The notes under the pieces: generated by a model | Database searches by the model: none | What the model was told of the DNA's origin: nothing | Seen by the model: the letters and a program-made list of their open reading frames with translations, nothing else | Program-made: the position numbers and the translations under genes | Shown here: piece after piece, positions 1-64,000 of the stretch | How positions within the stretch are numbered: the first letter of the stretch is position 1 | How the letters are laid out: each line of letters starts with the position of its first letter | Assembly (NCBI GenBank): GCA_964016885.1 | Contig: OZ024747.1 | Span: forward strand, 46,686,001-46,750,000 | Source of the DNA: Eledone cirrhosa | Taxonomy: Eukaryota | DNA length: 64,000 nucleotides | Reading direction: 5' to 3'

Positions 1-63
1 GGAGAGGCGGTAAGACTACAAAGCTCGCAGTCAACAACGTCTTCTTCACTAGATACTATAGAG

Positions 64-1887
64 ATGGAAAAACGAAATGAAAACGTAAAAACGAATTCAT
101 ATTCAAACAACACAAATGACACCAAACAATTCAATGACAACAAAAATAACAGCAACACCAATAATGATGATAAAAGTAACACTGATAACAACAACAAAGA
201 AAAAAATAAAGACAACACCAACAACACCAGCATCAAAGACAACAACAACACCAAGGAAAATACGGATGATACCAACATCGGTGACAACAAGAATAACAAC
301 AACAATAACAACAATAATGACAACACCACCAATACGGATTCCACAAAGAAACCAAAATCTCCTTTGCAGAGAAAGTTCAAAAGAAGGAAGAATTGATATA
401 TCTCGACATAACAAATGCTGAACAACTTTTAAAGGACGCTAAGAGATATGTCACTTTCGAAAAAAAATGGTGCTTTCAGCATCAATTCTCCGGTAGAAAT
501 TCGCAAGGAAACTGCTCTCAAAACGATAGTTTTTAGGACTGTTTCCAATTCTACCCGAAAACCAGTCCAACTGTCACAGAAAGAAATTGAACTGGTTTTC
601 AAAAATTCAATGAATGATATTGCATTCATTCAAAGAAGCAAACTTTTTGGGAGTTTTTCGGTACTCATGAAGGATCAATTGACGGCCCAAAATTACTCTG
701 TGTCGCCAATTGTATCCAACCTGTACACCTTTTTCCCTACATACATGGGAAAAAGGACACAAAAGATCAGAATCACGAGTGTCACACCAAAGGTGAACAT
801 ATGGTGGACACTGTGCGGCTTCATCAATTTTGATGAAGACAGAATACTGTCAGTAGGAAAGTCCCCCAGAGATGTATTCAATGGGACTAGCATTGAAGTT
901 CTGGTGCAAATGAGCCCAGAGCGAATAGCTATGATCCCACAGCGTGTACTCCTGGACGGACTCACCTACATAAACTTTTCGGTTGAGGGTAGGCGGCCTT
1001 CATGTTACCATTGCTTTAGCAGGGGTCACCTGAGGGCTTCCTGTCCTAAATTAATGAACCAAAAAAAGGCTCTTCTGCCGACACCCATCAAAACAACACA
1101 ACCACCAACACCACCACAACAACAACAACACCAACACACAAAAATAACCACAACAAACACAGTCCCACCCAACCCCACTCCACCTAAAACCACTGCAAAA
1201 TCACATACAGACACCACAGCTCCCCAAGACATACCTCTCCCCAATCACACAGACGATATAACAGATGAGGCTATCTCGCCATCACCCAGTGAAGACGAGG
1301 GAGAACCCCATCGCTCGAAAAGAAAGAAAAGACATCACAAAAGCAAAAAACCAGCAAACACTACCACAAACATACAACCACCAACACAAACAACAAAAAC
1401 ATCACAAACCAAACTCCCACCTCCTGAAAACAAAATACCTACAACAAAACGAAAGCACACACAAGAACTACAGACAAAAACAAACACAACACAAGAAAAT
1501 TACACTTACACTTACATAAACACTGAAAACAAAACACTAATGGAGACTATTACGAACGACCCTTCGGTGAAAACCGAAGGGAAAACTTTCGCCCACTCTA
1601 TTAAAAATAGCAAAAAACTGAACCTAAAACTGATTCGGGTCCCTATACAAACTTATAGGTCCCTAAAAGAAACATTTGAGAAGGATGTGGGGAATTCCTG
1701 CGTGAAACCACTCAACCGCGTCCTTCTCAAATGCCTCCCCACCCCAGACACCCCCATCCCACCAGACACCACCCCACCAAACATCTGCGTCCCCACCCCG
1801 CCGGAAACCACCACCCTTCCAGACAACCCCTCCAACACCCCCATGGAAATCGTGCGGCCTGGTCCCCATGAGGCGAAGGGTGAGTGA
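64..1887 (+). pseudogene. LINE ORF1 (gag-like nucleic-acid-binding protein); 448-1887 open, Asn-rich N-terminus 64-396 joined via two compensating frameshifts
   Basis: Zinc knuckle CYHCFSRGHLRASC and Pro/Thr-rich C-terminus. ORFs 64-396 and 448-1887 share a frame and are bridged by an open frame-3 segment 381-464 (KKEELIYLDITNAEQLLKDAKRYVTFEK) bounded by A-runs. Confidence 0.8.
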
Positions 1888-1920
1888 TCTCTTTTCCTCT
1901 TTTAACTTTTCAACACCAAC

Positions 1921-4900
1921 ATGGCCGATATAAGAGTTGGATGTGTGAACGTACGCGGCCTGGGGGTGCCTTGGAAACAGGGCAAACTCTTAAACGACCT
2001 CAGGTCGCACAGTATGGATGTGGTAGCCATTTGCGAGTCCAGGATCCACGGCGAGCGACAGCTGGCCTCCATCTTCGATGACTTTGAGATCTACGCATCT
2101 CTCTGTCAACCGGGGGGGGGGGGCGGAGTTGCCGTTTTGCCGCGGAAACACCTGGGCCTCGTAACACAGACGGTACATCTGGACCCGGAGGGTCGACTGG
2201 TGGTCCTAGACGTTGACGGTAGTGAAGGTGGAACCTTCAGGCTGGTGGCCGCATATGCCCCATCCGGGACACCGCGGCCAGACTTCTTCAGACGTCTAGA
2301 GACTTTTCTGGGAACGTCCCGCTCCTTGCTTTTAGTAGGGGACTGGAATGGAATCCTAGATGCACGTTGGGACTATGTGGGAGCATGTCCCGATAAAGGG
2401 GGTGTAACAGCCTCAAACAGTTAATCGACCGATTTGACCTGGCCGATAGATATCGACTAGATTTTCCGACTGCGCCACTGTGGACGTAGAGTAATCGTAG
2501 CTGAAAATCTAGATCGTACCTAGATAGGGTTCTAGTTAGAAATAAGGATAGGGACATTTTAAGCTGTCCACAAATGTTCATGGTTGCCTATTCAGATCAC
2601 AAACTAGTGACCTGCATGGCCAACCTTGATAGAACCCATAGACAAGGACCCGGCTACTGGAAGCTGAACTTGTCGTTACTGACAAGCAAAGCCTACAGTA
2701 GACGGATTAGCACTTTAGTTAAACAGCACTTGACAGGGGCCATTGTCAACAACAGATGGTGGTACTCTCTCAAGAGGGCAGTTAGATTAGACTCGATAGT
2801 TTTTAGTAAAGAATTAGCGTTAGATAGAAATAGAACCGAGAAGGAACTGGTAGATAAAGTAGAAGAGGCAATTAGAAGTGGCAACGTAGCCAGCGTGCTA
2901 GCAACGAGAACGGCCTTGGACCAGTTCTTCGACGCAAAGCACGAGGGCTGCGTTGTCAGAAGCAAAATACGTGCTCTGGGAAACGAGGGAGCCAAAGCTG
3001 TTAGCTGGGCCCGAGTGACGGAGGAAAAAAGTGGCAACAAGTCCACGATTCGGTCTTTGAAAGACCAAAATGGACGCGTCATACGTGAGCTGAAGCAGAT
3101 GTGTGCGGCTTTTCAGCGGCACTTTGCTCGGGGGGGGGGGGGGGGGGGGGCTATGGATTTCGGTCCATACCTCGACGGCCTACCGCGACTCTCGGACAGC
3201 GAGGCAAAGTTCTGCGAAAAGCCGATTTCAGCCACTGAGATAGGGGACGCGCCGAGCCAATGCGGCAAACGCAAATCTCCAGGTCTCGACGGTCTACCCT
3301 ACGAATTTTACGTAGCAATGCCGGACTTATTCTCCGGTCTCCTGGAAGCGGTCTACTGCAACTGGCAACAGAACGGGAGAATTCCCAGTTCTGTAACCGG
3401 GGGCGTGGTCACACTAATCAGGAAAGATGAGAATAAGGGGGATGACATAGGAAACTTCCGGCCCATAACTCTGCTAAACACAGAGTTACAGATTTTGGCC
3501 AAGGTGTCGGCAAAGAGGCTGGCGCTTGTCGTCGAGAACCTGGTGGGAGAAGCGCAGACATGCGCAATCCCGACCAGGTCCATACACGACAACCTCCACC
3601 TCATGCGATACATCATAGAGAGGGTAGAGTGTAAACCCGGCTTCGGTGGGGCCCTGATCAACTTGGATCAGTCTAAGGCTTTCGATAGGGTTGACCATCG
3701 TTACCTGGATGCGGTGCTCGAGGCGGCAGGCTTCGGACCCGTGTTCAGGGGCTGGATTGCTGCAATGCACAACAGCAACATCTGCTCAAGGGTCAAGGTG
3801 AACGGCTGCCTCTCGGAGCCGTTCCATATTACGCGATCCATTCGACAGGGATGCTCTCTCTCCTCCCTTCTGTACGTACTGACTCTCGAGCCACTACTGC
3901 GGAAGCTGGAGCTATTGCAGGGCATCCCTCTGGAACCTGGACTGCGCAAAGCGGCGTCGGCCTACGCCGACGACGTTACAGTAATGGTGTCGAGCGCCTC
4001 GCAAATCGAGGAAGTCGGCACCTTACTGAAGGAATACGAAAGTCTCACAGGAGCGAAGCTGAACCGGGACAAGTCCATCGGTTTGCAACTCGGATCGTGG
4101 AGAGGCAAACCGATGCCTTCCGATGGCGTCGTCGGACGCTGGACGGAAGGACCGGTAAAGCTGCTCGGGGTCTGGTTTGGTCCGGACCTCCAGGTGGAGA
4201 AGAACTGGAACGAAATGACGGCCAAGGTGTTTGCACTCACCCAGAAGTGGGCGGAGTGCAAACTATCCTTGAAAGGTCGAGCGGAGGCGGCGAACACTTT
4301 TATAGCGTCCGCCATCTACTACTGCTTGACCGTCGTGCCTTGTCCAGCCAAAACGCTCGCCAAAATGGAGCGCGCGCTCTTCCGATTCCTTTGGAAGAGG
4401 CGGGCTCCTTTGGTGAGAAGATCCATCTACTGCCAACACCCTTCTAACGGAGGGCTGGGGATGGCGTGGTTGACGATGCGCAAACACGCGCTCAGGCTGC
4501 GGCATCTCTACGTATTCCTCACCGGACAACCGGTGTGGGCCCCGTTCGTGAGGCGAGCCTTCCCACGACTCGTCTAGCTGACCGAGCTGCAGTCCTGGGT
4601 CAAGCAAAAACCGAGGAAAATGGGCGACTGGCACATCGAATGTGCTCAGGCGCTCACAGCCCTCTGGCAGGCGGACCCGGCGATCAGTGGAGACTCCACT
4701 TCGTCATTCTATAGAGGGTTGGTCCGCAGCAAGTGCGACGACGCGCTCGGTGAAACTCTAGGCGTAGAGGAAGATGAACTGGTCAGTCTGTTCGGTAGGA
4801 CCTTCCGCCCTGTACCGATGGACAACTTCCAAAATTTCTTGGCCTGGCAGTGCTACCGAGGAGCTCTACCAGTTCGAAACAAGCTCTACAGACATGGGCG

Positions 4901-5345
4901 CCCGGGCAGGGACCCTGCAAAAAAGATCTGTCCCAGGTGCGTGCGAGACGAAGAAACCGTCGCGCACGCATTCATACACTGCCCGGGCGTCACTGACCTG
5001 TGGGGCTATGTAGAACGACTATTGTCGCGGGTGGGACCAATCCAGTTGACCACCGAGTCCATTGTCATGATCAAACCGCCACCCTCCTTCAAAAACGAAG
5101 GAGAGGCGGTTTTCCTTTGTGTGATAGCTATGGCGAAAGAGGTTGTATGGTGGACAAGGTTGAAAGGGCTGAGGTCAGACACCTTTCTCTCCGGCCAACA
5201 ACTGATTCTTTTTTTCAAATACCACTTTGGAAGAAGAATCAGGATGGAGAGAGAGGTGCTGTACCCCAGCAAGTTTTATGAAAGGTGGGTGAAAGTGGTG
5301 AGAATGGCCCGAGTGAATGGGCCTTCTCTCTATATCAGCCTGTAG
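1921..5345 (+). pseudogene. LINE ORF2 (APE endonuclease + reverse transcriptase + CCHC), one frameshift and three premature stops
   Basis: Endonuclease motifs NVRG, CES, GDWN, LDR, SDH. RT motifs KSPGLDGLPYEFY, FRPITLLN, LDQSKAFDRVDH, RQGCSLS, AYADD, GGLG. C-terminal CPRC..H...C. Frameshift near 2400; stops TAG 2487, TGA 2502, TAG 4575. Confidence 0.93.
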
Positions 5346-5596
5346 GTTGAGGAAAAGGAGGAGGAGAGGAAAGGAGTACAAACTCTTCGTACTCCTGGAG
5401 ATGAGGGTTGCACATTTCTTTTTCGGGGGTATGTGTTACCCATATAAACTGTCTCCCTCTATTGGGGAAAATCGACTAACTTTTAAATTCCATCTGTGAT
5501 AACATTTTACACGTTTTTATTGTATGTAAACTTCCCCCTTTGTATTTGTCCCCTTCTTTTGTGCCCCTGTGGCTAATAAAGAAATATATCTATCTA

Positions 5597-5696
<100 letters not shown>

Positions 5697-5712
5697 TAAA
5701 ATAACAAATTAG

Positions 5713-5763
5713 AGTTTAAGCGAAGAATCGCTGCTTTCACCCTTAACGGGATCTTCTGAAACT
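5713..5763 (-). ncRNA. Hammerhead-like motif, A4 core variant (CAGAAGA)
   Basis: AGUUU-CAGAAGA-UCCC(GUUAA)GGGU-GAAA-GCA..CGC-UU-AAACU; one stem III mismatch. Confidence 0.55.
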
Positions 5764-7172
5764 AACAAAGTCAATCTGTAAACGCAGAACTGGATATTTC
5801 AAAAAACGTTGCAACCGGAGGAAGACAGGAAGACGATACTTTGGTTCGTGGTAACGTTCGCTGGCTAAGAACGGGAAAAAACGAATATAATACGTCATTA
5901 ATAGGAGCGGTGAAAAACAATTACGCGCAAAGACAGAACCACGTTTATGGTATAAAAGAGGTCGTAGACTAATGTTCTCTTAGGTGGTGCATAGAGACGT
6001 TCTCTGGCAATGAACGAAAAAAACGAAGATAATACGTCATATGTGGAGCGTAGAGAACAATAGCACGCAAAGACAAAACCACGTAAATGGTATAGCAGAA
6101 GTTGTAGACTAAAATTCTAACTAGGAGACCGAATGAATCTCCGCTACAGAGTTAAGAATAAAGTAAATAAATACAATACAGAAGTAATAGAAATAAATAA
6201 ATACATACACGCAAACAAATACGTACATACACAAGCATACGCAAAAACTTACCATAGGTAAACAAAACCACGCACATATAAATATGTGTGTGTGTGTAAG
6301 CGTGTATACAAATAAATAAATAATTATATAAACGTATATAAATAAATAAATACGTATATAACAAGCGCACACACATACCTACATGTAAATACACAAATGT
6401 TCGGAGACGTAAGTCAACCAAAACATGAAGTACACATATACACACGCCCTATATACGTACGAACCTGCATACTCACACAGACGCAAAACTCCCGTATACA
6501 CATAGCCGAACCATATGTACCAGAATATATAAAAAAATTATACGCCATAACAATCAAATATACGTACGAGAAGGTATACGTACCTTCACAAAACATACGG
6601 ATAATATATACTTACCTATGCAAATAAGTAAAGGTATAAACAAAACATATACTTAGCTCCCACATCGAGACGTAAAATGCCCACGTATAGATCGTACTAT
6701 CCGTTAGGGTATAATGTGGAGCTGTAATACAGGAAAGTTTTGTGCAATTTATGTTTACAAGCCGAAATTGCCTCAGATTTTTTGTTTAAGATGTGGTCTG
6801 TGGCGTAGAGTATTTCCAGGGCCTCAGCGGCGCAGAGGTCACATGGTCTTTTACGTGGTTTTGTCTTTGCGTGCTATTGTTCTCCACGATCCACATATGA
6901 TGTATTATCTTCGTTTTTTCGTTCATTGCCAGAGAACGTCTCTATGCACTACCTAAGAGAACATTAGTCTACGACCTCTTTTATACCATAAACGTGGTTC
7001 TGTCTTTGCGCGTAACTGTTTTTCACCGCTCCTATTAATGACGTATTATATTCGTTTTTTCCCGTTATTAGCCAGCGAACGTTTCCACGAACCAAAGTAT
7101 CGTCTTTCTGTCTTCCTCCGGTTGCAACGTTTTTTGAAATATCCAGTTCTGCGTTTACAAATTGACTTTGTT

Positions 7173-7223
7173 AGTTTCAGAAGATCCCGTTAAGGGTGAA
7201 AGCAGCGATTCTTTGCTTAAACT
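7173..7223 (+). ncRNA. Hammerhead-like motif, A4 core variant (CAGAAGA), CUU cleavage triplet
   Basis: Stem I AGUUU/AAACU, stem II CCC/GGG, GAAA, stem III GCA/UGC. Confidence 0.65.
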
Positions 7224-7330
7224 TTAATCTGTTATTTTTATAAATATTTGCTCTACAGTTCTTACATATTTGATATATATTTATCCTTATCGGGCCCTCT
7301 TTGGATTTTAGTCTTCAAATTTATTATTAT

Positions 7331-7393
<63 letters not shown>

Positions 7394-7405
7394 CATATAT
7401 ATATA

Positions 7406-7971
7406 TAATCAAGGTTTAGCAAATAGAGAAAGAAAAAGTTTTAAAATAAATTTTAAAAAGTTTACTGTACCTACTATATTTACCCTTACCGCGCGGTTTC
7501 AAGTCTCAAAATAAATGGATAATCCATGCGGAAATTCATTGAGATGAAGACTTTCGTCAGAGGGTTCTTCTCACTCGGAGAATATAAAATGCTCGAGTTC
7601 AAATCACGAACTGGCGCCATACAGAACTGTTCCCGGGTGAGAGTGTATGATAAAGAAACAATCTTGTCTAGTGCCGTGTGTAAAGATAGAAGGCAAGGGC
7701 GGAAAGGTCAATGTACTACCACTAGAAATAGCAGCAGTTAAAACGACCAAAATGTTATCTCTACCTTAGGAGGGATTAATAATAATAAAGTATGCTTTCC
7801 TACATGCAAAAAATGCATATAGGGACACATCTATTATCCAACCGTATGCCAATGTGGTTCTATGGCAGGTTAAAAAATTAACGAGCCAGAACATATATAA
7901 TCAAGGTTTAGCAAATAGAGAATAATTTGTTAAATAAATTTTTAAAAATTTACTGTACCTACTATATTTAC

Positions 7972-7976
<5 letters not shown>
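7406..7976 (-). mobile_element. Retrozyme-like / PLE pLTR unit: 488-nt monomer plus ~80-nt terminal redundancy
   Basis: Direct repeats at ~7406-7488 and ~7897-7976, canonical HHR at 7482-7565, flanked by (TA)n. Confidence 0.8.
7482..7565 (-). ncRNA. Type I hammerhead ribozyme, canonical core, extended stem II
   Basis: ACCCU-CUGACGA-AAGUCU..AGACUU-GAAA-CCGCGCGG-UA-AGGGU; predicted GUA cleavage between 7487 and 7486. Confidence 0.9.
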
Positions 7977-8007
<31 letters not shown>

Positions 8008-9201
8008 AAAAAATGAAACGAAATTTCATTTCTCACGTATACATACGTATACATACGTTTACACATATATATATATATATATATATGTATACGTATGTAT
8101 ATACGTATGTATATACGTACATATATATTCATTTATATATATATAAATATATGTATAAATGTTTGTAAATATATATATATATATATATATGCACATGTAT
8201 GTATGTATTTATAAATATATATTAAGAGTACATGAGTGATTGAGGGCAAGATAGAAAGAGAAGAATGTACATATCTATGTGTACATTAATGCTTCATTGA
8301 GCGATAAGTCTTTTACAGTACAAGTGAGATTCTCCACTTTGCTTGGTCCAGACAATAATACCATTTGCCAAATAAGCGGAAGGGATACTTTTGGCAAGTT
8401 CCGTGGTTTTGATGTATACAAGTCTGGCCCAACATTGAGTGATACAATAATCAATACAGCTGGTGTGGAATGAACTGCTCTAGACAAATCTTCCACTGAT
8501 CACTATCTGAAGAGAATATGTAAAAAATGATAGAAGCGGCCATTTTGAGTTTACATCAAAGACTGATGCGAGCAGTTATGCTTAAATAAAAGTGATACAG
8601 ATAAAGCGACGGAAACTTTTTGTTGCAGTTATTCTTAATTGAAAGAGCAATGGTAACGACCACAAACAAGCATATAAATATATTTGCACACACGTGTATG
8701 CACACATAAAGAAACACACAAATGTTTCAAAATAATAAAGTTATCCACTTAGTTAAAAGAAAATTCTTTGGGGAATAAATACAGGTCAGTCACTTGAAAT
8801 AAGCGGTTCACCTCATCTCAAAACAGATCCTAAAGCTTTTAAGTGTGCTTTCTATATGCTTTGTATTCTATTCTTTCATAATTTAATCGAAAAATTCATT
8901 GACAAAGGTAATATTTAATCTAGTCATAATGGAAAAGTAAAAGTTGTTCTCAGCTGCACTTAAAATGTTAAGAGAGATTCTTTGCCAATTAGGAGATATT
9001 TCGTCCGAAAAAAAAAAAAAATGTAGTTAGATGCTAAACTATTTCAATATCAATTTGGTGTGAGGTTTCCAGTGTAATATCCAGACATTTGAATACAGAT
9101 AAATATTGTGATACAGCAACGGGGATAAACACACACGCATATTCACACACATATCTACACAAGCGCATACAGACACACTCACTTACACACACACACACAC
9201 A

Positions 9202-9282
<81 letters not shown>

Positions 9283-9397
9283 GAGAGGCTTAAAGCCGAG
9301 CAGACATTTGTATATATATATAACATATACAAATATATATGTGTGTATATATTTAAACCCCCGCCATATATATATATAATATATATATATGTGTGCG

Positions 9398-9461
<64 letters not shown>

Positions 9462-9911
9462 GAGAAGATTGTACCAATATCTTTGTAGGTTGGGTCAATG
9501 GACTATAAATATTTGTACTAATAATGTTATTTAAACATATTTTAATTTAGATATTCAGATTTTAGTGATAAAGTAATTTACTTTCGAGAAATACAACCAT
9601 TTAAACTTTATCGTAATTAATGAGAAACAAATCATAAATAGAATATACCTATAGTAAATAGTTACTGCATTTCATACACACATACACACGTGTGTGTGTG
9701 GGTGTGTGTGTGTGTGTGTGTGGGTGTGTGTGTGTGTGTATTTTGTATGTATATGCGTGTGTAGTTGTGTTTTTGCGTGAATCAAAATACTCATAGAAAG
9801 GCTGATAAATAGATTGAGAGATAACTAGACGGATAGTTAGTTAAAAATACATATAAAGAGAGAGAGAGAGATATATATAGTGAAAGGGAGAGAGAGAGAC
9901 AGAGACGGAGG

Positions 9912-9956
<45 letters not shown>

Positions 9957-10399
9957 ACTCGATACAAAATAATTGAAGTAATGCTAATATTTCTTTATGC
10001 TTTCACGTTGCGTTTTGTTTATTTAGATGCAGCATAGTAGGAAACGAGACTAATATTTACAAGGGCGTTGAACTGGCTTGTAATGGTACACTGCTGGTGG
10101 ACATTCTGGACCCTTAACTACTAGAGTGGACAATGACTATTCAGGAAAAAGAACATAGGCACAGGTGTGATTGAGTAGTTAAGGAGTTTGTAACTACGTG
10201 GTTCTAGATTCTGGTAACTTCAGTAAGGGTTTATACTAAAATCTCATGTTAACTAATGTTTCTAAGTGCACTTTCGTCCAGTGAAGCTTCAGAAGTTCAT
10301 TATATATACTAGCAGAAAAATATATAGTAGCATATGTAGTGTGCATATTGGTATTATACGCAAATATATATATGTAAATTGAAAACATGAATTGACAAT

Positions 10400-11075
10400 A
10401 TCTTCTTCTTCGCCCACTTATTTCTGAGAGGGACGTGGGGGCAGAGTCCTTCTCAAACACTCCTTCCAGCGAGTCTGTCAGAAGCAAACATCTCTACCTG
10501 ATCCAGCTGGATCCCAAAGTGTGACCAGCCAAGCTCATGAATGTTATCCAACTATCTTGCTCAGGGTCTACCCCTGGGTCTCTTGCCGGTTGGTTTTGCC
10601 TGTAACATGTGTCCAGCGATTCTTTACACATTCTAATCACATGCTCATAATATCGGAGATGTGATCTCTCAATTCGGAGAAGTAGCGGCTCTACCAGCAG
10701 TGACTCTCGGGTCTCTGAGCTATGCACTTTTTCGAGTAAGGTTACTCCAAAGACCCCTCGGAGGAATCCCATTTCGGCTGCTTTTATTTGCAATTGTATT
10801 CTTTGGGTCATTACTCAAAATTCATGACTCTCGGCAAGGGTTGGCAGGAATACCAGGAAGACAGCGAGTTTGGCTTTTACACCTACCCCCTTCTTCTGAT
10901 TGCTGAATGCTGAGACTGGCGCATTACTGCATCAGCTTTTGCAATTCTTGCACTTAATTCAGACTCCTGTATTCCATCACTCGTGAACACGGCTCAAAGA
11001 TACTTGAACTTCTCTAACTGCTTCAGTAGAACTCCATCGACATGTATATAAATTTGAGGGACTTCTGTACATCCG
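10400..11075 (-). mobile_element. RTE-clade LINE 3' fragment (degenerate ORF2 C-terminus)
   Basis: Peptides LKQLEKFKYL and IKAAEMGFLRGVFGVTLLEKVHSSETRESLLVEPLLLRIERSHLRYYEHVIRM; short (AAG)n tail at ~10401-10411. Confidence 0.8.
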
Positions 11076-11244
11076 TCCATCACACAATATGTATGTGTGT
11101 TTGTGTGAATGTATGTGTGTGTAAAAGGAAGGAAAGGGATACACATGTATATGCCTGTAACTTTAAAATAATGACACACACACACATGTCTCTAATTTAA
11201 GAACGCCGACAAAATCACGCGCACATACACACACTGTCCTATTA

Positions 11245-11921
11245 CCACTTAAGAGCTTTGGCCCGGGCAAACATCCCCTCACTTTTGGAACCGTCTGGGT
11301 TGTCCAGAATTGATGGGAAAAGACTTGACAGTCTTTTTCTGTGCTCCTGGTTAAGATGCAGGTGCCTTACCTGGGACGTCACAGTTAGTGACTCTTTTGC
11401 TTCTTCCCACATCCTGGATGCAGCGGTAAGGGCGAGAGCTACAGCTGAACGGAACACAATCCTAAAATACCATGTTCTGTGGCGTTCGAGACGTTTGGGG
11501 GAGTTGGGCTACTGACATCGAGGTTCTTATCTTCACTGGCCGCTAGCCAAACTGAGGTAACTGGTGATGCTCGTGAGGGTACTTGGTTGTTCCAGCACCT
11601 CAGCCTCGCCTCACCCCAGGTAACGCTGCCAGCCGGTTTGTCTTGTCTCAAAAATTATTAGAGAGGTTTCCCAGTGGTCCTCGCTTCATTGCTATATTTT
11701 GCTCTGGTAGCGGCTCGTTTTTCCACCCCCTTTCGCCTGCATTTTGTTCTATGGGGTCTTAGATGTGTGCATTACGTGCTTGTGTATTTTTTCTCTTTCC
11801 TTTCCCTTTTCTTTGTATATATTATATTTGTTAGTGTTTTCGTTCTGTAAGCATTACATTAAATTTTTATACAAATGAGTTTTAAAAAAGAGTTAAACTG
11901 TGTTGTTAATAAATAAATAAA
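11245..11921 (+). mobile_element. CRE-clade non-LTR retrotransposon 3' fragment (restriction-like endonuclease relic)
   Basis: EPSGLSRIDGKRLD..W..LTWDVTVSDSFASS..KY..AFETFG..FL..GDAREGTWLFQHLSLA matches the CRE RLE pattern; (AAAT)n tail at ~11908-11921. Confidence 0.75.
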
Positions 11922-12485
11922 ACGTTATACTTGATTTACCCTCCCATTTCCAATTCACCGAACGCTATCATAACTGTATGTGTGTGTTTGTGTAAATGTA
12001 TGTGTGAATGTGTGTTTGTGTGAATGTATGTATGCATTTGTGTGAACGTGTTGTTTTATAAGTTTGTGTTTCTGCGATTATAGTTATATACTCATACATA
12101 TAGATGTATGTATGTCGACATACACACACATACGCGTCAGCGTATTGAAAATCATAATCACTCTATCTTTCTGTATCTCTCTCATCACACACTCTCTTTC
12201 TACATACATGGTAGTTGAAGTGGTGATGGTGGCGACGATATACCGGAAGTGAAGACATTTGAAACTTTGAAAAGAAGTCAATTTAAATTTAACAAAGAAA
12301 TTACGAAATTTGGTACATAAATTATGTGATATTCATTCATTATTTATTCAAAGTGATCCAACTTATTTTACTAACTGGATTAAAAGAAATAAATCACACT
12401 CAGTCTCGCACTCCTTACTTTATTATAATTAAGATTAATAAAAGATCGGAGGCCATATTCAGTTGATTCAGGTTTATTTAAAACT

Positions 12486-12543
12486 CCGTTATACATATTT
12501 CACTGAAGACTATCAGTTATGATAGCCTGAGCTCTTCAGACGG
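12486..12543 (-). ncRNA. Type I hammerhead ribozyme, canonical core (within a PLE-like element ~12240-12740)
   Basis: CCGU-CUGAAGA-long stem II (GGCUAUCA/UGAUAGUC)-GAAA-UAUGUA-UA-ACGG, followed by AATAAA. Confidence 0.85.
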
Positions 12544-13108
12544 CAAAACATAAAATAAACTTTGAAAGTTCCTAAGAAACCTTTAAATTTAGAAAAATCC
12601 AATAATTTCCCCGAAAAAGATTTTCTTTTCATGAACGCGTGGTGTTGTTTCTTCGACGGCCGGCCCCCGAAAGTACCCAAGAATTTTGGCGGAAGTGTTG
12701 GTCAGTTTAGGAAGTAACGAAAACGGTTAGTATCCCTTCTCCCTCCCCTCTCTATCATATATATATATATAGAGAGAGAGGGGATATTAAAATGCATACA
12801 CATATACATAAATATATGGTGTCTCTCTTTGACCAGTTTTGCTCAATGACTGTACACTCAAATGGATGAACTATGCCCTCAATAGTTATTGTCGTCAAAG
12901 ATTTCTTGGGAAACTCTGGAGTGTCTCAATCGATCCGCAATTTCATCGAAGAACGTTGTGTTCTTTTTAGGAACTTCGGAAAATCCGACAACAGCCAGAA
13001 AAAAAATAACAAAAAATTTATGCTGTAAAAATGTCCCTTACGAGCAGCCCCCCAAACTGTTGTATATATATTTAGGGGAGTCCACTCTGTAAGTAATGTT
13101 TGAGTTAC

Positions 13109-13203
13109 TTCTCCAGTTGCAGCATAAAGATCAACCGCATCCTCCCACTGGTCACGAAAGACTTGAAGATATATATAAATTATCACCATTCTTTTCTTTC
13201 TGA
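13109..13203 (-). CDS. Putative internal exon of unidentified gene (RKKRMVIIYIYLQVFRDQWEDAVDLYAATGE)
   Basis: Pyrimidine tract plus TAG acceptor and GAA|GTAACT donor; the phase 1 start matches the phase 1 end of exon 20437-20560. Confidence 0.35.
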
Positions 13204-14035
13204 CTAAACCGTAAAAACAACTAAAGAAAAATCAGGAAGCCTGTGTTCGGTTAATTGATCTGCTGGAAATAACAGTTAAATATCTCTCTACTCATACCCA
13301 ACCGTGTTAAATAAAGAAGGATATACTGAATAATAGCATTCCTAGATAAACAGAAACACATTATAGCCTTGAATAGAATGTCATTGATCATAAATCTGCT
13401 CCTTATCACCTTGTGCATCTAACCAACAACCAGGATATCTAAAATTTCCGTAAAAACCAACTGAACTCTATCTCCCCTTTCCTAATTTCTCCTCCTTGTA
13501 TATCGTATGAAAAGGGATGAGAAGAGAAAAAACGAGAATAAGAAGGGAAAAGAAGTGAAGCAATGTAGAAAACAAAAATATTTTAAACAGTTTTAAATAT
13601 AGAAATATTGTGGACAATGCAGCGACAAATGTTAATTAAACCCACGAAAAAAAAACTAGAAGGTTAACTAACGCACAATAGAAAATATAATAAAAACCTC
13701 CTTTAGGAGTGCTTGAAATAGAGAGATGGTATTGGAGGTTATTGGTAGGGAGAGGGGCGAACCGTAATACTTATTACAGGGTTGATTCTCTCATTGTCCG
13801 AGAAGTAACCAAAAACGAGATTGATGAGGCAAATTGATTGAGAAAAACACAAAAAAAATAACAAACAAAAAGTAAATCTAATTAGTGAGAAAAGGAGGAA
13901 AAACTGACGACCAATGAAAAACACATTCTAAGCATTTTACAGTAGGAGGGCATTATTTCCGAAAAGCTCACTATTGTATTTCTACTTATCATTACAATTA
14001 CTTTGCTAGATATAAATAACACTTTTTAATGAAGA

Positions 14036-15075
14036 ATGATGGATAGTGGTGATGGTGGTGATGGTGGTAATGGTGGTGATGGTGGTGGTGGTGGTGATGG
14101 TGGTGGTGGTAATGGTGGTAATGCTGGTGGTGGTGGTGGTGGTAATGGTGGTGGTGATGGTGGTGGTGGTGGTGGTAATTGTGGTGATGGTGGTGGTGGT
14201 GGTGATGATGATGGTGGTAATGGTGGTGATGGTGGTAATTGTGATAATGGTGGTGATGGTGGTGATGGTGGTGCTAATGGTGGTGATGGGGGTGGTGGTG
14301 GTGATGGTGGTGATGGTGATGATGGTTGTGTTGATGGTGGTGATGGTGGTGATGGTGGTGCTAATGGTGGTGATGGTGGTGATGGTGGTTATGGTGGTGA
14401 TGGCGGTGATGGTGGTGGTGGTGGTAATGGTGGTGATGATGGTGGTGGTGGTGGTGATGGTAGTAATGGTGGTGGTGGTGGTGGTGGTGGTGGTGGTGGT
14501 GGTGATGGTGGTAATGGTGGTGGTGGTGGCAATGGTGGTGATGGTGGTGGTGGTGATGGTAGTAATGGTGGTGGTGGTGGTAATGGTGGTGATGGTGGTG
14601 GTGGTGGTGACGGTGGTAATGGTGGTGGTGGTGGTGATGGTGGTGGTGGTGGTGGTGGTAATGGTGGTTGTGGTGGTGGTGATGGTGGTAATGGTGGTGG
14701 TGGTGGTAATGGTGGTGATGGTGGTGGTGGTGGTGATGGTGGTAATGGTGGTAGTGGTGGTGATGGAGGAATGGTGGTGGTGGTGGTAATGGTGGTGGTA
14801 ATTGTGGTGGTGGTGGTGGTGATGGTGGTGATGGTGGTGATGGTGGTGGTGGTGGCGGTGATGGTGGTGGTGGTGGTAATGGTGGTGATGGTGGTGGTGG
14901 TGGTAATGGTGGTGGTGGTGGTGGTAATGGTGGTGATGGTGGTGATGGTGGTGGTGGTGGTGGTAATGGTGGTGGTGGTGGTGGTGATGGTGGTGGTGGT
15001 GGTGGTGGTAATGGTGGTGGTGGTGGTGGTGATGGTGGTGGTAATGGTGGTGGTGGTGGTGGTGTTGGTGGTGGC
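14036..15075. repeat. Complex (GGT)n/(GAT)/(AAT) trinucleotide satellite
   Basis: Directly visible; similar tracts at 37620-38000 and 45700-46210. Confidence 0.95.
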
Positions 15076-15349
15076 AATAATGGTCGTTGTTGTAGTGGCT
15101 GATGTGAGTCAATGTGTGAATAGTCTGTCTGTGTTTAAGAGCTTGTTCTTTCTTACATGTGTGTATGTAAGTGTGCGCCCATGTGTGTTTGTGTTTTTGT
15201 GTGTGTAATTGTTTTTGCGTATGAGCCAGCGTGTGCGCATGCGTCTATATCTAGGTATCCCCCCCACACCTACCGCCTCTCTCTCTCTCTCTGCATATAT
15301 ATATATAGTGTCGTCACACGTGTGTGGTGTATTTTTATGTGAGCATGCG

Positions 15350-16160
15350 TATGTTTATATGTATGTTCATATATATGTTCATATATATGTTTATATGTAT
15401 GTTTATATATATGTTCATATATATGTTTATATATATGTTTATATATGTTCATATATATGTTTATGTATATGTTCATATATATGTTTATATATATGTTTAT
15501 ATATGTTCATATATATGTTTATGTATATGTTCATATATATGTTTATATATATGTTTATATATGCTCATATATATGTTTATGTATATGTTCATATATATGT
15601 TTATATATATGTTTATATATGTTCATATATATGTTTATGTATATGTTCATATATATGAACATATATATGAACATACATATGAACATATATATGTTTATAT
15701 ATATGAACATATATATATAAACATATATATGAACATATATATAAACATATATATGAACATATATATGTTCATATATATGTTTATATATATGTTCATATAT
15801 ATAAACATATATATGTTCATATATATGTTTATATATATGTTCATATATATATAAACATATATATAAACAAATATATGAACATATATATGTTCATATATAT
15901 GTTTATATATATGTTCATATATATAAACATATATATAAACATATATATGAACATACATATGAACATATATATAAACATATATATAAACATATATATAAAC
16001 ATATATATGAACATATATTTATATATATGAACATATATTTGAACATATATAAAAACATATATATATTTATATATATGAACATATATATAAGCATATATAT
16101 ATTTATATATATGAATATATATATAAACATATATATATTTATATATATGAACATATATAT
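15350..16160. repeat. AT-rich ~12-bp minisatellite (ATATATATGTTY)n that switches orientation near 15655
   Basis: Left part uses TGTTCA/TGTTTA units; right part is mostly TGAACA/TAAACA units. Confidence 0.85.
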
Positions 16161-16384
16161 GCATTTAACTACGACACAGACAATAAAATAGAGAGAATAA
16201 GATAATATAAATAAACAGGGGGGTGCGTGGACATTTCTGTTGAAAACAGATTACAGAATAATCATAAAAATGTTGCTGCTGCTGATAGTGATAATAATAC
16301 TGATGATGATGATGATGATGGTGATGATAAGAAGGAGGAGAGGGAGGCGGAGGATTATACTGAGAGAATTATTGTTATTATCAT

Positions 16385-17070
16385 GTGGATTGGCCGAGTC
16401 GATAGAGCGTCGGACACCATGCTTAGCAGCATATAGTTACGGCCCTTTACGTTCTGAGTTCAAATACCGCCAAGGTTAGCTTTGCCTATCATCCTTATGG
16501 GGTCGATAAAATAAAGTACCAGTAATGCACTGGGGTCAATTTAATCGACTTTCCCGTCCCCCCAAATTGCTGGACTTGTGCCTATCGAATCGCTATAGCG
16601 TCGGACAACATGCTTAGCAGCATAGAGTTACGGCGCTTTACGTTCTGAGTTCAAATATCACCGAAATTAGCTTTGCCTATCATCCTTATGGGGTCGATAA
16701 ATTAAAGCACCAGTAATGAACTGTGTGTGTGTATGTGTGTGACAGCTCAAACCTATGCAGGTTTAGCTGGCCACCTCCAAGGTATATCTCGTTGGAGGTG
16801 TCTTGGGTAATTTAATGATAGGGACCCCAGTCGTATCATCTCATTTCTACAGCTGAGTAAACTGGAGCCAAGTGAAATAAATTGTCTTGCTCAAGGAAAC
16901 AACACATCACCCGGTCTGAGAATTGAACTCACAACCTTTCAATTGCAAGCCCAATGCTCTAACTACTAAGCCACGCGCCTTCACAGTAATGCACTGAGGT
17001 TGATTTAACCGACTTTTAACTCTCCTTCAAATTGCTGGCCTTGTGCGTATAGTAGAAATTATTATTATTA
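16385..17070 (+). mobile_element. Two tandem copies of tRNA-derived SINE family A; the second is interrupted by a nested SINE
   Basis: A-box-like TGGCCGAGTCG, B-box GAGTTCAAATACC, body GCCT(T/A)TCATCCTTAYGGGGTCGATAAAATAAAGTACCAG, (ATT)n tail. Confidence 0.85.
16724..16983 (-). mobile_element. tRNA-derived SINE family B (conserved central CCTTGRGCAAGACA domain) nested in SINE A
   Basis: Minus-strand head GGCGCGTGGCTTAGTAGTTAGAGC..GAGTTCAATTCTC; flanked by duplicated CAGTAATGMACTG. Confidence 0.75.
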
Positions 17071-17159
17071 TTGTTTGTCGCCATGAACATCAGATGTGAT
17101 GTTTTTGACTCCCGTAAGTCTCACTTTTTTCACTCGTTTGAATTACTATTTTGTTTGAA

Positions 17160-17985
17160 ATGTGTCCAGTGTCCTTGCATTACTGACTTGTGGAGTTATG
17201 TCGAATAGCTGTTGTCGCCTGTAGGTCGGATCCGGTTATCAGCTGTACCCATCCTGAAGATCGCTTCGCCGCCTTCATTTGGCCAGGAGGTGCTGGCAGT
17301 TTTCCTGTCTGGTGGCGGTAGTGAAAGTGGTTGTGTAGTGGACTAGGTTGAAAGCACTGAAGACAGACATTTTTCTCTTCGGCCAATCCGTCATCAACTT
17401 CTTAAAGTTTCACTTGGAAAGGAAGGTGAGGGTGGAGAGAGAAGCGTTGGCCCCACCAATCAGTATATTTGCTAAAAGGTGGGTCAATGTGGTGAGCATG
17501 CGCCTATAGGCTGGTTATTTTGAGCAGGAGAGAAGTGCCCTCGGAGCGTCGAATGATTCAGGATAGGTGGGATACTTGAGTCCCCTCTGGCTGATTCGCA
17601 CCCCCATTGGGGCATTTATTTTGTTATATTTTTATTATTAATTGTTTTTGTTAGGGCGGTGGATTGGCAGAATCGGTAGAGCATCGGACACCGTACATCG
17701 CGGCATTGTTACGTCAATTTACGTTCTGAGATCAAATCCCAACGAGGTTAACTTTCGCTTTCATCCTTAAGGGGTTGATAAAATAAAGTACCAGTCACGC
17801 GTCGGTTCGATTTAATCGACTATTCGCTCCTCCAAAATTGCTGTCCTTGAGCCTAAATAAGAAACCATTATTGATTGCTTTTGTTATTGTGTATTTCTGC
17901 TCCATTTTATTGTAACCCCCAGTCCTGTCTTTATGCCGTCCCCTATATGTCGGCCCTTGTGGCCAATGCATGAAACAATTATTAT
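17160..17985 (+). mobile_element. Degenerate Tx1 3' fragment related to the element at 64-5585, with a SINE A insertion (17653-17872) in its 3' UTR
   Basis: VQCPCITDLWSYVE*LLSPVGRI and WTRLKALKTDIFLFGQSVINFLKFHLERKVRVERE align to the ORF2 C-terminus; the 3' UTR end resembles 5520-5585. Confidence 0.85.
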
Positions 17986-18809
17986 TTTTATGAGAGTAAT
18001 GATCTATACAACTAATTCAGTAATCTTACACGTGCTTGTAAATATTTATATAGGTATGTACATACATATGTGTGTATATGTATACATATATGTATACATA
18101 TATACATACATAAATGTGTATGAGTATGCGAACGTGTATTTGTATATATCTGTGTGTATGCGTTCGTTTCTGAGTGTTTATATCTTGAAGCTGGTGTGTG
18201 TTCTGATGATAGTTCATAGTTTTATTAGTGCGTGGTTAAATTTGATGTCATTTATAGCAAGAGCTAAGAGATAAAATACATTGACTTCAATAAGAATATA
18301 TAATAAGTTGAATTCTAAAGTGGATAATAAGGTAACAGAACTGGGACAAAACCATCAGCTCTTGACGAACAAATTAATTTATAGAATAGATAGAAAGCAT
18401 TACGTAAATAGGACGAGAGAATTTCAAATTGTTATAAGAGAGGAACAAAATAGAGATAGAAATCGACAGAGATAGACAGAGATAGACAGAATTACACTAA
18501 AGAAGAAAAAAGATAAATATGTGTAAATAAGACAGAAAACAAAGCTTTGGAAATAATTTAGATAGGAAATTGCTGGGATAAATGTTGAAAAGAGTTTCAA
18601 GAAGATAAGATTCAAAGTGCGAAACTATCGTGACGTTAATGAGACAGTTATAGATTTTAGAGCAGAGCTTCTTACTACTCCACATACTTAAATAGTTTTA
18701 TTAAACATTCCGTTAAATAAACCAAGTGTACAGCTTTTTGGAAAATGTTTTCTGGGTGTGATTCTTCTCTCAAATTTTCTTTGTTGATTTATAAGTTCAA
18801 TTTACACAA

Positions 18810-18845
<36 letters not shown>

Positions 18846-18858
18846 ACGCACACGCACG

Positions 18859-18889
<31 letters not shown>

Positions 18890-18927
18890 ACATATATATA
18901 TCTATAAACATATATACGTCTATCTAA

Positions 18928-18967
<40 letters not shown>

Positions 18968-19075
18968 TATGGTTTAGTGGTGTCTGGTGTCTTAATGATA
19001 CTGACTTAATTAAATTATCGAGTGAGTGGGAAAACGACCAAAGGTGTATCGATCCTATTTGACAGCTTCGTTTCA

Positions 19076-19360
<285 letters not shown>

Positions 19361-19452
19361 GAGAAAAATAACACGTTCATTCATGTTGCCATCCCTTGGA
19401 AAACTGTTGATGTTGCCGCTTTGTGTATGATGTATTTTTTTTAGAAAAGTGC

Positions 19453-19505
<53 letters not shown>

Positions 19506-19536
19506 TGTATGTATGTATGTATGTATGTATGTATGT

Positions 19537-19729
<193 letters not shown>

Positions 19730-19920
19730 TATATCTCTCTCCAAACGATCGTTTCATTATAAGTTTTCTACAAATTAGAAAATAATGTCCAGGTTACGTA
19801 GAAGCCTACACATAGTCCATAGGAATATATGTAGGTGGGCACTTATAAATCATCAGTGGATGCCCGACAATATCGATATAAAAAAAAACCTTACCGATAT
19901 TAATATTCAGCGATGGTACC

Positions 19921-19965
<45 letters not shown>

Positions 19966-20436
19966 CGTGTGCGGTGCCGAAACCGGTGGGACCACAAATC
20001 GGGGTAGTACTCAACGCCTGGGAAGGATCAGATCATATAAATTTACAGCAGCATTACTGGAGCGGCATTCAGAATAGAAGCGTACTTGGAAGCATATATA
20101 TGTTTAGTATAGTGGTTTCTGATTTAGGCACAAGTCCACGATTTGTGGGCAGGGAACCTCGATTATATCTGTCCCAGTTGGTACATTATTTAATCAACCA
20201 CTTAAGAATGAAATGCGAAGCTAACATTGGGTGGATTTGAACTCTGAACGCAAAGGGCTGTAACTATATGCCGCAAATCATTTTGTCTGACGCTCTACCA
20301 AAACTCTGAATCCACCGCGCCTATATCGGCCTTGTTTTATGTATCTTTACCTGAGAGCTGCCTCCACTAACAGAGTGAGAATGACAAATACATATATTTC
20401 AGAATCTTTAATCCATCACCGGTGATGCTTATTCAC

Positions 20437-20560
20437 CTGTTGCTGTGCTATAGAATATAATGTGCTTGCTATATATCGATTTTGCAGATAATTTTTGGCG
20501 ATGTTTATATGTATACAGTTCAAGTTTGATTGACCCCGTATTAACTAGCAGCAGTTCTAG
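20437..20560 (-). CDS. Putative internal exon of unidentified gene (LELLLVNTGSIKLELYTYKHRQKLSAKSIYSKHIIFYSTAT)
   Basis: CAG acceptor and CAG|GTGAAT donor; only one open frame; phase 0 to phase 1. Confidence 0.4.
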
Positions 20561-20997
20561 CTGAGAGTTATTCAGAAATGAGGTGTATATGGAAGCATAT
20601 ACAATACAATTATGTACAATAAACACACATAACTCGTGCTATGATTATTTTAAGTCACACAGAGCGATCACCCTATAACACCAAACATTTTGTATTTACT
20701 CCGAACTTTATTCGGTATATAAATAAACAATCTCCTGTTATGCTCTAGAAATAACATCTCAATATTCAACGAATCACACTCTACCGTCTTAAAATAATGA
20801 AAATCACGTTAGATAGGTTGATCTTACACATCCTTAAAATGTGGTGACGGTCCTGCGTGGAATGTTTACTGTATAATCCTGCTCGATCAGAGATGAATTT
20901 GTTACAATACAAGAACGACATGAGATAGTACTTTTGAAGTTAATTATAATCACATGTACTATCAGTATTATTACTGTTCAACATTGTAATTATATGT

Positions 20998-21090
<93 letters not shown>

Positions 21091-22147
21091 TGGCACGGCC
21101 TGTTGAATTATTCATGAAGACAATAATTATAAATACACACTGAACCCAGTAATCAACATAGTACTGAATAAAATATATATTTGGCTATCAAGAATTTTAT
21201 AACAGAACTAATTGAAATTAAAGCACACAATATTGTTAATTTTCTGACCGTCATGTCTGAAAGCAGTAAATTTACTTATACTAACGTTTCATTAAATAAC
21301 TGCAGTATCTGATGATACGTTTGTATGACATATTTTAAAATGCTAATACATTATTTATCCCCTTACGTTAATACGTTAGCAGGTTGTATTTTCTAATGAT
21401 ATATAGCTACCCTATTATATATCATGACGTATACGTTGATACGTATCACATTAAAAAAAGTATTTGTTTACGTTATACAGTTTATATTATACGTTATACA
21501 GCATCCATTAATATCTAAAATCTTATGTTAATACGTTAATAGGTTAGCATGTTATACTGTCATACCCAATGAATTGTGGGCTCATATTGATATCGCATAA
21601 TTATATGGTCATGTTGATAATTGCATACTTGATGGGTTAATACGTATGGTAATACATAATGTACATTATTATCCACACACATATATATATATATATATAT
21701 TTTCATTTGCCAAAATCTGGGGTTTTTTTCCCTTGTGACTTACGCATGTGCTTTTACAAAGTTCTGAGTCACTCACAAAGTTGGTTACAGAGCAAAATAC
21801 TTGTTGATAACGTGATATTCCTTGTTCGATCATTATGCTAAAAGCTTATAGTTTTAAGCAGACACTATTATTGATTTAGGTGTCATAGAAACCCTGCATT
21901 TGGATTTTACCATCAATTCCATTTGGGTCCAGGTCTATTTTTATCATTTATTTTGTTTGACATGTTTAACTTGATTTGTTTTTTGGCTTAAGTGGTTAAT
22001 GCCTTCTTGACCACTTTTTCAGTTTGTATGGCGTTTTAATATATTGTTTAGCTCTAGTTTTCTTAACTATTGGAGCGCTTGCCAGCATTTCTACGATTTT
22101 GCGTTTCGTTTCGCTTTTTCTACCAGCCGAATACGATTCTCGCTGAA

Positions 22148-22192
<45 letters not shown>

Positions 22193-22226
22193 TATAAGAA
22201 TCAAAGAACTGTTCAAAACATTTTTA

Positions 22227-22273
22227 TGCTTACAACTGTTTCCTCCAAACCAAGGTTTGAATTCTTCGGAGCA
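22227..22273 (-). ncRNA. Type I hammerhead motif, U4C core (CCGAAGA)
   Basis: UGCU-CCGAAGA-UUCAAACC/GGUUUGGA stem II-GAAA-CAGUUG-UA-AGCA. Confidence 0.65.
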
Positions 22274-22717
22274 ATTTATTATTGAATGAACACGTATATG
22301 ACCTCCTTTTCAACCCAAGAGACATATACAGATACATATGCAAATATTGTGGGTAAACATCCATTACAGCATTTAGTATGGCAGTACACATTTAGAGATT
22401 ACATTCATATTAAAAGATAAAATAAAAAATACAGGTTAAAATACAACATGAAATTAATGAAATTAATGCGATAGAATTTATATAACTGCTCTGTAAATCA
22501 TCTGATGTTATTACATTGAGCTATTTAACTTACTGGTAATAAGGTAGTAATATATTACTGCCTATCACTATTTAGGGTTTGTAAAAATATATATAACTAC
22601 AAAAGGTTTTTGTATTTGCATAGCCATAAATAGTATACTTAATACTATATATATATATATTATGTATATATATTTATATATATATATATATTTATATGTA
22701 TATGTATATATACATAT

Positions 22718-22893
22718 CGTGAGGTTGAGAGTTCGATTCTCGGACCAGGCGATGTGTTATGTCCTTGGGCAAGACACTTTTTTTCACGTTGCTCCTTCTA
22801 CCTGGAGTTGCGACCGATAGAGAGTATTAGCAATTGGAAAGACCAACGGAAACATTGTTTCCTCGGTCCGATTTGACAAAAGTTGATCGACTG
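22718..22893 (+). mobile_element. SINE family B copy (others at 30561-30754, 61283-61427; related minus-strand copy 63803-63963)
   Basis: B-box GAGTTCGATTCTC, central TGTCCTTGGGCAAGACACTTT, shared 3' CACGTTGCTCCTTCTACCTGGAGTTGCGACCGATAG. Confidence 0.8.
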
Positions 22894-22909
22894 CATGTAT
22901 GTGTATATA

Positions 22910-22976
<67 letters not shown>

Positions 22977-23033
22977 TCACAATAACTCTCTCGATATACA
23001 TATACACGCATGCGTATACATATATAGTCACAT

Positions 23034-23120
<87 letters not shown>

Positions 23121-25124
23121 TATACACATGCCTGCAGACACACTCCGCAGCAGCATGATAAACGATAGTAATAGTCTTTGCTCTGATACCAGTTTTGACG
23201 TAAGCATTCATTTTCAACAAAATATGTCTATGTATTTGAATGTAGCAATTAATCTTTTGACGTGTCAGGATATCTTTGTTGGTGTACCTTATACGTATTG
23301 TTTCATGTCTTACTGTATATCCCGAGCCATTGCTGAGGAATTAGTTGTAGATTCGAAGCAATTCCAGTTATGTTTATGATGCTTGACATATGTTTTAAAA
23401 CAATTGTAACCATAATAACAATATGCAGTGTCTCCAGATGTTATGAGAATGATTTAGTTGCTATGTCTTTCAGAACTCCAGGTTAACTAAACAATCGGTT
23501 TATCAAGATATATTACTTTTGTATCATTAATAGCAACAAATAAATAAGACTTTATTACTGGCAACCATAAGTTTAACAGCCACAAGAACACAAGGATAGA
23601 TAGCTTTCCTAAATGCTACAGTATGAATACAGGTCTGTGTTGTACAGTATTTATTAGGTATACCAAGGTACCCTTTGTGAGATGTCCCTCTGTATTTACA
23701 GTATGGCGGATATACAGAGTCGTATATTGAAATAGCTTTACCCAAGTGAGTGTCGAAACTTCCAAAAGGGGATAGACTTTCAATCCTTAAACATTAAACA
23801 ATACCAATCAATGTTATTGACCATTGCGATTCTGAATTTTACGGCTAATATTTTGCAAACAAATACGGAAATTCAATTCAATCATTTAACAATAAGTAAA
23901 TGGAGAAAAATCTTCTAATCATGGTTTACGACTTAGAAGACGACGGATTTCAGCCCTCTGTTAAGGTATAGTCTAAATATATCAATTAGATAAAGCCTGA
24001 AGTTAACTGACGTCAGTAGAAAATATAAATGCGTGTTTACGAGACCAAGGATGCCTTGTGGAAATATTTCTCTTTAAAAACATTACATTTACACTATATC
24101 AAATTTGATCTTTGACCAATAATATTTATCATATTTCAATATTTAAATATTATTACATCATTTTCGCGAATAAAGAGGGAATTTTATTATAGATGCATAA
24201 GAGAGAAAGTTATCAGTAACCAGGTCTCTAAGCACTAACTTATATTTAAGGGAGAAAGAGTCAGAGAATATCGTATAATCTAGTCAATAAATAGAAAGCA
24301 AGGGAAATGAAACAATCGTGTTGTTATATGACTCGACTGCATCTTACTTCTTCTTTCACAATTACCAGATATCTTGAGGGGTTACAGTCAATAGAAATGA
24401 CTTCAGTACCTGACATATATTGGATTAATCAAGCAGCAGAATCATTGTTGCCTCGGTGAAATAAACTCGAGCGTTTAACGAGGTTATTCTTCGTGGAACC
24501 AGCGAAATTTGACGGTAGAATGCAGAAGGAATGAACTAGATACAGTAAAGCATTAATTCTGTTCTCTAGCATTTCTGCCATTCTATCACCATTAAAAATA
24601 TTGGAAGATTATTTAACTGGCAAATATGACTGAAATACGTACTAGAGCATTTTGTCAAACAAGATCGTTTCCTCAGACTCAAGAGTTCAAACCAGTAAAT
24701 AATATACACTGTGAATCGGCAACTGTTGGTAAAATAATAGATATTTTCGCAGCAGCGTTCAAAGTATATGAGGGCAGTGTAATTCAATTTTTTATATAGA
24801 AAACTCAAGCTTTGATAGATATAACAACATATGTGTATACTTGTTATTATGATTCATCTGTTGTCTGGAGTTTGAGTAGATTGTTTCACCTTCAGAATCA
24901 GACTGGTTTATCAATGTGAGCTTCACTCCAAATGACTTCTTGTAATGCTTACAAGGGAAATTTAGACTGAACAAAGAAAGCTAAAGCATATACTGCCCTA
25001 GCAATGCTTACAATAATGCCAAATTATCTACCAAGCTAGAAATACGTAATTCGGTGAATTGGAACGTTCGGGGATAAATCATATTTGATACAGAAGTAAA
25101 AAGCAAAAATTTAATTGTTTTTAC

Positions 25125-25385
25125 CGCAACACATTTTTCTAATATTTCTTCATTTTCGAAAATTTCACGCGTTATCATTTTAATTCCAAGAGTTGCAAAT
25201 CGCATTTCAACTTCGATTTTGCTCAATCTCTTGATTCTTTTTTGAATTGGTAAAGCTAGTGATATGATTCGGCTACCAGGACCAGTTTCCGGGGGTGGTT
25301 TCTGCCCTTTTTTTAATTTCTCCACAAACATATCAGAGCTACGAGGCTCCACTTGCGAGGTCGCCGACATTTTTCTTTTGAAAAT
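25125..25385 (-). CDS. Putative exon of unidentified gene (IFKRKMSATSQVEPRSSDMFVEKLKKGQKPPPETGPG...EEILEKCVA)
   Basis: Pyrimidine tract with tandem AG acceptors and GCG|GTAAAA donor; 87 open codons with protein-like composition. Confidence 0.45.
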
Positions 25386-25534
25386 CTAATCTGGAAAATA
25401 AAATAAAAATGATTAAAAGATTTCTCTGAAAATATTTATCTCACACAGGCATAGAAACACACACAGTGACACACACACACCAAGGCAGGGATACATAGAC
25501 GCACACAAACAGTCACATAAACACACACACGAAG

Positions 25535-25654
<120 letters not shown>

Positions 25655-25689
25655 TGTTTGTTTTTTTCTCTTTTTTCTCTAAAGACATT

Positions 25690-25860
25690 TTTTCCAATTC
25701 CGCTCTGCCCGTCCCTTCTTTCTAATTTCTCATTCTTTCTTCTTATGAAGGACTAGCGTCCGAAACGTTAAGAGCCTCTTCCTACTATTGCAGGCATTAC
25801 CCTAATATATTCATTCCATATACTGTACCGGTTATCTTGTTATTTTTGTTTACCTTTTAC
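25690..25860 (+). mobile_element. HHR-bearing short element, HHR at 25739-25772 with G5U core mutation
   Basis: CUU-CUUAUGA-A-GGAC(UAGC)GUCC-GAAA-CG-UU-AAG; homolog of 36610-36790. Confidence 0.7.
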
Positions 25861-25914
25861 GTATATATTTTATACACACACACACACACGCACACACACG
25901 CACACACACACAAG

Positions 25915-25984
<70 letters not shown>

Positions 25985-26537
25985 ATATTCCACGGGTTCT
26001 ACACCACTGGTCACACACTCCAGACATCCACCTTCTTATACTCGGATTTTTCACCATCTCTCCATACACTCACCGGGAAAACATTCAGGAACACACACAC
26101 ACACAAACACTTACACTATTTTCGCATACATGCAACCATACGTTCCCACGTATCCACACCACACAAAAACACACATAGACACACATACACACACGTACAC
26201 CTACAAACAAACACACACACCGCCTTCCACCCTCTCCGCTCGGACCCCTGTCTCCTTCCTCCTCTACCACCGATCCACCCGCCACCACCCCTACACGCCT
26301 CACACCCTTTCACCACTTGTTTGATTTTAATTTTTTTAGCCTGTTTTTAATTTGTTTTCCTTCCCCTTTTAATTACTTTCCACCACTCCCTCTCACACCC
26401 TCGGAACTCTTTTCCTTCCTACTTTTCTTCAGATTAAGGGCTTATGCCCCCCCCCCCCTACACTCAAGCGTGAACCTAATACTAACATTTTTTACTGCAC
26501 TCTTTGTTATTGTTTTTGTGTTTCTGTTTTAACTTAT

Positions 26538-26568
<31 letters not shown>

Positions 26569-26879
26569 AGTTGAAAAAAAAAAAATGAAAACGAAATTTC
26601 ATTTCTCACTCTTAGTATGGCACTTACTTAAAAGTAAGTATGTATGTATACGTACATACATATATGTATACAGACGTACAGTAGCATGCACATGTATATA
26701 TATATATATATACACATATGCATACAGGTACACATACATATATGCACGCATCAGTTTAGCCGACGTTTATTATAACGTCGCTTTGTTTCGTTTGTTTGTC
26801 AACAAACCGAACAGCCTGAATTTATGCCATACGGTGTTAAGGCAACCACGTCACTTTTTTGTTCAACACTGACACAGGA

Positions 26880-26922
26880 ACGATGTACTAGTTTCAAGCT
26901 TGTTAGTTATCATCAGCACCGT
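26880..26922 (-). ncRNA. Type I hammerhead ribozyme, canonical core (one stem II mismatch)
   Basis: ACGGUG-CUGAUGA-UAACU(AACA)AGCUU-GAAA-CUAG-UA-CAUCGU. Confidence 0.75.
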
Positions 26923-27194
26923 TTACCCATCTGCCAGATAGTTGAACGTTCGAAAGTATATACTTTCCTTATGAAAATTAATGGCTGAGCAGCCTAATTT
27001 GCATATTGAGTGAGTTAAATCGGTCAGGCATACCGAACACGATAAGTTGAAAAAAAAAAAATCAAAACGAAATGTCATTTCTCACTCTTAGTATGGCACT
27101 TACTTAAAAGTAAGTATGTATATATACGTACATACATATATGTATACAGACGTACAGTAGCATGCACATGTATATATATATATATATATATATT

Positions 27195-27265
<71 letters not shown>

Positions 27266-27424
27266 GCATACAGGTACACATACATATATGCACGCATTAG
27301 TTTAGCCGACGTTTATTATAACGTCGCTTTGTTCGTTTGTTTGTCAACAAACCGAACAGCCTGAATTTTTGCCATACGGTGTTATGGCAACCACGTCACC
27401 TTTTTGTTCAACACTGACACAGGA

Positions 27425-27467
27425 ACGATGTACTAGTTTCAAGCTTGTTAGCTATCATCAGCACCGT
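27425..27467 (-). ncRNA. Type I hammerhead ribozyme, canonical core
   Basis: ACGGUG-CUGAUGA-UAGCU(AACA)AGCUU-GAAA-CUAG-UA-CAUCGU. Confidence 0.87.
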
Positions 27468-27902
27468 TTACCCATCTGCCAGATAGTTGAACGTTCGAAA
27501 GTATATACTTTCCTTATGAAAATTAATGGCTGAGCAGCCTAATTTGCATATTGAGTGAGTTAAATTGGTCAGGCATACCGAAAACGATAAGTTGAAAAAA
27601 AAAAATGTAAACGAAATTTCATTTCTTACTCTTAGTATGGCACTTACTTAAAAGTAAGTATGTATGTATACGTACATACATATATGTATACAGACGTACA
27701 GTAGCATGCACATGTATATATATATATATATATATACACATATGCATACAGGTACACATACATATATGCACGCATCAGTTTAGCCGACGTTTATTATAAC
27801 GTCGCTTTGTTCGTTTGTTTGTCAACAAACCGAAAAGCCTGAATTTATGCCATACGGTGTTAAGGCAACCACGTCACCTTTTTGTTCAACACTGACACAG
27901 GA

Positions 27903-27945
27903 ACGATGTACTAGTTTCAAGCTTGTTAGCTATCATCAGCACCGT
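27903..27945 (-). ncRNA. Type I hammerhead ribozyme, canonical core
   Basis: Identical motif to 27425-27467. Confidence 0.87.
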
Positions 27946-28011
27946 TTACCCATCTGCCAGATAGTTGAACGCTAAACTGATGCGTGCATATATGTATGTG
28001 TACCTGTATGC

Positions 28012-28050
<39 letters not shown>

Positions 28051-28074
28051 CATGCTACTGTACGTCTGTATACA

Positions 28075-28163
<89 letters not shown>

Positions 28164-28251
28164 CAGATTAATGTTTAACCAAAGAATCGGTGCTTTCACC
28201 CTTAACGGGATCTTCTGAAACTCATAGTCTTCACATTTATTATTATTACTA

Positions 28252-28657
28252 TAGGGCGGTGGATTGGCAGTATCGGTAGAGGGTCGGACGCTCTGCTTTA
28301 ACGCACAGAGTTACGGCCCTTGCCATTCTGACTTCGAATTCCGTCGAGGTTAACTTTGCCTTTCATCCTTACGGGGTCGATAAAATAATGTACCAGTAAT
28401 ATACTGGGGTCGATTTAATCGACTTACCCCTCCCCCAAAACTGCTGGCCTCGTGTCTATTTAAGAAACCATGGAATGGCAGTATCGGTAGAGGGTCGGAC
28501 GCCATGCTTTGACTCATAGAGTTACGCCCCTTGCCATTCTGAGTTCAAATCCCGCGGAGGTTAACTTTGCCTTTCATCCTTACGGGGTCGATAAAATAAA
28601 GTACCTGTAATGCACTGGGTAATTGCTGGCCTTGTGCCAAAAGTAGAAACAATTATG
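28252..28657 (+). mobile_element. Two tandem SINE family A copies
   Basis: GGGCGGTGGATTGGCAG head, B-box, GCCTTTCATCCTTACGGGGTCGATAAAAT body. Further copies at 35758-35930(-), 41393-41497(+), 49537-49711(-), 50119-50300(+). Confidence 0.85.
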
Positions 28658-28662
28658 ACTAA

Positions 28663-28698
<36 letters not shown>

Positions 28699-28793
28699 AT
28701 ATTTACTCCAGGAAACTGTTGAGTGCTCTAAATCAGTTATAAACATTTATATTTATATTTGTCGGATTTCCAACAAATTAAATACCCCTTCTA

Positions 28794-28833
<40 letters not shown>

Positions 28834-28984
28834 CCCCCTCCGCCTCCGTGGTGTTTTCTTCGGGGTTATAAGAGGCTTGGCTCTGTTTCTCGACCGTTAT
28901 ATCGCGTGACTATCTCCCCCTCCGCCTTTTGGGATTCTTTCTTACGTCGTGTAGACGCGTTCTTGAAGCTAGTAAAATGAGGTA

Positions 28985-29074
28985 TCCTCTTGATAAGTCG
29001 GCAGACCTCGCAAGGACTCTATATCTTTATGATGTATTGTTTTTGTTTATGCCACGAAACTACGTAGTCGAGGA
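28985..29074 (+). ncRNA. Type I hammerhead motif, U3-A8 covariant core (UUGAUAA), long stem II insert
   Basis: UCCUC-UUGAUAA-GU(C)GGCA..UGCCAC-GAAA-CUACGUAG-UC-GAGGA. Confidence 0.7.
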
Positions 29075-29309
29075 ATCTAGGAACAGTTTAGGTATGATAC
29101 ATTTTATTACTAATTATATCTAAATGTTTCTTCTCTCTTCATAATGTATTTTTAACTCTGATACTGGTTCAGTCTAATTCAACCGGATTGGTCTGTCCCA
29201 GTCATTCATTGAGCAACATCGGTAAGGTTGGCACCATTAACTCACGGTTGGGTGTGGATGCATTCATGTATATGTGTGTGTCCGCATGTATCTGTGTGTT
29301 TCTAAATAT

Positions 29310-29359
<50 letters not shown>

Positions 29360-29758
29360 TTATTGCTTATCGAAAAATTATGTACACTTGCTATCGATCC
29401 TGTCGCCACTATTATAAGAACCGGAAGCCAAACTATCTACCATTGTTCTTCAGCAAGACCATGATCGATGACCGAAGTCAGTAAAATAATCTCTGTACAT
29501 ATGACGGCTCTCTACTCGTGTCTGAGGGTGACCATTTCTATCATTGAAGGAGAATCATGTTCCTCAAAATGCGTCTTACACGTCTTTTGGGTGACCTTAC
29601 AATCATGTATCAACATGCATAGTTTTATGTTGATCTATATCACTGTGTCTATGGAATTGTCAATAAATGTGAAAACCTGCCTACGTGAAAAGCATGTAAA
29701 CGTATATATTGTCATGATGTTACAATAGTCACGTAATTATATATATATATATATATAT

Positions 29759-30047
29759 CCAGGGGGTGTAACTTGGAGTTACTGCAGGTTCACCCGGGGG
29801 GCACTCGATGTTTAGGTTTACTTCTGTGTCGAGGTGTAGAGCTATACAGAGTGTAGTATATTGAAAGGATAACAAGGACGATTGGTTACTCCTTCATTAC
29901 ATTTATTGGTAGGCTCCGTCGAGCTGCCGATCATTGAGTCGAGTAGGATCGATACAGATCGAACCTTGAGCTGATCAGTGGCGAAACGCGCGTCACCTAC
30001 CAATAAATGTAATGAAGGAGTAACCAATCGTCCTTGTCATCCTTTCA

Positions 30048-30050
<3 letters not shown>
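29759..30050. mobile_element. PLE-like fold-back element with HHR-like motif at 29908-30001(+) (core CCGUCGA)
   Basis: Arms ~29858-29913 / 29996-30050; stem II GCUGCCGAUCA/UGAUCAGUGGC, then GAAA-CGCGCG-UC. Homolog at 46320-46570(-). Confidence 0.7.
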
Positions 30051-30123
<73 letters not shown>

Positions 30124-30127
<4 letters not shown>

Positions 30128-30322
30128 CGAAGGAAGTGTGGTAACGAACCAGATGGGCCATAACGCACCAGAGTACTCAATACTTAGGGTAGTAGAGTGG
30201 GTAATAGGAAAATGTTTAACCCCGACGGCAGGGCTCAAACCGTTTCAACGGCTATTTCTGGTCAGAAATAGCCGTCGAAACGGCTTGAGCCCTGCCGTCG
30301 CGGTTAAACATTTTCCTATTAT
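30124..30322. mobile_element. PLE-like fold-back element; both arms contain the 3' half of an HHR (GAAA-CGGC..GCCG-UC)
   Basis: Near-perfect palindrome 30202-30321 centred at ~30261; tail homolog at 55546-55635, fragment at 63168-63225. Confidence 0.7.
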
Positions 30323-30344
30323 ATAAATATATATATATATATAT

Positions 30345-30543
30345 AGTTTTAATAGAGATTCTACAGGACTAGAACTGTTTCATTCTTTAGAAAGCATCAG
30401 GAATCTCAGGGATTCTTGATGATTTCTAAAGAATGAAACAGTTCTAGTCCTGTAGAATCTCAACTATATTAAAACTTTTATACTCTGCTATGTATTGAGT
30501 ACCTTACTTACTGTGGTTACCTTCGATTCAACCCGGAATAACG
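30345..30543. mobile_element. PLE-like fold-back element with two back-to-back HHRs, 30355-30407(-) and 30409-30461(+)
   Basis: GAUUC-[CUGAUGC or UUGAUGA]-UUUC(UAAA)GAAU-GAAA-CAG..CUG-UA-GAAUC; tail homolog at 46586-46665(-). Confidence 0.8.
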
Positions 30544-30753
30544 TATATATATATATATATTGTGAAAGCGCGTGGCTGAAGAGGTTGTAAGATCGATTCC
30601 TGGACGGGGTGATGCGTTATGTCCAGAGAAGGAAACTTTATTTCACGTTGCTCCTTTTACCTGGAGTTGCGACCGATAGAGAGTATTAGCAATTGGAAAG
30701 ACTAACGGAAACATTGCTTCGTCGGTCCGATTTGATGAAAGTCGATCGGCTGT

Positions 30754-30858
<105 letters not shown>

Positions 30859-31005
30859 GAGAGAAGTGGTTACACAACAGTTAGTTCACCATACCGAGAA
30901 CAATTATTTCACCTTCTACCTAACTCATGCCATGGACTGAGTGCTCTACCACTACGGATATTACCTTACAGTGTTCTACCTCTCTCTCTGTATATATATA
31001 TATGC

Positions 31006-31121
<116 letters not shown>

Positions 31122-31153
31122 GCAAACATCACGGGCGCTCTATCTCAAAATTA

Positions 31154-31189
31154 TTTTTGAAAAGCATTAGAAATGCGCAACCGGTAAAA
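31154..31189 (+). ncRNA. Hammerhead motif, U3-A8 core (UUGAAAA), A13C mutation
   Basis: UUU-UUGAAAA-GCAUU(AGA)AAUGC-GCAA-CCGG-UA-AAA; diverged relative of 53716-53751. Confidence 0.55.
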
Positions 31190-31439
31190 CTTAAAACCAA
31201 AACTGAATACTAACCAATACTATTACTAATTTTTACTTATTCCTAATTAAACTATTTTTCACTGGGAACAATTTGTCAGCATTTTCTTTTCCTTTTACCA
31301 ATATATCATAACTCGTGTGTTACACCTCTATTCTTTTAAATATATATATATATATAAAAATAATTCAAAACAACAAACAGCGAAGGACGCGTTCCGGACT
31401 TGTCCGACAGACAACATTTTCCCCCACCCCGGAAAAAAA

Positions 31440-31475
31440 CCCCAGTTGATGGATGTGAATCCGAAATATATAGGG
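31440..31475 (+). ncRNA. Hammerhead-like motif, degenerate/variant core CAGUUGA
   Basis: CCC-CAGUUGA-U-GGAU(GUGA)AUCC-GAAA-UAUA-UA-GGG. Confidence 0.5.
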
Positions 31476-31731
31476 ACTATTAAATCTCTGCCAAGGTAAC
31501 TCTCTCTTGTGTTGTTATTTTAATTTTATCCTTTATACCCTTCCCTTCATTCTACACATCTCACACATCTTATACACACCACGCATCTCAACGTACACCC
31601 ACTTACATCTCTCTCTCCACCACCGGACCTTGTTACCCGGAGATTTACCCATTTGCATTGTCGAGTCTTCCAAACGACTTAAAGATATTTACTTATTGTT
31701 CCACAATGCTTCAAGCAAACTTCAATACTCT

Positions 31732-31773
<42 letters not shown>

Positions 31774-32037
31774 CATATATATGTATGTATATATATATAT
31801 GTGTGTACATATATGTAAAGTGAGAGAGAGAGAGAGAGAGAAATACATACATCTTATATTATAATATATTTTATCATATTACGTACATGTGGGTGGGTAG
31901 AGGGGCTGGGTTTGTGTGTCTATGTGCGGGTGTGTGTATGAAAGCGACAGTAAGTTTTTCTATGCGAGTGTGAATTTCTATTTTAACAGACGAATATGAT
32001 TCGATAAGCACAGCATATTTGGAAAAGAGAACCGGAC

Positions 32038-32217
32038 CTTCTCCCGTCGGCTCCTCTTTGCATCGATCATCGTCGAATCTTCAAGCATCTTTTGACCACG
32101 TACTGCCGAGCTACCCCGTAAAATCGGAACTTTAGCAGCCAGTCTGAGGAAGGAGCCGCGTGAAGTGGGGTTGTTGTTGCAGCTGATGTCACTAGCTTTT
32201 GTCCGTAGAAATGCCAT
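32038..32217 (-). CDS. Putative first coding exon of unidentified gene (MAFLRTKASDISCNNNPTSRGSFLRLAAKVPILRGSS...KRSRREK)
   Basis: GC/CpG-richer unique island, GCAATGG start context, AAG|GTCCGG weak donor; phase 0 compatible with exon 25125-25385. Confidence 0.35.
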
Positions 32218-32736
32218 TGCAGCTTTTTTTTTCCGCGTGACACAACCGAAACACCGCCTTGCCCTAGGCACAGAGATTTATACCTTCTCTCCTTCGTCCT
32301 CTCTTTCTTCCGTGGCCTAATAGTCATTGATTTTTAGCCCCGCTTTCCCTCTCATTTATATCATTTATAGTCCTTTCTTCTACTTTGTTATACAGCCAAA
32401 TCTGCCCTTCTTTACCACTTCGCCCACTCTCTTCGTTGCTTGGTTTTGTTTTTATCCGTTTTTTTTGTTTCATATTCCCATCAACATTTTTAATGTTATT
32501 TATACAAGTGTAAATAAAAATATTTCTGTGAAAAAAAAAAACAAAAAAACAAATATGGCGCTGTCATTGAGTGAGCAATATATTAAAAAAACTGAAGCAA
32601 AACGATAGATAAACGGGGAAGATAATCATTCAATAATCATAGTTACATGGTATCGGCCTTATATGTTGAGATATGTGAAGTGATTGTCGTTTTAAGCTAT
32701 TATCATACAGTGCAAACATTATGTAGGTATTTGTAG

Positions 32737-32861
<125 letters not shown>

Positions 32862-32987
32862 CACACAAACAAACAAAGAGTCACATATAGAAATCCGTGC
32901 ATACCCACATACAATGATACGTATGTGTAGGCATTTGTTTATGTATGTATGTATGTATGTATGTATGTATGTATGTATGTATGTATG

Positions 32988-33019
<32 letters not shown>

Positions 33020-33106
33020 GGGTAAACAGAAATAACAACACAAATGGTATATATATATATGTGTGTGTATATGTATATATATATATATATATATGTATGT
33101 GTGAAT

Positions 33107-33174
<68 letters not shown>

Positions 33175-33541
33175 ATATGTATATATATATATATATGTAT
33201 ATATATATGTATACATATATATATATATATACATATACTTATATATATATATATATATGTGTGTGTATATATATATATGTGTGCATGCGTGTGTATGTTT
33301 GTATGTGTGTGTATGTTTGTATATGTGTGTATGTGTGTATCTGCATGCGTATGAATGCGAATGTTGTTGTTGCTGAGTTTGTTAAACATATGTGTATAAA
33401 TGTTACAGTCTAGGCGGTATTTTGTTCTTATATTTTATTCACATGATCCCTATCGCATTCATGCATTGTAAATTCATGAAAATATATTTTTTCAAAATTC
33501 ACTACTATTTAAATTTTTTTTCTTTTTTTTTCTTTTTTTCT

Positions 33542-33572
<31 letters not shown>

Positions 33573-33917
33573 TTTATTAATATTGACTATCTAACACAGA
33601 TATCTCATATGATAAAACTATCGTCAATCAATAATGTTTGCAATATTTCAGTAGACGCCATTACTAAAATAAAAGAATAAAGAATTCTCTGAAAAACCAT
33701 GTATGTCCTTTCTATGTGTCTCTCATCGATAGCAGTTTAGACTGGAAGAAAGTATTTCTTTTATGTTTTATCAAGTGTTACATAAAAGAAATATCTGGAA
33801 AAATAGTAACATGGAATATGTTTTGTTTATTTCTAGAGCTTTGTGTTATTTGGTACTTTTCACCAGCACCTCAACCCCGTCTCTGATTCCTCTCTCCCCT
33901 CGCCCGTTTGTTATATA

Positions 33918-33974
<57 letters not shown>

Positions 33975-34583
33975 GAAAGGTATAGAAATTGTTTTAGCGA
34001 GAAGCTAACAGTATTCTATAATATATATGCGACTATATCGTCAAGATGGGAGAAATAGTTAACTTAAGATGTAAGAAATATAATTCAAACTCATCTCAAA
34101 AGAGAATCAGGATACAAATTCATCCACAGAATTTAGTGAAATCCAGGGAAAAATCAATAGACCCATGATAAAATAAAGTTTAAAATACTCATCCTTCAAT
34201 TTGGAAAAAACATTAAATGCTCTGTATAGTCTTAAAGTCTATTTCATGAAAACTTTCAGTGGAGATGGTCACGGTTGGATTTCAATCGTCAGCAGAGCTC
34301 AACAGATAACCAGGGCTACCACATAATTATAAGCCAAAAAGGGAATTCTAAAACTGGGTAGTTCACCATCATGCGTGATTATGAAAAACGCACATGAGGA
34401 AAAACGGGGCTAGTGACGTCAGGATGAAAATTAATGCTTGTTTACAAGAAATAACAGTCAAATACATTCCACATATATATATATTTCGTTTCTGAATTTG
34501 TTTAGCAAGAATCTTTATCTGAAAACGTGTGTTGAAACCGATATTGTTATGCTTTGGGAGGGTCATGTTGCCAATATATATAT

Positions 34584-34708
<125 letters not shown>

Positions 34709-34901
34709 AAATTAAGATAATCAAAATTATGGGTGTCATGCCAGAAAGACATGCGCCATATCACCCGCAAAATAGTTCTGGTTAACTTCAAGTTCTGGTC
34801 AACTGCATTTAGTTATCTACCTAGCTAGGTGTGCTTACACACTTGTAAAAAATATCTCCTGTGATTATTCATGTTTATTTATATGTTAATCAATTTCTAG
34901 T

Positions 34902-35039
<138 letters not shown>

Positions 35040-35179
35040 TTTATGTTGGTTGTATACCAACACCTCAGTATGCAGGCTGGAGCACTCGACGAAGTGCGCA
35101 GGTTGGTTTGGTTACTCCGGAGTAGTGTAAAATAAAGTTAAATAAAAAGTCAAATGATTAAAATTTACCTTCCTTTATT

Positions 35180-35234
35180 ACTGCTATATATATTTCAGTG
35201 ACAGCCATCTTTGGCTGTGACCTCTTCAGGCAGT
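35180..35234 (-). ncRNA. Type I hammerhead ribozyme, canonical core
   Basis: ACUGC-CUGAAGA-GGUCACAGCCA(AAGA)UGGCUGUCACU-GAAA-UAUAUA-UA-GCAGU, then AAUAAA. Confidence 0.9.
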
Positions 35235-35412
35235 TTGAATTAGTATGGTATAGACAAGTACATATGTTGTTGAGGTGTATAATATTGTCAATACTCTGAT
35301 ATGATTCCAGTTCCAACCCAACCAGGAACTGGGCATATCAGAGTATTGACAATATTATACACCTCAACAACATATGTACTTATGTACTTGTCTATACCAT
35401 ACTAATTCAAAA

Positions 35413-35463
35413 TGCCTGAAGAGGTCACAGCCAAAGATGGCTGTCACTGAAATATATATAGCA
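35413..35463 (+). ncRNA. Type I hammerhead ribozyme, canonical core
   Basis: Inverted copy of 35180-35234; stem I UGC/GCA. Confidence 0.85.
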
Positions 35464-35525
35464 GTATTAAACGAAGGTAAATTTTAATCATTTGACTTTT
35501 TATTTAACTTTATTTTATTTATATA

Positions 35526-35656
<131 letters not shown>

Positions 35657-35707
35657 TTATATTAATGCACCCTTTTGTTCGTTCGTTCTTTTCGTGTTTC
35701 CTTGACT

Positions 35708-35757
<50 letters not shown>

Positions 35758-36669
35758 ATTGTCTCTACTTTTGGCACAAGGCCACCAATTATTCGAGAGC
35801 ATTACTGGTACTTTATTTTATCGATCCCGTAAGTATGAAAGGCAAAGCTAACCTCGGCCCGATTTGAACTCAGACCATAAAGGGATGTAATTATGCGACA
35901 AAGCATGGCGTCCGACCCTCTACCGGTACTGAATGATATAGAGGGATATGTGTCTATTTATATAATGAGACCCTAGTTACTTAACTAACTAACAATCCCA
36001 TAATTCATTGAAATATGAAATATATAATATAAGGAAAACTTAATCAAATCTTCACTTTTGAAATAGAGTCAGGAGCACTATATACGTATTGTGCTCCTGA
36101 TGTTGGACAGATCGAAGCCTGACATTATCGAAACACTCGTAGAGCCAATAAATGCATATTAACATATACACACAGAAATAGATACACACACACAAACGCA
36201 CACACACATATACACATACCCGTATATATACATATGAGGATATAAGTGGTTCAGTAGATTTGTGGTTTACTGAGGAAGGTACCAAAATCAGCACTCTGTG
36301 GTAAGGTAGAGATGAGATTTTGGTTTTGCTTGATTAACAAGTCCGATGAGCAGATCGGACTGGGGTCGGATCTGTAGCATTTACATTGTTCCTGAGCCAC
36401 CCATCTGTGAAACAGCCGTAGCTGTGTGTAATCAATACAGACCTAATGTGAATCCTCGCTTAGTTTACCATATATATATATTCTTGAATTTAAATATACC
36501 ACGACTCTCTATCACTTTTCCTCTACTACAATCTTCTTACACCACCTTCTTCTTCCAACCCGTCTATTTTCACTCCCTCACTAGTACCTTCAACATGCCC
36601 AATATCTAAAAACATTTTTTCCAATCCCACCTCGTAGGTCCCGTCAATCTATCTCATTTCTCATTCTTT

Positions 36670-36703
36670 CTTCTGATGATGGACTAGCGTCCGAAACGTC
36701 AAG
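36670..36703 (+). ncRNA. Minimal type I hammerhead ribozyme within a short element (~36610-36790) ending at (CA)n
   Basis: CUU-CUGAUGA-U-GGAC(UAGC)GUCC-GAAA-CG-UC-AAG; the palindromic stem III is typical of PLE minimal HHRs. Confidence 0.85.
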
Positions 36704-36786
36704 TCCCTCTTCCTGCTATTTTCAAGCGTTAACTTAATATATCCCTTCCATACACTGTACCGATTGTGTTGGTATTTCTGTTTACC

Positions 36787-36871
<85 letters not shown>

Positions 36872-36906
36872 TGCGCACAAACACGCACGCACACACACAT
36901 ACATAC

Positions 36907-36991
<85 letters not shown>

Positions 36992-37615
36992 TATAAACAT
37001 TATTGACAAGTAGAGTTGCTTATTTAATTAGGATTTCTCACTATCGATGTCTTAATTAAGAAAACAATCTCTCTGCCAATGGAAATCTTTATGGTGAGAA
37101 TTTTACATTAAATTCTAAATAGAAACTTTTTTTTCTCAAGCAAAATGTCTTATATATCTTATTTCTTAGCAAGAAAATATAATTTATTTACTCTAAATAG
37201 AAAAATAAAATATTTCAATTGGTAATTGTTAGTACATTGTAATTAAATAATTCTAATCTCGAGAGGATACAGAGTTTGAATCGGGGATGCCTTAGTATTA
37301 GAAGATAAAACCATGGAACTAAACAAAATAATCATGAGATTAAATAATTAGTGCACGACGCATTAAGCATTCGACATTAGGCACGTATTTATATTTCCCA
37401 AATAAGAAGAGGAAATCGATAATTTTTTTTTAAAGTTAATTTAGATATTAATTTTAAAAAGAAATATTAGTTTGTCATGAACTGTGTTACTGTGAATTTA
37501 ACTAATTAGTACGTTCATTAAATTTACAACAAAGGAAACAGCGAGATTACAAGAACGTAACATAACGTTTGCAGGAACAGAAATAACAAAAGCGGTCATA
37601 ATAATGTGTTGTTGT

Positions 37616-37646
<31 letters not shown>

Positions 37647-39189
37647 GGTGGTGGTGGTGGTGGTGGTGAGTATGGTGGTGGTGTTGGTGGTGGTGATTAT
37701 GGTGGTGGTGGTGGGGGTGATGGTGGTGTTGGTGGTGGTGTTGGTGGTGGTGGGGGTGATGGTGGTGGTAGTAGTAGTGGTGGTGGTGGTGATGGTGGTG
37801 GTGGTGGTGGTGGTGGTGAGTATGGTGGTGGTGTTGGTGGTGGTGATTATGGTGGTGGTGGTGGTGGGGGTGATGGTGGTGGTGGTGGTGTTGGTGGTGG
37901 TGTTGGTGGTGGTGGGGGTGATGGTGGTGGTAGTGGTAGTGGTGGTGGTGGTGATGGTGGTAGTAAGTAGTGGTGGTGGTGGTAGTAGTAGTGGTGATAG
38001 TTAAGATATAAGGATGATTGTGCTGCTGCTATTGCTGCTGCTGCTGCTGCTGTTGCTCTGCTGTGGCTGCTGCTACTGTTGTTGATGATGATGATGATGA
38101 TGATTATTATGATGATTATGATTATGATGATGGTGATGATAATGTTGTTAATAAATATCAGAAAATAAACTGAACTGCCGGGACTGTCGTTTCGTCCGAT
38201 AGAGAACAATGAAGGAGAAGGAGGAAGGGGGGGGGGGGTAGGAGGAAGAGCAGGGGCGAGGAAGAGGAGGAAGAGGAAGAGAAAGAGAAAGGGAGGGAAG
38301 GAGGAGGTGATGATGATGATGATGATCATGATGATGATGATGATGATGATGAGGAGGAGGAGGAGGAGGAGGGGGGGGGGGGGGTTAAATATTATTTTCT
38401 CCTTTTGGGATGAAGTGACAGACCAGAAACTTCAGATTTCACTCCTCAACACGACATAGGAATCTATCAAAACACACTACACTTACTTCATTTGTCCATT
38501 CCATGGTTCAGACGAAGTAATGACTGGTTCACTGTTTCACAATGAATATGTCATTGGTGCATCACCAGGATTTTTTTTTATTTTACGTCATGTAATTATG
38601 GCCTTCACCGATATACATCGGAAACCTGTTTTTGTGCGTACTGGACTGTTATTGGTTCCGACGCCGAGTGCTACAGCTGATTCCATTCATGTAAAAACTT
38701 GTTGGTAAAATTAACGTGCAAATGGCTTAACATTTTACAGACACGTGCACCTTTAATCGGATTCTCAAGGAGATTCAGCGTTGTATAGTCTTTGACAAGG
38801 GAAACCCTTTCAACCAGGATCACAACTCACTTTTTCCAGTTATATCGGCTGGAGCAATCGGCGTTCGATTCCACTGCACGGAAGATTCAACGGTTGTTTT
38901 TCTATATAGCGTCTTGTTGAATTTCATACGTCGGAAAAGATATGGGGAGGGCGAGAGAGATGGAGGCGATGGCAGTGGAGGTTCGGCTTTTGTCTATACA
39001 GTTATCTCTCTGTCTCTGACTTATGCAGTGTAAGCCCCACTTAAATAATCATTGTATGACAGGCATGAATGACTCATCTTCCTACTTTCTTGTATCTATA
39101 TGAAGCTTGTGCCTAAATGTGGCGTTAAACATGCAAACATGCAAACATGTATTCACTCACACGATCTGTGAACATTTCTCTCTATCTCT

Positions 39190-39248
<59 letters not shown>

Positions 39249-39779
39249 CCTTTCTCTCCATCTTTCTCTCTATCCCTATGTCGCTTTGTCTCTGTGTGTC
39301 TCTCTCTCTCTCCCTTTCTCTCTTTATATGTTTTTGTTATACTATTTCTCTTTGATGTTTCTTTCTCTCTCCCGCCCATCCCTTGCTTTTGTTTTCCTCC
39401 ATCCATCTTTTTCACTTTCACCCTCACATTCTATGTATTTCTTCTTCTCGTTCTTCATTTCTAGCGTCCTAATATGCCCGTCGTATTGGTCATTTCATAG
39501 ACATCCTTCACAATCAGATCTAATCACTAAAAATTCAGGCCATTGTGGAAAAGATGGATTGAACTTACGGCTTGAATTTCCTCTAGACCATTATTTAGAA
39601 CCCTTAGCTTGGTCAAGTTTTCAAAACCACATTCTTTTTGAGAGAATGCTGGATAAATCAAATTATGCAGTTTTTCGCCCGAAAAGTAAATTCTAGAGGC
39701 GGTGGTGACAGTAGTGGTGGCCTCAAAAGGCTGGAAGTTAGAAGAGTATTCTAGCTAACAGTAGTTCCTTTGTTGCGGC

Positions 39780-40130
39780 AGCTGTCAGTATAGCTTTCTT
39801 GTTAAGTGTCATTGACAGCAGATGGAGAGAAAAGCCAATGGATAAATTGAAATAGATGAAAGAGATAAGTGTTAAGTAATAACGTCTGAAGGCTAGCTAG
39901 GATTGTTTCTCTGGAGTAGACCACGTCCGGCGGGATAATTCTAGTTAGAGGGAAACAGATAGTTGAAGCCATACAACTGAAAAGAGACAGTGGTGATGTT
40001 ATGGAGCGATGGTGTGTATAGATAAGCATGGTTATGATGTTGAGGGAGCGGTGGTTGATGTGTTGGTAAAAGCGGGATGTGGATACCGCTGATAATAAAG
40101 ATGTTGCTAATAGGGCCATTTCAAGCGGGT
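39780..40130 (-). mobile_element. Possible highly degenerate CR1/L2-like LINE 3' fragment
   Basis: HHRSITSPLSLF..C..LTRIIPP weakly resembles the CR1 ORF2 C-terminus. Confidence 0.3.
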
Positions 40131-40262
40131 GGGCGTGGAACTGTGGTAGGTGTTGGGGTGTTGCGTGTTACCTTTTACTAAACATTAGCCACACTACCTT
40201 CAAGTATGTAAATACATAAAAACTTACACGCATACATATAGACAGTTGCAATCGTGCCAGTA

Positions 40263-40408
<146 letters not shown>

Positions 40409-40411
40409 TAT

Positions 40412-40500
<89 letters not shown>

Positions 40501-42285
40501 TATATATATATATATAAACACACACACACACACACACGCATATACATATATATGTGTGTGTGTGTGTGCACTTGCGTATGTGTGTGCACATACTAACAAA
40601 GGATATAAAGACTGGTGGGTTGATATCTAGACAATTTGCTTAGACTGCATCATAATGGATGAAAAGGAATTTTTGTTTAACATGTCATACATGTCGCCAA
40701 CGTTGGTTTTGAATATTCTGCTTCGAGTGTCGCATCTCACACAGTTAATGGTGAAGAGGACATATCTTCGCTCGGAAAATCTATTGACGATCAACTAATT
40801 CACGAATTCTATCGTGTATGTAATGCTTAATGAAGAGGATAGAAGAAGCAAAAATAATGGGGTTTTAGAAAACACGAAATATTTATATTGAATGATATAA
40901 TTAATCTGTTCTCAGGTAGTTGGGAGATCATCTGTACGAGTACATAAGATGTCAGATTATCGAAGGAAAGGAAAAATTTCGCATCTGAATACTGGCGCGA
41001 TTACTCAATAACTTTAATCGGAATGAGCTTGCAGTCCGTTATACAATGTTTGCATACCATAACATGGTAAATGTATCCGCAACAAACATGATCACTGAAT
41101 ATGTACCGAATATATTTTTGTTTTGTTTTTGTTTTTTAGTTATAGGGAATAAATTTTGTTTAAAATATGATGTCCGTCAAATTTATGCACTTTATTTATG
41201 CCGTCTTTACTGGTTTTTCGGCCTCACAAAATATACTTGGACTGAAACATCCCAAAAGCCAACTGTGTGTAACACATACAATATTTTATCCAGGTTGGAT
41301 GATGAACTCCATCGACATAAGAGGAGTTTATGTAAGTTTCCTTGGAATTTATTATGAGTACAACGCTAACGTTTTTATAATATTATGGTGAGCCCGAGGT
41401 TTACTTTGCCTTTCATCCTTACGGGGTCGATAAAATAAAGTACCAGTAATACACTGGGTAATTGCTGGCCTTGTGCCTAAAGTAGAAACAAATATTATGG
41501 TGAGTCCTATAAACTGCTAGTTTACACACTACCTCAATTTTCTTTATATGTATGTAGGACAAGGGAATTTATTAGTACTCAACTCTAACTAATCTATGGG
41601 ATGAAGTGATATCACACCTGAAAAGTAATGATGCAATCATTAGCACAGAGTGCTGTCAGTTACAATTATGACAGAAAAATAATAGAAATCTTGATAGTGA
41701 GATTTGCGTTTAGTTTTGAAATTGAATAAATCATTACTAATTGATTGATATTAAGTCATGTAGAGTTAATTACTTAGTTAGTACACATTGAGAAATGTTT
41801 CAGAAAGAACGTCGACCGTAGAAAATTGATTAGTGACTATAGTGAAATGAAAAAATAATTTTATGGCGGACAGTGAATGTCCATCGAGACAGTATTTGAA
41901 CTTAGATTATTAAGAGGCGAACCTAGTTTAGATGTTTAATTGTTGCAGCTACTTTATATCCTTAGCATAGAGGATAGTGGAATAAAGACATCATGTATGT
42001 TAGATTCAATGCAACATTAATTATATGTATTTGCCAGATGAGAATAAACTCAAATTAATATAAGATATTACAGTTGAATTTAATAGAATTATAATATCAG
42101 AAGTTAGGCTCAATGTTAATGATTCCGAAATGTCTTGCACACCTGTAAGCTTATTTAAAATGACATGATAAATTAATAATAGTTAAGGTAGAATCACAAT
42201 TAATTTCTATCTATCTATCAAGAATAACTTGAACCGTTAAGGTATCGTTTCTTGGTTATGTCAACATTTATAAAACAAACTTTGT

Positions 42286-42344
42286 ATTTTATCTGATGAG
42301 AGCGTACCAAAGTTTTGGTACCCTTGAAATATATATAATAGAAT
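42286..42344 (+). ncRNA. Type I hammerhead ribozyme, canonical core (element ~42215-42480)
   Basis: AUUUUAU-CUGAUGA-GAGCGUACCAA..UUGGUACCCUU-GAAA-UAUAUA-UA-AUAGAAU, then AATAAA. Homologs at 63598-63765(-, stem II deletion) and tail 28692-28797. Confidence 0.87.
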
Positions 42345-42505
42345 AAATATGGTTTTATAAATATAGTTTCTATTTATTTAATATCATTGAATATTATACT
42401 CCAGAAAACTTGTCGAGTGCTCTGAATCAGTTATAAACATTTATATTTGTTGAAATACCAACAAATTGAATATCCCTATAATATATATATATATATTATA
42501 TACAT

Positions 42506-42573
<68 letters not shown>

Positions 42574-44461
42574 ATTTGATTCATACAGCACAAGATTCAA
42601 ACTATTCAAAAATGTCATTGCGTATTGTATCTGCAGGTTATTTTTAACACAGTATAATTTGTTATGCAGACGTAATATTAAATAGATCACACCTGGAAAT
42701 ATAAGAGACTGGTGCGCCTTTGATCAGAAGTTTGTACGATGAGAGGTGAGTGGGGGTTAAAACAACAGCAATAGGAATAACCACTACAATAACAGCAACC
42801 TCAACAACAACTATAAAAACAAAAAGAACAATATCAACAATATCAACAACAATAATACCAATAACAATAAGCCAGTGTATGATGAAGTATTATCTATCAG
42901 TATAGTTTCTATCTGAATGTTTATTCTCAATAGTATTTAGCTACATTGCCAAATAACATAAGATAACCCTTTTGGTGTCAGGAATGTAGTAATTGTTACA
43001 ATCTTTATAGAAGATAGAAGAATAGATATCAATAGATATAACATTTCATATTTATTTATGTTTTAAGTAAGAAATAAGCCAATTATTGCTAAGAATAACC
43101 GCAAACCATATGCGAATCTACTCAATACTTGTGCGCTAATTCTTCATTTTTGTTTTTCTTTTTTATCCCTAAAGAGGTTTGCTGAACGACAACAAGAACT
43201 CTAGTGGGATTGAGACGTGACATTTTGCATTCGTATTCCGTTATTTTTACCAATCCTTAGTGCAACAAATATTTATAAAAGAAAAAAAAAAGACTTAAAC
43301 GATATACCATATATTTGATCAAACGAAGCCCATAACAATGATCAAGGGATGTTGACTGACCGTCATTTGAAATTATGAAAAATAGTAAATGCTTATTTCC
43401 AACCAGAAAGTGATAGAATCATCTAAAGGCTATTGAAAGACAATTCCCTCGGATATATTTTAAGTGGAAGAAGAGGAAAATGTCTGTTAGTTCAGGCCTC
43501 ATCAGCCCGGAATATTTGTGTAGAGTGTGAGATTTTTAGCTGCAGCTTATTCATTCTCTCAAGCAAAATGGCCATTTAGTGACGAACAAAAGAATCTCAT
43601 CCTTTGAAACATTGCTTTACGTTCTCCTCTGATGATGCCACCACCACCGTTACCTGCCTGACACTTCTGTTGTTGATACTGTTGTTGCTGCTTTTGTTTT
43701 TTCTTCTAATGTTTACTGCTGATGTGCCTAATGTTGATGTTAATATTACTGTTGCTATTGTTGCTGTTGTTGTTGTTGTTGTTGTCGTTGATGCTGTTTT
43801 CCGCTAGATTTAAGACGCCATTGTTGCAGAGAAAAACTAAAGGTGTCCAGGAAATCAATTATTTCTCTTGTTACAAAACTGTAAAACGGTGTGAAGTGAG
43901 TACGGGAGCCGTATCACTTCCGTCGGCGTGAACACCTATTATTGTCTGCTAACAAAATCGACTTGGTAAAAGATAATTAAAACGTCCGCCTGAGAAGTTA
44001 CCGTAAAAATATCTTCATCACTCATAAATTTTCGGACACTATCCGAACAACAATAACAAAAAACAACAATAATGATATTCGCAAGAGCAGTCACAGTAGC
44101 AGCAAAATAAGGAATTAATTAGGGATTCAGATAAATATTTTCAAAGGCATGTATGTCTATATAACCGTTTAACGGGAACGATACAATGTTTGGAAGTAAG
44201 AAGAGAGTATATTTTCTACATTCCGTTTGAAAAACATAATATATAAAAATAAACAAACAAATTAATAAATAACATAACAATAATAATAATAATATAAAAT
44301 CATAAAATCAAAATCAAAACTAAAGACCAAAGACTGAAGGACAAAAAATACGTAAATCCCATGTCTTGACACGCAAAATCTATTAGGATCTTCCGCTTTT
44401 TTCATATCTGATACCCTTCTTTTTCTTTAAATATCTCTCTCACACTATATCTGCATCAGGA

Positions 44462-45428
44462 CCTCCCCTTTTCTCTCTCTCACTCTCTCTCTCTCTTCCC
44501 CTATCTCCCCCTCCCCCTCTCTCTCTCCTCTCTCTCACTCCCTCTGGCTGTCTTTCTTTCCCTATATCCTTCTCCCTCTCTCTCTCTTCCCCTATCTCCC
44601 TCTCCCTCTCTCTCACTCTCTCACACACACTCCCTCTCCCTCTCTCTCACTCTCTCTCTCTCACACACACACTCTCACTCTCTCTCTCTCACACTCTCAC
44701 ATTCTCTTTCCCCTATCTCCCTCTCACCCTCCCGCTCTCTCACTCTCTTTCTCACTGTCTCTGGCTCTCTTTCTTCCCCTATCTCCTTCTCCCTCTCTCT
44801 CTCTTCCCCTATCTCCCTCTCGATCGCTCTCACTCTCTCACACACACACACTCTCTCTCTCTCCCTCTCACTGTCTCACACTCTCTCTTCCCCTATCTCC
44901 CTCTCCCTCTCTCTCCCTCCCCCTCTCTCACTCTCTCTCTCTCACACCCTCACACTCTCTCTCCCCCTATCTCCCTCTCCCTCACTCTCTCTCTCCCCCT
45001 CTCTCACTCTCTCTCTCACACCCTCACACTCTCTCTCCCCCTATCTCCCTCTCCCTCACTCTCTCTCTCCCCCTCTCTCACTCTCTCTCTCTCACACCCT
45101 CACACTCTCTCTCCCCCTATCTCCCTCTCCCTCACTCTCTCTCCCCCTCTCTCACTCTCTCTCTCTCACACCCTCACACTCTCTCTCCCCTATCTCCCTC
45201 TCCCTCACTCTCTCTCTCCCCCTCTCTCACTCTCTCTCTCACACCCTCACACTCTCTCTTCCCTCTCATCTCCCTCTCCCTCACTCTCTCTCTCCCCCTC
45301 TCTCACTCTCTCTCTCACACCCTCACACTCTCTCTTACCCTATCTCCCTCTCCCTCACTCTCTCTCTCCCCCTCTCTCACTCTCTCTCTCACACCCTCAC
45401 ACTCTCTCTTCCCCTATCTCCCTCTCCG
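44462..45428. repeat. Polypyrimidine CT-rich minisatellite (~58-60-bp units in the 3' half)
   Basis: Repeated CTCTCTCACACCCTCACACTCTCTCTCCCCCTATCTCCCTCTCCCTCACT units. Confidence 0.9.
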
Positions 45429-46319
45429 TGTAAATGTAAACGATAGATATACAGAGGTAAAGATGGTTTACTAATTTACTATAAAACATTGCCAGCTCTT
45501 ACCCACTCCCTATTAAGTCCTAATGACTGTACAGTCTAATGAATAACAAGTCGTGTAGAAATGTCTAACGGTTAGGTCTTACGTTGTATGTGTTTGTTTA
45601 TTGCTTTTGTTGTTGTTTGTGGTTGTATCGTTGTTTTTGTTTTTTTTTGTTTTTGTTTTTATAGAAGCCCATCAGTGATCAAGTCAATAGTGTAGTAGTA
45701 GTAGTAGTGGTGGTGGTGCTGGTGGTGATGGTGGTGGTGGTAATGGTAGTGGTGGTGTTGGTGGTGGTGGTGGTGGTGGTGGTGGTGGTGGTGGTTGTGG
45801 TGGCTGTGATGGTGGTTGTGGTGGTGGTGGTTGTGGTGGCTGTGATGGTGGTTGTGGTGGTAGTGGTGGTGGTGGTGGTGGTGATGCTGGTGGTGGTAAC
45901 GGCAGTGGTGGTGGTGGTGTTGGTGGTGGTGGCGGTGGTGGTGGTGGTTGTGGTGGTGGTGGTGGTGATGGTGGTGGTGGTGGTTGTGGTGGTAGTGGTG
46001 GTGGTGGTGGTGGTGATACTGGTGGTGGTAACGGCAGTGGTGGTGGTGGTGTTGGTGGTGGTGGCGGTGGTGGTGGTGGTTGTGGTGGCTGTGATGGTGG
46101 TGGTGGTGGTGGTGGTGGTGGTGGTTGTGGAGATGGCGGCGGCGGCGGTGGTGGTAGTGGTGATGGTGGTAGGTCGGTGGTGATGGTGGTGTTGGTGGTA
46201 GTGGTGGTGTATAGGATAATGACAGTAGACGTGTTAATGATGGTGGCGGTGCTGGAGAGGGTGGTGCAGGTATTTTATGGTAATAATTGTCGGGGTCGGT
46301 GATATATATATATATATAT

Positions 46320-46570
46320 CTAGGGGGTGTAACTTGGAGTTACTGCAGGTTCACCCGGGGGAGCACTCGATGTTTAGGTTCACTTCTCTGTTGAGGTGTA
46401 GACCTATACACAGTGTAGTATATTGAAAGGATAACAAGGACGATTGGTTACTCCTTCATTACATTTATTGGTAGGTGACGCGCGGTTTCGCCACTGATCA
46501 GCTCAAGGTTCGATCTGTTTCGATCTTACCCAACTCTATAATCGGCAGCTCGACGGACCCTTTAAAATAC
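46320..46570 (-). mobile_element. PLE-like element with HHR-like motif at 46473-46560 (core CCGUCGA)
   Basis: Homologous to 29759-30050; AATAAA follows the motif; 3' end lies in (TA)n. Confidence 0.7.
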
Positions 46571-46688
46571 TAGTAATATATATATGTTTATCCCGAGTTC
46601 AATTGGGGATAACCACAGTAAGTAAGGTACTCAATACATAGCAGAGTATAAATATTTAATATAGAAATGGCAAATTTCTGAAGCGTTC

Positions 46689-46792
<104 letters not shown>

Positions 46793-47085
46793 GTGTGTGT
46801 GTGTGTGCGTGTGTGTGCGTGTGTGCGTGTGTATGTGTGCGACCGCACAGAAGCACACATATATATTCGTGAACATTAGCCAAATAAAAAACTCATAGAG
46901 TTCCACACGGACCACCATAGAGACATACACCCGGGAAAATAAGAGATTATGCGACTATCATCTAGCAAACTTAGTGATGCGATTACAACAGGCAGTGGGT
47001 GGTGGATTATGTGGGGGTGGGGTTAGTAAAGTACCGTACTCTGTATTGGGCTGCAGTATTGCCAATCTGGCTGGCTGGATGCTGG

Positions 47086-47760
47086 GTTGTTTGGTCATTT
47101 GGCTAGCGGTATTTCTGTCTGAGTGGCTGGCTGTTTGCCTCACCCACTGGATGGCTAGCTAGCTGTACCTCTGTCTGAGTGGCTGGCTGTTTGCCTCACC
47201 CACTGGATGTATGACTAGCTGTCCGTCTGTCTGCGGGGCTGGCTGTCTGACTCACCCACTGGATGGCTAGCTAGCTGTACCTCTGTCTGAGAGGCTGGCT
47301 GTTTGCCTCACCCACTGGATGTATGACTAGCTGTCCGTTTGTCTGCGGGGCTGGCTGTCTGACTCACCCACTGGATGGCTAGCTAGCTGTACCTCTGTCT
47401 GAGAGGCTGGCTGTTTGCCTCACCCACTGGATGTATGACTAGCTGTCCGTCTGTCTGCGGGGCTGGCTGTCTGACTCACCCACTGGATGGCTAGCTAGCT
47501 GTACCTCTGTCTGAGAGGCTGGCTGTTGTCTCACCCACTGGATGCCTGGCTAGCTGTCCCTCTGTCTTCGTGGCTGGCTGTTGTCTCGCCCATTGGATGG
47601 ATGACTAGCTGTCTCTCTGTCTTCGTGGCTGGCTGTCTGTCTCGCCCACTAGATGGATGACTAGCTGTCCCTCTGTCTGAGTGACTGGCTGTTGTCTCGC
47701 CCACTGGATGGCTGGCTAGCTGACTGACTGGCTTGCCGTCTGTCAGTCTGTTTGTCTGTC
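47086..47760. repeat. ~56-bp tandem minisatellite with alternating A/B variants
   Basis: GGCTGGCTGT..CTCACCCACTGGATG..CTAGCTGT..CTGTCTG repeated about 11 times. Confidence 0.9.
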
Positions 47761-47903
47761 TGAATTGCTGTAGTATAAGTAGGTATTGAACCACGTCATT
47801 GATCTTTCAGGCGTAATGGACGTCTTATTTATCCATTCGTTTATTTATTTATTTATATCATTTATTTATTTATGTATGTACATATGTGTATTCGTAAATG
47901 TAT

Positions 47904-47969
<66 letters not shown>

Positions 47970-48144
47970 TTGTATACATATGTGTTCGTATATATATGTA
48001 TATATATATACACATATGTGTGTTCGTATATGTATGTATATATATATATATATATATGATGTATATATATTTATACGTATACACATATACTTACATATAT
48101 GTCTGTTCACATATACATGTATACATATGCGTATATATATGTGT

Positions 48145-48193
<49 letters not shown>

Positions 48194-48513
48194 CATACAC
48201 ATACAAATATATTACCTCTAAGCGAAACTTTCACATATTATTCTAGTCTGTGAGTTTGGCAAATCAAGCAGACAAAGAACACCAAACGTTAAGTGTAGAA
48301 ACACACACATACATATAAATATATACACTTACACAAATACATATATGTATACACAAGTGAGCATACAAACATACACAGATGCGCACATACATACACACAA
48401 GCACATCTATTTCAAAACTTTTATATGGAGCGTGCTGTCTATTGAAATTTGTATATACATACACACATATATACGTGTGTGTATGTGTGTATATATACAT
48501 ACAACATATGTAT

Positions 48514-48607
<94 letters not shown>

Positions 48608-48874
48608 ATAATTATGTATTTTTTTAGTTTTATCTATAATATAGACCATACTATCAAAAGTAACAGACGCAATGTTGTTGCCTGTGTGTGTTGATGCTAG
48701 GGATGTTTGTGATGATGGTTGTGTTGAATTAATTTAAAATCGTCAATACTTTTTAATGATGTTAGTATGGTTCACAACATTGGTGATAGAGAGGTGGAAA
48801 ATATTTCAATGATCATAGAAATAAATGTATCATAAAACATATGCCCCAAACACAAAAATAATTAATGTCAACCC

Positions 48875-49145
48875 TTCTTCTATTTTTCTTTTTCGCCCAT
48901 TTATTCCTGGAAGTTTCGAGAAGTCAGAGTCCTCAAGTACTTCTTCCAACCTCTCTTATCAGAAGCAACCATTTCCATTTGACCCGCCTGAATCCTCAAG
49001 CGAGCCCAGTGGAATCATATATGTTATCTAGCTACGTTAATCTGAGTCTAGTGTTAAGTCTCTTGTTGATTGGTTTTGCCCGTTCTCAATTCGGAGAATT
49101 AGTAGCCCTACCTTGAGTGACACTCTTATCTCCAAGCTAAGCACT
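48875..49145 (-). mobile_element. Degenerate RTE 3' fragment
   Basis: Nucleotide similarity to 10400-10500 and 10665-10710. Confidence 0.55.
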
Positions 49146-50846
49146 CTATCGAGTACCAGTAATAAACTGGCCTTGTGCCAAAAAGTAGAAACAATTATTA
49201 ATAATATTTATTTCTATAAACCCAAAATTAGATAAATTTAGATTCAGAATTCTAGTTAATCATATCAGCCCATTTGTTTACTTAGGAATTTCCTTCATGT
49301 TTAGGATGTATAGTTTAAAGAAGGATAATTACGCGGCACTTTGAATAGATACTTTTTCCATAACAAATCGTCACCTTCATATTCATGAGATATTTCTATG
49401 AAAGTTTATGGTAGTTAGTGTGTAACCAACACGTGATGAAAGTCAATGAAGCGAGATAAAGTCAGGACGTTAAAGAACGTAATTAAATACAATACATCTG
49501 ATTGCCCAGAGCATTTATTCAGGCACCCACAACCGTAATAATAATTGTTTCTACTTATGGCACAAGGCCAGCAATTGTCCCAGTGCATTACTGGTACTTT
49601 ATTTTATCGACCCCGTAAGGATGAAAGGCAAAGTTAACCTCGGCGGGATTTGAACTCAGATTGCAAAGGGACGTAACTATATGCTGGAAAGCATGGCGTT
49701 CGACCCTACTATTTCCAATATAGATATAAATGTATTGAAGGCGGTGTTTGTAAGACAGGGCTGCAAATTTACAGAATTGAGGAAGGTATGGTTATTCTCT
49801 GTACTTTAAGTTCCAATCTTACACATACAACTACAACGTTACATGCATGCAGTATATTTAGTAATATCGATTGAAATCCAGCCCGTACACACACATACAC
49901 ACATGCCTCCCCTCTCTCAATAAAATAAAACCCAATTGAAATCCCAAACGTATAAACACTACACATCCATGCACTTACATACCATAAACATTGCTCATTC
50001 ATTGTTTATGTATATCCTCTTCTGAAGGAAAATCAGCATGATAAACCAACATCATTGCTAGTGAAAGAAGAAAATTGACACTTCTCTGCACAATATGATT
50101 TCAATAATATGATCATCTAAGGTGATGAATTGGCAGAATTATTTGAGCCTCAAATAAAATACCATTGTGATATTTGTTTTAGTTTATTACATTCTGATTA
50201 CAAATCCAGCCGAGATCAACTACGATTTCATCCTTCTGGTATCAATAAAATAAAGTACTAGTCAAATTTACTGGTTCTGTGCCAAAACTAGAAACAAAAA
50301 TGGTTTAACGAAAAGCAAATAAACACCAAAGAAAATGAGGTGAATCGAACAAATTCTGTTTGGTAAAGATGGTTCGATGGAATATCGTTTATCTTTCAGA
50401 ACATCCGTTAATATTAGATATTTAGGAATTATATATTGTTGAAATAAAATCTCAATTAAAATGGTCACATTATATATAAGTTTCATTTTTCAGAGAAAAT
50501 GTATTCCCATATCTTACAGTCAAGAGATATATTCATTTGTAGCATGCTTTAATCTGAATACATCTAAAGAATTGCTGACCATTATCGTTGCATTAAGTGA
50601 AAGGAAACATGATAGGAATTGTATCTCTGCAGAGATTAATCATTGTGAAAATCAATTCTGTGGCTCGGTGGACATTATTATCGCTTAAAGGCATTACACC
50701 TTTACCCTTTCTCCAACGGATCATGAACTCTTTATTATCTACACAATATAGTAAATATACCATACAAGTGAGCAAGTGTCTTCTTTCATAGCCTTTGGTT
50801 CACCAATAAGTGGAATTGTATGTATGTGTGTAAGTATGTATGCATG

Positions 50847-50905
<59 letters not shown>

Positions 50906-51814
50906 GTAGCTATGAATGTGATTATACATGCAGGTATGCATGCGTGTACATATGGATCCTTCTTAAGCTGCTCTATATCGACAAAAGCTATAAGAATTAA
51001 TGGTGATCTTTGAGCAAAATTGCCGGTGATATTTGTTATATAACAATTTAGAGGCATTCTATTGCCGTTCTGTGAAGCAATCATTGACCCCTTATAAACC
51101 TGTAACCAACGACGATTTGTTCAGGAACTTGCCCCTTAAAATGTTTACATAAATACACCAACATGAAATACAGAGTTTCGAAGAAGCGACAAATCATTCA
51201 TATACACACATACATGATGGCTACAACTCGATTTCGTGTAATGTCATCGTTCGATACTTAAATTTATTAAGACAAAGCATGATGGTGATTTCACTACTAT
51301 TTCTTTTGGGTCTAGCGACCGCAAAGAAACCGTTTCGTTTTCAAAGTGTTTAATATGTAGATTAGGAAGATGCAATTAAAGATATAAGTACCAGAAATAA
51401 TTGATATATGTCTAGTAATTTAAGAAATCGAAATACTGTTCCTTTTATTGGGTGAACCCAGAAAACGATCTTAGCTTCACAGATGAATTGCATGCAGCAA
51501 ACTATATACATAACTAAGTAAATATCTTTAAATGCGTTTACTACTACTTACCTGATATAGGCGAACAAGTTTAATAGAGACTTCGTGAAATAAATGTTAC
51601 AAAAAAGGAGCAGACTTTCATCTAGTTTATTCGAATCTTATTTATTTTATTTTTTGTTGTATGTATTGATTGATTATGCTTTGTTTATATTAAACATTTA
51701 TTTCATTACTTTTATATGACGTCATAATACGAAAAGTTTTACATTCTACAGTTACTTCTACAATTTCTTTGGTGGATTTACAATAAGTTCCATCATATAT
51801 ATATATATATCTTC

Positions 51815-52270
51815 AGTGAAATATTGACATTGTCCAAGAATCTGTTGAACAGAACTCAAAACTATCGCTAGATCTCTTCTCAATCCCTGGATCTCTTCTC
51901 AAAGACTTGCAGAAGGCTTGTCAAAGAAGATCTTAAGAAATACCCATACAGAATACATACAGACTAATTGAAAGCTCAATGTAACTAATAAGACCAAGAT
52001 AAAGGCTATAGTTAAAATAATGCTGACGAAGATGGAAAACAACCCACATTTTCTGAAACTGCAGTAGACCTCTGATGAATGGCTGGAAGACAAATTTTGA
52101 AATTGTGCTATCAGTTTGAAGACTGCTTGTATATGGGCCCCACAAAGCCCTGATTTTAGACAAACAGATTTTTTTCGTTGGGATGGGAGGGAGGCTAACT
52201 GAAGGATAGGGTATATTTCAAGAAACTCAGGAACATAACTGAACTAAGAGAAGACATGAGGAGTGAGATC
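51815..52270 (+). pseudogene. Tc1/mariner-superfamily transposase relic, internally deleted
   Basis: Frame-broken peptides NIDIVQESVEQN, RRLVKEDLKKYPYRI, MLTKMENNPHFL..TSDE, WAPQSPDF..DFF.W, LKDRVY..NITELR match the SDE and WPPRSPDL..DFFLWGYLK pattern. Confidence 0.75.
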
Positions 52271-52694
52271 GGAGCCATCCTTTGCTCTGTTTGTAATGAC
52301 GTAATACTAAACTTCTCCATGCACTTCTCAAAAAATAAGTAATGTAGACAAAAATAGATATGGGGTCAGTCTTTTGTTAGTAATACTCTGTATATATATA
52401 TATGTGTGTGTGTGTGAGTGTGCCTAGGTATAAACATCTCTCTGTGTCTGTCAGTGTGTGTGTGTGTGTGCGTGTGTGCTCGTGTGTGTGCCTAGGTATA
52501 AACATCTCTCTGAGTCTATCAGTATGTATGTATGTATTTATCTATCGATGCTGCAACGAAATATTGGAACAAATGTTATTGAGTTGAAATGAAATATGAC
52601 AGATACGTTCAGTGAAATTAGGACTGACTATAATTAGATAAACAAGGAAGGGAACAAGGAATCTAAGAACGGAAACTATATGACACAGAAACAT

Positions 52695-52960
52695 GTCTCA
52701 TGGTCGGGTCGTCAGCGACTAAACTGGCAACCCCACCCAGGTAACTTGGTGTGGAGGGTGATATTTGCACACCTGCGGGATGAAACAAGACCCGGCAAAA
52801 GGCAGAGGAACTCAGCAGAATCAACGGCCATCCAAATAGTACTAACCCCCCCCCCCCCCTCCCCCGCACACACGCACGCACACCTGGGAGTGTTAGGCCG
52901 CCAGTTGTTATCACAACACCTTTCTAGGAGAGGGAAACTCTGTCTGAAAAAAACCCTGCG
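52695..52960 (+). mobile_element. Possible 5' end of an RTE-type LINE
   Basis: GC-richer segment with CTAAACTGGCAACCCC and GGAGAGGGAAACTCTG motifs recalled from RTE 5' UTRs; not verifiable here. Confidence 0.3.
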
Positions 52961-53190
52961 ACTTCGGCAGCATCCGATGATGTTGACCTGTTCTCCTTTT
53001 CGGGTAGTGTTTTCGATGCTCAGAGAGTGGGATTGGTCGAGTGCAATGCCTTTCTCCTCTTAAAAAAGGCATTGCTTGTTCAGGATATGTTACAGGTTAG
53101 TGCACCGAACTCTGTAAAATGACAAGCGTTTGCAGCGATCATATATATATATATATATATATCTGTGTTGGTTATCGAAAATATTCTTAC

Positions 53191-53221
<31 letters not shown>

Positions 53222-53477
53222 GCTAATAAGTTGAAACTAGTACAGCGTTTCTTTGTCAGTGTTGAACAAACGAGCAACGGTGGTTGCTAGACACTGTACG
53301 ACTTAATTCGGGTTGTTTGTTTACAAACACACCGAGCATTATAATAAATGTTCGGTGAATCCATACGTACATATATATATATGTGTGCATGTATATATAT
53401 GTGTGCATGTATATATATACACATACTACTGTACGTCTGTATACATATATGTATATACGTATACGTACTTATATATA

Positions 53478-53685
53478 TATTTATTAAAATAACAGATTAA
53501 AGTTTAAGCAAAGAATCGCTGCTTTCACCCTTAACGGGATCTTCTGAAGGGTGAAAGCAGCGATTCTTTGCTTAAACTTTAATCTGTTATTTTAATAAAT
53601 ATTTGCTCTACGGTTCTTATATATTTGATATATATTTATCCTTATCGAGCGCTCTTTGGATTTTAATCTTCAAATTCATTATTAG
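53478..53685. mobile_element. Fold-back copy of the CAGAAGA-HHR family
   Basis: Arms 53478-53533 / 53547-53602 plus tail; the junction shares AA microhomology. Confidence 0.8.
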
Positions 53686-53715
53686 AAAAACCACAGACCC
53701 TCCATCTCAACTCTA

Positions 53716-53751
53716 CTTTTGAAAAGCAGAAGAACTGCGAAACCGGTAAAG
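53716..53751 (+). ncRNA. Type I hammerhead motif, U3-A8 covariant core (UUGAAAA); element 53686-53892, inverted homolog 55830-56031
   Basis: CUU-UUGAAAA-GCAG(AAGAA)CUGC-GAAA-CCGG-UA-AAG, followed by AATAAA. Confidence 0.72.
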
Positions 53752-53883
53752 GAACCAAATAAATATATATATTTTTTTTAAAATAAGAGTCCAGTTGCAT
53801 TTTCGATTTCATCTTTTTTTCTTTATACTTTCACTCGTGTAGGACACCTCGGTTATTTTTCATTTTGTAAAAAAAAACCTCAC

Positions 53884-53930
<47 letters not shown>

Positions 53931-54066
53931 TTATATCCCCCCCCCCCAAATGAGATTCGGCTTAAGTTTAATATAACTTAGTGCGTCTCTGAGTAGATAA
54001 TTTATTAATTTATCTTATCCTTTCATTGAGATGTTTACATATTAGAAACAGTTAATTGTATACAGT

Positions 54067-54116
<50 letters not shown>

Positions 54117-54240
54117 TCTATGTATGCATATATATATATATATATATTCACATACACACATACAAAGAAACACAAACGCATACGCACACACACACATATG
54201 TATATATATACATATATACACATAATTGTATATACGTATA

Positions 54241-54318
<78 letters not shown>

Positions 54319-54586
54319 GTATATATATATATGTATGTATATGTATATATATATATATTACTTTTTAATCTTAATCTTCTTTAAGAATAACATTTATTCT
54401 TATTTTTATCTTCGACTGTCGTATATAGTTCGGTGTCATTTAAGAATATTATTTATCATTTGATAAATTCCGAGCATACTGACTAATTAATTATATTTTA
54501 TATACGTTAACACATGTACATAAATATGTGAACACAGACATATGCCCAAACACGTGCATATATATATGTGTGTGTGGGTGTGTGTG

Positions 54587-54617
<31 letters not shown>

Positions 54618-54891
54618 ATGTATATATATATGTATATATATGTGGTGGGATGCGCGCGCGTGTGTGTACATGTGCGCGTGTGTGTGTGCGTGTGTGTGTG
54701 TGTGCGTGTGTGTGTGTGCGCGCGCATGCCAGTGTGCTTGTGTTTGTAAGTGTGTCTGTGTATGTATATGTGCATGCCTGTTTGTGTGCGTGAGTGTTTG
54801 TATGTATCTTCCTGTATGCGTTGTTTGATCGTATATACGTTTCAGTATACATTTGAAATTATTAATTACTTAATGTGTTACATATTCCCCC

Positions 54892-54977
<86 letters not shown>

Positions 54978-55647
54978 GTACGCTAGTACCTATCTATGTA
55001 AACATATTTTATTGAAAACAAATTACACCTTAAATATAGTAATAAATATTTCTGAATGTGAAATATATATTTATTCTATATTGAATCACCTCATTCTAAA
55101 GATTTAGGCATGCATTTTTTATGGAACAATTTTGCACCCAATAACCTCTAAGATTGGGACAAACAAGTACTTAAGTTTCCAGCCGATATTCTACCGTAAA
55201 TATATTTTAGTCTCATTGTCTTTCTTTCATTTATATTTATTTATATTTTATTTATATATATATGTATATATTCATTTTTCCTCAATACCTTCTGAATTTC
55301 AAATATAATAATGGCCGTTTGGGAATATTCTAAATTAATGTCTTGAAGGTCACACTAAATTTCAGTTTCGATTCGGAAATCGACTATTTCCAAACGAGAT
55401 AGTTCAGTATATCCCGTCACACATTTCTCACTCAAAATGTACTGCAATGTATCGAGGTCGATATAATAAAGTACCATTCGAGAGGATCTTCGATTGAATG
55501 CATTTTTAAAGATATAGGCGGGCGCTCTGCGCTATTTTTCTGCCTCTTTTCCTATTAACCACACTACTACCCTAAGTATCGAGTACCCTGGTGCGTTATG
55601 GTACACCTGGTTCCTTACCACGCTTTCTTTGTTTATATATATATCCT

Positions 55648-55790
55648 TCATGACACACTGGAAGAGGAAGACCAAGGTTAACGTATGTTGATGCCCTAAG
55701 GACAGACACTGGTCTGTTGGAGACATGGCAGCGATAATGAGGGACAGAGGACCGCTGGAGAGAACTCGTCCATGGATCTCAGGAATTTTA
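55648..55790 (+). mobile_element. RTE-type LINE extreme 3' fragment
   Basis: GRGRPRLTYVDALRTDTGL..MAAIMRDR..WRELV. Confidence 0.65.
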
Positions 55791-56030
55791 CCCGCCCTAT
55801 ATATATATATGCATATATATATATATATATTAGAAAGTGAGGTTTTTTTACAAAATAAAAAAAAACCGAGGTGTCCTACACGAGTGAAAGTATAAGAAAA
55901 AAAGATGAAATCGAAAATGCAACTGGAATCTTTTTTTATATAAAAATATATATTTATTTGGTTCTGTTACCGGTTTCGCAGTTCTTCGGCTTTTCAAAAG
56001 TAGAATTGAGATGGAGAGTTTGTGGTTTTT

Positions 56031-56120
<90 letters not shown>

Positions 56121-56660
56121 CATTATCCCGCTCTCTTCAGATTTTGATCTTCGTATATATTATTACTATACACACATACATACGTACATACATACATATT
56201 ATACATACACACATACATACATACATACATACATACATACATACATACATACATACATACATACATACATACATACTTGAGTGTACGTGTGTTTTAGGGT
56301 TGTATTGGTAGATCGCTTCTCTACATAATTAAACAGGCATTATACTTCCGTGTCAAAGTTATGTTTCTGTACAATAGAAACGTGGAACAAGTTGGATCTG
56401 AAATAAAATGTTAAACGCTCGAATTAAACAATCAAGTCGATATATGAAATGAAGATATCATGTGAAGATGAAAGTGTGTCAAACTGCCTAATGGGTAGAC
56501 ATTGACATAGTCAATAATATATATATATATATATGTGGGGGGGGGGGAGCTATGGTGTGTCTGTGTGTGTATGTATTATGTAGATATATATGTATATATA
56601 TGTGGGTATGTCAGTCTTCATGTGTGTGTGCGTATGCATATATATATATATATATATATG

Positions 56661-56724
<64 letters not shown>

Positions 56725-56791
56725 GCATGAAAACTGACATACGCACACCACATATATACATATCTCTATAATTATACCTATATATATATGT

Positions 56792-56855
<64 letters not shown>

Positions 56856-57814
56856 ACGTGTGTGTGTGCGTTTGTGTATGTGTGCTTACGTGTGTCTACA
56901 TAGAGTAGTGAATAGGGGTGGAACGAGTGAGGTATGAAATTATAAAATTGAAAAGAGAAAATGAGAGACAGAACTAAACATAGCGGGAAGTAGAAGGAGA
57001 GCTATCCTGCAGGAAATTACTGAAACTTTGTTGTCCTAATGCTAAGATAGAAGTGGTAAGCTGCTTAAAGAACGACGGCAATTTTACAGCAATAAACTGA
57101 CTTTTGAGTGGGAATCAAAAGTTGTCACACCGGATATGAGAAGAAAGTTTCGCTGAGTGTATTTCCCGTCACTCTTATGATTGTGAGACGACCGGAAATG
57201 GATAACATAAGAAGTACTAGAAAATCTTTCACTTAGTTTTGACTGTTGATTAATGGAAGATGTTAATAGTTGAAATTTCAAGTAGAGGAGTGAGGGAAGC
57301 CTAATCGGTAAATTCGTATTCCAATTCAATACAGAATAAAAACAATGATCAGAATATTTATCAATATGAAAATAATACAAAAAATACAAATCCTAATTTC
57401 ACAGCCCAGATTTTCATTGTTATTATATTTTGGATACTTAGTTAACCCCGACTGAGCAATTATATAATGAAATTGTTCCTACCAGTGACATTCGCGATTC
57501 GTTTTCAAAGTGCACCCGAGACAACAATCTTTTATATATCTCTCTAAAAATGAATGTGTGTTAATTATGCTACGTTCGATTACAAAGTGATAAGTTTATA
57601 TATGAATTAATATATGAATTAAAAGAATTTAATGGAAAAGGAAAAAAATTGATTGAGAAGAATAGAATGTAAGATAAGAAAATATTTTTTAAAAATGGAA
57701 AAGAACGGCAAGGGCTCTAGTGTCCCAGAAGTGTGGAGAGGGGGAAGGAGAGGATGATGGGCTCTGAGCCTAGGGCGCGGCGGTAATGGACTTGCGCCCC
57801 GTGGACAAGACCGC

Positions 57815-58150
57815 AATACCGCATACGGTGGAGTTAGACAAACATTGGTCCGCTGTCAATCGCATAATAGATGCCTGCTTGATACTGACACCACATTGGG
57901 AAACTAGAAACAAATTTTTCGCAAACACCCTGGCCAAAATTTTAACTTCTAAGTTCAGCAGAAATTTTCGCTGATGTTTCCCGTTCTAGCATCGTTCTTT
58001 GGCAGCTTCACCGCTCTACATCAACATATGAGGGAATGGTACTAGTCTAATACCAGTTGCATTAGACCTAGGCTAAGAAAGGTATGAACACATTGGGTTA
58101 TTATCCATAAAGTTCTTACGGCAGACTATCCAAACCAGGGGATTTCCATC
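57815..58150 (-). pseudogene. Degenerate L1/Tx1 reverse transcriptase relic
   Basis: KSPGLDSLP*ELY, LLNLEVKILARVFAK and LHRMRY align to ORF2 of the element at 64-5585. Confidence 0.75.
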
Positions 58151-60204
58151 TCGCACAACAACTCGCTTTTAACTCTTATCGGTATTTTTTTCCTTAGCTC
58201 TACAGCATTTCTACTTGAATATCGTAGCACAATATAAGAGAATGTCTAAAACTTTGAAGTAAAAGAAAATAGTGTGTGCGTAGTTGGAATGGTTGCGCCT
58301 GTCACTGGTTTGGTATGGTAGCTATGCAGCTACCATTAAAGAATGAGAAGATGTGTTCTTTGAAGTGAACCAAAGGAACATGACATAGCATCAATGCTTA
58401 TCAGCACTGCTAAAAAAAGGAATATTATCGAACTTTGCCAAAATGATAATCACCTCAAGTGGACAGCTGATGAAAAATATATCTTGCAGTGCAAACTGTT
58501 TGTGAAACAGAGTACAGTTTGATTTAGAATCTGTTTCCCTTTAGGAGTCCTTGCATCTTCCATTTACTAACACCTGGAACAAACGGATTCCATTCTTTGA
58601 AAAACATAATTATTCTTTTGGTGTAATAAAGTAGGGATATTTTTGACAATAAGGACTATATGTTCCAGAATTTTGTCTTAAAAAAAAAACATTTGAAAGA
58701 ACTAAAGGTTATTCTACCATTTGTTTGTGTAACGCGCAGGTGTTCAGTGACATAAGCTTGTTTTTCGTCTTCCTACAAATACTGAGGTGTTAGTTTATGA
58801 TTAGATATAAAATGGATGAATATATTATTTTGTTGGTTACATAGATCAAATAAAATGTTTTACTTCCTTGAACACTTATTTTGGGAATTATTCCTTATTG
58901 ATAGAGTTCTAAACGAAATTTCCCTCCCCTCCCCCTCATTACTAGTGTTCAATTTAAACGTTTTTATTTTTTCATAGATTGCGAGGTTCTATCACTTTCT
59001 ATTACATTTATAATATATTTTATTATCGTGTTCATAATAACGGCGAAATCTATGCAAGCTTGGATATGAAACTAAAACGCATGAAATAAGGAAAATTAGT
59101 ACTGAAAATGAAATTTTCTCACATTAACTTAATTCTAAGTTCATGCGTTTTATACATAAATGTTTTAACAACATCGACACAGACATTTAATACAATATTC
59201 CAAACCAATATTAATAAAATGCCATAAAATTTTCTAATAGCTATATTACTTTTTCTATCTCTACATGAGTCCATAAATGTTTAATCATCTATTTATCACT
59301 TGAAGTGTAAAATAATATGAACACCACAGAGAAAACTTGTACACCTTGAACAACGAATAAAAGTAGTTTAATAAATCACACATGAAACACAAACAACGGC
59401 AGCTTACCAAGAATATGTTCTTACTCATTTACGAGAAAGAACAAGCCTGTTATTACCTTTCTTTGGTGCATTGAGACTATAACAGAAGTTAATATTCTAG
59501 AAACAAAGAATTTTGTAGACAACATTAAGGTTTCTGGTATTTACTTCAAATTTGTTTCAGACTAATAGGCACTGAAATTATTCGGTCACGTTAATTTCTC
59601 TGAAGTTCTAGGGTGTAGGATTTAGTACAAACGGTAGAATATTGATCAAGATAAGCTATGCTACCAAATCAGGGGCGCCACGTACCACCGTTCAGATCTC
59701 GCTGGTGTCGATAAAGGTTTTTATCATCATCGGGGTCGAAATTGAAAACAATGCTATATAATCTATCATACTCCCTTGAGCTTATACTAAACATATATGT
59801 ATTAGGGATATTACAAAGTATTTTTTTAATTATACATACAGGTGTGCAGGGTATTATTGATCTTGTTCTCGCTTATTAAGATAAGAATGCACATTAAACT
59901 ACGGTGTTGAAAATAATCTAATTTGCTGATTCATAAAAATATAACATTACTTCTTAGTGTTTTGTAAGCAGATGTGTTTCGGTAGATAAAGTAAAAGGAA
60001 TCTGCTAATAAAATAAAAGTTTGGTTCTTTTACAAATATATTTAAGTCTACACCATTCGTAAGAAAAACAGTAGCTTAGTTTTCACACATGCAATGCTTA
60101 TGGCATGTAATATATGGCTAGAAATGTGTATTTGATGATTAACGGGAATGCGGCAAAATAAGTGTAGCGATAGACAGTAATCTCAGTAGCATAATAAATA
60201 TACA

Positions 60205-60269
<65 letters not shown>

Positions 60270-60275
<6 letters not shown>

Positions 60276-60690
60276 TGTGTATCTAACGATATATGGTATG
60301 TTTACGAATAAACATTTGAAAGACTTTATCTATGAATTTTGGAAACTGATGACGTAGAGCCATCTAACGGATTCCAGCAGAATCAGCGGAAGGTAAGTGT
60401 CAACGATCGTTTCTGACTAGTCGTTATCAAGACAGTGCTTCCCTTACCATCTCTTTGACGGCTATGTAAATGGGCTGATTAGGCACATTTGCATATGAAG
60501 CTGTTGGGTGGATGAGGGGAGTATTGTCTTGTTAACGACCAGAGTCAGAAACGATTGTCAGAGTTACACGCTAGTACTTATACTGAGATCCGCTAGGTGG
60601 CGCTACATCATCAGCTTCTAAAATTCATAGCTAAAGGCTTTCAAATGTTTATTCGTAAACATATCGTATGTCGTTAGATATACAAAATAC
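60270..60690. mobile_element. Fold-back MITE-like element (~210-bp imperfect arms)
   Basis: GTATTTTGTGTATCTAACGA... pairs with ...TCGTTAGATATACAAAATAC; self-complementary to the centre near 60482; no ORF. Confidence 0.8.
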
Positions 60691-61449
60691 GCATACTTAT
60701 ATGTATACACCTATGTTAGAGCGAAACTCTTAATTTATGTTTGTGTGTTCGTGTGTTCGTGCATGTATATATATATATATATATATATTAATATTTGATG
60801 AACATTTACATGTTTTAGTTGCAATTGACTAATAAAATCGCTAGAATGAAATATCTTAATTCAACAACATAAAGTTTGCCTGTACGATCTAAAAAATAAT
60901 AAATCAATACTCACAGACTCATAGGGGCAAAAAGCCTTGGTACCTAGACACGTTTAAAATTCAAAATACAAACTTTTTCCGCAGATCGGTCAGAACTTCA
61001 AACTTCAAACATGTTTCACAAAGGATGGTATAATAGTGAAATAATTAATTAATTAGTAGTGCGTTAATCAATGTTTCTGTGTTTATCAATAGGTACCCAG
61101 ATAAATTAAATAACTTCACCTCAGAAAAATATCTAAGGTCTGGTTAGCGTAGCAGTAATAAGCTATATTACTGCAGTAATAAGCTATATTACTGCTCCCC
61201 CAGGTGAGCTGAATTTGTAATCCCATATAAACGGCTGTTATTTCTAGCACTATGTGTGCGACGTTAGAGGACTGGAATAAGCCGTGTGCAAAACCGTGTA
61301 TTTTCGTAAGATTTTGAGTTCAATTCCCGGACAAGGCGATGCGTTATGTCCTTGGACAAGACACTTTATTTCACGTTGCTCCTTCTACCTGGAGTTGCGA
61401 CCGATAGATAGTATTAACCATTGGAAATATATATATATATATATTACTG

Positions 61450-61597
<148 letters not shown>

Positions 61598-62448
61598 GAG
61601 TTTGATAAGAGAGACCATAGGTTTATCTATCATCTGCGAGTTGAACATAATTAAAACATATATACATGGTCTAGACTATTGGAAACTAGACATGTTATTA
61701 CTGAGAAAGCAAATGTATTGGTGAGTTAATTTGTCTGCAGTTGTCAGGGAGATCTTAAATAAAAGATTTAAGATTTATAACAATAGAATCCATAAGTTTT
61801 AAAATGACGTGGAGGTTGGAAAGGTGTAATTAACAGATTATAAGAAGCGGTCATAAAATGTAGCACATAACTCGGTGGCCTACTATGGCCGAGTTAAAGT
61901 GCATGCTTTTACACTCCATGGACAATGTCATTTCTATTGGTGCAAGCATCAGGGAAACTACGAAGCGACACAGCCGGAATTCAATATTTGTTTAAACAAG
62001 ATGAAAGACTTTTATTTCACCCATACGAATTTTTTAGGATTTTTTTTTAGTTCGACTGGAGAAAATGTGGACAGTAGGTAATTGACTTAATTGACTCCCG
62101 CGTTTTTCACAACGGTGATGCATTAATCCGACTAACTAGATAGACTGAATTGTACGGAAGAGACAAATCAACAATGTTGGACAGCCTGGCGGAGGGCCTT
62201 TGCCCATATGTATTCCCAGGGAATACATTCAGGCAAAGATTTGGAGAAAGAGCGTGCTACCGAGGAAGGGTGTGCACAGTATCGTCAATTTGATATGGTT
62301 ACTACGAATGAAATTATGTGTCAGACGCAACAAGATAATCATATTTGACAGTGGCAAATCAATGAAGGTGATATATTAAGTTGTCTAGTCAGATTCAGTA
62401 ATATGTTTACATGGATATGCGTGTCAAATTAACAGTAATTGTTTACCC

Positions 62449-62810
<362 letters not shown>

Positions 62811-62816
62811 ATATAT

Positions 62817-62928
<112 letters not shown>

Positions 62929-62930
62929 GC

Positions 62931-62991
<61 letters not shown>

Positions 62992-63040
62992 TGATCATAT
63001 ATATATATATATTGATATATATATATGATCATATATACTG

Positions 63041-63100
<60 letters not shown>

Positions 63101-63225
63101 CATATATATATATATATGATATATATATATATGATCATATATACTGTATATATATATATATACATATAGGAACCAGTAAGACCCCGACAGCTGAGCTCAA
63201 GCCGTTTCGACGGCTAATTCTGGAC

Positions 63226-63600
<375 letters not shown>

Positions 63601-63761
63601 CAATGATATTAAATAAATGGAAACTATACTTATAAAACCATATTTATTCTATTATATATATTTCAAGGGTACCAAAAACTTTATCATCAGATAAAATACA
63701 AAGTTTGTTTTATAAATTTTGACATAGCCAAGGAAACATACCTTATCAGTTGAAGTTTCCT

Positions 63762-63804
<43 letters not shown>

Positions 63805-63959
63805 CTCGATCACCTTGACCGACCGGTCCATCGGGCGCCAAACGGCGCCGCTGGTCACAGCACGTCGTGCTGATTTAGCCATAAGATAACGCCATTCCAG
63901 TAGCTGGGCGGACAGGCCGGTACTCATTTCTACAGCTGAGTAAAGTGGAGCAACGTGAA

Positions 63960-63997
<38 letters not shown>

Positions 63998-64000
63998 ATT

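What the first reader, a model, noticed from the sequence alone, without database searches (positions are those of the whole stretch)
26566..28085. Tandem array of ~480-545-nt HHR units with an embedded variable (TA)n, capped by an inversion
Seen: about 2.8 near-identical head-to-tail units, each with a CUGAUGA HHR on the minus strand. Cleavage-to-cleavage spacings are 478 and 545 nt, the difference being mainly internal TA-repeat length. An inverted partial copy follows at 27971. Established: tandem HHR repeats are the architecture of animal non-LTR retrozymes and of tandem PLE pLTRs. Inference: read-through transcription would release monomers able to circularise, and the element carries its own microsatellite and could seed new (TA)n tracts.
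Basis: partly seen in the sequence, partly recalled or inferred. Interest (0 to 1): 0.75.

Follow-up and report, generated by a model that had tools for sequence, protein, structure and literature searches.

The report
Penelope-copied retrozyme carrying its own target
This array is one insertion of a small non-coding repeat whose predicted self-cutting RNA motif occurs about 28,000 times in this animal genome; it sits back-to-back in TA microsatellites with the same end pattern as the genome's Penelope-type jumping genes, which likely copy it, and the TA tract built into each unit has itself been a landing site for other mobile elements.

Summary
Observation confirmed: three minus-strand type I hammerheads, cut-to-cut 478 and 545 nt, the difference being the internal TA tract, plus an inverted piece from 27971. 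The array is one insertion of a family with 28,412 hammerhead matches genome-wide. The 'cap' is the second arm of a two-armed insertion. Across 41 loci, arms end at two fixed sites about 65 nt apart, almost always into (TA)n (57 of 59 ends; background 17%). A protein-coding Penelope-like element here (L146) shows the same footprint. Hammerhead stems covary between subfamilies. Arm 5' ends ignore the cut site (1 of 44). In a young sub-lineage most arrays carry their own TA-interruption pattern across units, so they descend from one unit. That fits reverse transcription round a circle, but mosaic arrays and local amplification also occur. Five of 222 internal TA tracts hold a foreign insertion. 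Not shown: transcription, cleavage, circles, or which element is the partner. No RNA-editing bias was found. It is a new member of the known animal non-LTR retrozymes; the scan found the same architecture before on other DNA of this genome.

The parts
26535..26567 (.). Left (TA)n target tract
   Evidence: TRF 26535-26568; 2-3 nt microhomology with the element end
26566..27971 (-). Long arm: 2.9 head-to-tail units (385, 545, 476 nt in order of transcription), ending at fixed 3' site 2 (with tail)
26568..26633 (-). About 65-nt 'tail' between 3' site 1 and 3' site 2, including the T-tract; present on this arm only
   Evidence: end classes in 41 loci; coordinates
27902..27946 (-). Type I hammerhead 1; predicted cut 27909/27908; palindromic helix III
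   Evidence: covariation
27424..27468 (-). Type I hammerhead 2; predicted cut 27431/27430
26879..26923 (-). Type I hammerhead 3 with a stem II mismatch; predicted cut 26886/26885
   Evidence: dimer fold -14.1 vs -20.8 kcal/mol
27715..27736 (-). Internal TA tract, first unit (22 nt)
27171..27258 (-). Internal TA tract, second unit (88 nt, one interruption)
26695..26712 (-). Internal TA tract, third unit (18 nt)
27497..27549 (-). Promoter-like block upstream of hammerhead 2: octamer 27542-27549 and TATA-containing hairpin 27497-27512 (repeated at 26997-27004 and 26952-26967); function inferred
   Evidence: positions; octamer kept in the diverged sister family and in L151, altered in the L152 unit aligned
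27971..28083 (+). Short inverted arm with its own TA tract (28019-28044), no tail, ending about 20-25 nt short of site 1
28084..28158 (.). Right (TA)n target tract

Best explanation
The array is one two-armed insertion of an abundant non-coding hammerhead repeat (a non-LTR retrozyme) whose arms end at two fixed sites inside (TA)n, likely written in by the reverse transcriptase and GIY-YIG endonuclease of a (TA)n-targeting Penelope-like element. Proposed cycle: (1, inferred) read-through transcription of an array; (2, predicted) pairs of hammerheads fold as a double ribozyme through the palindromic helix III and release unit-length RNA, which is ligated into a circle; (3, inferred from the footprint) the partner enzyme cuts both strands of a (TA)n tract and each DNA end primes reverse transcription, one at site 1 and one at site 2; (4, inferred, about 55-60%) the enzyme runs repeatedly round one monomer, so each new array is a clone of one unit; (5, shown as a footprint) the two products join 5'-to-5' at scattered points with 1-5 nt microhomology; (6, shown) the internal TA tract then slips in length and is sometimes hit by later insertions.
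For: Copy number 10,122 / 28,412 with controls 0 / 2. Of 71 arm ends in 41 loci, 35 are site 2 and 24 site 1; 57 of these 59 run into (TA)4 against 1348 of 8000 background windows. Of 24 loci with one arm per strand, 15 pair site 1 with site 2 and none pair site 2 with site 2. 22 of 41 loci have a divergent arm junction, 16 of 22 with 1-5 nt overlap. Coding element L146 (C-terminal GIY-YIG frame) is two-armed, one arm with and one without a roughly 50-nt tail, both into TA-rich repeat. The tail as the span between two RT start sites is described as unique to Penelope-like elements (PMC11167929). Five of 12 hammerhead pairs change on both sides across 7 sequences, 0 of 500 shuffles. The double-hammerhead fold is within 1 kcal/mol of the cofold minimum. 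Units differ by a median 0.4% within an arm, 0.3% across arms and 3.9% between loci. In one young sub-lineage (15 arrays, 107 units) TA-block length differs by a median 2 nt within and 12 nt between arrays, with array-specific interruption patterns, e.g. 8 of 8 units in L174, 5 of 5 in L183, 11 of 16 over both arms in L171.
Against: No RNA evidence and no cleavage test. No autonomous partner shares sequence with the unit (50 loci examined; only 150 of 10,597 GIY-YIG candidates were scored). Variants that looked private to one array are sub-lineage markers (271 matches; 11 matches at 5 loci), so a uniform array can be inherited from a uniform parent. Mosaic arrays exist: in L230 three of five consecutive units carry a 4-nt duplication, and in L232 it is in one arm only (these loci were picked because they carried the variant); L172 and L182 are also mixed. 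A long array on C4 shows higher-order local duplication. In the tested Penelope-like element the hammerhead was dispensable for insertion and cut only with protein (PMC11167929). A single hammerhead here is predicted to misfold. The covariation count rests on few independent events, four of five from one sister family.
Confidence: 0.8

Rival explanations
1. Same Penelope-type machinery, but the template is an uncleaved linear multimer transcript; array uniformity comes from uniform parents and from local tandem amplification, and the hammerhead is not needed for copying.
For: Mosaic arrays L230, L231, L232, L233; higher-order duplication on C4; shared variants are not private; L151 shows a unit carried along inside a re-mobilised coding element, which needs a linear read-through RNA; hammerhead mutants did not affect insertion in vitro (PMC11167929).
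Against: About ten different TA alleles among 20 loci of one sub-lineage, most fixed across a whole array and several across both arms, need repeated single-unit bottlenecks; arrays reach 22 near-identical units (L178); hammerhead structure is conserved by covariation.
Confidence: 0.33
2. The units are leftover pseudo-LTRs of a 5'-truncated autonomous Penelope-like element, not an independent element.
For: Tandem and inverted truncated copies are typical of such elements (PMC8557442).
Against: Each unit joins directly to the next; no copy is joined to a coding frame in 50 GIY-YIG loci or in the candidate long-spacing loci checked; subfamilies with their own unit lengths have evolved.
Confidence: 0.07
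3. A local satellite or an assembly artefact at TA-rich palindromic DNA.
For: No contig of the public runs laid was listed as bridging this particular junction (holes prove nothing).
Against: Units differ by their own point changes; the same two-end rule holds at dozens of loci with different junction points; the unit is present in contigs of public runs from two studies (X1, X5, X6); the closest sibling array lies on another chromosome (L191).
Confidence: 0.03

Closest known systems
Metazoan non-LTR retrozymes (Cervera and de la Pena 2020, PMC7229834: passages and Discussion read; Li, Clavereau and Pollet 2026, 10.64898/2026.07.22.740005: part 1 of 5, passages and Discussion read)
   Same: Non-coding head-to-tail repeats, one type I hammerhead per unit, low GC, thousands of dispersed copies; U-U at the base of stem II as in axolotl HHR_Amex2; Penelope-like elements proposed as partners; circle-templated tandem cDNA proposed.
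   Different: Unit 420-545 nt, at or above the 150-450 bp range given; embedded variable (TA)n that is the target sequence itself; two-armed insertions with two fixed 3' ends and (TA)n targeting are not described for retrozymes in the passages read; expression and circles are shown there and untested here.
EN+ Penelope-like elements with (TA)n preference: Neptune, Hydra, Naiad (Craig et al. 2021, PMC8557442, passages read); PAc mechanism (Frangieh et al. 2024, PMC11167929, parts 1-2 of 4 read)
   Same: Partial tandems, inverted 5'-truncated second copy, tail on one end only, (TA)n insertion, hammerhead upstream of the RT start sites.
   Different: No coding frame; tail about 65 nt rather than 30-40; many more tandem units; which clade supplies the enzyme was not determined.
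Non-autonomous Chlamys elements such as MRC1 (PMC8557442, passage read)
   Same: Non-autonomous Penelope-type elements with multicopy head-to-tail insertions.
   Different: Those resemble their autonomous partner at the 3' end and most Chlamys lack canonical hammerheads; here a hammerhead is present and no sequence partner was found.
Minimal hammerheads of Penelope-like elements (Cervera and de la Pena 2014, PMC4209133, part 1 of 4 read)
   Same: Type I fold, very short palindromic helix III predicted to need a dimer, extra unpaired base at the 5' side of stem II.
   Different: Helix I (7 bp) and II (4 bp) here have canonical rather than minimal-type lengths.

Membership tests
Non-LTR retrozyme | Short head-to-tail repeat, non-coding, no LTR structure | tested here: met
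   Units of 476-545 nt; no ORF of 120 aa or more listed over 26566-28085
Non-LTR retrozyme | Type I hammerhead in consecutive units | tested here: met
   Three motifs, two intact; covariation 5 of 12 pairs; Rfam below gathering score
Non-LTR retrozyme | Dispersed, multi-locus copies as monomers to multimers | tested here: met
Non-LTR retrozyme | Self-cleavage of the RNA | not testable with these tools
   Only folding energies
Non-LTR retrozyme | Expression as linear and circular monomers | not testable with these tools
   No raw RNA reads were available
Penelope-mobilised element | Tail: two fixed 3' ends, usually on different ends of the insertion | tested here: met
   59 of 71 ends at two sites; 15 of 24 two-strand loci pair site 1 with site 2
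Penelope-mobilised element | Inverted 5'-truncated copy adjoining the 5' end | tested here: met
   22 of 41 loci
Penelope-mobilised element | (TA)n insertion bias as in Neptune, Hydra, Naiad | tested here: met
   57 of 59 ends vs 17% background
Penelope-mobilised element | Sequence similarity to an autonomous partner | tested here: inconclusive
   None in 50 loci, a small sample of 10,597 candidates
Autonomous Penelope-like element | Frame encoding RT and GIY-YIG between pseudo-LTRs | tested here: not met
   No such frame in the array or between units

The most novel reading that the evidence does not exclude
A ribozyme-made RNA circle is reverse-transcribed round and round from both ends of one Penelope-cut break, and because each unit carries an expanding copy of the enzyme's own (TA)n target, the element builds new landing sites for itself and for other Penelope-dependent elements; the internal tract doubles as a natural barcode for tracing parent and daughter arrays.
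Probability: 0.45. Interest if true: 0.72.

Novelty: new member of a known kind. Interest (0 to 1): 0.52.

Why it matters
The papers read propose, but do not show, that Penelope-like enzymes copy animal retrozymes from circular RNA. This family gives a countable genomic footprint for the first half of that idea (two fixed ends, two arms, same pattern as a coding element in the same genome) and a built-in barcode for testing the second half. It also shows a route by which a mobile element adds target microsatellites to a TA-rich genome.

Tried and rejected
Rfam scan: only microsatellite-driven microRNA matches among those listed and a sub-threshold hammerhead. Expression: no RNA holder listed; no conclusion drawn. 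Junction check in public contigs: no listed piece bridges 27971; uninformative. Arm 5' ends at the hammerhead cut: 1 of 44 within 5 nt, about 1 expected (one search was an unfiltered first pass with TA artefacts), so copying does not run off a cleaved linear end. Private-variant test for a single template molecule: failed, both haplotypes recur elsewhere. RNA-editing scars (lead from e1-8803865): 3 of 23 shared changes were A>G; 35 A>G against 36 T>C among 292 single-unit changes in 187 pieces; not supported in this family. Partner search: GIY-YIG family search and flanks, longer stem II variants and wide-spaced hammerhead pairs gave no coding element with this repeat; the three co-located copies (L125, L141, L142) are nested insertions or separate arrays. 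The monomer fold z-score of -12 was discounted because the TA block folds on itself. A snRNA-type promoter for newt satellite 2 is recalled; the search listed no paper that I read to confirm it.

Full report
Observation. The window lies in a 3.0-Gb animal genome rich in microsatellites; earlier scan notes call it a cephalopod, which I did not test. From 27971 down to 26566 the minus strand holds units of 385, 545 and 476 nt. Each has a type I hammerhead: 7-bp stem I, CUGAUGA, a U-U pair, 4-bp stem II, GAAA, a six-base palindrome and a GUA cut triplet. Predicted cuts give 478 and 545 nt; the 67-nt difference is 66 nt of internal TA plus 1 nt of the T-tract. The third motif has a stem II mismatch. 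An inverted piece runs 27971-28083. Both outer ends lie in (TA)n. Rfam gives only a sub-threshold match.

Family. An exact 40-nt hammerhead pattern has 10,122 matches (control 0); with N7 and stem II free, 28,412 (control 2). Subfamilies have units of about 420-430, 466-511 and more nt. A more distant 466-nt sister family, found inserted in L193, aligns along the whole unit. On 7 hammerheads chosen from the window, subfamilies and the sister, 5 of 12 pairs change on both sides, 0 of 500 shuffles, and slid controls are far lower; these are few independent events. The lone motif is predicted to misfold, while the double-hammerhead fold of copies 1 and 2 scores -20.8 against a cofold minimum of -21.7 kcal/mol, as expected for motifs with a palindromic helix III (PMC4209133).

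Ends. I took the first 40 clusters on contig C1 from the listing (so they are biased to intact hammerheads) plus the window. Of 71 arm ends, 35 fall at site 2, 24 at site 1 about 65 nt earlier, 6 inside the TA tract, 4 just after it and 2 elsewhere. 57 of the 59 site 1 or 2 ends run into (TA)4 within 24-34 nt, against 1348 of 8000 random 34-nt flank windows. Among 24 loci with one arm per strand, 15 pair site 1 with site 2, 4 pair site 2 with an end just after the TA tract (the window is one; its short arm stops 20-25 nt before site 1), 5 are other pairs, and none pairs site 2 with site 2. 22 of 41 loci have a divergent junction, 16 with 1-5 nt overlap; arm starts are scattered and 1 of 44 lies within 5 nt of the cut site. 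An inverted truncated copy, a tail on one end and (TA)n bias are the described marks of Penelope-like elements (PMC8557442), and the tail is the span between two RT start sites (PMC11167929). The genome holds many RT plus C-terminal GIY-YIG frames. L146, of that kind, is two-armed with the tail on one arm only; L134 and L130 end with the tail and L138 without; L142 and L131 show two ends in another family. None shares sequence with the unit in the 50 loci examined, so the partner is unidentified.

Template. Units differ by a median 0.4% within an arm, 0.3% across arms and 3.9% between loci (88 pieces). Apparent private variants recur elsewhere, so that test failed. The internal TA block is more telling. 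In 20 loci of the sub-lineage (19 taken from the first 100 of 271 matches, plus L064), 15 arrays with 107 units differ in block length by a median 2 nt within and 12 nt between arrays (4 nt across arms, 155 pairs), and most arrays have their own interruption pattern; L176 and L178 also carry point changes in all units of both arms that no other sampled locus has. In the older 40-locus set blocks span 42-186 nt and only 3 of 29 multi-unit loci are uniform, so slippage follows insertion. Repeated single-unit bottlenecks fit copying round a circle, as proposed in PMC7229834. Against a strict single-circle rule: mosaic arrays L230-L233, L172 and L182, higher-order local duplication on C4, and carriage of a unit inside a re-mobilised coding element (L151). 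I put the circle step at about 55-60%. The window's closest sampled sibling is L191 on C1, which shares its block ending and rare variants.

The TA tract. The sister family has an alternating hairpin without a long TA run at this place, the 420-430-nt subfamilies have 4-8 TA repeats, and the window's lineage 9-46, so the tract grew within the family. Of 222 internal tracts with both anchors in 83 loci, 5 contain an unrelated insertion (L061, L091, L097, L170, L193); L175 has one at the tract edge. The flanking tracts look like prior targets: L151 inserted at a non-TA site with a 9-bp duplication and no added TA. Empty sites were not examined.

Novelty. This is a new member of the animal non-LTR retrozymes. 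Searches listed no paper describing an octopus retrozyme or two-armed, tail-marked retrozyme insertions; an Octopus repeat annotation has no occurrence of 'ribozyme' in its main text (PMC13282606, passages). No supplements were read; supplementary file S1 of PMC8557442 and the closed supplements of the preprint may bear on this. Earlier scan notes report the same architecture for other families in this genome; I reached the two-end reading before looking, and their editing claim did not hold in this family. Transcription, cleavage and circles remain untested.

Noticed in passing
window 35229 (-) and 35416 (+): Inverted pair of another hammerhead-like motif with a long stem II; the same motif occurs in L134.
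   Followed up: partly
window 42293 (+) and 63690 (-): A third hammerhead-like family with a long stem II and TA-rich helix III.
   Followed up: no
window 36673 (+), 19294 (-), about 25740 (+): A fourth hammerhead-like motif in three copies, the one near the array with a changed core base.
   Followed up: no
window 433-5345 (+): Broken LINE: ORF1-like frame, endonuclease-like frame and an RT frame (RVT_1, E 1e-26).
   Followed up: partly
window 53219-53332: A diverged (77%) fragment of the same retrozyme family.
   Followed up: no
window 29858-30051, 30202-30321, 30350-30466: Three long near-perfect hairpins next to TA tracts; the 30202 type is also inserted in the internal TA tract of L061.
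   Followed up: partly
window 28260-28619: Two tandem copies of a tRNA-like SINE (identity recalled, not tested).
   Followed up: no
L151 5000-7600: A single-armed copy with a 9-bp target duplication inside a GIY-YIG coding element that was later re-inserted as two arms, carrying the copy along.
   Followed up: partly
L193 about 1900-3900 (-): Two-armed 466-nt sister retrozyme inserted into the internal TA tract of a copy of this family.
   Followed up: yes
L131 and L143 terminal repeats: Coding Penelope-like families whose hammerhead-like motif appears to have the U3-A8 core variant (read by eye).
   Followed up: no
L225-L226: More than 13 kb of tandem units with a higher-order duplication of about 4.5 kb: a retrozyme turned satellite.
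   Followed up: partly
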